DNA of 32,000 bases from NCBI RefSeq assembly GCF_018398935.1, contig NZ_CP074694.1:930001-962000 (forward strand), written 5' to 3'. The DNA is from Telmatocola sphagniphila (lineage in GTDB: Bacteria > Planctomycetota > Planctomycetia > Gemmatales > Gemmataceae). Shown here in pieces: positions 1 through 32,000 of the stretch (positions within the stretch are counted from its first letter, which is position 1; each line of letters starts with the position of its first letter). A model generated the notes under the pieces. It had not been told where the DNA came from. It worked only from the letters and a program-made list of their open reading frames with translations, and did no database searches. The position numbers were made by a program, and so were the translations under genes.

Positions 1-195
1 CGTATCATGGGCCAGCGTCTTAGCCGGGATGTTCAGATCGCGAGCTTGGCGTACGAAACGCGTGGAGCGGCCGCTTTCGGAGAAACTGAGAAAGCTATGC
101 GAATTCTGGGAGTTCTGGGCCAAACCGAGCATTTGCCGCTCGGGACCGCCAAACATAAACGAGGCGGTAAGATGAGTGATTCGCATCAGTTGCAT
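1..195 (-). CDS. Glycosyltransferase family 4-like protein, N-terminal fragment (runs off the window edge)
   Basis: Not in the ORF track because no stop lies in the window. The reverse complement of 1..195 reads MQLMRITHLTASFMFGGPERQMLGLAQNSQNSHSFLSFSESGRSTRFVRQARDLNIPAKTLAHDT with no stop. A short beta-strand followed by the Gly-rich 'GGPERQ..L' loop is the usual N-terminus of GT4/GT-B enzymes. The start is the ATG at 195 or the in-frame ATG at 186. Confidence 0.45.
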   Translation of the reverse strand, partial: MQLMRITHLTASFMFGGPERQMLGLAQNSQNSHSFLSFSESGRSTRFVRQARDLNIPAKTLAHDT

Positions 196-307
196 CCTTG
201 CAACAAAACAAAAAAAGCGGCGGGATAGTCACCCGGTATACCTAACGAGAGGTGGCTATACCACAGAATCAAAAACGGGTAAAGCAACCTCTCGAAGTTT
301 TTTAGGA

Positions 308-1456
308 TCAGGCCGATTCCACTTTTTCCCATTTACCGGTCTTGGCAGATTCGGTAATGGCATCCAGCACCAACTGAGTGCGATACGCATCCCGGAAATC
401 GGGCATGGCGGGTTTACCCGAACCGAGCGATTCGAGGAAATCGGCTACCTGGTGAACGAAAGAATGTTCGTAGCCGATCGACAGACCGGGAACCCACCAT
501 TTGTCCATATAGGGGTGATCGCCCCCGGCATCGGTCACGTGAATCGACTTCCAGCCACGCAGTTTCCCCTCGTCCTTGTAGTCGAAATACTGCAGGCGAT
601 GCAGATCGTGCAAATCCCAGGCGATCGAGGCATTTTCGCCGTTGATTTCAAACGTGTAAAGAGCCTTGTGGCCGCGGGCATAGCGGGTCGATTCGAAGTT
701 CGCCAGCGAGCCGTTTTTAAAGCGGCCCATGAAAATGCAGGCATCGTCGATGCCCACTTTTTCCGTTTTACCCGTCAAGGTATGCTTGCGTTCTTTGATA
801 AACGTCTCGGTCATGGCCGAGATCGTATCCAGCGAACCGTTCAGCCAGAGTGCGGTATCGATGCAGTGCGCTAACAGGTCGCCGGAGACGCCCGAACCGG
901 AAGCCGCGACATCCAATCGCCACAGACCGGCGCCGCCTTGGGGAAGTTCAGGGCTGATGGTCCAGTCCTGGAGGAATTTGGCGCGGTAGTGGAAGATCTT
1001 CCCTAAGCGGCCTTCCTCGATGAGTTTCTTGGCGAGCGTGACCGCGGGCACCCGGCGGTAGTTGTACCAAACGATGTTGGGAACCTTGGCCTTTTCGACG
1101 GCTTCCACCATCTTCAAGCCTTCCGGTCCGTTCATCGCCAGAGGTTTTTCGCAGAGGATGATCTTACCGGCTTGGGCTGCGGCAATCGCGATTTCTGCGT
1201 GGTTGTTGTTGGGCGTGCAAATGTCGATGGCATCGATATCTTTGCGACTGATCAGCGTCTTCCAATCGGTTTCAGTCGATTCGTAGCCCCAGGTTTCCGC
1301 GAAGTCCTTCACCTTGTCGGCACTGCGGGCACAAACCGCTTTCAGCACGGGATGGTAGGGGAGCTTGAAAAAGTTGCTGACTTTGCGGTAGGCATTGGAG
1401 TGCGCCCGGCCCATGAAGCCAGTACCAATCAAGCCGATATTCAACGGTTTCGACAT
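308..1456 (-). CDS. Gfo/Idh/MocA family NAD(P)-dependent oxidoreductase
   Basis: 382-aa ORF. The N-terminal Rossmann motif '[17 protein letters not shown]', then '[31 protein letters not shown]', is the canonical Gfo/Idh/MocA signature (EKP motif). Confidence 0.9.
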
Positions 1457-1535
1457 GGAGAGATCCCTTTAACGGTGCAGATTGGAAAATTGTTTACGGT
1501 CTATCGGAGTCGCGAATAACACATACTGCCGGGCG

Positions 1536-1567
1536 AAAATCCGAGTGCCGCTCGTCCGGCGGCACTC
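1536..1567 (-). terminator. Intrinsic terminator candidate downstream of the sugar isomerase/epimerase gene
   Basis: 9-bp perfect GC-rich stem (1543-1551 gagtgccgc / 1559-1567 gcggcactc) with a 7-nt loop. On the minus-strand RNA the stem is followed by GGAUUUUCG. Confidence 0.5.
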
Positions 1568-1594
1568 CTCAAGTTTGGCTTCCAATTATCAACT

Positions 1595-2533
1595 TCAGGC
1601 GGCCACGTACTTGGTCCGCAGTTTATCCAGAAACTTCTTGCTGTCGGCCGTGACTTCCCAGGCGTGCGGCCAGAAGCAGAGGTCGACACACCACCAATCG
1701 TTCGGAACACCCGCTTTCTGGATGGCCGGAATCAGCTCGTCGAAGTTCAGCTTGCCGGTGCCAAACGGATTGTGTGTTGAAGTATTGTGCTCGTTCAGCG
1801 AGCCATCGGAATCGATCAGGTGAACGTGCGTGATCTTGCCTTGCAGTTTGTGCAGCAATTCCAGAGCACCGCCGGGCAGAATTTCCTTTTCTCCCTGGTG
1901 ATTAGCGCCGACGGCCGCACACATGTGGGCATGGCAGGTATCGTACAACACGCCGAAGTTGTGGTTGTGCATGCCGCGAACCGCATCCACGATCGCCAGA
2001 ATTTCGCTCGGCTTGTTGAACAGGAAGCCGGGCTCGAATTCCCAGCAGATCTTCAGGCCATGATCGGCGGCTATCTTGCTGCACTTGTCCCAAACGGTGA
2101 TCAGGCGATCCATACCCTTCATGATGCCGACCTTCTTGCCTTCCTCGGTTTCAAAATAGTTGGGAGGAAGCACGGTATCGACGCGGATGGTATCGACATC
2201 CAGGTCGGCGGCGAAGTGGGTCCAGCCCAAGAACGCGGTGGTGTAGGCCGAGGGAATTTCATCGAGGATGCTGACTCCGGGCACCTTGAAGCCCCAAAGA
2301 TCGACGGCGATACCCGACAGGGCCAGTCCATGGTCGGCTATTTCTTTTTTGAGCTTCACGCGGCTCATCTTCGTGGGGTGAGAAACCGGGCTGGGGTGTG
2401 GTCCAAAACTGCCCAATTCGACCCCTTCGTAGCCGAGATCCTGAAGTTTGTGAAGGATCACATGAAAATCGTTCGTCGGCTGTTCCTGGTTGAATAGATA
2501 GGCCCAGGTACCGATGGAGAGTTTGGCTTTCAT
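1595..2533 (-). CDS. Sugar phosphate isomerase/epimerase (xylose isomerase-like TIM barrel)
   Basis: ORF 1595..2545 begins at a TTG. The ATG four codons in (2533, 'MKAKLSIGTWAY') is the likelier start. 'YEGVELG', 'ICWEFEPG' and 'HVHLIDSDG' fit the AP-endonuclease-2/xylose-isomerase-like TIM-barrel pattern. Pairing with a Gfo/Idh/MocA gene is common. Confidence 0.85.
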   Translation of the reverse strand: MKAKLSIGTWAYLFNQEQPTNDFHVILHKLQDLGYEGVELGSFGPHPSPVSHPTKMSRVKLKKEIADHGLALSGIAVDLWGFKVPGVSILDEIPSAYTTAFLGWTHFAADLDVDTIRVDTVLPPNYFETEEGKKVGIMKGMDRLITVWDKCSKIAADHGLKICWEFEPGFLFNKPSEILAIVDAVRGMHNHNFGVLYDTCHAHMCAAVGANHQGEKEILPGGALELLHKLQGKITHVHLIDSDGSLNEHNTSTHNPFGTGKLNFDELIPAIQKAGVPNDWWCVDLCFWPHAWEVTADSKKFLDKLRTKYVAA

Positions 2534-2749
2534 AGGTGGTTCCAACGCTCGTTAAATCGTGGTAGGTGTGGTAATATTCAAGGCTTTCGGCCCGTTTCTA
2601 ACGTCTAGGTAAGATATACGCAAGGATAATCTACTAGGCGTGAAAATTTCGGCGAACATCCCGCAAGTTTGAAGTATCCATTCGTTCCCGGTTGTTGTAA
2701 GAAAAGCCCTCCTTCGTCGAATAAGAGAATAGAGGATTAGGCTTTCAGA

Positions 2750-3181
2750 ATGGTGAGAAACGTGAATAACTACATGACGAAACCAGAAAACAAGCCCCAG
2801 GGAGGCCGTCGCAAGGCTTCTCGAGGCTGCCTGATACTATGCCTGGATTCGAAACTGCCCCTGCCTCAGATCAAGGAATCCTTGACCGCGGAAGGCTGGG
2901 AAGTGTTCTGTGCGAAAAAATCTTCCGGCTTACGAGCTCTGTCTTGTGAAATGGATTCCGCCCTGGTGGTGCTCAGCGATCATCTGCCCGGCAACGAGAG
3001 CGGTTTTTTGATGGCCAGCAAACTCCGACTTTCCTGTCCCAGCATGCGGGTGGTGATTGTCGGAAATCGGCCTTCCGCCAAGTCGGAACGTCTGGCCGAC
3101 TTCGTCGGTGCGGAAAGTTATGTCGCCGTGACTGACCTGGAACAGTTTACGAATCGGCTCAAAGAAATCTCTCAGAAGTAA
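2750..3181 (+). CDS. Stand-alone atypical CheY-like receiver domain protein
   Basis: 143-aa ORF. The alternating beta/alpha pattern 'CLILCLDSK ... ALVVLSDHLPGNESGF ... MRVVIVGN ... ESYVAV' resembles a receiver domain. An Asp sits at the acceptor position ('LSDHLPG'), but there is only one acidic residue after beta1 and no obvious conserved Lys. A strong hairpin follows. Confidence 0.45.
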   Translation: MVRNVNNYMTKPENKPQGGRRKASRGCLILCLDSKLPLPQIKESLTAEGWEVFCAKKSSGLRALSCEMDSALVVLSDHLPGNESGFLMASKLRLSCPSMRVVIVGNRPSAKSERLADFVGAESYVAVTDLEQFTNRLKEISQK

Positions 3182-3205
3182 AGTTTTATTTCTGAGCTCA
3201 AATTT

Positions 3206-3235
3206 GGACCTCCGGGCGTCAAATCCCGGAGGTCC
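3206..3235. terminator. Bidirectional terminator hairpin between convergent genes
   Basis: 11-bp perfect stem (3206-3216 ggacctccggg / 3225-3235 cccggaggtcc) with an 8-nt loop. It lies in the 60-nt gap between the + strand ORF ending at 3181 and the - strand RidA gene ending at 3242. Flanks are A/T-rich, with no long U-tract. Confidence 0.55.
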
Positions 3236-3241
3236 TCGTGT

Positions 3242-3712
3242 TTATACCTTCACTTCCAGAATACACTCGATTTCCACGGAAATATTCCCGGGTAGGCTAC
3301 CCATCCCCACGGCGCTGCGGGCTCCGACGCCGGCCTCCGCTCCAAATACATCGGCCATTAATTCGGAATAACCGTTAATGACCTTAGGATGGTCGGGAAA
3401 ATCGGGAGTGGAGTTCACCATCCCCAGAGTTTTGACCAGACGGACCACTTTGTCCAACGAGCCGAGATAATCCTTCAACGTAGCCAGGATAGCCAGACCG
3501 ACCTGTCGAGCGGCCGCTTTGCCCTCTTCCAGATTCAGATCTTTACCCACCACCCCGGTGATCAGAGTGCGATCCGACTTTAAAGGGCCGTGACCGGAAA
3601 CGTACAAAATATTGCCAACCTGAACGCAGGGTTTGTAAACGCCCACGGGTTTGGGAGCGGGCGGAAGTACCAACTGCAATTCTTGAACGCGCTTTTCTGC
3701 ACTAGCCGACAT
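3242..3712 (-). CDS. RidA/YjgF/TdcF family protein (reactive intermediate deaminase family)
   Basis: 156-aa ORF with typical family size. 'NILYVSGHGP', 'AARQVGLAILATLK' and the C-terminal 'ARSAVGMGSLPGNISVEIECILEV' match the YjgF/RidA pattern. Confidence 0.85.
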   Translation of the reverse strand: MSASAEKRVQELQLVLPPAPKPVGVYKPCVQVGNILYVSGHGPLKSDRTLITGVVGKDLNLEEGKAAARQVGLAILATLKDYLGSLDKVVRLVKTLGMVNSTPDFPDHPKVINGYSELMADVFGAEAGVGARSAVGMGSLPGNISVEIECILEVKV

Positions 3713-3749
3713 AGGATGATCTCCAGGGAAATTACTTTGAGAGCTTTAT

Positions 3750-4619
3750 ATGACGGCCTTGATGCAAAGCGATATTTCTGGTTTTTCCTGCCGACGAGGT
3801 AAAGTCCGGGATGTCTACGATTTGGGAGATAAGCTGCTGATCGTAGCCACCGATCGGATCAGCGCTTTCGATTGGGTCATGCCGACTCCCATCCCCGGAA
3901 AAGGGCGTCTACTTTCCTCGCTGACAAAGTTTTGGCTCAACTGGCTGAAGGTTCCCAATCACTTCCTAAGCGACAATCTGAATTCGTATCCCCCGGAATT
4001 CCATGAATACGCCGATCAATTGAATGGCCGAGCGATGCTGGTCCGCAAAACGGAAGTGATTCCGTTCGAATGCGTTGTTCGCGGCTACCTGGCCGGTTCC
4101 GGCTGGAAGGAATACAAGCAATCGCTTTCTGTTTGCGGCGTCAAGTTGCCGAGCGGTCTTCGGGAAAGCGATCGATTGCCCGAGGCGATTTTCACACCCG
4201 CCACCAAAGCGGAAACGGGCCACGATGAAAATGTCAGTTCCGAATATATGGCCCATGCGATCGGGAAAGAGACCACGGACGAACTCGCCCGACGGAGTAT
4301 CGAGATCTATAACCGGGCCGCCAGTTATGCCCGCCTGCGTGGGATCATCATTGCCGATACGAAATTTGAATGGGGCCTTTTGCCCAGTGGGGAGATCATC
4401 CTGATCGACGAAGTCCTGACTCCGGACAGTTCCCGATTCTGGCCGATGGATCACTACCAACCCGGCCGAGGACAGCCTTCGTTCGATAAACAGTATCTTC
4501 GCGATTGGCTGGAATCGACCGGCTGGGATAAGCAGTCTCCGCCGCCGGTGTTACCCGAGAAAGTTGTGGCCGAGACGCTGGCGAAATATACCGAAGCTTA
4601 CGAGCGACTCTCGAGGTAA
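3750..4619 (+). CDS. purC: Phosphoribosylaminoimidazole-succinocarboxamide (SAICAR) synthase
   Basis: 289-aa ORF. 'GKVRDVYDLGDKLLIVATDRISAFD', 'VRGYLAGSGWKEY', 'IFTPATKAE.GHDENV' and 'IIADTKFEWG' are hallmark PurC motifs. Confidence 0.95.
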   Translation: MTALMQSDISGFSCRRGKVRDVYDLGDKLLIVATDRISAFDWVMPTPIPGKGRLLSSLTKFWLNWLKVPNHFLSDNLNSYPPEFHEYADQLNGRAMLVRKTEVIPFECVVRGYLAGSGWKEYKQSLSVCGVKLPSGLRESDRLPEAIFTPATKAETGHDENVSSEYMAHAIGKETTDELARRSIEIYNRAASYARLRGIIIADTKFEWGLLPSGEIILIDEVLTPDSSRFWPMDHYQPGRGQPSFDKQYLRDWLESTGWDKQSPPPVLPEKVVAETLAKYTEAYERLSR

Positions 4620-6905
4620 TTACGGCCAGTGGACGATCGGAAGCAACTCGGGCACAGAAGGAAGACTTCCTTCGGTGAGAATCATTTTGACACCCTCCGC
4701 CCACTCTCCAGAGTTTGCCCCTTTAATGGGATCGTGAAAACGGGGTTCTCGAAGCAAACGTTCGAATTGAAAACTGGTGGTACGACTTCTCAGCCAGCTA
4801 AATTGCCAGTTTTTCTCCCCTTCCTTCAGCGGAAGCTCGGCCCAGAGCAAATCCCCCACGGAGTATGAGATGGGCGAGCCGTTGCTTTCAAGTGCGAAAA
4901 GATAACTGATACCGTTTTTGTCCCGAACCCCGTCGCCATCTTCCCGGAAGCTCCAGGTCGTGGTTTTGTCAGAACCGCTCGGGCGATGATTGATGGTCAG
5001 TTTCCCGGCCGGTCGGATCCGGAATTCACGCAGGGCATCGGGTATGAACAGCCGGAAGGATTTCGGATTGAGTGAGAAAGAAGCCGTTGCGGCGAAGCGG
5101 CTGAAATGGTCGCAAAGATCTTCGCGGGTGGGCTGCCCGATTCGATGCAGAATATGCAGATATTCTCGCAAATCCCGCTCGCTGTTCGCGTTCAGCCATT
5201 CCGCCAGTTTCGGCCAGTCGAAGGTTTTTTCCGGTCCCGTCGGATTAATCGATTTCAGCTGATCCAGAAGCATTTGCTGGCCGAATTGAATCGCAAGCTG
5301 ATTGGCCCGCACCCAGCGGCTTTGAAACTGCGGTCGGAGATTATCCGGTATGGCGGTCAGCGACCAATTATCCACGCCCGGATAGTCTCGTTTCAACCGC
5401 GTCAGTCGATCCGAGATCATCCTCAGGGGATCGCGAGATTGCAAATCGCTTTCGCTCAAAAGTAATAGAGATTTGTTGTCCGACGGATTGCCGAGGATGC
5501 CCAGGGTTACCGCCAACTCCTGAATGGTACGCAACTTTTCCAGAGCCCGATTCCATTCGCTCCGGAGAACTTCCACTTCCCGGAAGTCCAGGGCCGCCAG
5601 CTTCAAGCGATCACCGGAGGCGAACGGACTGCCGTTGGAATCCACCTGTAATTTACGGAAGTTGCTATCCCATTCCGGTGTCAGCTCCGTCACAAAAAGC
5701 AATTCGTTACCGCGATTTTTCAAGCGGCTGAAAAACTGGCGGGCATCGGTCACGGCGGTGCGGAGCGTAGGAATTTCGGAGAGATATTTTTCGCGAGCTT
5801 GGACGACTTCGGTCTGGGCCCAATCCTTTTCGAAGGTTTTTGGCAGTGAGAGATTTTTGAGAGACTCTTCGAGCCGATTCAAATCGTCGAGGCTGCGCGT
5901 CTTCACCGGTTGGGAGAGTCGAGCCAGGTCATCTCGCAGCTGAATGTAGGCCTCGATTTCCTCGAGATGCTTGGCGATATAATTCTGTTTGTCCCGAGCT
6001 AGTTGTTCGAATTCCGGGTCGTTACGGAGTTCGAGAAGTTCACTCCGTTTTTTCGAAAGCTGGGCTCCGGCCAGGCGTGAAGATGCAGTCTGACCTTCCC
6101 GAGCCTGAAAACCATCGACCTTGGCTTCCAGAGCCAGTTGAACGTCGCTGGTTTGCGTAACCACCAGAACGCCCACTCCCAAAAGCAAAAGGGCCAAAGC
6201 CACGGCAGAGGTGAACACAGCTCGGGCCAGACGGAGATTGGATCGACTGGCCTCCTCGCGATGAAAATAAGCCGTTTCGAAAAGATCCTGAGCCAGCGGG
6301 CGGATACCAAAGGGTTCATCGCGCTGCTTGACTTTATCGGTCACATCGGGCAGATGCGTGGAGGTGGTGTAGATCTCCACGCAGAGGCTGCCGAATCCCC
6401 CGTCGTCGGCGAGAGAATAGTTCTCATCGAATAACTTTCTTACAGTTTCCTTGCGATTCTCGATTCGCTGCATCCATTCCGAATAGCTCATCAAGGTGTC
6501 GGCCAGCAGATCGCATTTCGTCAGCACGATACCGATGGGAAAGCCGCCGACGAGAAACTGATCCTGCCGCCGGCTTTGCAGGGTGCCGAGGAGATCGACT
6601 AAATTCGATAAGCGCTGCTCGAGGTGGGTGACGTCGGAAGAGGCATCCAGAATCAGAATCAACCCGTCGGCCTTCCACTTGGGATCGAGGTTTGTGGAAT
6701 CGGAGTATTCGATCTCGTGGAATTGAACGGGAAGATCGACAGCGATTTTCGAATTGGCACTCGGTGTGAAGAGCAGGCCAGCGCTCCCCGCCGTGGAATT
6801 GTTGTTTTTCGCCTGGATGCTCAGACTGTTCAACAGTGCAGTTTTCCCGGCTCCCGTGGGGCCGAGAACTACGATTTCCAGAGTTTGTCCGACAGATCGA
6901 GTCAT
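4620..6905 (-). CDS. Membrane-anchored P-loop GTPase with a large uncharacterised extracytoplasmic region (helical stalk plus beta-rich C-terminal domain)
   Basis: 761-aa ORF. It has a P-loop 'GPTGAGKT' (aa 15-22) and a hydrophobic strand ending in Asp, 'LILILDAS' (aa 82-89). The G4-type 'TKCD' (aa 129-132) is an NKxD variant of the kind seen in dynamin/IRG-type GTPases. One hydrophobic helix, 'AVFTSAVALALLLLGVGVLVV', spans aa ~229-249. About 330 aa of E/R/L/K-rich, heptad-like sequence follow, then ~170 aa with a beta-like pattern. I recognise no family for the C-terminal ~510 aa. This is the last gene of the Tol/Exb-like cluster, 21 nt after the upstream gene. Confidence 0.75.
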   Translation of the reverse strand: MTRSVGQTLEIVVLGPTGAGKTALLNSLSIQAKNNNSTAGSAGLLFTPSANSKIAVDLPVQFHEIEYSDSTNLDPKWKADGLILILDASSDVTHLEQRLSNLVDLLGTLQSRRQDQFLVGGFPIGIVLTKCDLLADTLMSYSEWMQRIENRKETVRKLFDENYSLADDGGFGSLCVEIYTTSTHLPDVTDKVKQRDEPFGIRPLAQDLFETAYFHREEASRSNLRLARAVFTSAVALALLLLGVGVLVVTQTSDVQLALEAKVDGFQAREGQTASSRLAGAQLSKKRSELLELRNDPEFEQLARDKQNYIAKHLEEIEAYIQLRDDLARLSQPVKTRSLDDLNRLEESLKNLSLPKTFEKDWAQTEVVQAREKYLSEIPTLRTAVTDARQFFSRLKNRGNELLFVTELTPEWDSNFRKLQVDSNGSPFASGDRLKLAALDFREVEVLRSEWNRALEKLRTIQELAVTLGILGNPSDNKSLLLLSESDLQSRDPLRMISDRLTRLKRDYPGVDNWSLTAIPDNLRPQFQSRWVRANQLAIQFGQQMLLDQLKSINPTGPEKTFDWPKLAEWLNANSERDLREYLHILHRIGQPTREDLCDHFSRFAATASFSLNPKSFRLFIPDALREFRIRPAGKLTINHRPSGSDKTTTWSFREDGDGVRDKNGISYLFALESNGSPISYSVGDLLWAELPLKEGEKNWQFSWLRSRTTSFQFERLLREPRFHDPIKGANSGEWAEGVKMILTEGSLPSVPELLPIVHWP

Positions 6906-6926
6906 GAGCCCCGCAAAGTTAGATGC

Positions 6927-7589
6927 TTAACGTTCGGGCATATTGTCGCTGGCGACTGGCGGGAAATTGACGCTCAGGCCATTGTCTTTCGCCCAGCTCT
7001 CGAGCTGCTTCACCAGGTAGCTTTCCCGATAGGCCGTGTCTTTGTATACGAGAATATCAATTCGCTGCAGTTGTTTTTCCGCGTCCCGGCGCCGGGTAAT
7101 AAGCAAATCCTTGAGCTTATCGAAGCTGATGGGTTCCCGGGAATTTTCGATTAGATAGTAGGCCTCGTCGGGGCGAGCGCCGCCCAGCACGATAATCTTG
7201 ACGCGATTCTCGTTTTTCACTTCCTCGGGCACCACGACCGGGAGTTGGGCCGCTTTCTTCTCAGGTTCTTTACTCGGCTCTTCCTTCTCGACGGAATGCT
7301 GGTCGTTACCGGGGCCACCCGGCCGTCCGCCCCCGCTGCCTCCCAGGCCGTAGCCGCCGTCTCCAAAGAGGATGAGAGCGGCCAGGATCGCACAGATAAT
7401 CCCCGAAGCGAATCGGCTCCAGCCGCAGGCCCAATCGGGGAGTTTTTTGCGAAAGTAGAATTTGCCTGCCACTTTGAGAACGCTGGCCATGGCATAATTG
7501 CCCACCAGAAACGCCCCTGCTACGGCAAAGCAATTGATGGCGATTTGTCCCACGCGACTGACGGCATCGGCAAGTAAGAAAAGATTCAT
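6927..7589 (-). CDS. Two-TM membrane protein with Gly-rich/charged linker and ExbD/TolR-like C-terminal domain
   Basis: 220-aa ORF whose ATG overlaps the upstream stop as ATGA (7586-7589). It has two hydrophobic helices (aa ~14-37 and ~60-76). A 'GDGGYGLGGSGGGRPGGPG' tract and an E/K/P-rich linker follow. The C-terminus 'VKIIVLGG..YYLIENSREPISFDKLKDLL..RIDILVYKDTAYRESYLVKQLESWAKDNGLSVNF' follows by eye the ExbD/TolR periplasmic-domain pattern. Confidence 0.65.
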   Translation of the reverse strand: MNLFLLADAVSRVGQIAINCFAVAGAFLVGNYAMASVLKVAGKFYFRKKLPDWACGWSRFASGIICAILAALILFGDGGYGLGGSGGGRPGGPGNDQHSVEKEEPSKEPEKKAAQLPVVVPEEVKNENRVKIIVLGGARPDEAYYLIENSREPISFDKLKDLLITRRRDAEKQLQRIDILVYKDTAYRESYLVKQLESWAKDNGLSVNFPPVASDNMPER

Positions 7590-8128
7590 CGGTTCCCCTG
7601 CTTGGAACGCGGAGTGACCGCTTCATCAAAGCTGTAAGAAACTCCCGCAAACCAACGGCGATAATTTTCAATATGCTGCTGCAAAGGGGCTCCGCGTTTG
7701 GGTAGAAGAATCAGGAACAACGGCTCTCTTCCCCCGGAAGCTCGAATGTGCTGATCGATCATCTTCTCCGCTTCCGACTGATCGGAAATTTCCTGCCGCT
7801 GGCCGTTGGTATAGGTGATCAATTTTCCGGTCGCCAAATCGACTTCCAGCAATTTAATGGCCAATTTTTCACTGATGTCGCCTTGCTCGGCTCGCAACCG
7901 TTGGAGTTCGCGCCGATTGCGTTCCAATTCCTGTCGCAGCGATTCGACATCCTTGGGCAACGCCTCTTCGGTCGGCAGTTCGTTTTCGGGGTTTAGATCG
8001 GGTCCTTCGCCCGGATTGCCGGCCTGGCTGACGAACGGCATCAAAAGGAAAATGCAGAAGAGCAGAATGAGAACGTCGATCAAGGGAATGAAAAATCGAG
8101 TGACGCTCTGTTTTGGTCGTTGAATCAT
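7586..8128 (-). CDS. ExbD/TolR-like biopolymer transport protein with a coiled-coil insertion
   Basis: The ORF track gives 7586..8143. The ATG at 8128 ('MIQRPKQ') forms an ATGA overlap with the upstream stop and is the likelier start. 'RFFIPLIDVLILLFCIFLLMPF' is a single TM helix carrying the conserved Asp of ExbD/TolR/MotB-type stator subunits. It is followed by the charged coiled-coil-like 'VESLRQELERNRRELQRLRAEQ'. The C-terminal domain is 'KLITYTNGQRQEISDQSEAEKMIDQHI...LFLILLPKRGAPLQQHIENYRRWFAGVSYSF'. Confidence 0.7.
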   Translation of the reverse strand: MIQRPKQSVTRFFIPLIDVLILLFCIFLLMPFVSQAGNPGEGPDLNPENELPTEEALPKDVESLRQELERNRRELQRLRAEQGDISEKLAIKLLEVDLATGKLITYTNGQRQEISDQSEAEKMIDQHIRASGGREPLFLILLPKRGAPLQQHIENYRRWFAGVSYSFDEAVTPRSKQGNR

Positions 8129-8649
8129 TTCAGATAACCCCATTTCTCTTCTTCGGGATTACCGGCCATGGAACGAATAATGTCTCGACCGAGGCTGACG
8201 ATCCAGGTGGGCAGGATGTTCAGCAGGGCCATCAGCAAGCCGCTACCGGTGGCCGTGATGGCCGGGGCATATTTTCGAATGATTTCCTGAGGCGTAACGA
8301 CAGGACCATTGATGGAATTGAAGGTCTGCAGGATCGCCGCGACGGTTCCCAGCAATCCCAATAGGGGAAACCATTCCGCCGCCTGAGCGAGATGGTTCAA
8401 CCAGCGATCCGCGGATTCGTCGAAATTGTGTTCTTTCCAGCGCAAGGCCTTCCAGCTCAATGAGATCTGAACCAGAAATAGAATGGCTCCCAGGCTCAGG
8501 ATCAGCCAGTCCATCCCGGAATTTTTAATTCGCTTCAGGTAATCGTGTCGAGCGTCGGGAGGCAGCGCGCAGGCCACCAGGGCCGCGCCGAAGAGCGGGA
8601 GGAGGACGAGGATAGTCGGTAGAAGCTGACGAATGATAAAGGGTCGCAA
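8125..8649 (-). CDS. MotA/TolQ/ExbB-family proton-channel protein (short form)
   Basis: 174-aa ORF. 'FPLLGLLGTVAAILQTF' and 'APAITATGSGLLMALLNILP' match the two conserved C-terminal TM motifs of the MotA/TolQ/ExbB family (LLGLLGTV.G and A..TT..GL...IP). The annotated start is TTG (8649). The next in-frame Met (aa 46) would remove the first hydrophobic segment, so the start is uncertain. Confidence 0.75.
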   Translation of the reverse strand: MRPFIIRQLLPTILVLLPLFGAALVACALPPDARHDYLKRIKNSGMDWLILSLGAILFLVQISLSWKALRWKEHNFDESADRWLNHLAQAAEWFPLLGLLGTVAAILQTFNSINGPVVTPQEIIRKYAPAITATGSGLLMALLNILPTWIVSLGRDIIRSMAGNPEEEKWGYLK

Positions 8650-8703
8650 TCTTACCCCTCATTTTGGGATGCGACAGAGAATCCAGCAGTGGTTTTTATA
8701 TGA

Positions 8704-9111
8704 TCAGGACCGATTTTCCAGGAACCAATCGGGCAGGGGCTGAACCTGACCTTCGCGATTTATGCTTGCTAAAGTACTGCTTCCTTCGGCCAGCAGTTCA
8801 GAGTTTCGAAAAACCTCGTATTTGTGTTCGATGCGGACCAGGGTGGAACGAGTGACGGTCGTCCGGATGGTCAGCAGATCGTCGTAGCGGGCGGGCTTAC
8901 GATAGCGGACTTCAACTTTCGTCAAAGCCAGCAGAAAGCCCTTGTCCTCCATCTCTTTATAAGTCAGCCCCTGATCCCTGAGCAGTTCGGTTCGGGCCTG
9001 CTCAAAGAAAACCAGGTAATTCGCATGGTGCAGAAAGCCCATCTGGTCTGTTTCCGCGTATCGGACTCGAATTTGGACCGTTCCGCTGAGAGGTGCTTTC
9101 TCACCACTCAT
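8704..9111 (-). CDS. YbgC/4HBT-family acyl-CoA thioesterase
   Basis: The ORF track gives 8704..9192. The ATG at 9111 ('MSGEKAPLSGTVQIRVRYAETDQMGFLHHANYLVFFEQARTELLR') overlaps the lepB stop as ATGA and gives the normal family length of ~135 aa. The 'V.Y.ETD..G.. HA.Y..FFE.AR.E.L' pattern is the 4-hydroxybenzoyl-CoA thioesterase/YbgC signature. Confidence 0.85.
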   Translation of the reverse strand: MSGEKAPLSGTVQIRVRYAETDQMGFLHHANYLVFFEQARTELLRDQGLTYKEMEDKGFLLALTKVEVRYRKPARYDDLLTIRTTVTRSTLVRIEHKYEVFRNSELLAEGSSTLASINREGQVQPLPDWFLENRS

Positions 9112-10778
9112 TTTATCACTCCAAATCGACTCAGGGGGAAGTAGACCATGACCGCTTTCCCCAATAACAGTCTTTCCGGCACCAGTCCCCACATCCGGCC
9201 GTCGAGGCTGGAAGTGCTGTTATCGCCAAAACAGAGATAGTGACCGGGCTGAACGTAGAAGGTTTGTACGGTGCTGCAGGGATTGTAGCTCGGCGGGAAG
9301 AATTTCTCCTGGATCGCGCCGTAGCCTTGCCGGCCGCCATTGGTTCCGCAGGTGTAGAAGATGTCTCGCCAGATTCGAATCGAATCGCAGGTCACATCCC
9401 CCCGGCTGCCAATTCGAGCCGGTTGCATGCGATCGTTCGGATGGCTCTGATGCACATGAGGAATCGTGTAATCGGCTCCTTTATCGAAGCTCAGAACTTT
9501 GTTATCCACCCATACCGTCAGCCGGCAATCGACATTCGCCAGTCGAATTTCATGCCGACCTTCGCCATTGATACCCGACGAAGTCTTGGAGAGCACAGTC
9601 GATTTATCGTTGTCGTTGGCATCGACTCGAATCAAGGTGCAGTTACCACCGTCGAATACGGCTTGAAAGCGGTAGGGGCCTTTATTGAGCTCCAATATCA
9701 GCTGAGCATCTTTGGATTGAAAATCGGCTTTGCACTCGAGGATCAGGTCGGTGACAACTTCTAGACTAGGACTAGAGCGGGTTTGGTTGTAACCCAGGCT
9801 GTCGTTGATCTCCATCGGTTCGAGGGAAGGCTGATCCTGCCAGCTGGCCAGGTGGTGATAGCGGATCCAGCCCAGATCCGAGCCAGTATGTTTGAAGCCG
9901 GTTTCCCGGGCCTGCCACTCTTTATCGTAACCGGGCTGAGCATGCCAGCGGGTTTTTGCGATACCTTTTAAGCTCGCGGGCTGGTGGTCCATATCGAAGA
10001 CGATAATTCTTTGAGCGAGTATGTCTGTAGGGCTTTTTCGAATGATCTCAAATTTGCCTTGCTCGAAAGCGGAGATTGCATCCGGGTGCGAGGGGTACAT
10101 ATTAGGATAGAGCCAGAGGTTATTGGGATCTTCCGGCAGCTTTTCATCGGGATACTTCAAATCCTTGCAAAGATAGAGGTCGCCATCGAACACGGCGATC
10201 GTTTCCCCGGGCAAACCCACCAGTCGCTTGATGTAGTTGGTGGGCACCCGTTCGCGCACCGAGAAGGGTTCCACGGGCCATTTGAAAACCGGCACGTCGA
10301 ATCGTTTGGGAGGATTGATGTAATAGGCCGGTTTTAAAACCAGTACCCGGTCGCCGCTGCGCACGCCGGAGAAATCGACCGCATCCTCTTTGAGCACTTT
10401 ACCCGTAGAGTCGGTTTTCGCGATGAATTTGTAACCGCAGTTCGAACAGATGTAGCTGGTGATAATCGAACGCTGGCCGAAATCGTTCGAAGAAGAGTTT
10501 AACGGGCTCTTGTAGCCGCACTCCCGGCAGGTGACCATTTCATGATCACCATACAAGGTCTCCGCCATGGATCCGGTGGGGATTACGAACGCTTCCGCGA
10601 CAAACCTTTGCAGCATCAGGACCAGGACAAGCACGAACACAACGGTTTCGAACATTTCCCGGACGAGATTCTTGGGTTCGACTTCATGGTTTTTTTTCTT
10701 GGCAAAGAAGCTTCGCAGGATCGTGGAAAGCCAGTCGGACTTTGTGGTATCGGGCGGATTGGTAGGGGAACTCGGCAT
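9108..10778 (-). CDS. lepB: Signal peptidase I (S26 family), long form with Cys4 zinc-ribbon and large beta-rich insertion
   Basis: 556-aa ORF. It has an N-terminal TM 'VVFVLVLVLMLQRFV' and catalytic Ser box 'IPTGSMAETL'. It also has the Lys box 'YIKRLVGLPGETI' and the C-terminal box 'GDNSTSSLDGRMWGLVPERLLLGKAV'. 'CRECGYKSP...CSNCGYKF' lies between boxes B and D, and ~300 extra residues lie between the Lys box and the final box. Confidence 0.85.
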   Translation of the reverse strand: MPSSPTNPPDTTKSDWLSTILRSFFAKKKNHEVEPKNLVREMFETVVFVLVLVLMLQRFVAEAFVIPTGSMAETLYGDHEMVTCRECGYKSPLNSSSNDFGQRSIITSYICSNCGYKFIAKTDSTGKVLKEDAVDFSGVRSGDRVLVLKPAYYINPPKRFDVPVFKWPVEPFSVRERVPTNYIKRLVGLPGETIAVFDGDLYLCKDLKYPDEKLPEDPNNLWLYPNMYPSHPDAISAFEQGKFEIIRKSPTDILAQRIIVFDMDHQPASLKGIAKTRWHAQPGYDKEWQARETGFKHTGSDLGWIRYHHLASWQDQPSLEPMEINDSLGYNQTRSSPSLEVVTDLILECKADFQSKDAQLILELNKGPYRFQAVFDGGNCTLIRVDANDNDKSTVLSKTSSGINGEGRHEIRLANVDCRLTVWVDNKVLSFDKGADYTIPHVHQSHPNDRMQPARIGSRGDVTCDSIRIWRDIFYTCGTNGGRQGYGAIQEKFFPPSYNPCSTVQTFYVQPGHYLCFGDNSTSSLDGRMWGLVPERLLLGKAVMVYFPLSRFGVIK

Positions 10779-10901
10779 CTACATCACCTCGGCCGGCCGG
10801 AGAACGAATAAAAGGTTGTTCGCTGACCATATTATAAGATTTAACGAACTCCCCTCCGTTCTCCCAGCCCATTTTCGATCTGGACGCTTTCCAGACTCCT
10901 G

Positions 10902-10931
10902 TTGACCGCTTTTAGACAATTCGGGTAAACT
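10902..10931 (+). promoter_or_regulatory. Candidate sigma70-type promoter for the methyltransferase gene
   Basis: TTGACC (10902-10907), an 18-nt spacer, then TAAACT (10926-10931), about 40 nt upstream of the ATG at 10974. This is a sequence resemblance only. On the opposite strand a TATAAT (10831-10836) lies 53 nt upstream of lepB. Confidence 0.2.
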
Positions 10932-10973
10932 GCTAAATCAGGAGAATCTTCCAGGAAGGAAAGGTAGCGGCCG

Positions 10974-11930
10974 ATGGTTTCCGCACTTCAAGTTTTGGAG
11001 AAGGTCGAAGGCTCGGTATCGGTGAATTGGCAGGATGTTCCCTGCCCCGGCTGTCGCTCTCAAGATGCCAAACTGGTACTGGAAGCCCCCGATTTAGCCC
11101 CGCCGAAAGATGGCCTCTGGTTTGCCGTCGTGCAGTGCAAGCGCTGCGGGCTGCATTACACCAATCCCCGACCCGATGAGAAATCGATCGCCGATTTCTA
11201 TGCCGAAGATTACCGGCCCCATCGGAAGCCCCAGAATTCCCGCCGAAATTTTCGAAACTGGTATCCGCTGGGGGCGTTGCGCGGGCGGGCCTCCGAACGC
11301 CGCGGGCTCGCCTGGCAGGGAAACGGCCGTTTGCTCGATTTCGGCTGCGGCGGAGGGAGTTTTCTCGCTCGGATGGCCGATCAGGGCTGGAAAGTGGAAG
11401 GGGTCGATTTCTCGGAAAAAACCGTGGAAATGATTCGCGACAAACTCGGTTTGAAAGTCCACCACGGCACTCTGCCCCATCCCGAATTGCAGCCGGCTTC
11501 CTTCGACGTCATTACGATGTGGCATTCTCTGGAGCACGTTCACGATCCGATGGAAGTCCTGGCCGAGGCTTATCGGCTATTGGCGCCGGAGGGACGACTG
11601 CTGATCGCGGTACCCAATATCAAAAGCTGGCAGTTCAAGTGGTTCGGCAAAGCATGGTTTGCTTTGGATTTGCCGCGACATCTGACGCATTTCTGCCCGA
11701 AGACTCTGCGCCTGATGCTCGAATTGAACGGCTTCCAGGTGGAAAATCTTCGCGGCATTAAGCATGCCGACTGGCTGCGTTCCTCGGCAAAACTGGCGAC
11801 ACGCATCGGGCAAAAAAGCTACTTCCAGAAACTTTTCCGGTATAAATTGCCGTCCCGGTTGGCAGCCTGGATCTGCTATATGTTCGGCAAGAGCGATTGC
11901 ATGCTGGCCATCGCGATTCGACCGAAATAA
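10974..11930 (+). CDS. Class I SAM-dependent methyltransferase with N-terminal zinc-ribbon
   Basis: 318-aa ORF. A 'CPGCRS...CKRCGLHYTNP' Cys4 ribbon is followed by SAM motif I 'LLDFGCGGGSFL'. Then come 'FDVITMWHSLEHVHDP' and 'LLAPEGRLLIAVPN', typical of the Methyltransf_11/23 type. Confidence 0.85.
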   Translation: MVSALQVLEKVEGSVSVNWQDVPCPGCRSQDAKLVLEAPDLAPPKDGLWFAVVQCKRCGLHYTNPRPDEKSIADFYAEDYRPHRKPQNSRRNFRNWYPLGALRGRASERRGLAWQGNGRLLDFGCGGGSFLARMADQGWKVEGVDFSEKTVEMIRDKLGLKVHHGTLPHPELQPASFDVITMWHSLEHVHDPMEVLAEAYRLLAPEGRLLIAVPNIKSWQFKWFGKAWFALDLPRHLTHFCPKTLRLMLELNGFQVENLRGIKHADWLRSSAKLATRIGQKSYFQKLFRYKLPSRLAAWICYMFGKSDCMLAIAIRPK

Positions 11931-11964
11931 GCTCTCTCTTTCTCCCAATATCCCGGGAACCGTC

Positions 11965-13356
11965 ATGCGCTTAGCGATATTCGTTGGGCTTCTTTTTGTT
12001 GGTTCGATTCCAGCGGCCGAGCCCACTTTGAAGGTCGGCTTCCAAGAGGTGGACGTCTCCCCGTTTGTTGCTCCCAATAAACCGGTCTACATGGCCGGCT
12101 TCGGCCACGACCGCAAAGCCACCGAAGTCCACGATCCGATCATGGCCCGCATCGTCGTGCTTCACGATGGAAAATCGAAGGTGGCTCTGGTCTGTGTGGA
12201 TGTCGTCGGCCTCTTCTTGCCTTTCGTGGACTCGATCCGAGAAAAACTGCCCGAGTATGCCTATGTGATGGTTTCCAGCAGCCACAACCACGAAGGACCC
12301 GATACGCTCGGTCTCTGGGGAGCAAGTCCGTTTCAGAGCGGAGTGGATGAGGCTTACATGGATTTGCTGCGAAAGAAAATCGTGGAAGGAATTCAGAAGG
12401 CTGAGGCCAAGCTGGAGAAATCAACCGTTAAGATCGGCCGAGTGAATTTACCAGACTTGTTGCGGGATGGACGATTGCCAATTGTGAAACACGACGAACT
12501 GGCAGTCTTGGAGTTCCGTTCTTCCGATACGAAAAAACGCCTCGGTCTTCTGGTCAACTGGCATTGCCATCCTGAGACGCTGGACAGTAAAAACACCAAA
12601 ATTTCCAGCGATTTCGTCGGGTATGCGGTTGAGAAACTCAAGAAGAGATGGAACTGCCCGGTCGCCTACTTCACCGGAACCGTTGGCGGCTTAATGACCT
12701 CGCTTAAGGTTCCGCTAAGAGATGACCAGGGCACGGAGCTTCAGGATGGTACCTTCGAAAAGACGGAAAAATATGGGACCACTCTGGCTCAAGAAACAGA
12801 TAAAGCTCTTTCCCGGGCAGAAGCGCTCGAGCTTACCCCGTTTCAACTCCAACGCAGGAAAATTCTCCTCCCCGTTGACAATCCGATCTACAAAGCCGGC
12901 TGGCAATTGGGTGTACTGAAACGGCCCATTTACCTGTGGCACGAAAATGCCAATGAGAAGGAGCCGAAACTGGCAAGCGATGCAAAAAATCCGCTCGCTA
13001 TACAGACGGAACTCGGCTGGCTGAAATTGGGAGAACTGGAGATCGCGACGGTACCCGGTGAGATTTATCCCGAACTCGTTCTGGGCAAGATCCAGGATCC
13101 AGTCGATCCCGGGGCCGATTTTCCGGATGCTCCCAAGGAAGTGAGCATTGTGGAACTCAGCAAGTCCAAGTACCGCTTACTGATGGGTTTAGCGAACGAT
13201 GAGATCGGTTACATCATCCCGAAGCGGCAATGGGATGAGAAGCCGCCGTTCTGCTACGGGCTCAAGAAATCTCAGTACGGCGAGATCAATTCCCTCGGGC
13301 CCGATACGGCGCCGCTGTTGATGAAAGGCTACTCGGAACTGATTTCGGGCAAATGA
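11965..13356 (+). CDS. Secreted hydrolase, neutral/alkaline ceramidase-like family
   Basis: The ORF track starts at 11764, inside the previous gene. The ATG at 11965 gives a clean signal peptide, 'MRLAIFVGLLFVGSIPAAEP'. 'YMAGFGHDRKATEVHDPIMARIVVLHDGKSKVALVCVDVVG' and 'VMVSSSHNHEGPDTLG' resemble the N-terminal domain of neutral ceramidase-type hydrolases (THTHSGPGG-like metal site). The family call is by eye only. Confidence 0.5.
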   Translation: MRLAIFVGLLFVGSIPAAEPTLKVGFQEVDVSPFVAPNKPVYMAGFGHDRKATEVHDPIMARIVVLHDGKSKVALVCVDVVGLFLPFVDSIREKLPEYAYVMVSSSHNHEGPDTLGLWGASPFQSGVDEAYMDLLRKKIVEGIQKAEAKLEKSTVKIGRVNLPDLLRDGRLPIVKHDELAVLEFRSSDTKKRLGLLVNWHCHPETLDSKNTKISSDFVGYAVEKLKKRWNCPVAYFTGTVGGLMTSLKVPLRDDQGTELQDGTFEKTEKYGTTLAQETDKALSRAEALELTPFQLQRRKILLPVDNPIYKAGWQLGVLKRPIYLWHENANEKEPKLASDAKNPLAIQTELGWLKLGELEIATVPGEIYPELVLGKIQDPVDPGADFPDAPKEVSIVELSKSKYRLLMGLANDEIGYIIPKRQWDEKPPFCYGLKKSQYGEINSLGPDTAPLLMKGYSELISGK

Positions 13357-14531
13357 GTGCTGGAGGCGTGCTTGTTCAGGATTCTTTTCAGAATCATGGT
13401 GGCATAGCTGCCCGGTGGTAGGTCGAAGCCGATTTGCAAGCGAATCCGCTCAGGATGATTTTCGTCCTTCGCAAACGAAATTTTTAAGCCCTGCGGCTCC
13501 ATGCTCGCCTTCCGAACTCCCTTTGAGAAAAACAGTTTACGCACGCCCGTTTTCATCTGCTCAAGCGGAAATCCTTCTTCCGCCATGACTTTCTTCAGAG
13601 GTTCCACCCAGCTCTCGGTGGCCAGAGGCTTCAGCCGGGCGGAGGGGTAGGGAAGCTCGAAAGTTTTCCATTCTGCCTGATAATTTTCGGGTAGTCTTCG
13701 CGGGGCCGCTAAATCCTTCAGCCGGGTGGAGATCGAAGATCTCGCTTCCTCCGGTAAGTTCGCTTCTAACCAGTAGCTGAGCGTGCGATTCCAAATGTAG
13801 CTCTGGTAGGCCGAGAAATAGAGCCCCTGCAATTCGGGACGCAACAGTTCCATGGCCCCGAGGAAATCCGAACGGCGTTGGGTCAAATACCGAAACACCC
13901 GGATGTCGCGGCTCTTGGATAGCAGGCCCTGAATTTTCTGCCAGTCGCCCCAATGCTCTTTCAAAATCTGCTTTTCGCGTTTAGCACCCGCTCGATCGTG
14001 TTCGTATTCGCCGATCAAAGCCAGTTTTAAAGCAGCTTCCGAATTTCCAGATATTATCTCTTTGGCGATGAAACGCTTGTCGGGTCCCACCGAGCCAAAT
14101 CTCTGATCGTCGAAATAATTCGGACAGCCCACCTGCTGAACTTCGCGAACGCTCTGTTCGATATCGGCTTTAGCGGCACGAGGCAAATCCCGGATAATCA
14201 CCTCGAAGTGATTACTTTGTATATCGCTGGATCTATAGGGAACGGTTCGTGTGCCGAGGTACTTTATCTCGAGCGGTCCGAGAGTGTAATCCTTCTTCGG
14301 ACCATTCCAAATCGTGAAATATTGGATCGTGACGGCGTGTCGGTCTTTGAGTCCACCGAAGGAAAGTTGGTCGTTATGGTAGCCCCAGGCCGCTTGTAAC
14401 TGGCGAAATGCGTCTAGCGTTGTTTGGCCCGTTTTTGAGAGACAGTAAAAACTGAATTGGCCGGGGGCGGTGTCTAGAGTATTCGGATTTTCAGTGACTT
14501 GGAAATCTGAGTAGAGAGATTTGATCTTCAT
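13329..14531 (-). CDS. truD: tRNA pseudouridine(13) synthase TruD
   Basis: 400-aa ORF. It has the N-terminal 'DFQVTE' and the catalytic-Asp motif 'GGLKDRHAVTIQ' (GxKDxxAxTxQ). The C-terminal 'FDLPPGSYATMILKRI' is typical of TruD. Confidence 0.9.
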   Translation of the reverse strand: MKIKSLYSDFQVTENPNTLDTAPGQFSFYCLSKTGQTTLDAFRQLQAAWGYHNDQLSFGGLKDRHAVTIQYFTIWNGPKKDYTLGPLEIKYLGTRTVPYRSSDIQSNHFEVIIRDLPRAAKADIEQSVREVQQVGCPNYFDDQRFGSVGPDKRFIAKEIISGNSEAALKLALIGEYEHDRAGAKREKQILKEHWGDWQKIQGLLSKSRDIRVFRYLTQRRSDFLGAMELLRPELQGLYFSAYQSYIWNRTLSYWLEANLPEEARSSISTRLKDLAAPRRLPENYQAEWKTFELPYPSARLKPLATESWVEPLKKVMAEEGFPLEQMKTGVRKLFFSKGVRKASMEPQGLKISFAKDENHPERIRLQIGFDLPPGSYATMILKRILNKHASSTHLPEISSE

Positions 14532-14608
14532 GAAAATAAAAAAAGAAACCGCGAGCGTGAATAGAAACTGTCGCCCACTCAGCCTCTATCCTAGCATCTC
14601 GCGGTTTC
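14532..14608 (-). terminator. Terminator-like long stem-loop plus U-tract abutting the truD start codon (terminator or leader/attenuator)
   Basis: 11-bp perfect outer stem (14545-14555 gaaaccgcgag / 14598-14608 ctcgcggtttc) enclosing 42 nt that can form further inner pairs. On the minus-strand RNA the stem is followed directly by UUUUUUUAUUUUC and then the truD AUG (14531). Confidence 0.5.
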
Positions 14609-14868
14609 ATCATTGTGAGCAGTTAACTCACTACACATATCTTAGTTGGATCGTCATTGGCGGACAAGATAAATATGTCTTTTTTCCCCACTTTTTTCCA
14701 ATAAGTCTGGGTTTATTTTTGCGTGATCGGACGCGAATTGTTGCTGGCATAGTAGACTGGCGGACTAAACCCAAAATTGATCAAAAAGTGCGTTTTTGCT
14801 GGCTAATTTTGATACATGGTTTTCGGAGTTCGTCCAAATAGTTAGACGAACTCTGAATTAAATTCCGC

Positions 14869-15600
14869 TTAGAAAATCGGAGGCTTTTCGCGAACGAGCT
14901 GATTGGCAAACTGTAAAGAATCCAGCGTGCCGGCATCCGTCCAGTAGCCGTCAATAATGGAATAACCGAGTCGACCCGCCTTCAGATAGTGGTTGTTGAC
15001 ATCGGTGATTTCCAACTCACCCCGACCACTCGGTTTGAGTGTCCGGATGACTTCAAACACATCCGAGGGATAGATATAGATCCCGATTACGGCATAATCG
15101 CTTTTCGGATTCTTCGGCTTCTCTTCGATGCCGATTACTCGATCTCCCTTTAGCTCGGCCACGCCGTATCGCCCGGGATCGTGTACCTGCTTCAGTCCAA
15201 TCCAAGCCCAATCTGGTTTTTTGCCGGCTTGCGATACCAGGCCAGTGACCGGAGCTTCAAAAATGTTGTCCCCGAGAATTACCAGGCAGCGATTTCCGGC
15301 ACAAAAAGTTTCCGCGAGACCCAGCGCCTGAGCGATGCCACCAGCCTCATCTTGCACGCGATAAGTGAGTGAGCATTTGTGATCTTTGCCCGAGCCGAGC
15401 AACTCTACGAAATCCCCCATGTGTTCCGTGCCCGAAACGAGAAGGATGTCTTTCAGGCCGGCACCCACCATTTTGTGGAGTGGATGATAAACCATCGGGA
15501 TCGGCCCGACCGGCAGGAGATGTTTATTCGTAACTTTGGTAAGTTCTCCCAGCCGGGTGCCTTTACCCCCGGCCAGAACGACACCCCGAATCTGAGACAT
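14869..15600 (-). CDS. rfbA: Glucose-1-phosphate thymidylyltransferase-type sugar nucleotidyltransferase (short form)
   Basis: 243-aa ORF. 'GVVLAGGKGTRLGELT...NKHLLPV' is the nucleotidyltransferase G-loop. It sits 17 nt downstream of rfbB on the same strand. Substrate specificity is inferred from context. Confidence 0.8.
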   Translation of the reverse strand: MSQIRGVVLAGGKGTRLGELTKVTNKHLLPVGPIPMVYHPLHKMVGAGLKDILLVSGTEHMGDFVELLGSGKDHKCSLTYRVQDEAGGIAQALGLAETFCAGNRCLVILGDNIFEAPVTGLVSQAGKKPDWAWIGLKQVHDPGRYGVAELKGDRVIGIEEKPKNPKSDYAVIGIYIYPSDVFEVIRTLKPSGRGELEITDVNNHYLKAGRLGYSIIDGYWTDAGTLDSLQFANQLVREKPPIF

Positions 15601-15617
15601 AGAAATGCCTTTCCCAA

Positions 15618-16628
15618 TTATCGATTAGCGTACTGTTTTTCGTAGTATTTGCGGTACTCGCCGCTGCGGATCTCGGATACCCAGGCCGCATTGGCTTTGT
15701 ACCAATCTATCGTGTCCTTCAAGCCCTTCTCGAAGGTGACCAGCGGCTGCCATCCCAATTCTGTTTCCGCTTTAGTACAGTCGATGGCATAACGGCGGTC
15801 GTGGCCCAGGCGGTCCTGAACATGTTTGATCAACGTCTTGGGTTTGCCCAGGAGTTCCAGCAGCAGAAGTGTCAGCGCCATATTGGTTTTTTCGCACCGG
15901 CCGCCGAAATTATAGACTTCGCCGCTGCGACCTTTTCGCCAGGCCGCTTCCACGCCGCGAGCGTGATCGAGAACGTGAATCCAGTCTCGAATCTGAAGTC
16001 CATCCCCGTAAACCGGAACTTGTTTATCTTCCAGGAGATTGCTGATGAACAGGGGGATTAATTTTTCTGGAAATTGATACGGGCCGTAGTTATTCGAGCA
16101 GCGCGTGATGACCACATCCATACCGAATGTATGGTGGTAGGCATTCGCCAGCAGATCGGAACCCGCTTTGCTCGCCGAGTAAGGGGAGTTGGGAGAAAGC
16201 GGTGTGGTTTCCGTAAAGAACCCGGTTGCGCCCAAACTGCCATAAACTTCATCCGTCGAAACGTGAACGATTCGCTTCACGCTTTTTTCTTTCGCGGCAT
16301 CCAGCAGAATCTGCGTGCCAATGACGTTCGTTTTTACGAAGGGGCCGGAATCCATAATGCTGCGATCGACGTGGCTCTCGGCCGCGAAATGAATGATCGC
16401 ATCCAGGCCTTCGGAAATTACGCCGCGAACTTCCTCGCGATTAGTAATATCCCCCTTAACGAACCGATAGCGGGGATTGCTGGCGACATCGGTCAGGTTC
16501 TTCAAGTTCCCAGCGTAAGTCAGGGCATCGAAATTGATCAATTCCACGCTGGAATCGCTGCTGAGCAATTGTCGAATGAAGTTGCTGCCGATGAATCCGC
16601 AGCCGCCAGTTACGAGCAATTTTGCCAT
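15618..16628 (-). CDS. rfbB: dTDP-glucose 4,6-dehydratase
   Basis: The ORF track extends to 16715. The ATG at 16628 ('MAKLLVTGGCGFIGSNFIR') gives the canonical N-terminus. 'STDEVYG', 'YSASKAGSDLL' (YxxxK) and 'NNYGPYQFPEKLIP' are RmlB hallmarks. Confidence 0.92.
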   Translation of the reverse strand: MAKLLVTGGCGFIGSNFIRQLLSSDSSVELINFDALTYAGNLKNLTDVASNPRYRFVKGDITNREEVRGVISEGLDAIIHFAAESHVDRSIMDSGPFVKTNVIGTQILLDAAKEKSVKRIVHVSTDEVYGSLGATGFFTETTPLSPNSPYSASKAGSDLLANAYHHTFGMDVVITRCSNNYGPYQFPEKLIPLFISNLLEDKQVPVYGDGLQIRDWIHVLDHARGVEAAWRKGRSGEVYNFGGRCEKTNMALTLLLLELLGKPKTLIKHVQDRLGHDRRYAIDCTKAETELGWQPLVTFEKGLKDTIDWYKANAAWVSEIRSGEYRKYYEKQYANR

Positions 16629-16825
16629 GCCCGAAAATCCTTCCCTACTCGTTAGTAAATATCCAAAGTAGTTTAGAACATCAAAAATCACCCTGCAGAG
16701 AAAGTTCTCCCGCACTGGTAGGGAAATTCCCGATAATAAGCATCCGTCTTCTCCAATTTGAACGACGGGCTTATCCCAAACACCTATAATTTCCTATTTA
16801 AAGCACTTAATTTTGCGAGTCGCGG

Positions 16826-18052
16826 ATGTCGTTATTGGAAATTCAACCCGACGGGGAAAACTGGTCCATTCAGTTGCCCGAGGGGACGTCGATCACAGAG
16901 CCGGTGTTTGCAAAGGTATATGGCGCTTCCATTTCCGACGTTGTGGAAGCATTCCGCGAATCTCTCGATCATCCGATTCGCTTCGAGCCATTATACCGTG
17001 CGCTGACCCCCGACGACCGTATTACCATCGTCTTCGACGCCTCGATTCCTCATGCAGATGTTCTATTGGGGGAGCTGAAAAAATATCTTCTATTGCGCGA
17101 AATTGACGTTGGGGCTTTGACGATTCTCATGAATCGCGAAGCCGGAGCCATGGAGCAGCAGGTCGCGCTTCAGAAAAACTTCCCCGAGCTGAAATTCGAA
17201 ATCCTGGATCCGACGGATCGCACCCAGATGGCCTATCTGGCGACCACCCAAAAGGGGCGAAGAGTTTATTTGCATCGTAGTCTTCTGGATGCCGATCAAG
17301 TGATTCTCGTAGCTCATCGCGGCTACGATTGCCTGCTGGGACAGACTGGGGCGGAGTCCAATATCTTTCCACTGATGTCCGATTCGGAAACGAAATTGGC
17401 CCTGCGAAAGCAACTCCGGGCCGATTGCCCGAGCTCGGAACCCTGGCCCATCCTGGAAGAGGCCCGAGAGGTTGCCTGGTTGCTCGGCATCCCCTTTCTC
17501 GTTCACGTATTTCTGGATTCGAACGATCAGATTACCGCTTTCAAGACGGGCATTGCGGAAAGCCTCCCGGACATTGCCGAAGAGTTCGATGAATTGTCGC
17601 ACGGTAAACTGGCCAGCCCCGTGGATGCCTTCGTCGTCAACCTGCCGGGCAATCAGAAAGAGTTTCGCGATTTGGCGCAGGCGGCTTTATCCGCCAGTCG
17701 GGTACTGGAACCGGCCGGCTGCCTGATTCTGCTAACTGGAATGACGCTTTCCGGAGAAGAATCGGTGAAGCGAATCGCCGGATACAGTTCGCCGCGAGAG
17801 GCCTTGAAGAAGCTTCCCGAACTGGAGGAAAGCGGCGATCCCCAAGCGATTTTTTGCTGGGCTCAAGCCGTGCAGAATCGGCGAGTCTATCTTTATTCGG
17901 ATCTGGATGCTCCCATGACGGAGAGCCTGTTTGCCACAAAGCTCGAGAACTCGGCTCAACTGGAACGATTACTTCAGTCCATGCAGCAAATCACCGTCTG
18001 GAATAATCCGCAGCAATACGTTTTCGAAGTCGATTCCGCCTCCTCGAAGTGA
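16826..18052 (+). CDS. LarA-like (DUF2088, lactate racemase N-terminal fold) protein, divergent
   Basis: 408-aa ORF. The layout 'RITIVFDASIPHADVLLGELKKYL ... LTILMNREAG ... EILDPTD ... GRRVYLHRSLLDADQVILVAHRGYDCLLGQTGAESNIFP' parallels LarA (D.TRP / AtGtHR / Hd / aD..i..G.vepH.faGysGG.K...PG). The expected His and Lys residues are substituted. Confidence 0.45.
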   Translation: MSLLEIQPDGENWSIQLPEGTSITEPVFAKVYGASISDVVEAFRESLDHPIRFEPLYRALTPDDRITIVFDASIPHADVLLGELKKYLLLREIDVGALTILMNREAGAMEQQVALQKNFPELKFEILDPTDRTQMAYLATTQKGRRVYLHRSLLDADQVILVAHRGYDCLLGQTGAESNIFPLMSDSETKLALRKQLRADCPSSEPWPILEEAREVAWLLGIPFLVHVFLDSNDQITAFKTGIAESLPDIAEEFDELSHGKLASPVDAFVVNLPGNQKEFRDLAQAALSASRVLEPAGCLILLTGMTLSGEESVKRIAGYSSPREALKKLPELEESGDPQAIFCWAQAVQNRRVYLYSDLDAPMTESLFATKLENSAQLERLLQSMQQITVWNNPQQYVFEVDSASSK

Positions 18053-18068
18053 AAGAGATTGCTTTGCA

Positions 18069-19034
18069 ATGAACGATGAAACAAATCTATCGAAAGAACG
18101 GATTTTCGCGAAAACTTGGTTTTTCGATCGCTCCTCGAATGGAAAGATCATTGTTTCGGGGAAAGATGCTGCCCTCTTTCTGCACAACTTGTGCACGAAC
18201 GATATCCGAGGTTTGAAGCCCGGCACCCTCTGCCGAGCCTACTTCTGCGATCGGTTGGCCAAAGTGCAGGGTCAGTCTCGCATTTTTCATACTCAGCTTC
18301 AGGGCAAGCCGATCTACTGGCTCGATTGCCCGCCGGGTACCAATGAATCTCTGGCGCGCCATATCGACAAGCACTGGATCTCGGAACAGATTGAATTCGA
18401 AGATGCGACCTCGAAATATTGTGAGTTTCATATCGCAGGACCCGAGGCCGAGATCACTCGAACAAAGATGCTCCCAAGATCTGAGGAGAGCACCAGCAAT
18501 GCGGAATGGGACGAGATCCTTTTCGTTCAACCCATGGACCACTTGCTCGGCACACCGGGCTTTAACATCGTGGCCGAGCTTTCCCGGCGGGAATCGCTTC
18601 TGTCAAAACTGCAAAGTATTCTTCCAGCAGGTTCCGCAGAGGATTTTGAAAAACTCCGCATTGAAGCGGTGACGCCCTTTTTCGGAAAAGATATCGATGA
18701 GAAACGATTCGTTATGGAAGTCGCCGACGCGTTGGAATCCGTGAGTTACCAGAAAGGCTGCTATCTGGGACAGGAACCGATCGTGATGTCGCGAGATCGA
18801 GCTGGCCACGTGAATCGGGCGATGAAGCTAGTAAAAGCGAAAGCACAATTTCCGATAACCCCAAATGCGGTGTTAACGCGAGAAGAAAAATCTGTAGGTG
18901 TTACCACCGGTTCCACGGTTTTTTCATCGCTTTACGGTGCCCCCATCGCCCTGGCGTACATAGCTCGTGGGCATCAGGAGGCAGGTACCGTTTTTGATCT
19001 CCCGGACGGGGCAGGGCAGGTCGAAGTCGTTTGA
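18069..19034 (+). CDS. YgfZ/CAF17-type folate-binding protein (GcvT-like aminomethyltransferase fold)
   Basis: The ORF track starts at 17931, overlapping the previous gene. The ATG at 18069 ('MNDETNLSKERIF') is the likelier start. 'GKDAALFLHNLCTNDI' and 'YQKGCYLGQEPIVMSRDRAGHVNR' match the YgfZ signature (KGCY.GQE). Confidence 0.75.
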   Translation: MNDETNLSKERIFAKTWFFDRSSNGKIIVSGKDAALFLHNLCTNDIRGLKPGTLCRAYFCDRLAKVQGQSRIFHTQLQGKPIYWLDCPPGTNESLARHIDKHWISEQIEFEDATSKYCEFHIAGPEAEITRTKMLPRSEESTSNAEWDEILFVQPMDHLLGTPGFNIVAELSRRESLLSKLQSILPAGSAEDFEKLRIEAVTPFFGKDIDEKRFVMEVADALESVSYQKGCYLGQEPIVMSRDRAGHVNRAMKLVKAKAQFPITPNAVLTREEKSVGVTTGSTVFSSLYGAPIALAYIARGHQEAGTVFDLPDGAGQVEVV

Positions 19035-19042
19035 AGTGAAAG

Positions 19043-20584
19043 CTACTTCAGATGCTGCTTTCGAATGGCTTCCAATTTCGACAGCGCCAATTTAGGCGTA
19101 CCTGAGGCATCCAATAATCCGGAATGGGGAATGCGATGCTGCACGGCATCGCTCCAGCAATCCCAGAAAACCCCGGTTACGTAGGGCTTGCTCAAGGCCA
19201 GCTTGGCGAAAGCCTCCGCCCATAATGCCTGACCGTTTTCGTCGATGCTGCGCCAAAAACCGGCCATGGCTACCCGCTCGCCGGGGCTGGCCCACTCATC
19301 GGGCGTACTGGCGCTGGGATAAGAGAGCGTCACCTGAACCGGAAGGCCCAACATACCGAACATATCGAGAATCTTGGAGCAATCGAGGCGATCCCGGCAG
19401 AAATCACCGCGCGGACGGGAGCCCATCTGCCATTCCAGTTCATAACTGGTGATCGGTAATCCTGCCCGGAGCAAAGTATCGGCAAAAACGAACGGCGAAT
19501 AATTGAAGCCCGGTTTCGTTAAGTAACTTCCCCAAGGATGGCTGATACCGATATGAAATTTGGAATCGGGATCGATCTGGGCTGCCGCATCGAGCATTCG
19601 CGCCGTCAGTCTAATTTGATCTTCTTCAGAAATTCCCAGGCAGGTCGAGCAGTTGCTCCGCGAGCAAAGCATCCAATTCTGGATTTTGCCTCGATAGCGG
19701 GCAATGGTCGTTTCAACGAAGTCGCAGACGAAGCTGCCCAGAGCCGTGATGTCTCCGTTCCAGGTTTCCATCCATTCCGGAAAGAACTCCGGAGAGAAAT
19801 CGACTACCGGGCCGACCGAGACATTCAGTCCTTTTCCGAGACACCAGGCCACCTGTTCGTCGAGTTGCTTCCAGTTGTAGTTCGCTTCGGAAGGTTCAAT
19901 ATCCTTCCAGCGCAACGGCAGACGCACTGCGTTGAACGTATTTTGAAAGAGCTCGGCTTCCTTGGCCTTGGGAATCGAGGAAAGCCAGCAACCCCAACCC
20001 GTATCCAACTTGGCGGCCCGCGTGTGGCGGAGAGCGAGAATCTGTTTGGTGTATTCCTCTATCAGCTCGTCGGCGGCCTGGAAACTCAGAGTGAGCGCCC
20101 GATTCAGATGAAAACTCGCGTCGCTCTGCCAGGGATCCATCATCCCTTGCGCGAAAGTTCGCGTAGCCTGTCGGATGTCCCAATCGAGCGTGGCGGATCT
20201 TTGAAGTCCCGCCGATTCCCACTCGGCCAACTGGTTCCGGACCTGGTTCAATTTCCCTCGAACCAGCTCCACTCCCAGAAAATAAGGGAGCGGCCGTTCC
20301 ATGAGGGTGGCGGTGGAAGTCTGAAGCTGACCGAACTCGGCGACATCGGCCGGTATCATCGCGGAACCCGATTCGTGCAGTTCCCGCTGCAGAATGAGGA
20401 CTTCTGAGGAGAGTCGGTGCCGGGTTTGGGTGGGCATGCTTTCGGGGCCGACCGTCAGAAAGGATTCTTTGAGAAGCGGACGAAACTCTGCGGACATCTC
20501 AGTGGGCAAAACGAAGGAGAACCCCATCGGCAGGGTCTGTTCCGTCGTCTCGGAGCCCGAGTTGTGTTCGTCGTTTAAATCCAT
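19043..20584 (-). CDS. Cytoplasmic TIM-barrel glycoside-hydrolase-like protein (GH10/clan GH-A-like) with ~200-aa N-terminal extension
   Basis: 513-aa ORF with no signal peptide. 'FNAVRLPLRWKDIEPSEANYNWKQLDEQVAWCLGKGLNVSVGPVVDF' resembles the GH10 N-terminal strands (..N..KW...EP..G.f.f...D). The later 'IQNWMLCSR' occupies the position of the WDVVNE acid/base motif but lacks the NE. The assignment is tentative. Confidence 0.35.
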   Translation of the reverse strand: MDLNDEHNSGSETTEQTLPMGFSFVLPTEMSAEFRPLLKESFLTVGPESMPTQTRHRLSSEVLILQRELHESGSAMIPADVAEFGQLQTSTATLMERPLPYFLGVELVRGKLNQVRNQLAEWESAGLQRSATLDWDIRQATRTFAQGMMDPWQSDASFHLNRALTLSFQAADELIEEYTKQILALRHTRAAKLDTGWGCWLSSIPKAKEAELFQNTFNAVRLPLRWKDIEPSEANYNWKQLDEQVAWCLGKGLNVSVGPVVDFSPEFFPEWMETWNGDITALGSFVCDFVETTIARYRGKIQNWMLCSRSNCSTCLGISEEDQIRLTARMLDAAAQIDPDSKFHIGISHPWGSYLTKPGFNYSPFVFADTLLRAGLPITSYELEWQMGSRPRGDFCRDRLDCSKILDMFGMLGLPVQVTLSYPSASTPDEWASPGERVAMAGFWRSIDENGQALWAEAFAKLALSKPYVTGVFWDCWSDAVQHRIPHSGLLDASGTPKLALSKLEAIRKQHLK

Positions 20585-20658
20585 GAATGCGTATCAATCG
20601 CGAGAAGGAAATTCAGAATTCAGCCGGGAGCCCGTTCGAGTATTTTACGTCGCTGAAT

Positions 20659-21489
20659 CTAGAGAGCCTGAATTACGATACCATATCGGTCCGCTAATGC
20701 TGTTGTAGCTTCCACATCGAGGATGATAGTCTTTCCCGCTTCAATCGCCAACACTCGACCGCCCGCCTTGTGAATAGTTTCGATAGTCTTTTCACCCACA
20801 GTTGGCACGTCGAACCGCATATCCTGCTGCGGTTTCGCCACTTTTACCACGGTAAAGCCCCGTTTACTGAGCGTTCCCGCCCGTAAAATGGCCTCATCCG
20901 TACCTTCAATGGCTTCCACCGCTATCACGGCTGCATCATGAACCATCACGCTCTGGCCGATGTCTAATCGACCCATCTCTTTTGCAATCTCCCAACCGAA
21001 GCGGATATCGGCTTCTTCGCTCGCGGTCGGTTTACGTTTAGTATGAATACCCGGTTTTACAAGCAGTTCGGGACAGGTGTCGAGGGCCGACTCGCAATGG
21101 AGGCCTTCTTTTTCGTATTCGCCAATGATTCCCGAAAGTATCGAATCATCGCGATTGTCCCTTTTGCGTCCGAAAAACCACCAACGAATCATGCGTAGAT
21201 CTGGCATAAGACGTATGAACCAAAATGGGGAATACAGAATGGTTTTATCGATCTTCCCAGCCATGGTGTAACGTTTCACCCCGGCTTTGCGAAAACTTCG
21301 AATCGGCTTATTGAGAGCTCCCAGGCGGACCCAGATAAAATCTTGCACATACGGCAGAAAGTCTTCTTTACGTGCCAGGCCACTGATGCCGAGACAAATG
21401 ACCGGACGCTGGATGGCGTGCGCTTTCTGCGCAAACAGGATCGGAAATCTTCCGCGTCCGGCTATCAGTCCGATGGGTTCCGCATTCAT
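20659..21489 (-). CDS. lpxI: UDP-2,3-diacylglucosamine diphosphatase LpxI (DUF1009)
   Basis: 276-aa ORF. It has the N-terminal 'IGLIAGRGRFPILFAQKA', then 'DIGQSVMVHDAAVIAVEAIEGTDEAILRAG'. The C-terminal 'RFDVPTVGEKTIETIHKAGGRVLAIEAGKTIILD' fits LpxI. Its ATG overlaps the lpxD stop as ATGA (21486-21489). Confidence 0.8.
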   Translation of the reverse strand: MNAEPIGLIAGRGRFPILFAQKAHAIQRPVICLGISGLARKEDFLPYVQDFIWVRLGALNKPIRSFRKAGVKRYTMAGKIDKTILYSPFWFIRLMPDLRMIRWWFFGRKRDNRDDSILSGIIGEYEKEGLHCESALDTCPELLVKPGIHTKRKPTASEEADIRFGWEIAKEMGRLDIGQSVMVHDAAVIAVEAIEGTDEAILRAGTLSKRGFTVVKVAKPQQDMRFDVPTVGEKTIETIHKAGGRVLAIEAGKTIILDVEATTALADRYGIVIQAL

Positions 21490-22511
21490 TCGTTATCCGC
21501 CAAACCGATCTTTTTTTTGATATTTCGTAGATCCCGGCGAATCTCGGGAAGTTTTTCCAGCGACATCATGATCCGCATTTGCTCTTTATCGGGAGTCGCC
21601 GGTGAACCGAGCATTCGAGCACCCGCGGGGACATCCTTATGAATACCGGCCTTGGCACCCAGTATCGCCCGATCTCCAATATGGCAATGGTCGGCTATAC
21701 CCACCTGACCCGCCATCACCACGTAATCCCCGGTCGAGGAAGAGCCGGCAATACCGACTTGGCTGACAATCAGATTATGACGTCCCAGCGAACAATTGTG
21801 GCCAATCATCACCAGATTATCAATCTTGGTGCCTCTCCCGATGATCGTGCGACCGAAAGTCCCCCGATCAATAGTCGTTCCGGCCCCAATTTCCACATCT
21901 TCCTGGATTTCCACGCTTCCCTGCTGGGGAACTTTGATGTGTTGGCCTTTAACAGTTCGATAGCCGAAGCCGTCGCAGCCGAGGACTACGTGAGCGTGAA
22001 TGCGGACTCGCTCCCCGATCTTGCAGCCATCGTACAGGATCACTTGGGGAAAGATCGTCACATCCGCAGCAATTTCACAATCCGCGCCGATGATCGACCC
22101 AGGATAAATTTTGCAACCTGGCCCGATCTTCACACCGGGCCCGATGCAGACGAAAGCGCCAATAGCCACATCCGGAGCGATTTCCGCCGTGGGATCTATT
22201 TGTGCGGTGGGATGTATCCCCAGCAAAGTTCGATCGGGCTTCGGATTTAATTTTTGAACGATCTTGGCGAAGGCCAGAAGTGGATCCTCGATTCGGATCA
22301 AGGGCTTGCCTACACCCGTTAAGTGAGGAGCAGCCACTGCGGCGACCGCAGGAGATTCTTTAAAATCGTTGAGGTATTTTTCGTTTTCCAGAAAGACGAG
22401 ATCGCCGGGCTGCGCTTCAGACAACGGCCGCGCCCCTGAAATCAGGCAATCGCCGTTCCCCTCCACGATACCATCAATCCATGAAGCTATTTCGCGTACC
22501 GTGACGGCCAC
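21486..22511 (-). CDS. lpxD: UDP-3-O-acylglucosamine N-acyltransferase
   Basis: 341-aa ORF. The N-terminal uridine-binding region is 'VREIASWIDGIVEGNGDCLISGARPLSEAQPGDLVFLENEKY'. It is followed by a long run of hexapeptide (left-handed beta-helix) repeats. Confidence 0.92.
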   Translation of the reverse strand: MAVTVREIASWIDGIVEGNGDCLISGARPLSEAQPGDLVFLENEKYLNDFKESPAVAAVAAPHLTGVGKPLIRIEDPLLAFAKIVQKLNPKPDRTLLGIHPTAQIDPTAEIAPDVAIGAFVCIGPGVKIGPGCKIYPGSIIGADCEIAADVTIFPQVILYDGCKIGERVRIHAHVVLGCDGFGYRTVKGQHIKVPQQGSVEIQEDVEIGAGTTIDRGTFGRTIIGRGTKIDNLVMIGHNCSLGRHNLIVSQVGIAGSSSTGDYVVMAGQVGIADHCHIGDRAILGAKAGIHKDVPAGARMLGSPATPDKEQMRIMMSLEKLPEIRRDLRNIKKKIGLADNE

Positions 22512-22611
22512 GGAACACCCCCATCCTGGTGGATATCAACAAACGTACCAACTTTGTCCAATTTAGCTTGATTGGCCGATCGCTGCAATCCGAATTTGGC
22601 CAAGCCCCAAT

Positions 22612-23637
22612 TTAACCCAGAATACGCAAAGCATTGAGCCTGTAGACTTTTAGTAAAACTTCCTCTGGCAACTCAATCCCCCGTAAAGCGGGCAAAGCCG
22701 GTTCCCCCGCGGCTGCGACATAATCCCCATCGGCTATCGGACTGGTTCCGGACCAATGACTTTCAAAAAGGGTCCGCTGACACCAGTACCGACTGGTATA
22801 GTGCTCCTTGTGCAAACCGTAGCGGGTGACCAGATCGGACCCGAACATAAAACGATCCGGGAATTTCGTTATTAAATTTCGAATGGCCTCCGGATGTCGG
22901 GATATTTCGCGAACTTGCCATTTGGTGGCGCTGGTATCTAAACACAGGTGAGGATAGTCCTCCAGGAGCCTCTGAAGTTCGTCTGGATGTTCGGGATTCC
23001 CGCCCATGTGGGCTCCAATCCAGGTGACCTCGGGAAATCTTTCGAGCATTTCTCGAAAAGGAAGATATTGATCGGCTTTGGTTCCGAACTTGGCGGTTTC
23101 CTTGTAGACGGTATTCCACCAGTTATCGGGATCGCCGACGTGAACCATGACCACTTGGACGCCGGCCGCTATCGCTCGCTTGATGGATTCGATCCGCCAA
23201 GGGGCGTTTACCACCAGGCCCCGTTCCCGACCGCGAGGAGCCGACCAGAGTTTGAGAATTTTGATACCTTCCGCCAAAAAGGCATCCAGACTCTTGTAAG
23301 CTTCGTCGTCGCTGTCATCGATCTTCTTTTTGTTGATCATGCCATTGAAGACCAGGGCGTCACCAAACTTCTCGCGTAAGGGAGCGATATCCTGGACCGG
23401 ACACATGGTCACCGTCCGGGCAATCCCGAACTCCCTCGCCTCGCTGAGCATCACTTCCGCTTGCTCCGTGGAGCCCTCACGTCCGCTACCGCCAGCGGCT
23501 CCGGTCGAGCCATCGCTGGGAGCGGTCATGGTGACGTGGGAATGAATGTCGATCAGGGGCGGGCCCGAATAGCGGAAATGCCGGCGATCGGTATAGTCCT
23601 GACCGGTAACGTTATATTCCGGTTTTTGCTCGCTCAT
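22612..23637 (-). CDS. Metal-dependent amidohydrolase-fold (TIM barrel) hydrolase
   Basis: 341-aa ORF. It has an 'IDIHSHV' HxH metal motif near the N-terminus, then 'VVMVHVGDP', 'WIGAHMGG' and 'FMFGSDL', consistent with the Amidohydro_2 family. The substrate is unknown. Confidence 0.65.
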   Translation of the reverse strand: MSEQKPEYNVTGQDYTDRRHFRYSGPPLIDIHSHVTMTAPSDGSTGAAGGSGREGSTEQAEVMLSEAREFGIARTVTMCPVQDIAPLREKFGDALVFNGMINKKKIDDSDDEAYKSLDAFLAEGIKILKLWSAPRGRERGLVVNAPWRIESIKRAIAAGVQVVMVHVGDPDNWWNTVYKETAKFGTKADQYLPFREMLERFPEVTWIGAHMGGNPEHPDELQRLLEDYPHLCLDTSATKWQVREISRHPEAIRNLITKFPDRFMFGSDLVTRYGLHKEHYTSRYWCQRTLFESHWSGTSPIADGDYVAAAGEPALPALRGIELPEEVLLKVYRLNALRILG

Positions 23638-23770
23638 TAAATCAGTCCTCTTTTAGAGAGGTATATCTGAAAACCCGAAACCTTACAGGTCTTTTCTACT
23701 TGCGAGAAGGCCGTCTATATCACAAGATGGTCCGTGATTTCAGAACAGTACACCTGATAGGGAATTTTTT

Positions 23771-25297
23771 GTGAGCGAACCCATTCGTTGTCTCTCCGAC
23801 GATGCGATTATTACAGGCTGGGATTTCTCCACCGGTTCGGTGAAATGTCTGGCTTTCGATCTCCAGGGAAAGGTCCTTGCGGAATCCCGCTATCCCACCG
23901 ATTTGTATACCGAAGGGGGAGTTTCGGAACTGAATCTCATGCTACTCGAAGGGCAGGCCCGCTCCACGACACGCGATATCGTCGATCAGTTGAAACAGCT
24001 AAAGAAAGACGGAAGCTGGGTGGCGGGTGGGATCTCCGCCACGCATCACACGGCTGGCCGCATCGATAAATCCTTCAACCCGATTCGGCGGGCCATCTGC
24101 TGGAATGATCAAACCCTGGCGGAATTTCACGCCGTGGGCCTGCATCGGCTGGGCGGGGCTTCGCAGGTGCAAGAACTGCTCGGTGGCCCCTGGGCAGTCA
24201 GGTATTCCCTGAGCCATCTAGTGAAGGACGAGACGACCTTGTCCCCGGAACAGTGGGTGAAAACCTGGCGAATGTTACCTCATGGCCCCCTCGCCTCGGG
24301 ATATCTCACCGGAAATTTTAACGTCATCAGTATCTCTTCCGCCTCTTCAACGGGGATCATGAATTTTCGAACGGCCAAATGGGCCAAGGGCATGCTCGAC
24401 GCCCTTCAGAACCTCGAGTATCGGAAACTGGCCTGGTCGAATCTGCCCAAAATCATCGACATGAAACAACCGGTCGGCGAGCTTTCCAAAACGTTATGCG
24501 AAGAGACCAAACTCGTTTCAGCTCCGATCATTTACCCGACCCTCGACGATCAGGCCGCCGGGCTGGTAGGAGGCGGTGCCGTCGATGACGGTCAAGTGGC
24601 CATCATTCTCGGCAACTCGGCGGTTGTAAATTCCTCCGCGAAGACGCCGCCGCAATACGATTCGCTGGATGCCATGCGACTCAACTGGGGTCCCTATCTT
24701 TGGATGCGCTGTTACAGCAACGGCGCCCAATTTTTGGATCGGCTGCTGGGCCCAAAACCGGATTGGGCCAAACTGGAGGCCGAGGCACGAAAAATCCCGC
24801 CGGGATGCAACGGCGTGAGCGTACTTCCTTTCGTGCTTGCCGAACCCTCCTTAAACGTACATAAGCCGCGCTTGGTCTGGACTCCAAAAAAGCCTAGTAA
24901 ACCGGGCATTATTTTCCGGGCGGCCCTCGAAGCCCTCGCTTACCTGATCGCCGTCGGAGTGAAAGAGCATCAGCGCTGCGGCCAGAAGATCAAACGGATT
25001 ACGGTCTCCGGAGGGATTTCTCGCAGTAGCCTGATGCTGGAAATTCTGGCCAGCGTTCTGAACCATCGACTCGATCGGGTTCAATCGAATGAAGGAACTG
25101 CGCTCGGAGCGGCCGTTTGTGCCTTGGCCGGGCACGAGATGAATCTTCGAAAGCAGAAGGGAATTGCGACGAAGTTCACCGTGGCGGATGCGGTCGCTCA
25201 GATGATTCACTTCTCCGAACCAGTGCAACCGATTCCGGAATTAGTGCCGACCTACAGTGTGGAACTCAAGAAGTTTGAAGCCACTCTGAAGAGCTAA
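23771..25297 (+). CDS. FGGY-family carbohydrate kinase (xylulokinase-like)
   Basis: 508-aa ORF with a GTG start. It has the N-terminal 'ITGWDFSTGSVKCLAFDLQGKVLAE' and the C-terminal 'ITVSGGISRSSLMLEILASVLNHRLDRVQSNEGTALGAAVCA' (FGGY C-terminal signature). Confidence 0.85.
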   Translation: MSEPIRCLSDDAIITGWDFSTGSVKCLAFDLQGKVLAESRYPTDLYTEGGVSELNLMLLEGQARSTTRDIVDQLKQLKKDGSWVAGGISATHHTAGRIDKSFNPIRRAICWNDQTLAEFHAVGLHRLGGASQVQELLGGPWAVRYSLSHLVKDETTLSPEQWVKTWRMLPHGPLASGYLTGNFNVISISSASSTGIMNFRTAKWAKGMLDALQNLEYRKLAWSNLPKIIDMKQPVGELSKTLCEETKLVSAPIIYPTLDDQAAGLVGGGAVDDGQVAIILGNSAVVNSSAKTPPQYDSLDAMRLNWGPYLWMRCYSNGAQFLDRLLGPKPDWAKLEAEARKIPPGCNGVSVLPFVLAEPSLNVHKPRLVWTPKKPSKPGIIFRAALEALAYLIAVGVKEHQRCGQKIKRITVSGGISRSSLMLEILASVLNHRLDRVQSNEGTALGAAVCALAGHEMNLRKQKGIATKFTVADAVAQMIHFSEPVQPIPELVPTYSVELKKFEATLKS

Positions 25298-25303
25298 AAA
25301 TGC

Positions 25304-25335
25304 CGAGGGGCGATCCCAAATGGGATCGCCCCTCG
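25304..25335. terminator. Shared terminator hairpin between convergent kinase and lipoprotein genes
   Basis: Near-palindromic 15-nt arms (25304-25318 cgaggggcgatccca / 25321-25335 tgggatcgcccctcg). On the minus-strand RNA the hairpin is followed by GCAUUUUUAG. There is no U-tract on the plus side. Confidence 0.65.
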
Positions 25336-25358
25336 CAAATAAAGTTCAGTACTTCAAG

Positions 25359-25760
25359 TTAAATGCTATTTACTTTGACCTTGGCCGAGGTGCTTTTATG
25401 GTCGGCCTGGATGTAAATGTGAAATTCCTGCTTGGCAGGGATTTGAACCTCGAAAGAAGCCTCCTTCACTTTGAGCTTCTTTTCCAGCCAAAGCGGCGTT
25501 TCGCTCTTCAGAGCCATAATGGCGTCCTCCGCTTTCTCCGCGTCTTTATGTAGGAAGACGTAAACATTGACGGGCTCGGTCGCACCGCTGATCTCCACTC
25601 GAACTTTCTGATCTTTGGTCGGTCCGTCGATGATGCGATTAAATGCGGAATCCGCGCTGATGTTCGCATCGGCTTCGAAGCGAACCTTGGATGCACAGCC
25701 CGATAAGAGAAAGCAGATCCCCAGACAGAAAACGCCCAGGATCGAAGAAAGGTACTTCAT
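25359..25760 (-). CDS. Small lipoprotein of unknown function
   Basis: 133-aa ORF. The signal peptide has a lipobox, 'FLLSGC|ASK'. The remainder has a beta-rich pattern. No family recognised. Confidence 0.6.
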   Translation of the reverse strand: MKYLSSILGVFCLGICFLLSGCASKVRFEADANISADSAFNRIIDGPTKDQKVRVEISGATEPVNVYVFLHKDAEKAEDAIMALKSETPLWLEKKLKVKEASFEVQIPAKQEFHIYIQADHKSTSAKVKVNSI

Positions 25761-25771
25761 GGTGGCTATCC

Positions 25772-25816
25772 AAAAAAAGACCGAAGTTTGCCTTACGGTA
25801 AAGCAGACTTCGGTCT
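25772..25816 (-). terminator. Intrinsic terminator between the 603-aa secreted-protein gene and the lipoprotein gene
   Basis: 10-bp perfect stem (25778-25787 agaccgaagt / 25807-25816 acttcggtct) with a 19-nt loop. On the minus-strand RNA it is followed directly by UUUUUUU (25772-25778). The U-tract ends 11 nt before the lipoprotein ATG (25760). Confidence 0.7.
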
Positions 25817-25838
25817 AATTCAAGCACCAATTTAAAAA

Positions 25839-27650
25839 TCAGTCACCTTGATTCATCAAAGGCTTAACCACGTCGGCTACAGTTTTGATGGTTTGCGAGG
25901 GGACGAACAGATCGAATCCGCCATGTTCCGGCTTCAGAGTCACACTGAGCCCGAAGAAGGACTTCGGCGCATTCTTGTCGATTTTCAGCTCAGGAATCTG
26001 AAGGGCATCCGCACCCGGAATCATCTTGGGAATCTCTTTAACATATCCGTAGATGGAGTTCAAAAGGGAGTTGGATTCGATCAGAGTCAGGAAAGTAACG
26101 TCTTTCGGTAAGCTGTTTCGAGTCAGCTTATAAGCTGCTGAGTCGCCCACCGTGTCGGATTTCTTGGCGCTGCCGGCCTTCAGGCTCAGATAGGATTCGA
26201 CCTGCTTCTTGGCGGACTCCCAATCCTTGGCGGTTACCTGAAGCACGGATTTGTCGTCGCGGGCCAGCCACATCGACATGCCATCCCCGCCCATCAGTTT
26301 GTTTAAAACGGCCTTCATCGATTCTTTGGCTTCTTCGGGAATATTCTGATCTGCAATTGCTTTATCGAAGTCGAACTTCATCTTCACTGAGGTAAACGAG
26401 AGAGCTCCGACCTTTTCGGCATTCTCCTTGATGGCGGGTTTGCTCTTCAGAGGAGTGCTTCCGAAGGATGAAGTTTCAGTCAGACAGTTATACATCTGCA
26501 TCTGGGCCGCAAAAGCCGCTTCACCATTTTCGTAACTATTCATTGTAATCCCACTGATCGGAGCCAGATCGGCAAACGAAACCGTATCAATCTGACCGGC
26601 CGCCTGCAGGGCTTCTGCCGCCTTCTCCAGTTTGGCTTTCACATCTTCGTTAGAATCATCAGCGGTCGACATTTGTATAAGTTTGCTGAGCAATTTGCTC
26701 TTGGCCGACAATTGCATCGCACTGTAAACGCCTTTGCCATCAGGAAGGGCACCCAGCTTCGCCATTTCGGTAGGTTTGAGGTCTTTCAGGAACGCGCTGG
26801 TATCGGTATCCTTGGTGAATTGCGACTGAATTTTCAGCGAAACACCTTCGCCTTTCAGCGACAACCCCACCAGGATCGCTTTACTATCTTCGAGGATTTG
26901 GAAGACGCCGAGAATCATATCCTTGGCCAATTCCAATTGTTTCTTGTCCAAACCACCGGCCGCTCCACCTTGAGCGAGAGCGAGATCGACGAGCGATTTC
27001 GCGCCCTTGATCTGAGCTCCGTAGAGGTTGTTGATCTCAATCATGTTGACAAAAATACAGAAGTCCGAGTTGGTGAAGGAGGCTTCAACCTCTGCGCTGA
27101 CTTTACCCTTTAGCGAGGTGAATTTGCCGGAGTATTCCTTGGCATATTCCTTCTGGGAACTCAATACGACAGTTTCGCCCTTATTGAGAAGATAAAGCGG
27201 CTTCTCTTCGATGGTCAGGACATCCAAGCCGTCTTCTTTCTTCAAGGTTTTGAGTTCGTCGGCCTTGAAGGTGGTTTTGAAGTCATCGTATTTGAGGACC
27301 GGCACGATCAGTGCCACGTTGGGATTTTCGTTACCGCTCAGCTCGGCCAGATTCGGCAGTAGCACGTAGATCGGTTTGGCTTTGTCCAGACCTTTGAGAT
27401 CGCGGCCGTCGGTGGCTTGTTTCAAGCCTTCCTTGAGCTGCTTCATCAGCTTTTCCGATTTATCGGGGAAAGCGGTTTTCAAGAAGGCTCCCACCTTCTG
27501 CTCGACTGCATCGAGGCCGGGAACTTTCACCACGATGGGCGTTTTTTCCGGGAACAAACCGAATGGGGTTTGAGCGTTGGCGGAAGAGTTCCAGGCCGCG
27601 AAACCGGCGAAGGCAACGAAGAGGCTGAGCATCAAGCGGAAGCGTCTCAT
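25839..27650 (-). CDS. Secreted protein of unknown function (Lys/Glu/Ala-rich, 603 aa)
   Basis: Signal peptide 'MRRFRLMLSLFVAFAGFAAWNSSANA|Q'. It is a long uninterrupted ORF with no confidently recognised domain. Confidence 0.6.
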   Translation of the reverse strand: MRRFRLMLSLFVAFAGFAAWNSSANAQTPFGLFPEKTPIVVKVPGLDAVEQKVGAFLKTAFPDKSEKLMKQLKEGLKQATDGRDLKGLDKAKPIYVLLPNLAELSGNENPNVALIVPVLKYDDFKTTFKADELKTLKKEDGLDVLTIEEKPLYLLNKGETVVLSSQKEYAKEYSGKFTSLKGKVSAEVEASFTNSDFCIFVNMIEINNLYGAQIKGAKSLVDLALAQGGAAGGLDKKQLELAKDMILGVFQILEDSKAILVGLSLKGEGVSLKIQSQFTKDTDTSAFLKDLKPTEMAKLGALPDGKGVYSAMQLSAKSKLLSKLIQMSTADDSNEDVKAKLEKAAEALQAAGQIDTVSFADLAPISGITMNSYENGEAAFAAQMQMYNCLTETSSFGSTPLKSKPAIKENAEKVGALSFTSVKMKFDFDKAIADQNIPEEAKESMKAVLNKLMGGDGMSMWLARDDKSVLQVTAKDWESAKKQVESYLSLKAGSAKKSDTVGDSAAYKLTRNSLPKDVTFLTLIESNSLLNSIYGYVKEIPKMIPGADALQIPELKIDKNAPKSFFGLSVTLKPEHGGFDLFVPSQTIKTVADVVKPLMNQGD

Positions 27651-27803
27651 TGCGAGTCCTTTAATAAGTGAAAAGAAATTCCAAAGCTAAGCTATCCCGA
27701 TATTCGCTTCCCGACTATAAGAATTGTCGAGTTGCGCGTAAATCTTCAATTTCGCAAAAGTACGAAGTCCAGACGATCCAAACCTCGAAATCTTTCGGCA
27801 ATT

Positions 27804-29051
27804 TTATCGGGATCTGACAGAGGGAGCGGGATACTGTTGGCAAAGGGCGGCCACCTCTGCCTTGATTTTAGCCAATATCGATTTGTCTTCCGGTGCGGTA
27901 AGCACCCGATCGATCCAGCGGGCGATCTGCTTCATTTCCGCTTCTTTCATGCCGCGCGTGGTCAGGGCCGGGGTTCCAATACGAATGCCGGAGGGATCGA
28001 GCGGCGGCCGGGGATCGTAAGGAATCATGTTCTTGTTGATCGTAATGCCGGCTTCATCCAGGGCATGCTCGGCCACCTTGCCCGTGGTGCCTTTCGCGGT
28101 GACATCGACCAGCATCAAATGATTATCCGTGCCGCCCGAGACGATTTTGAAACCGGCGGACAACAGTTCTTCGCATAAGAACTTGGCATTCTTTAGGACC
28201 TGAGACTGATATTCTTTGAAACTCGGCTCGCCGGCTTCCTTAAAAGCCACGGCTTTACCCGCAATCACATGCATAAGTGGCCCCCCCTGGATGCCGGGGA
28301 AAACCGCCGAATTGATTTTCTGACCCCAATCCTGCCGAGACAGAATGAAGCCGCCGCGCGGCCCGCGCAGAGTTTTATGGGTCGTGCTAGTGACGAAATC
28401 GGCGTAGGGAACCGGATCGGGATGCAACTTCGCGGCGACCAGCCCGGCGATGTGAGCCATATCGACCATCAGTAATGCGCCGACTTCCTTGGAAATCTCC
28501 GCGAATTTCGCGAAGTCTAGCAGACGGGGATAGGCCGAAGCCCCGGCAATAATCAGTTTCGGTTTGTGTTCCCGGGCCAGTTTGGAAACGGCATCGAAAT
28601 CGATTCGATGCGATACCGGATCCACCGGATAACCCACCGGTCGAAAATACTTGCCGGAGATGTTCAGCTTCATGCCGTGGGTCAGGTGTCCGCCATGAGC
28701 GAGGTCGAGCCCGAGAAAACAATCGCCGGGAGAGAGAGTCGCCAGGAAAACCGCCATGTTGGCCTGGGCACCGGAGTGGGGTTGCACATTGGCTCGCTCA
28801 GCACCGAATAAGGCGCAAAGCCGATCGATGGCCAATTTCTCGACGACATCGACGTTTTCGCAGCCGCCGTAGTATCGCTTGCCCGGATACCCTTCCGCGT
28901 ACTTGTTGGTCAACTCCGAGCCCTGGGCTTCCATCACGGCGGGACTGGTATAGTTTTCGGAGGCAATCATCTCCAGACCCGTCTGCTGGCGCTGGCGTTC
29001 AGCCTGGATAGCATCCCAGATTTGCGGATCGGCATTTTTCAGAATCGACAT
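27804..29051 (-). CDS. glyA: Serine hydroxymethyltransferase
   Basis: 415-aa ORF. '[40 protein letters not shown]' and the PLP-Lys region '[15 protein letters not shown]' are diagnostic. Confidence 0.97.
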
Positions 29052-29114
29052 CGAGCGGCCTTCTCTAGTTGAAAAAATCGTTGAGTTACTAATTATAGTG
29101 TCTCTGGCTGGGAA

Positions 29115-29723
29115 TTACCCGAGTCGAATGCCGTGATCCACCAGCAATTCGGAGAGTTTGCTGCCGCGGGAGTAAACCAGTCCCTGCCAGCCAAATTCCT
29201 GGGCTGCCTCGACGTTAGCGGGCAGATCGTCAACGAAAAGACACTCCGACTTATCGCAGTTGGCCCGTTCAAAAATGTACTGATAAAAAGCGAGCTTGGG
29301 TTTGCGGGCCTTCGCTTCGAACGAGGTTCCCAGAAAGTGAAAGTGTTGCAAATCCTTTTCAAATTGTCGGCGGAATTGCTGGTAATGCGCTTCGTTGGTG
29401 TTGGAGGCTAACAGCAGGCGGTAGTTTTTCCGGATTTCTGGAAGGAGATCGATCACATCCGGGTTGGGCCAAAAGATGCGGACGAAGGCATCGATGTATT
29501 GGTCGTAGGTGCAGTCGATCTCGCAGATCCGCCGAACGGTTTCCACGAACTCCGCCGTGGATATTCGTCCCGCTTCGTAATCGTCTTCGAGATTACCCTC
29601 GTAAATTCGCTTGCGAATCTCGGCCGAACTCAGCGGCGTCAACGGTTTGATCTTATCGATCGCGCGCTGGTGATCGAAGAAAGCCACCACGTTTCCAAAA
29701 TCGAGAATTATTGTTTTGATCAT
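29115..29723 (-). CDS. HAD-superfamily hydrolase, subfamily IA (YihX-like motif I)
   Basis: 202-aa ORF. Motif I 'IILDFGNVV' is the DxGxV variant seen in YihX-type phosphatases. It also has 'LLASNTN' (motif II) and 'ECLFVDDLPANVEAAQEFGWQG' (motifs III/IV). Confidence 0.8.
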   Translation of the reverse strand: MIKTIILDFGNVVAFFDHQRAIDKIKPLTPLSSAEIRKRIYEGNLEDDYEAGRISTAEFVETVRRICEIDCTYDQYIDAFVRIFWPNPDVIDLLPEIRKNYRLLLASNTNEAHYQQFRRQFEKDLQHFHFLGTSFEAKARKPKLAFYQYIFERANCDKSECLFVDDLPANVEAAQEFGWQGLVYSRGSKLSELLVDHGIRLG

Positions 29724-29727
29724 GCCG

Positions 29728-30750
29728 CTATTTTAGAGGCCAGGCGAAACGGACCAGTTCTCCGTGCGGTATCTTGGCATCCATGGATGCGAAGCCGACC
29801 CACAGCGATTTGTTTTGGGGCTCCTCTGCCACCGTGTTGGCGTTTCCCTGAGGCAGTTCAGATCCGTACAAAAACTTGGCGGATGCCAGTTCCCAGATGC
29901 TCAGGTAGCCGTGACTTTTTTTTCCCGGACCGACCGCCACCAGATATTTGTTGTCCGGAGTCAACTTCAGAGCATAGATCGCGTTCGGATGAGATTGGTT
30001 TTTGAATTCGGGATGCGCGAGACGATGAGCCACCTTCGCTTCTGCAAAATTCCAGATATTGATGGATCGATCGGCTGAACCGCTCAGGAGCCATTTGCCA
30101 TCGGCGGACAACTCCGAGCAGAGCACCTGATCCCAGTGTCCCAAGGGATTGTTTTTTTCGTCGAAGGGCCGAAATTCGCGAATGAGTTTTCCATCCCCGG
30201 CATCGAAAAGCTTCAGACTCTTGTCGAGTGAGGAACTCAAGAGTTGCCGGCCATCACTCGTCCAGCGAATCGAATAGATCGGGCTGGGCTTAGGCTGGTT
30301 GTGTGCGTTAATGGTTCGTAAGGTCTGACCCTTTTCCACATTCCAAATTCGCAGTAGGCCATCGTGACAGCAAGTGGCCAACTGCTTACCTTCCGGATGC
30401 CAGTTCGAAGCAAAAACTGTATTCGGATGGCCGAACGATTTGATAGCCGTTTGTTCGCTGCGCGTGGCCTTGACCGGATTCAGTTCCCAAATCTTCGCGG
30501 AGTTATCCATGCTGGTGGTGGCGAAGAGACTGCCATCGGGAGAAAGACTGAGGCTCAGCAATCCCGCTTGGCGGCTGCCCGGCGTGCCAAAGGTCCGCAG
30601 CTTTTCCCCGGTCTCGCGATTCCACTGCACGACAGTTCTGTCAAAACTCGAGGAAAACAGCCATTTTTCCCGAGGATGAAGCGCGAGCCCCGTCACATCC
30701 TCAGCCTGGCCAGCAAGAGACTTTTTCACTTCGAGAGGGGGAAATTCCAT
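29728..30750 (-). CDS. WD40 (beta-propeller) repeat protein
   Basis: 340-aa ORF with repeated units ending in WD-like dipeptides ('TVVQWN', 'SAKIWE', 'LLRIWN', 'SLKLFD', 'SINIWN', 'YLSIWE'). No signal peptide. Confidence 0.85.
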   Translation of the reverse strand: MEFPPLEVKKSLAGQAEDVTGLALHPREKWLFSSSFDRTVVQWNRETGEKLRTFGTPGSRQAGLLSLSLSPDGSLFATTSMDNSAKIWELNPVKATRSEQTAIKSFGHPNTVFASNWHPEGKQLATCCHDGLLRIWNVEKGQTLRTINAHNQPKPSPIYSIRWTSDGRQLLSSSLDKSLKLFDAGDGKLIREFRPFDEKNNPLGHWDQVLCSELSADGKWLLSGSADRSINIWNFAEAKVAHRLAHPEFKNQSHPNAIYALKLTPDNKYLVAVGPGKKSHGYLSIWELASAKFLYGSELPQGNANTVAEEPQNKSLWVGFASMDAKIPHGELVRFAWPLK

Positions 30751-30753
30751 GGC

Positions 30754-31920
30754 TCAATTATACTCCAGGGCCAGGATGGTGAAATCGTCCGGATGCCGGG
30801 AAACCTCCAGCAGATCGCGAGCCACCTGGTCGACGAACTGCTGCAAAGGTAATGCGCGGTGTTTCCGAGTCGATTCAAGCAGGCGGTCATTCGAACTACC
30901 ACTTCCACCTGCGTTCGGTGGATTGATACCGTCGGTCGTAATCACCAGTTTGTCCCCGGGCTTCAATGTTTTTTCATGCTCCGGATAGTCGGATTCAAAA
31001 ATTCCCAGCAGCGAACCGGCGGAGTACCAGTACTCTACCTCACCTTCGGCGGGAACCAGCAAGGGATGAGGGTGGGCTGCTCGGGAGAAACGAAGCGTAC
31101 CGTTTTTGGTATCGAGGATGCCATAAATCATCGTCACGAACGGCGGTTCGGGCATCGCCAGGGCGACCAGATCGTGATTCAGCCGATTCAAAACTTCGGC
31201 GGGCGGCACCAGACGGTAACCTTCTTTGCCAATCTCCTTCAGGTAGAGTGCCCGCTTGACGAAGATACTCAACAAACTGCTGGCCGGTAGTCCCCGGCCC
31301 ATGGCGTCGGCCACGTAGAAGCCGATATGGTTTTCATCGAGACGGAGTACGTCGTAAAAATCGCCGCCGATTCGACTGCGGGGCCGATAGCAGACTGCGA
31401 AACGCGTGCCATCGACTTCCGGCAAGGTTTTGGGCAGGAAGCCGCGGTGAATGCGGCGAGTCAGTTCGAGATCGTTGTCGATCTGCTGATAAGCCTGCTG
31501 CAAGCGAAGGTTAATCTGATTCGATTCGTTGGCGCGAAATAGCAGGCGATCGTGGATATGCTGGGCCCGCAGGAGAGCTTTGACTTGAGCGAGGAGAAAA
31601 TCGATTGGGACATTTCGGGATAGGCAAATATCAGCGCCCGATTCCAACGCGAGAGAATTCAGCTGACTCGACTCCTGCAACCAGATAATGGGAACATATT
31701 GATCCCCAAGTTCCAGCCTCCAGCGCCGGCACAGAGCCAAAGCCTGAGGAGAGTTCCCTTCGCTCGGAAAAAGAACGATGATTTGGGATTGCGTGACATT
31801 CGAAATATTCGACCCCGACAGTGGCTGCGCGATGACCGGAAAATTCTGGGACTGAAATAATTTCAGAATCTCCGGGGGGATTGGGTCGCCTACCAGCAAA
31901 ATTCTCGGGATTGCATTCAT
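30754..31920 (-). CDS. PP2C/SpoIIE-family (RsbU-like) serine phosphatase with N-terminal pseudo-receiver domain
   Basis: 388-aa ORF. The C-terminal half has 'RIHRGFLPKTLPEVDG', 'IGGDFYDV', 'GFYVADAMGRGLPASSL' and 'LVITTDGI', all SpoIIE/PP2C motifs. The N-terminal ~120 aa follow a CheY-like pattern ('ILLVGDP ... IIVLFPSEG ... PIIWLQES ... ADICLSRNVPIDFLLAQVKALL') but have Phe-Pro-Ser where the phospho-acceptor Asp should be. Confidence 0.8.
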   Translation of the reverse strand: MNAIPRILLVGDPIPPEILKLFQSQNFPVIAQPLSGSNISNVTQSQIIVLFPSEGNSPQALALCRRWRLELGDQYVPIIWLQESSQLNSLALESGADICLSRNVPIDFLLAQVKALLRAQHIHDRLLFRANESNQINLRLQQAYQQIDNDLELTRRIHRGFLPKTLPEVDGTRFAVCYRPRSRIGGDFYDVLRLDENHIGFYVADAMGRGLPASSLLSIFVKRALYLKEIGKEGYRLVPPAEVLNRLNHDLVALAMPEPPFVTMIYGILDTKNGTLRFSRAAHPHPLLVPAEGEVEYWYSAGSLLGIFESDYPEHEKTLKPGDKLVITTDGINPPNAGGSGSSNDRLLESTRKHRALPLQQFVDQVARDLLEVSRHPDDFTILALEYN

Positions 31921-32000
31921 CGATTCTTTCCTTGTCCCTCAATCTCGTTAGCTATTTTAGCCCGACTTGCCGGTGAAACGATGCGTATTTTTAAGAAGTG

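Follow-up and report, generated by a model that had tools for sequence, protein, structure and literature searches.

The window analysed here is a stretch of 32,000 nucleotides from Telmatocola sphagniphila (Gemmatales), in which four minus-strand genes, designated g1 to g4, lie head to tail. An ORF check on the window sequence confirmed the coordinates proposed for them in a sequence-only reading, and the three junctions it reported are also found in the sequence: g1/g2 and g2/g3 both overlap by ATGA (GAAATGATT and CCGATGAAT, respectively), and g3 and g4 are separated by a 21-nt gap with no overlap. The tight block reaches further upstream than these four genes. It is headed by a co-directional gene for a 556-aa S26 signal-peptidase-I-like protein (9108..10778, minus strand) that matches Peptidase_S26 (E=1.2e-28) and TIGR02227 (89 bits, cut-off 47) and keeps its position in most loci whose upstream sequence is long enough. 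A YbgC/FadM-family 4HBT acyl-CoA thioesterase gene follows (8704..9111, minus strand), whose product matches 4HBT_2 (E=1.5e-16) and TIGR00051 (91.7 bits, cut-off 68.7), is 39 % identical to E. coli YbgC (E=2e-18) and scores 92.5 bits against TIGR02799 thio_ybgC, under the cut-off of 141. The thioesterase probably starts at Met28 of the listed ORF and then overlaps the S26 gene by ATGA, the third such junction in the block. We found no phage or defence signals; the context of the locus is core genome and the module is chromosomal and vertically inherited.

The first of the four genes, g1 (8125..8649, minus strand), starts at a TTG codon with the Shine-Dalgarno sequence GAGGGG and encodes a 174-aa protein of the MotA/TolQ/ExbB type. 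It scores 39.2 bits against Pfam MotA_ExbB (PF01618, cut-off 22.9), and its best NCBIfam match is TolQ (E=4e-6), followed by ExbB2. Hydropathy indicates four hydrophobic helices, and the large cytoplasmic domain of TolQ is missing. Positions P95, G98, G101, T102, T134 and G137 are invariant in the family, with the pore threonines T102 and T134 in register with T145/T178 of E. coli TolQ. The earlier assignment of g1 to MotA/ExbB therefore holds, and by its sequence g1 is a minimal MotA/TolQ/ExbB-type predicted proton channel that has kept both pore threonines.

The 180-aa product of g2 (7586..8128, minus strand), of the ExbD/TolR/MotB type, has one TM helix (residues 12-30) and ends in an alpha/beta domain of about 80 aa; the coiled-coil linker between the two varies in length. 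Orthologs begin MIxMPRRSVTRF in the family alignment, which supports the start at 8128 over a longer ORF from 8143. Asp18 (codon 8075..8077, minus strand), the putative proton-binding residue, is invariant in 22/22 orthologs and aligns to TolR Asp23 and ExbD Asp25 in hhalign comparisons. In the same comparisons the TM helix matches the ExbD/TolR profile with the Asp in register (P=4.6e-5), TolR (P=3.4e-4) and ExbD (P=4.7e-4), so the proposed ExbD/TolR identity of this Asp-bearing helix stands. Judged by its sequence, the periplasmic part of g2 is not recognisable as an ExbD domain. ExbD is the commonest sub-threshold Pfam match in the g2 family (13 of the 22 members), the best 120 of at least 1,969 g2 homolog clusters include none with a Pfam ExbD label, and no single test gives significant ExbD likeness for the periplasmic domains of g2 and g3.

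The 220-aa membrane protein g3 (6927..7589, minus strand) has no Pfam match and a positional ortholog in every syntenic locus. Its AF2 model (pLDDT 77 overall, >90 in the TM hairpin and head) comprises a TM hairpin (residues 3-75), a disordered Gly-rich charged linker (76-128) and a beta-beta-alpha-beta-alpha-beta head (129-208). The modelled hairpin bears out the previous description of g3 as a 2-TM protein; the ExbD-like C-terminus also claimed for it is suggestive only, the resemblance of the head to ExbD/TolR being weak. In Foldseek searches with the head, TolR ranks 5th and ExbD 8th (E=0.14-0.19; prob 0.85 for TolR 5by4, prob 0.89 and TM 0.65 for ExbD 8p9r), and the whole head aligns to the ExbD/TolR profile with P=0.014 (hhalign profile-profile). 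Aligned to one another, the heads of g2 and g3 give a weak match (P=0.007). TM1 of g3 forms a near-invariant glycine zipper, with conservation of 92 % or more at A22, G25, G26, A27, G30, W31 and F32, a pattern that would suit a specific contact within the membrane.

The model of g4 (4620..6905, minus strand; pLDDT 91.7) contains a cytoplasmic TRAFAC-class G domain (residues 1-200, 6306..6905), a TM helix (230-248, 6162..6218), an all-helical periplasmic domain (255-606, 5088..6143, pLDDT >90) and a C-terminal beta-sandwich (609-747, 4665..5081). Hydropathy and the model agree with the original picture of a P-loop protein with one TM helix and about 510 periplasmic residues, and Foldseek confirms the GTPase fold: the structural matches of the N-terminal domain are small GTPases only (RagC, SR-beta, Arl, HflX-like and G-alpha; E=1e-4 to 1e-3, prob 1.0). 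The G1 and G4 motifs are GPTGAGKT and TKCD. Relatives of g4 score above the MMR_HSR1 cut-off in 4/10 cases and just below that of DO-GTPase2 in 10/10. By the fold of its model, g4 is a bitopic TRAFAC GTPase. The idea of a GTP switch is least secure in the Telmatocola genome, where g4 has lost the G2/G3 region kept by >90 % of the family, including the G3 motif DCDG, and may consequently not cycle GTP normally.

The TM helix of g4 is part of a single long helix (residues 201-249) and is poorly conserved beyond hydrophobicity. Given the conservation of TM1 in g3, this makes g3, on sequence grounds, the better candidate for contacting the motor within the membrane. The proximal part of the helical domain (to about residue 467) is common to all family members, short forms included, while members about 510-550 aa long lack the beta-sandwich. 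Two residues, W704 and P752, are invariant. The helical domain has no PDB match and nothing known matches the ectodomain as a whole. Profile and structure searches found no characterised family claiming g3 or g4.

Co-occurrence of the four genes in related genomes is strong. Outside this genome, 29 of the 39 informative loci repeat the order S26 peptidase, thioesterase, g1, g2, g3, g4, with lepA-lepB-ybgC-g1..g4 in L045 in addition, and the order g1-g2-g3-g4 is found in 31 loci from other genomes, counting L045 and L046. The S26 signal peptidase and YbgC-type thioesterase genes usually precede g1-g4 in the recurring loci, and g4 identity across loci with conserved order is 25-52 %. The g1-g2 pair is almost always followed by g3 and g4, which are new membrane proteins, and the module is confined mainly or only to Gemmatales planctomycetes. 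The position of g1-g4 behind lepB-like and ybgC-like genes makes g1/g2 look like a Tol remnant and argues against the cluster being a free-standing system unrelated to Tol.

The best reading of these data, which we hold tentatively and at slightly less than an even chance, is a lineage-specific, Tol-like, predicted proton-driven module with new partners. The three ATGA overlaps and short gaps are a tight coupling that counts for it. The YbgC-type thioesterase gene directly upstream, together with TolQ as the best NCBIfam match of g1, suggests a Tol link. We hypothesize that g1 and g2 form a 5:2 complex in which proton flow through Asp18 would move g2 relative to g1. The glycine-zipper TM1 of g3 may be the docking element on this motor, and its head, small and probably ExbD-like, would be presented to the periplasm by the flexible linker and could pair there with the related g2 head or with the g4 ectodomain. 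The helical domain and distal beta-sandwich of g4 would provide a long periplasmic output or scaffold, and the nucleotide state of its cytoplasmic G domain would set assembly or activity, probably through a dimerisation that depends on the bound nucleotide, as is the case for other small TRAFAC GTPases. The likely task would be Tol-like: linking the inner membrane with the wall and the outer membrane in bacteria without TolA, TolB and Pal at the locus. Several findings count against this reading: TolB, Pal and CpoB are all missing from the window, g3 and g4 lack the SHLS/His motor-binding motif of TolA/TonB, the g4 TM helix is poorly conserved, the Telmatocola g4 has lost G2/G3, the periplasmic domains of g2 and g3 show no significant ExbD likeness, and g4 is unlinked or missing in some loci. 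Both the cell-envelope function and the physical coupling of the parts are what we infer. Literature searches turned up no earlier description of the g1-g4 cluster, consistent with the claim that it was undescribed. In these budding planctomycetes the cluster is conserved and unites a predicted proton-driven motor of the Tol/Exb type with two membrane proteins not described before, one being a GTPase whose periplasmic domain is large, which makes it a promising candidate for a novel machine of the cell envelope.

It is conceivable, although somewhat unlikely, that g1-g2 and perhaps g3 are a Tol/Exb-like motor and that g4 stands apart from it as a bitopic GTPase in its own right, which might for instance sense or scaffold in the periplasm and give its output through the cytoplasmic G domain; it would often be next in the operon and not mechanically coupled. 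In a nested subclade g4 is unlinked from g1-g3 and lies at unrelated sites beside DUF3467 and PSCyt2/PSD1 genes (L009, L014, L016, L025 and L031), these copies nesting among linked orthologs, and L047 carries g1-g3 without g4. It follows that the fixed stoichiometry through co-translation proposed earlier is not obligatory. The unconserved TM helix and the g3/g4 gap in place of an overlap, enlarged in L021, L034 and L040, point the same way. However, linkage is kept in the 31 loci across deep divergence (25-30 % identity), short and long g4 forms both stay linked to g1-g3, and no other conserved partner of g4 was seen.

An improbable alternative is that the module works in the manner of Ton and energises transport across the outer membrane or the uptake of macromolecules, with g3 as a TonB analogue pulling an outer-membrane transporter and g4 as regulator or periplasmic scaffold. 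The cluster shares with ExbB-ExbD-TonB the pairing, predicted for g1/g2, of a 5:2-type proton-driven channel with an Asp helix, ExbB2 as the second-best NCBIfam match of g1, a three-part g3 (TM, disordered Gly/Pro/charged linker resembling the TonB spacer, globular head) and, at low significance, an ExbD-like g3 head, which has the TonB-bound ExbD periplasmic domain (8p9r) among its top structural matches. Against this, the SHLS/His motor-binding motif of TolA/TonB is absent from both g3 and g4, there is no similarity to the C-terminal domains of TonB or TolA, no TonB-dependent receptor gene occurs in the window, the GTPase is extra, and linkage to ybgC is a typical trait of Tol rather than of Ton.

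Zorya employs MotA/MotB-like proteins, and a Zorya-type anti-phage defence, in which a MotAB-like sensor of envelope perturbation acts with an NTPase effector and g4 is a DO-GTPase-like conflict-system switch, could accommodate the near-threshold DO-GTPase2 matches and a weak PADLOC mad8 match on the g4 P-loop (E=7e-5); we regard it as very improbable, since g1-g3 have no PADLOC match, ZorA/ZorB models included, and housekeeping synteny with lepA, lepB and ybgC is stable across an order-level clade, with no variable effector genes, GAP1 partner or viral relatives. Least credible of all is a GldL/GldM-type motor (type IX secretion or gliding), suggested by a weak, below-cut-off g2 match to GldM_1st (E=1e-3) that falls on the coiled-coil region and is seen in only 2/22 members, whereas g1 matches MotA_ExbB and keeps the TolQ threonines, g2 carries the ExbD/TolR-type Asp, and no other gld/por genes lie nearby.

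Among known systems, DO-GTPases (PF19993/PF19975) and MMR_HSR1-type proteins share with g4 the small TRAFAC GTPase fold. The g4 cluster differs in lacking a GAP1 partner, zinc ribbon and effector genes and in a family Walker B consensus of DCDG in place of the DO-GTPase glutamate, and the combination of G domain, TM helix and ectodomain is not described in either. The Myxococcus AglR-AglQ-AglS motor with MglA, the analogy first drawn for this locus, likewise has one TolQ-like protein, two small partners and a small GTPase. AglQ and AglS, however, both have the TM Asp; because g3 has a TM hairpin and its family no conserved TM Asp, the analogous 5:1:1 stator is unlikely. MglA is a soluble Ras-like polarity switch encoded elsewhere, unlike the membrane-embedded g4 with its 510-residue ectodomain, and Glt-like genes are absent.

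A precedent for the favoured reading comes from PVC bacteria, in which non-TolA force transducers adjoin tolQ and paired tolR-like genes; the phyla named for the vWA type include the planctomycetes (PMC12204202). Those loci resemble ours in having a TolQ-like gene, two different TolR-/ExbD-like proteins and then a novel membrane-anchored periplasmic protein. In contrast, g4 has neither a vWA domain nor the His/SHLS motif but combines a cytoplasmic GTPase with a helical/beta-sandwich ectodomain, the second 'TolR-like' protein g3 is without the Asp helix, and the cluster has no TPR gene.

Compared with the proteobacterial Tol-Pal system (ybgC-tolQ-tolR-tolA-tolB-pal-cpoB), g1 is without the TolQ cytoplasmic domain, g2 carries an inserted coiled coil and a head that cannot be recognised, g3 is anchored by a TM hairpin and has neither the SHLS/His motif nor TolA domain III, the membrane GTPase g4 occupies the TolB position, and Pal and CpoB are absent at the locus. 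The two nevertheless share a YbgC-family thioesterase gene followed by TolQ-like and TolR-like genes, conserved pore threonines and TM Asp, a chromosomal housekeeping context and a third gene whose product, as in TolA, is predicted to be a membrane anchor joined through a flexible linker to a small globular head.

Four minus-strand open reading frames form the core of the locus: g1 (8125-8649), encoding a MotA/TolQ/ExbB-like protein, g2 (7586-8128), encoding an ExbD/TolR-like protein, g3 (6927-7589), encoding a protein with a transmembrane (TM) hairpin, a linker and a head, and g4 (4620-6905), encoding a membrane GTPase. The sequence-only reading had placed these genes correctly and its junctions are borne out, with ATGA overlaps between g1 and g2 and between g2 and g3 and a 21-nt gap between g3 and g4. 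It had also considered a planctomycete host, and the window comes from Telmatocola sphagniphila, a member of the Gemmatales. The g3 and g4 products are 100 % identical to KIH39_04025 and KIH39_04020, respectively. The start of g2 at 8128 is supported by its orthologs, which begin 'MIxMPRRSVTRF', while g1 starts with a TTG codon preceded by GAGGGG.

The tight block continues upstream through two further minus-strand genes, an S26 signal-peptidase-like gene (9108-10778) and a YbgC/FadM-type 4HBT thioesterase gene (8704-9111), so that six genes follow one another head to tail between 10778 and 4620. A third ATGA combines the stop codon of the S26 gene with an in-frame ATG of the thioesterase gene, that of Met28, and 54 nt separate the end of the thioesterase gene from g1. 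Downstream, the adjacent purC converges on the block; upstream, the adjacent gene points away from it. Scanning the window for promoters and terminators gave signals at or below shuffle expectation. With 556 aa here and up to about 730 aa elsewhere, the S26 signal peptidase is of unusual length; it has weak zinc-ribbon-like matches near residues 72-119, and several loci carry two copies in tandem. These observations cover the window and L015, L019, L038 and L041.

The neighbours of the block in the window are housekeeping genes (among them purC, LpxD, LpxI, SHMT and TruD). LpxD and LpxI, of lipid A synthesis, are adjacent (20659-22511, minus strand), which fits an LPS-making host with an outer membrane. 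Two other open reading frames, of 603 aa (25839-27650, minus strand) and 143 aa (2750-3181, plus strand), have no Pfam match at E<=1e-5. At 29728-31920 (minus strand) a WD40 beta-propeller protein of 340 aa is encoded just downstream of a SpoIIE/PP2C-type phosphatase of 388 aa, on the same strand and 3 nt apart, and the two may be a signalling pair.

In one genome for each GTDB species, pattern scanning located 41 loci that encode g4 relatives (L003-L043), and almost all of these loci bear the label Gemmataceae, Gemmatales or Planctomycetota; L001 and L002 were added from P0002 and P0003, two g4 homologs whose loci were looked up exactly. Among L001-L043, g1 and/or g2 lie directly upstream of the g4 relative in 29 loci, both are absent from at least 5 kb of upstream DNA in 10 loci, and 4 loci are too short for judgement. 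Two further linked loci were reached from g2 homologs. The four genes co-occur strongly in related genomes. In all syntenic loci g2 directly follows the MotA/TolQ/ExbB gene, and where tblastn missed g3 the space from g2 to g4 is occupied by an open reading frame of matching size and architecture. The order is complete in L045, on a 9.3-Mb contig: lepA, S26 peptidase, 4HBT thioesterase, a 59-aa open reading frame, MotA_ExbB, g2, g3 and g4. Since this gene order recurs and the S26 peptidase and thioesterase genes are syntenic in most loci with sufficient DNA, we consider the arrangement to be far beyond chance and vertically inherited in a housekeeping context. Genes downstream of g4 show no conservation across loci.

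The 59-aa open reading frame between the thioesterase and MotA_ExbB genes is itself conserved (8212-8391 in L045, 2921-3100 in L046 and 8054-8233 in L047), while the window has only the 54-nt gap at this place. One typical planctomycete g1-g2-g3-g4 module (L028, CAZFGM010000072.1) comes from a metagenome-assembled genome labelled 'uncultured Alcaligenaceae', a label that is likely due to mis-binning.

The identification of g1 as a MotA/TolQ/ExbB-like channel holds up well. Its product passes Pfam PF01618 (MotA_ExbB) with 39.2 bits against a gathering score of 22.9 (E=6.7e-10), its orthologs carry the PF01618 label in independent gene calls, and its best NCBIfam match is TolQ. Nine residues (P95, G98, L99, G101, T102, V103, A133, T134 and G137) are invariant among g1, 15 orthologs and E. 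coli TolQ, and T102 and T134 align with the TolQ pore threonines T145 and T178, so that the pore threonine pair is kept. The large cytoplasmic helical domain found between TM1 and TM2 in TolQ and ExbB is missing from g1 in the TolQ alignment. At 174 aa, compared to 230 aa for TolQ, g1 has four hydrophobic helices, one of them extra and in place of the cytoplasmic domain, and is by its sequence a minimal channel subunit.

The g2 product (180 aa) consists of a near-invariant TM helix, RSVTRFFIPLIDVLTLLFCIFLL, followed by a coiled coil of variable length and an α/β domain. Asp18, near the cytoplasmic end of this single N-terminal helix, is invariant in 22/22 members. In profile-profile alignment (hhalign) the helix matches E. 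coli TolR (P=3.4e-4), ExbD (P=4.7e-4) and an 11-member ExbD/TolR profile (P=4.6e-5), each time with the Asp in register. This reference profile was built from plasmid-borne ExbD/TolR; a search of about 660 kb of loci found no canonical ExbD gene. The Pfam ExbD model PF02472 places the window g2 below its gathering score (11 bits, E=0.5). Across the family 13/22 members match it, all sub-threshold and over the TM helix only, with a best E of 7.7e-4; ExbD is nevertheless the commonest sub-threshold Pfam match, ahead of MotB_plug (7/22). Of at least 1,969 g2 homolog clusters, the best 120 listed include no cluster with an ExbD label. The g2 family profile found nothing significant in the PDB (MotB TM helix at E=0.14), and no ExbD/TolR sequence match extends beyond the TM helix.

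Because the Pfam ExbD cut-off is never reached, the assignment of g2 to the ExbD/TolR type rests on the transpore helix and the gene context. The TM Asp of the sequence-only reading is confirmed; the head of g2, as far as its sequence tells, is not recognisably ExbD; it aligns weakly with the head of g3 (P=0.007). As a pair, g1 and g2 have the sequence features of a TolQ-type channel whose pore motif is intact and of a TolR/ExbD-type Asp helix.

The third protein, g3 (220 aa), has no Pfam, NCBIfam or PADLOC match. In an AlphaFold2 model from a 65-sequence alignment of database homologs, residues 3-75 form a TM hairpin and residues 129-208 a β-β-α-β-α-β head, both modelled with confidence, and the Gly-rich and charged linker between them (76-128) is disordered. 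The sequence-only reading had described a two-TM protein with an ExbD-like C-terminus; the hairpin is reproduced by the model, and we judge it likely that the head is ExbD-like. Nothing among about 350,000 PDB chains matches g3 in Foldseek at E<=0.001, but TolR (5by4) ranks 5 at E=0.14 (prob 0.85) and 8p9r, the periplasmic domain of ExbD, ranks 8 at E=0.19 (prob 0.89, TM-score 0.65 by target). The entire head also aligns in register with the entire ExbD/TolR periplasmic domain by hhalign (P=0.014). The g3 family has no match to single E. coli TolR, ExbD or TolA sequences, and a larger g3 profile (A5) has none to the ExbD profile.

No conserved proton-binding Asp was found in the TM segments of g3, where position 35 of the window protein is Ala, and the TM columns of g3 and g4 lack an SHLS motif or a conserved His. 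These absences argue that g3, which moreover has a hairpin and not a single helix, is neither a second stator subunit, as had been considered, nor a TolA/TonB homolog. Only in one subclade does an Asp occupy position 35 (in 86 % of the A5 sample). Where g4 is short, the accompanying g3 subfamily has an Asp-Pro ('WFVCDPLTR') at the cytoplasmic end of TM1, 86-89 % conserved in A5, at the place of Ala-Ser in the window. Across the g3 family, A22, G25, G26, A27, G30, W31 and F32 of TM1 are conserved to 92 % or more, which speaks for a specific partner within the membrane.

An exhaustive HMMER search with g4 (761 aa) found 612 clusters (50 % identity) at E<=1e-3, 289 of them at E<=1e-30, with a typical member length of 810-850 aa. 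The AlphaFold2 model, from 92 sequences (mean pLDDT 91.7), comprises an α/β domain (residues 1-200), a long helix (201-249) with the TM segment at 230-248, a wholly helical periplasmic domain (255-606) and a β-sandwich (609-747). The top PDB matches of the G domain in Foldseek are all small TRAFAC GTPases (RagC, SRβ, Arl, HflX-like and Gα, prob 1.0), and a viral library search gave the same picture. The g4 family profile matched only P-loops in the PDB, and the ectodomain has no Pfam, NCBIfam or PADLOC match. Canonical members score above the cut-off for MMR_HSR1 and just below it for DO-GTPase2; for the DO-GTPase Pfam models (PF19993/PF19975) the window g4 reaches 14 bits and its best relative 26.6 bits against a cut-off of 27.

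The family consensus contains G1 'GxPxAGK[ST]', a G2-like Thr, G3 'DCDG', kept by at least 90 % of the family, and G4 'LTKCDLL'. The window g4 has GPTGAGKT and LTKCDLL as its G1 and G4, and G15, G20, K21 and D132 are invariant in the 92 sequences. The GTPase of the sequence-only reading stands in its G-domain fold, G1, G4, single TM helix and ectodomain of about 510 residues, but the window protein has lost the G3 (DxxG). Together with its nearest relative P0002 it lacks about 50 residues with the G2-like Thr and G3 and has 'FHEIEY' or 'FTEVN' instead (window 6650-6800, residues ~36-85; pLDDT 60-75 over residues 31-80). From these motifs, GTP binding by the Telmatocola g4 is plausible and a normal hydrolysis cycle doubtful; proteins of this lineage may bind nucleotide without cycling. 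In sum, g3 and g4 are two novel membrane proteins with periplasmic domains, encoded in conserved order, and g4 carries a cytoplasmic G domain.

We propose that g1 and g2 would form a proton-driven 5:2 motor, that TM1 of g3 would bind this motor and present the ExbD-like head on a flexible tether, and that g4 would be a periplasm-spanning output or scaffold whose assembly or activity depends on its nucleotide state, the module performing Tol-like envelope work. As a whole this mechanism is our tentative preference. The earlier proposal of a GTP-gated envelope motor survives in it as regards motor identity, GTPase fold and gene co-occurrence; g3 as a second stator subunit is given up, and the g4 motifs of the window are degenerate.

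The main rival holds that g4 is a frequent neighbour of the motor and not its mechanical partner, which we regard as somewhat unlikely. Against it stands the linkage kept in 31 loci. In L047 g1-g3 are present with no g4 nearby. Unlinked g4 copies (L009, L014, L016, L025 and L031) fall, by neighbour joining, inside a clade formed by linked copies and, on their placement, look like secondary relocations or recent duplicates; ancient paralogy was rejected on this nesting. The relocated copies stand in another conserved context: in L009 and L025 g4 is followed by a DUF3467 protein and by one of about 850 aa that carries Big_2, PSCyt2 and PSD1 domains, and in L016 it lies downstream of a Peptidase_C25 gene; the DUF3467 and PSCyt2/PSD1 neighbours are generic planctomycete genes. 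Short g4 forms of about 450-550 aa make up one subclade (L024, L026, L027, L029, L035-L038 and L041). They end near window residue 467, after the proximal periplasmic helices, so that the distal helices and the β-sandwich are missing, and they remain linked to g1-g3. A split gene was rejected as their origin, since no downstream open reading frame matches the missing part. Because of these short forms, the loss of G2 and G3 and a TM helix conserved in hydrophobicity only, both the label 'GTPase' and the idea of a fixed complex have to be qualified.

Ton-like uptake appears quite improbable. The modelled g3, with its hairpin, linker of about 50 and head of about 80 residues, and the modelled g4, with its TM helix and structured ectodomain of 510 residues, both have an outline similar to, and not the same as, the three-part layout of TolA and TonB. 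As to a C-terminal domain homologous to TolA domain III or to that of TonB, an hhalign comparison with E. coli TolA was null, and the top 50 Foldseek matches of g3 or g4 include no TolA or TonB chain as such. The defence and GldLM readings are, even jointly, very improbable: Zorya and other defence systems were rejected because PADLOC has no match for g1-g3 and only a P-loop-level mad8 match for g4, with no viral relatives of the module and no defence signal in the window, the g4 family differs from the DO-GTPase conflict systems (as defined in PMC7159879) in having no GAP1-like neighbour, another gene context and a DCDG consensus in place of a Walker-B Glu, and a GldL/GldM motor was rejected because GldM_1st reaches 19 bits against 25, in 2/22 g2 members and on the coiled coil, while the partner of g2 is of the MotA_ExbB type.

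Returning to the preferred mechanism, its strongest form would make g1-g4 one machine, in which a proton-driven TolQR-type motor has g4 as its periplasm-spanning output protein, with a cytoplasmic GTPase switch of its own, and which replaces TolA-TolB-Pal in coordinating outer membrane and wall during the FtsZ-independent budding of Gemmatales. We consider this form unlikely. If true, it would integrate proton flow and nucleotide state in one trans-envelope complex. Proton-driven 5:2 motors (MotAB, ExbBD, TolQR, GldLM, AglRQS and ZorAB) are increasingly recognised as a general source of power for work at the bacterial envelope, and to our knowledge no described 5:2 motor is encoded with a membrane-embedded GTPase. 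Coupling, if real, would be the first case of a nucleotide switch and a proton motor within one trans-envelope assembly, and an approachable candidate for coordination of inner membrane, wall and outer membrane in budding planctomycetes without FtsZ. The finding is relevant to how these FtsZ-less bacteria handle their envelope.

Among known systems, Tol-Pal and ExbBD-TonB come closest. Tol-Pal operons are characterised by a ybgC gene immediately before tolQ-tolR (PMC12204202), and the order thioesterase-g1-g2 corresponds to this: the thioesterase scores above the cut-off of TIGR00051 (YbgC/FadM) and shares 39 % identity with E. coli YbgC. Unlike in Tol-Pal, no TolB, Pal or CpoB accompanies this motor among window open reading frames of at least 200 aa in domain searches. 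The sequence-only reading expected a planctomycete host to lack canonical TolA, TolB and Pal; at this locus, no TolB or Pal is encoded in the window and no TolA homology was seen in g3 or g4. The attachments of proton-driven 5:2 motors are actively being catalogued, and von Willebrand factor A (vWA) force transducers have recently been described beside tolQ and paired tolR-like genes in PVC bacteria (PMC12204202). These transducers are closest to the g1-g4 module in concept. Tol-Pal, ExbBD-TonB and the vWA transducers have no membrane GTPase, unlike g1-g4, and a full-text literature search found no prior description of this cluster. The novelty lies in a 5:2-motor module with new partners and in a new family of bitopic GTPases, which comprises about 600 clusters (50 % identity) and for which Pfam has no model. 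Even if g4 is uncoupled from the motor, this family stands, and so does the conclusion that Gemmatales keep a ybgC-tolQ-tolR remnant with non-canonical partners.

Follow-up and report, generated by a model that had tools for sequence, protein, structure and literature searches.

Proton motors of the MotA/ExbB/TolQ type power flagella, TonB uptake, the Tol-Pal system, gliding and type IX secretion, and Zorya defence, and each new type of motor partner represents a new way of transferring energy across the envelope. In TolA and TonB, the SHLS/His motif of the transmembrane (TM) helix serves for docking to the motor. Cell division in Gemmatales and related Planctomycetota proceeds without FtsZ, and their Tol-Pal set is only rudimentary. 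The Tol-Pal system has been reported to be largely reduced in Planctomycetes (PMC8871954), and non-TolA transducers located beside tolQ- and tolR-like genes have already been proposed for the PVC group (PMC12204202), in a paper on vWA-type transducers in which a GTPase goes unmentioned. In Myxococcus, the TolQR-like Agl-Glt machine is controlled by MglA-GTP via the membrane protein GltJ (PMC11135422). Literature searches returned no description of the GTPase-protein family reported here.

The DNA analysed, referred to as the window, is a stretch of 32,000 nucleotides from Telmatocola sphagniphila (contig NZ_CP074694.1, positions 930,001 to 962,000). All coordinates are positions within the window, and all features given lie on its minus strand. 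The gene of interest is a real open reading frame of 761 aa (4620..6905, stop codon at 4620-4622), the product of which is 100% identical to the T. sphagniphila hypothetical protein KIH39_04020. This GTPase protein belongs to an uncharacterised family of bitopic proteins of the inner membrane that is restricted to Planctomycetota. AlphaFold2 predicts an Arf/Sar/SRbeta/Rag-like small G domain, one TM helix, an all-alpha region of ~350 aa and an Ig-like beta-sandwich, with a pLDDT of 91.1 for the full-length protein, and a pLDDT of 92.4 and pTM of 0.78 for aa 253-761 modelled separately. The predicted architecture agrees with the four-part layout (cytoplasmic G domain, one TM helix, helical region and distal beta domain) of an original prediction made from the letters of the window. 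The strings quoted in that prediction were all located, with GPTGAGKT at aa 15-22, LILILDAS at aa 82-89, TKCD at aa 129-132, the quotation from the helical region at aa 287-330, and the two from the beta region at aa 667-693 and 699-718. Pfam and NCBIfam scans of the protein gave P-loop matches below threshold only, searches of the PDB by sequence, using the single protein and a 103-member profile as queries, gave matches at the P-loop level only, and no TolA, TonB, TssM, dynamin or defence-system signature was found in the protein.

A word-indexed homologue search recovered three proteins only, even when seeded with an alignment, and the family emerged from an exhaustive profile search, which gave 612 representative clusters, almost only from Gemmatales and other Planctomycetota. 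Relatives carry the label 'GTPase SAR1 family protein' in IMG. Some family members are short (~520 aa) and lack the distal half, so that reaching the outer membrane is not essential for the whole family.

The G domain continues into a single uninterrupted helix (aa 201-249; 6159..6305), which includes the TM helix as well as an Arg-rich juxtamembrane segment and was assigned using hydrophobicity, the AlphaFold2 model and flank charges. The sole hydrophobic helix is at aa 229-249 (nt 6159-6221; Kyte-Doolittle 2.62), where the single TM helix had been expected. Net charge amounts to +4.15 in the 15 aa before this helix and to +0.19 in the 15 aa after it, and in 100 of 103 family members the more positive flank is that on the N side (positive-inside). 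These charges support the N-in/C-out topology that had been proposed, in which aa 253-761 are predicted to be periplasmic. Neither a His in the columns of the TM helix nor an SHLS motif was found in the family (0/103 members).

The GTPase gene is the last of a translationally coupled block with the order signal peptidase I, YbgC, TolQ-like, TolR-like, p220 and GTPase. The MotA-like gene overlaps the p185 gene by 19 nt, the p185 gene overlaps the p220 gene by 4 nt, and a gap of 21 nt separates p220 from the GTPase gene. The motor, p220 and GTPase genes and the junctions between them contain no terminator-like site, and the single terminator-like match of the block lies inside the signal peptidase I gene. 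The latter (9108..10778; 556 aa), identified by Pfam and NCBIfam scans and by synteny, opens the conserved block. It is followed by a YbgC/FadM-family acyl-CoA thioesterase (8704..9192; TIGR00051, 91.7 bits against a cutoff of 68.7), the true start of which is probably Met28 (nt 9111), and by a short MotA/TolQ/ExbB-family proton-channel subunit of 174 aa (8125..8649; PF01618, 39.2 bits against a cutoff of 22.9). The models closest to this TolQ-like pentamer subunit are those of TolQ and ExbB, and it scores 26.7 bits against the TolQ equivalog cutoff of 221, so it is not an equivalog. The next gene encodes p185 (7586..8143), a TolR/ExbD/MotB-like protein that has a coiled-coil segment and a domain of alpha/beta type in addition to a single N-in TM helix. 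The TM helix of p185 contains the invariant proton-relay residue Asp23 (in 'FIPLIDVL'), and hhalign aligned it with the TM helix of Escherichia coli TolR (E = 2.3e-4), Asp on Asp23. Weak matches to Pfam ExbD (PF02472), covering the TM helix only, were obtained for 9 of 14 p185 relatives (best E 7.7e-4), and the periplasmic domain of p185 gave no match to an ExbD-type domain. The GTPase gene has YbgC-like thioesterase, MotA/TolQ/ExbB-family and TolR/ExbD-like genes upstream of it, and the Tol-like position claimed for it was borne out.

Between p185 and the GTPase gene lies p220 (6927..7589), a conserved member of the module with no assigned family, which combines two TM helices with a Gly-rich linker and an alpha/beta domain of ~90 aa. 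It had no Pfam match, a PDB search gave low-complexity matches only, no similarity to TolR or TolA was found, and the alignment of its C-terminal domain with that of p185 was non-significant. The layout of p220 (TM helices, low-complexity linker and small C-terminal domain) is more TonB-like, and p220 could be the real transducer. This layout, together with a TM helix of the GTPase protein devoid of the His/SHLS docking motif, counts against a motor partnership of the GTPase protein. Zorya and other MotAB-like anti-phage defence systems were also considered and rejected, as PADLOC models matched neither the motor genes nor p220, and their matches to the GTPase protein were at the P-loop level only.

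Across relatives, the order signal peptidase I, YbgC, TolQ-like, TolR-like (with the TM Asp), p220 and GTPase is found at ~75% of loci, whether these are seeded with the GTPase gene or with p185, and the linkage holds among relatives that are only 25-30% identical. The module was collinear at 29 of the 39 informative loci seeded with the GTPase gene. Metagenome loci seeded with p185 had the GTPase gene downstream in 27 of 36 informative cases (28 when one at 2.7 kb is counted), and a MotA-like gene upstream in 50 of 54. At the remaining 10 of the 39 GTPase-seeded loci the gene stands alone in non-conserved neighbourhoods, and motor-only clusters, as well as clusters of p185 and p220 without the GTPase gene, also exist. 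The ~25% of loci that are unlinked in either direction count against a motor partnership. No further conserved neighbour (Pal/OmpA-, TolB- or CpoB-like, or an effector or output partner) was found in the searched loci.

The architecture, fold class, topology signal, family, synteny and motif loss are results of the analysis, whereas a physical link to the motor, the binding of nucleotide, and what kind of signal passes in which direction are inferred, and the proposal is as strong as synteny and structure prediction make it. The reading favoured, tentatively and with slightly less than even confidence, is that the protein belongs to a reduced Tol-like envelope machine as a lineage-specific subunit spanning the inner membrane, with the cytoplasmic G domain serving as a switch or assembly module. 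Its most likely role would be that of a lineage-specific partner of a reduced Tol-like motor driven by the proton-motive force. The periplasmic part would be the output or anchoring arm, a role filled elsewhere by TolA, TolB and Pal, and assembly, localisation or engagement would be governed by the G domain on the cytoplasmic side. Most family members may be true GTP switches or nucleotide-dependent dimerisers.

An unlikely alternative is an autonomous transmembrane signalling GTPase, in which the periplasmic domain would sense an envelope or extracellular cue and alter the G domain, or the reverse, independently of the motor, and in which the synteny would reflect co-regulation only. The 10 solitary genes and the motor clusters without a GTPase gene are consistent with this explanation, as are the absence of the SHLS docking motif and the continuous helix modelled from the G domain through the membrane, which would suit transmembrane signalling. 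However, two-way collinearity at ~75% of loci, its retention among relatives of such low identity and the overlapping or abutting genes amount to more than co-regulation usually yields, and the neighbourhood offers no conserved effector or output partner.

The small-GTPase-like domain, predicted to be cytoplasmic (aa 1-200; 6306..6905), was assigned from Foldseek matches and weak Pfam matches to SRPRB and MMR_HSR1. The model of the G domain matched Arl2, RagC/D, Arl3, SRbeta and EngB at E values of 5e-5 to 1e-3, the matches with a small G-domain fold, including RABL3, spanned E values of 5e-5 to 4e-3, and a search with the full-length model returned G-domain matches only. The G1 motif, or P-loop, GPTGAGKT (aa 15-22; 6840..6863) conforms to GxxxxGK[ST], with G15, G20 and K21 conserved in 99, 100 and 99 of 103 family members, respectively. 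The guanine-specificity motif G4, TKCD (aa 129-132; 6510..6521), conforms to [NT]KxD, and its D, C and K are conserved in 103, 100 and 88 of the 103. At the G5 position the family has A-T-A (T in 89/103, A in 93/103) and the Telmatocola protein has T-T-S.

The switch regions have fared differently. The G3 of the family is an 'hhhhDCDG' motif upstream of the LILILDAS strand, and 71 of 85 family representatives carry DCDG. In the Telmatocola protein, ~30 well-occupied family columns that include this G3/switch II segment are absent at a deletion point between aa 66 and 67 (6705..6710), leaving no DxxG at the end of beta3, and the same deletion has removed G3 from its two closest relatives. The Telmatocola protein is also without ~14 family columns after helix 1, has Asn51 in the candidate G2 switch I Thr column (Thr in 55 of 103 members), and shows low pLDDT in the switch I-like region (aa 37-57) of its AlphaFold2 model. 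LILILDAS had been taken for a Walker-B-like or G3 strand from which the G3 glycine was missing. Alignment to SRbeta, the model and the family consensus instead identify it (aa 82-89; 6639..6662) as strand beta4 after switch II: it aligns to SRbeta beta4 'AVIFLLDAA', the family consensus is 'ADxLvLVvDAS', and AlphaFold2 places a strand at aa 81-87, the third after the P-loop. The claim of a missing glycine fails because LILILDAS is beta4 and not G3; the family has a canonical DxxG, and the whole segment has been deleted in this lineage. Judged from its sequence, the GTPase switch of the Telmatocola copy is degenerate, with G1 and G4 kept and the candidate G2 Thr and G3/switch II lost. The copy probably still binds guanine nucleotide and acts as a locked or non-switching pseudo-GTPase.

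The same losses (the ~30 columns with DxxG, the ~14 after helix 1, and Thr at the candidate G2 position), together with the low pLDDT of aa 37-57, would also fit a purely structural envelope tether or scaffold in Telmatocola, with the G domain a relic incapable of nucleotide binding or hydrolysis. We regard this as distinctly improbable: GxxGAGKT and TKCD are intact although the closest relative, P0002, is only 52% identical, which argues for selection on nucleotide binding, and P0002 keeps G1 too, with LTQCD at G4 (Q for K).

Beyond the membrane, the predicted periplasmic all-alpha region (aa 253-606; 5088..6149) consists of ~15 helices in the AlphaFold2 model, the longest of 38 residues, and no solved structural relative of it was found. 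The residues E, R, K, Q and L make up 45% of aa 252-590. The long helical stalk of the original prediction was right as to helical content and composition, but a single heptad-repeat stalk is unsupported by helices of this number and length. The distal C-terminal part is beta-rich, as had been claimed, and is modelled as an Ig-like beta-sandwich (aa 609-747; 4665..5081), for which weak local matches only, to E-set and Tp34/HftA/YcnI-type sandwiches, were obtained. The protein ends in a conserved Pro-rich tail, '...LPSVPELLPIVHWP' (4623..4664; family consensus G-[IL]-P-x-V-P-D-L-[LM]-P), in which P752 is invariant and P749, L754 and P756 are each present in at least 90% of family members. Searching the PDB by Foldseek with the model of aa 253-761 gave nothing at E <= 1e-3, and no TolA, TonB or TssM structure. 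As modelled, these 509 aa have no resemblance to solved structures, and the all-alpha part is novel.

This layout, with a cytoplasmic P-loop domain, a membrane crossing and a large periplasmic alpha-plus-beta domain, is analogous to that of the TssM/IcmF components of type VI secretion, inner-membrane P-loop NTPases with a large periplasmic helical-plus-beta domain that touches the outer membrane, and NTPase activity of TssM has been documented (PMC3346141). Membership of that group is very improbable, as no homology was detected (no IcmF/TssM Pfam or NCBIfam match, no TssM among the Foldseek matches) and the number of TM helices (one versus three), the NTPase class (a Ras-like G domain with guanine-specific TKCD) and the genomic context (no other T6SS genes in the module) are all unlike. 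TKxD is the G4 form of dynamins and IRGs too, and the T-for-N variant had been read as a sign of that class; the best structural matches are Arl2, RagC/D, Arl3, SRbeta and EngB. A dynamin/IRG-like membrane-remodelling GTPase, for which Irga6 appears as a low Foldseek match (rank 26, rmsd 25.9), was already disfavoured and is hardly credible for a minimal G domain of ~190 aa on the Arf/Arl, Rag, SRbeta and EngB side, which has no Dynamin_N or IIGP Pfam match and a helical region across the membrane from it that therefore cannot be a dynamin-type stalk.

Members of this large Planctomycete family, encoded in the Tol operon position, have a Ras-like GTPase fused across the membrane to a novel domain predicted to be periplasmic. 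If coupled to the motor, this would be the first case of a nucleotide switch built into such a machine in cis. The family is a concrete candidate for outer-membrane handling in FtsZ-less, Tol-Pal-poor bacteria, and the Telmatocola copy without G3/switch II would be a natural pseudo-GTPase variant, useful to dissect switch-dependent functions. A broader proposal, which we consider doubtful, is that Gemmatales and related Planctomycetota replace TolA-TolB-Pal by a GTPase-gated machine, made up of the TolQ-like/TolR-like motor, p220 and the transmembrane small GTPase, that would combine GTP state with membrane potential and tether or remodel the outer membrane or peptidoglycan. If true, it would add a new partner class for a 5:2-type motor, with a Ras-like switch fused in cis to a periplasmic arm.

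The locus shares with the Tol-Pal system of Proteobacteria (YbgC-TolQ-TolR-TolA-TolB-Pal) a YbgC-family thioesterase, a MotA/TolQ/ExbB-family subunit and a TolR-like subunit with a TM Asp, and in both the next genes encode inner-membrane-anchored proteins with periplasmic domains. It differs in that TolA, TolB and Pal homologues are absent and p220 and the GTPase protein are encoded downstream instead, that the TolQ-like protein has 174 aa and falls far below the equivalog score (26.7 versus 221 bits), and that the Telmatocola protein adds a cytoplasmic G domain and is without SHLS. As with TolA and TonB, the GTPase gene adjoins a TolQR/ExbBD-like motor. However, the TM helix is not N-terminal, a folded helical domain takes the place of the extended linker, and no Pfam or NCBIfam match to a TolA/TonB C-terminal domain (PF06519, PF03544 or PF13103) was found in the GTPase protein. 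A TolA/TonB homologue was rejected on these grounds and on the lack of His/SHLS. The description as a TolA/TonB-style transducer fused to a nucleotide switch holds as a reasonable functional analogy, but not as homology, SHLS and the C-terminal domain being absent.

With the Arf/Sar/Arl/SRbeta/Rag branch of the Ras-like TRAFAC GTPases, the protein has in common the predicted fold, G1, G4 and the 'hhhhDxS' beta4 after switch II, and, like SRbeta, it is membrane-anchored. Sequence similarity to this branch is all below threshold, the family has an insertion of ~25 aa after helix 1, the membrane anchor comes after the G domain and leads into a 510-aa region predicted to be periplasmic, and the Telmatocola copy is without G2 and G3. 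The Agl-Glt machinery (AglRQS motor, TonB-like GltG/GltJ and MglA) likewise combines a TolQR-type motor, inner-membrane proteins with periplasmic reach and control by a Ras-like GTPase that acts on the cytoplasmic parts of these proteins (PMC11135422), but MglA is a separate soluble protein whereas the GTPase described here is fused in cis, homology between the periplasmic parts is lacking, and no Glt-like genes lie nearby. The putative force transducers of vWA type in the PVC group, encoded beside tolQ and paired tolR-like genes (PMC12204202), differ from the Telmatocola protein, which has a cytoplasmic GTPase in addition and neither a vWA domain nor SHLS/His, but they come from the same phylogenetic neighbourhood and follow the same logic, in which an inner-membrane-tethered protein that is not TolA or TonB is combined with a TolQ-like gene and two different small single- or double-pass proteins.

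The 761-aa ORF at window positions 4620..6905 on the minus strand encodes a protein with 100% identity to KIH39_04020, a hypothetical protein of the Gemmataceae planctomycete Telmatocola sphagniphila, and scans against Pfam and NCBIfam gave no curated model at threshold, with P-loop-level matches only (SRPRB, cobW, MMR_HSR1, small_GTP). All strings quoted in the original prediction were found in the ORF where it had placed them, and its proposed architecture of G domain, single TM helix, long helical region and beta-rich end holds. One strongly hydrophobic helix is present (aa 229-249, Kyte-Doolittle 2.62), and E, R, K, Q and L account for 45% of the ~340 aa that follow it. An AlphaFold2 model built from a 103-sequence alignment (mean pLDDT 91.1) contained a G domain (aa 9-180), a single continuous helix including the TM segment (aa 201-249), an all-alpha region of ~15 helices, the longest of 38 residues (aa 255-606), and a beta domain (aa 609-747). 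The mean net charge of the 15-residue TM flanks was +4.15 before the helix and +0.19 after it across 103 family members, the N flank being the more positive in 100 of these, and because of this bias and the need for nucleotide in the cytoplasm, an N-in/C-out topology with a periplasmic C-terminal region is predicted. The segment between G domain and TM helix (aa 181-228, nt 6222-6365) carries a strongly conserved 'EP[FY]G[VI]xEL' and an Arg-rich helix, with A212 in 98/103, L226 in 94/103 and R225 in 89/103 members, and is a candidate interface or lever from the G domain to the membrane.

The motif order of the G domain was read from an alignment of 103 long-form members and a separate G-domain alignment of 85 sequences, and runs from G1 (consensus Gx[PS]xAGK[ST]) through a ~25-aa insertion, a 'VVPYPV' strand, 'hhhhDCDG' and 'ADxLvLVvDAS' to G4, within 'LVLTKCDLLA', and a G5-like 'ATA'. 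The 'hhhhDCDG' is a canonical Walker B/G3 DxxG, its Asp being present in 94 of the 103 long forms and its Gly in 90, with an intact DxxG in 71 of the 85 G-domain sequences; the G4 Asp is present in 103/103. 'LILILDAS', previously read as a Walker-B-like strand with an incomplete G3, is instead the counterpart of the family 'LvLVvDAS', is paired by HMMER with 'AVIFLLDAA' of SRbeta, and is strand beta4, following switch II as it does in Arf and SRbeta. The real G3 of the family, DCDG, falls within ~30 well-occupied columns missing from the window protein after residue 66; ~14 further columns are missing after residues 40-44, and the candidate G2 Thr position is Asn, so that G1 and G4 are kept and G2 and G3 are not. 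The same DCDG-removing deletion is common to the relatives P0002 and P0003 while the next closest, P0004-P0007 (32-35% identity), retain DxxG, and the loss is for this reason read from the alignments as derived and peculiar to this lineage. Structurally, the G domain is of the Ras/Arf-like superfamily. The family appears to consist of canonical GTPases, and the best description of this protein, judged on its sequence, is a degenerate, pseudo-GTPase-like member of it. Membership of TssM/IcmF, and of the dynamin/IRG families at which the G4 motif had been taken to hint, was rejected after the defining features of each were sought and found lacking.

A word-indexed search recovered two relatives only; an exhaustive HMMER search seeded with their alignment gave 612 representative clusters at E <= 1e-3, of which 289 reached E <= 1e-30, typical members being 810-850 aa long. 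Scanning the GTDB species genomes located 41 family loci, nearly all in Gemmataceae, Gemmatales or other Planctomycetota MAGs, with one marginal match in Acaryochloris. One contig binned to an 'Alcaligenaceae' MAG (L028, CAZFGM010000072.1) holds MotA-like, p185 and GTPase genes of planctomycete type and is on that account probably mis-binned. Automatic IMG annotation names some members 'GTPase SAR1 family protein' and others 'hypothetical', and a literature search found no paper describing the family. All long forms share the C-terminal tail G-[IL]-P-x-V-P-D-L-[LM]-P. Short forms of ~510-540 aa (loci L024, L026, L027, L029, L030, L032, L035-L037 and L041; proteins P0125, P0131, P0141, P0143, P0148 and P0151) end after the helix matching window-protein aa 440-467, lack the second helical subdomain, beta-sandwich and Pro-rich tail, and mostly still lie within the motor-p220 module. 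Since they stop after the first helical subdomain, predicted to be periplasmic, the conserved core is that subdomain together with the G domain and the TM helix. At locus L070 an ORF (2733-3386, +) following p185 and a p220-like gene has a short N-terminus leading straight into a TM helix, has no P-loop and runs off the end of the contig; this may be a partner-protein variant without a G domain, or else an unrelated gene.

Upstream of the GTPase gene are five more genes with its orientation, which overlap or abut. The nearest encodes p220 (6927-7589, -), a conserved, family-less protein with two TM helices joined by a positively charged loop, a linker that is Gly-rich then Lys/Glu/Pro-rich, and a ~90-aa C-terminal alpha/beta domain, for which the sequence pattern points to the order beta-beta-alpha-beta-alpha-beta. 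Its gene accompanies the motor genes, not the GTPase gene, locus L124 having p185 and p220 and no GTPase gene. In the next product, p185 (7586-8143, -), the only TM helix carries 'FIPLIDVL', whose invariant Asp aligns with Asp23 of the E. coli TolR helix (hhalign E = 2.3e-4), and 9/14 relatives of p185 have weak ExbD matches. The product of 8125-8649 (-), of the MotA/TolQ/ExbB family, exceeds the PF01618 cutoff of Pfam and falls far short of the TolQ and ExbB equivalog cutoffs; at 174 aa, versus ~230-245 for TolQ and ExbB, it is unusually short, has almost no cytoplasmic domain, and may belong to a minimal motor subfamily of its own. The YbgC/FadM thioesterase gene (8704-9192, -) has a listed GTG start that gives it an 85-nt overlap with the signal peptidase I gene; Met28 (nt 9111) is the likelier start, as it directly follows the signal peptidase I stop codon and just precedes the thioesterase domain, in which case the two genes abut exactly. 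Signal peptidase I (9108-10778, -), co-conserved at the module head, completes the block and is very long (556 aa), with two CxxC pairs just past its TM helix ('CRECGYKS...CSNCGYKF', weak zinc-ribbon matches) and an S26 catalytic domain matched in three stretches split by large insertions. A terminator scan, which gave fewer sites than its own shuffles, found none inside the motor, p220 and GTPase genes or in the gaps separating them, its sole match in the block lying within the signal peptidase I gene. The purC gene (3750-4619, +) converges on the GTPase gene (stop codon 4620-4622, -) with zero intergenic bases, and no terminator-like site was found at this junction (4619/4620).

The module is collinear in 29/39 informative GTPase-seeded loci, and divergent p220 homologues missed by BLAST also adjoin short-form members. 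When metagenome loci were seeded reciprocally from p185, the GTPase gene lay within 2.5 kb downstream in 27/36 informative loci, with one further at 2.7 kb, and a MotA-like gene lay upstream in 50/54. Exceptions are clusters that have only the motor genes, clusters with p185 and p220 but no GTPase gene, and GTPase genes standing alone where the neighbourhood is not conserved. No further module-conserved gene was found, and nothing resembling TolB, Pal, OmpA or CpoB, with no TolB/Pal-like gene near the Tol-like motor; PADLOC gave no defence-system match. The same window contains the lipid A biosynthesis genes LpxI and LpxD (20659-22511, -), from which it follows that the outer membrane of this organism is an LPS membrane requiring tethering and invagination.

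The TolQ-like and TolR-like proteins carry the hallmarks of a MotA/ExbB/TolQ-class proton-driven motor, and, of the large proteins predicted to reach into the periplasm, the GTPase shows the most consistent linkage. We infer that it acts in the manner of a small GTPase that is anchored in the membrane and connected to an arm spanning the envelope; it would serve as a lineage-specific output or anchoring subunit of a reduced Tol-like machine, whose assembly or engagement the cytoplasmic G domain would govern. Coupling to the motor is proposed tentatively, at a little under an even chance, because TolA/TonB features are missing from the protein, p220 has the more TonB/TolA-like layout, and about 1/4 of loci are unlinked. 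The protein is rated as an accessory to a motor-linked envelope system, and is unlikely to define a genuinely new class of trans-envelope machines gated by a GTPase.

Tol-Pal has been reported as largely reduced in Planctomycetes (PMC8871954), and in the PVC group transducers other than TolA, encoded next to tolQ and paired tolR-like genes, have already been proposed (PMC12204202). The nearest functional precedent for control by a G domain is found in the TolQR-like Agl-Glt machine, where MglA-GTP acts on GltJ (PMC11135422). The TolA/TonB-style transducer originally proposed survives in part: membership of TolA/TonB was rejected, the TM helix having no His or SHLS motif, the TolA/TonB C-terminal domain being absent, and a folded helical domain standing in place of their extended linker, whereas the Tol-operon position stands, the GTPase holding the tolB position of the E. 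coli tol operon and p220 that of tolA.
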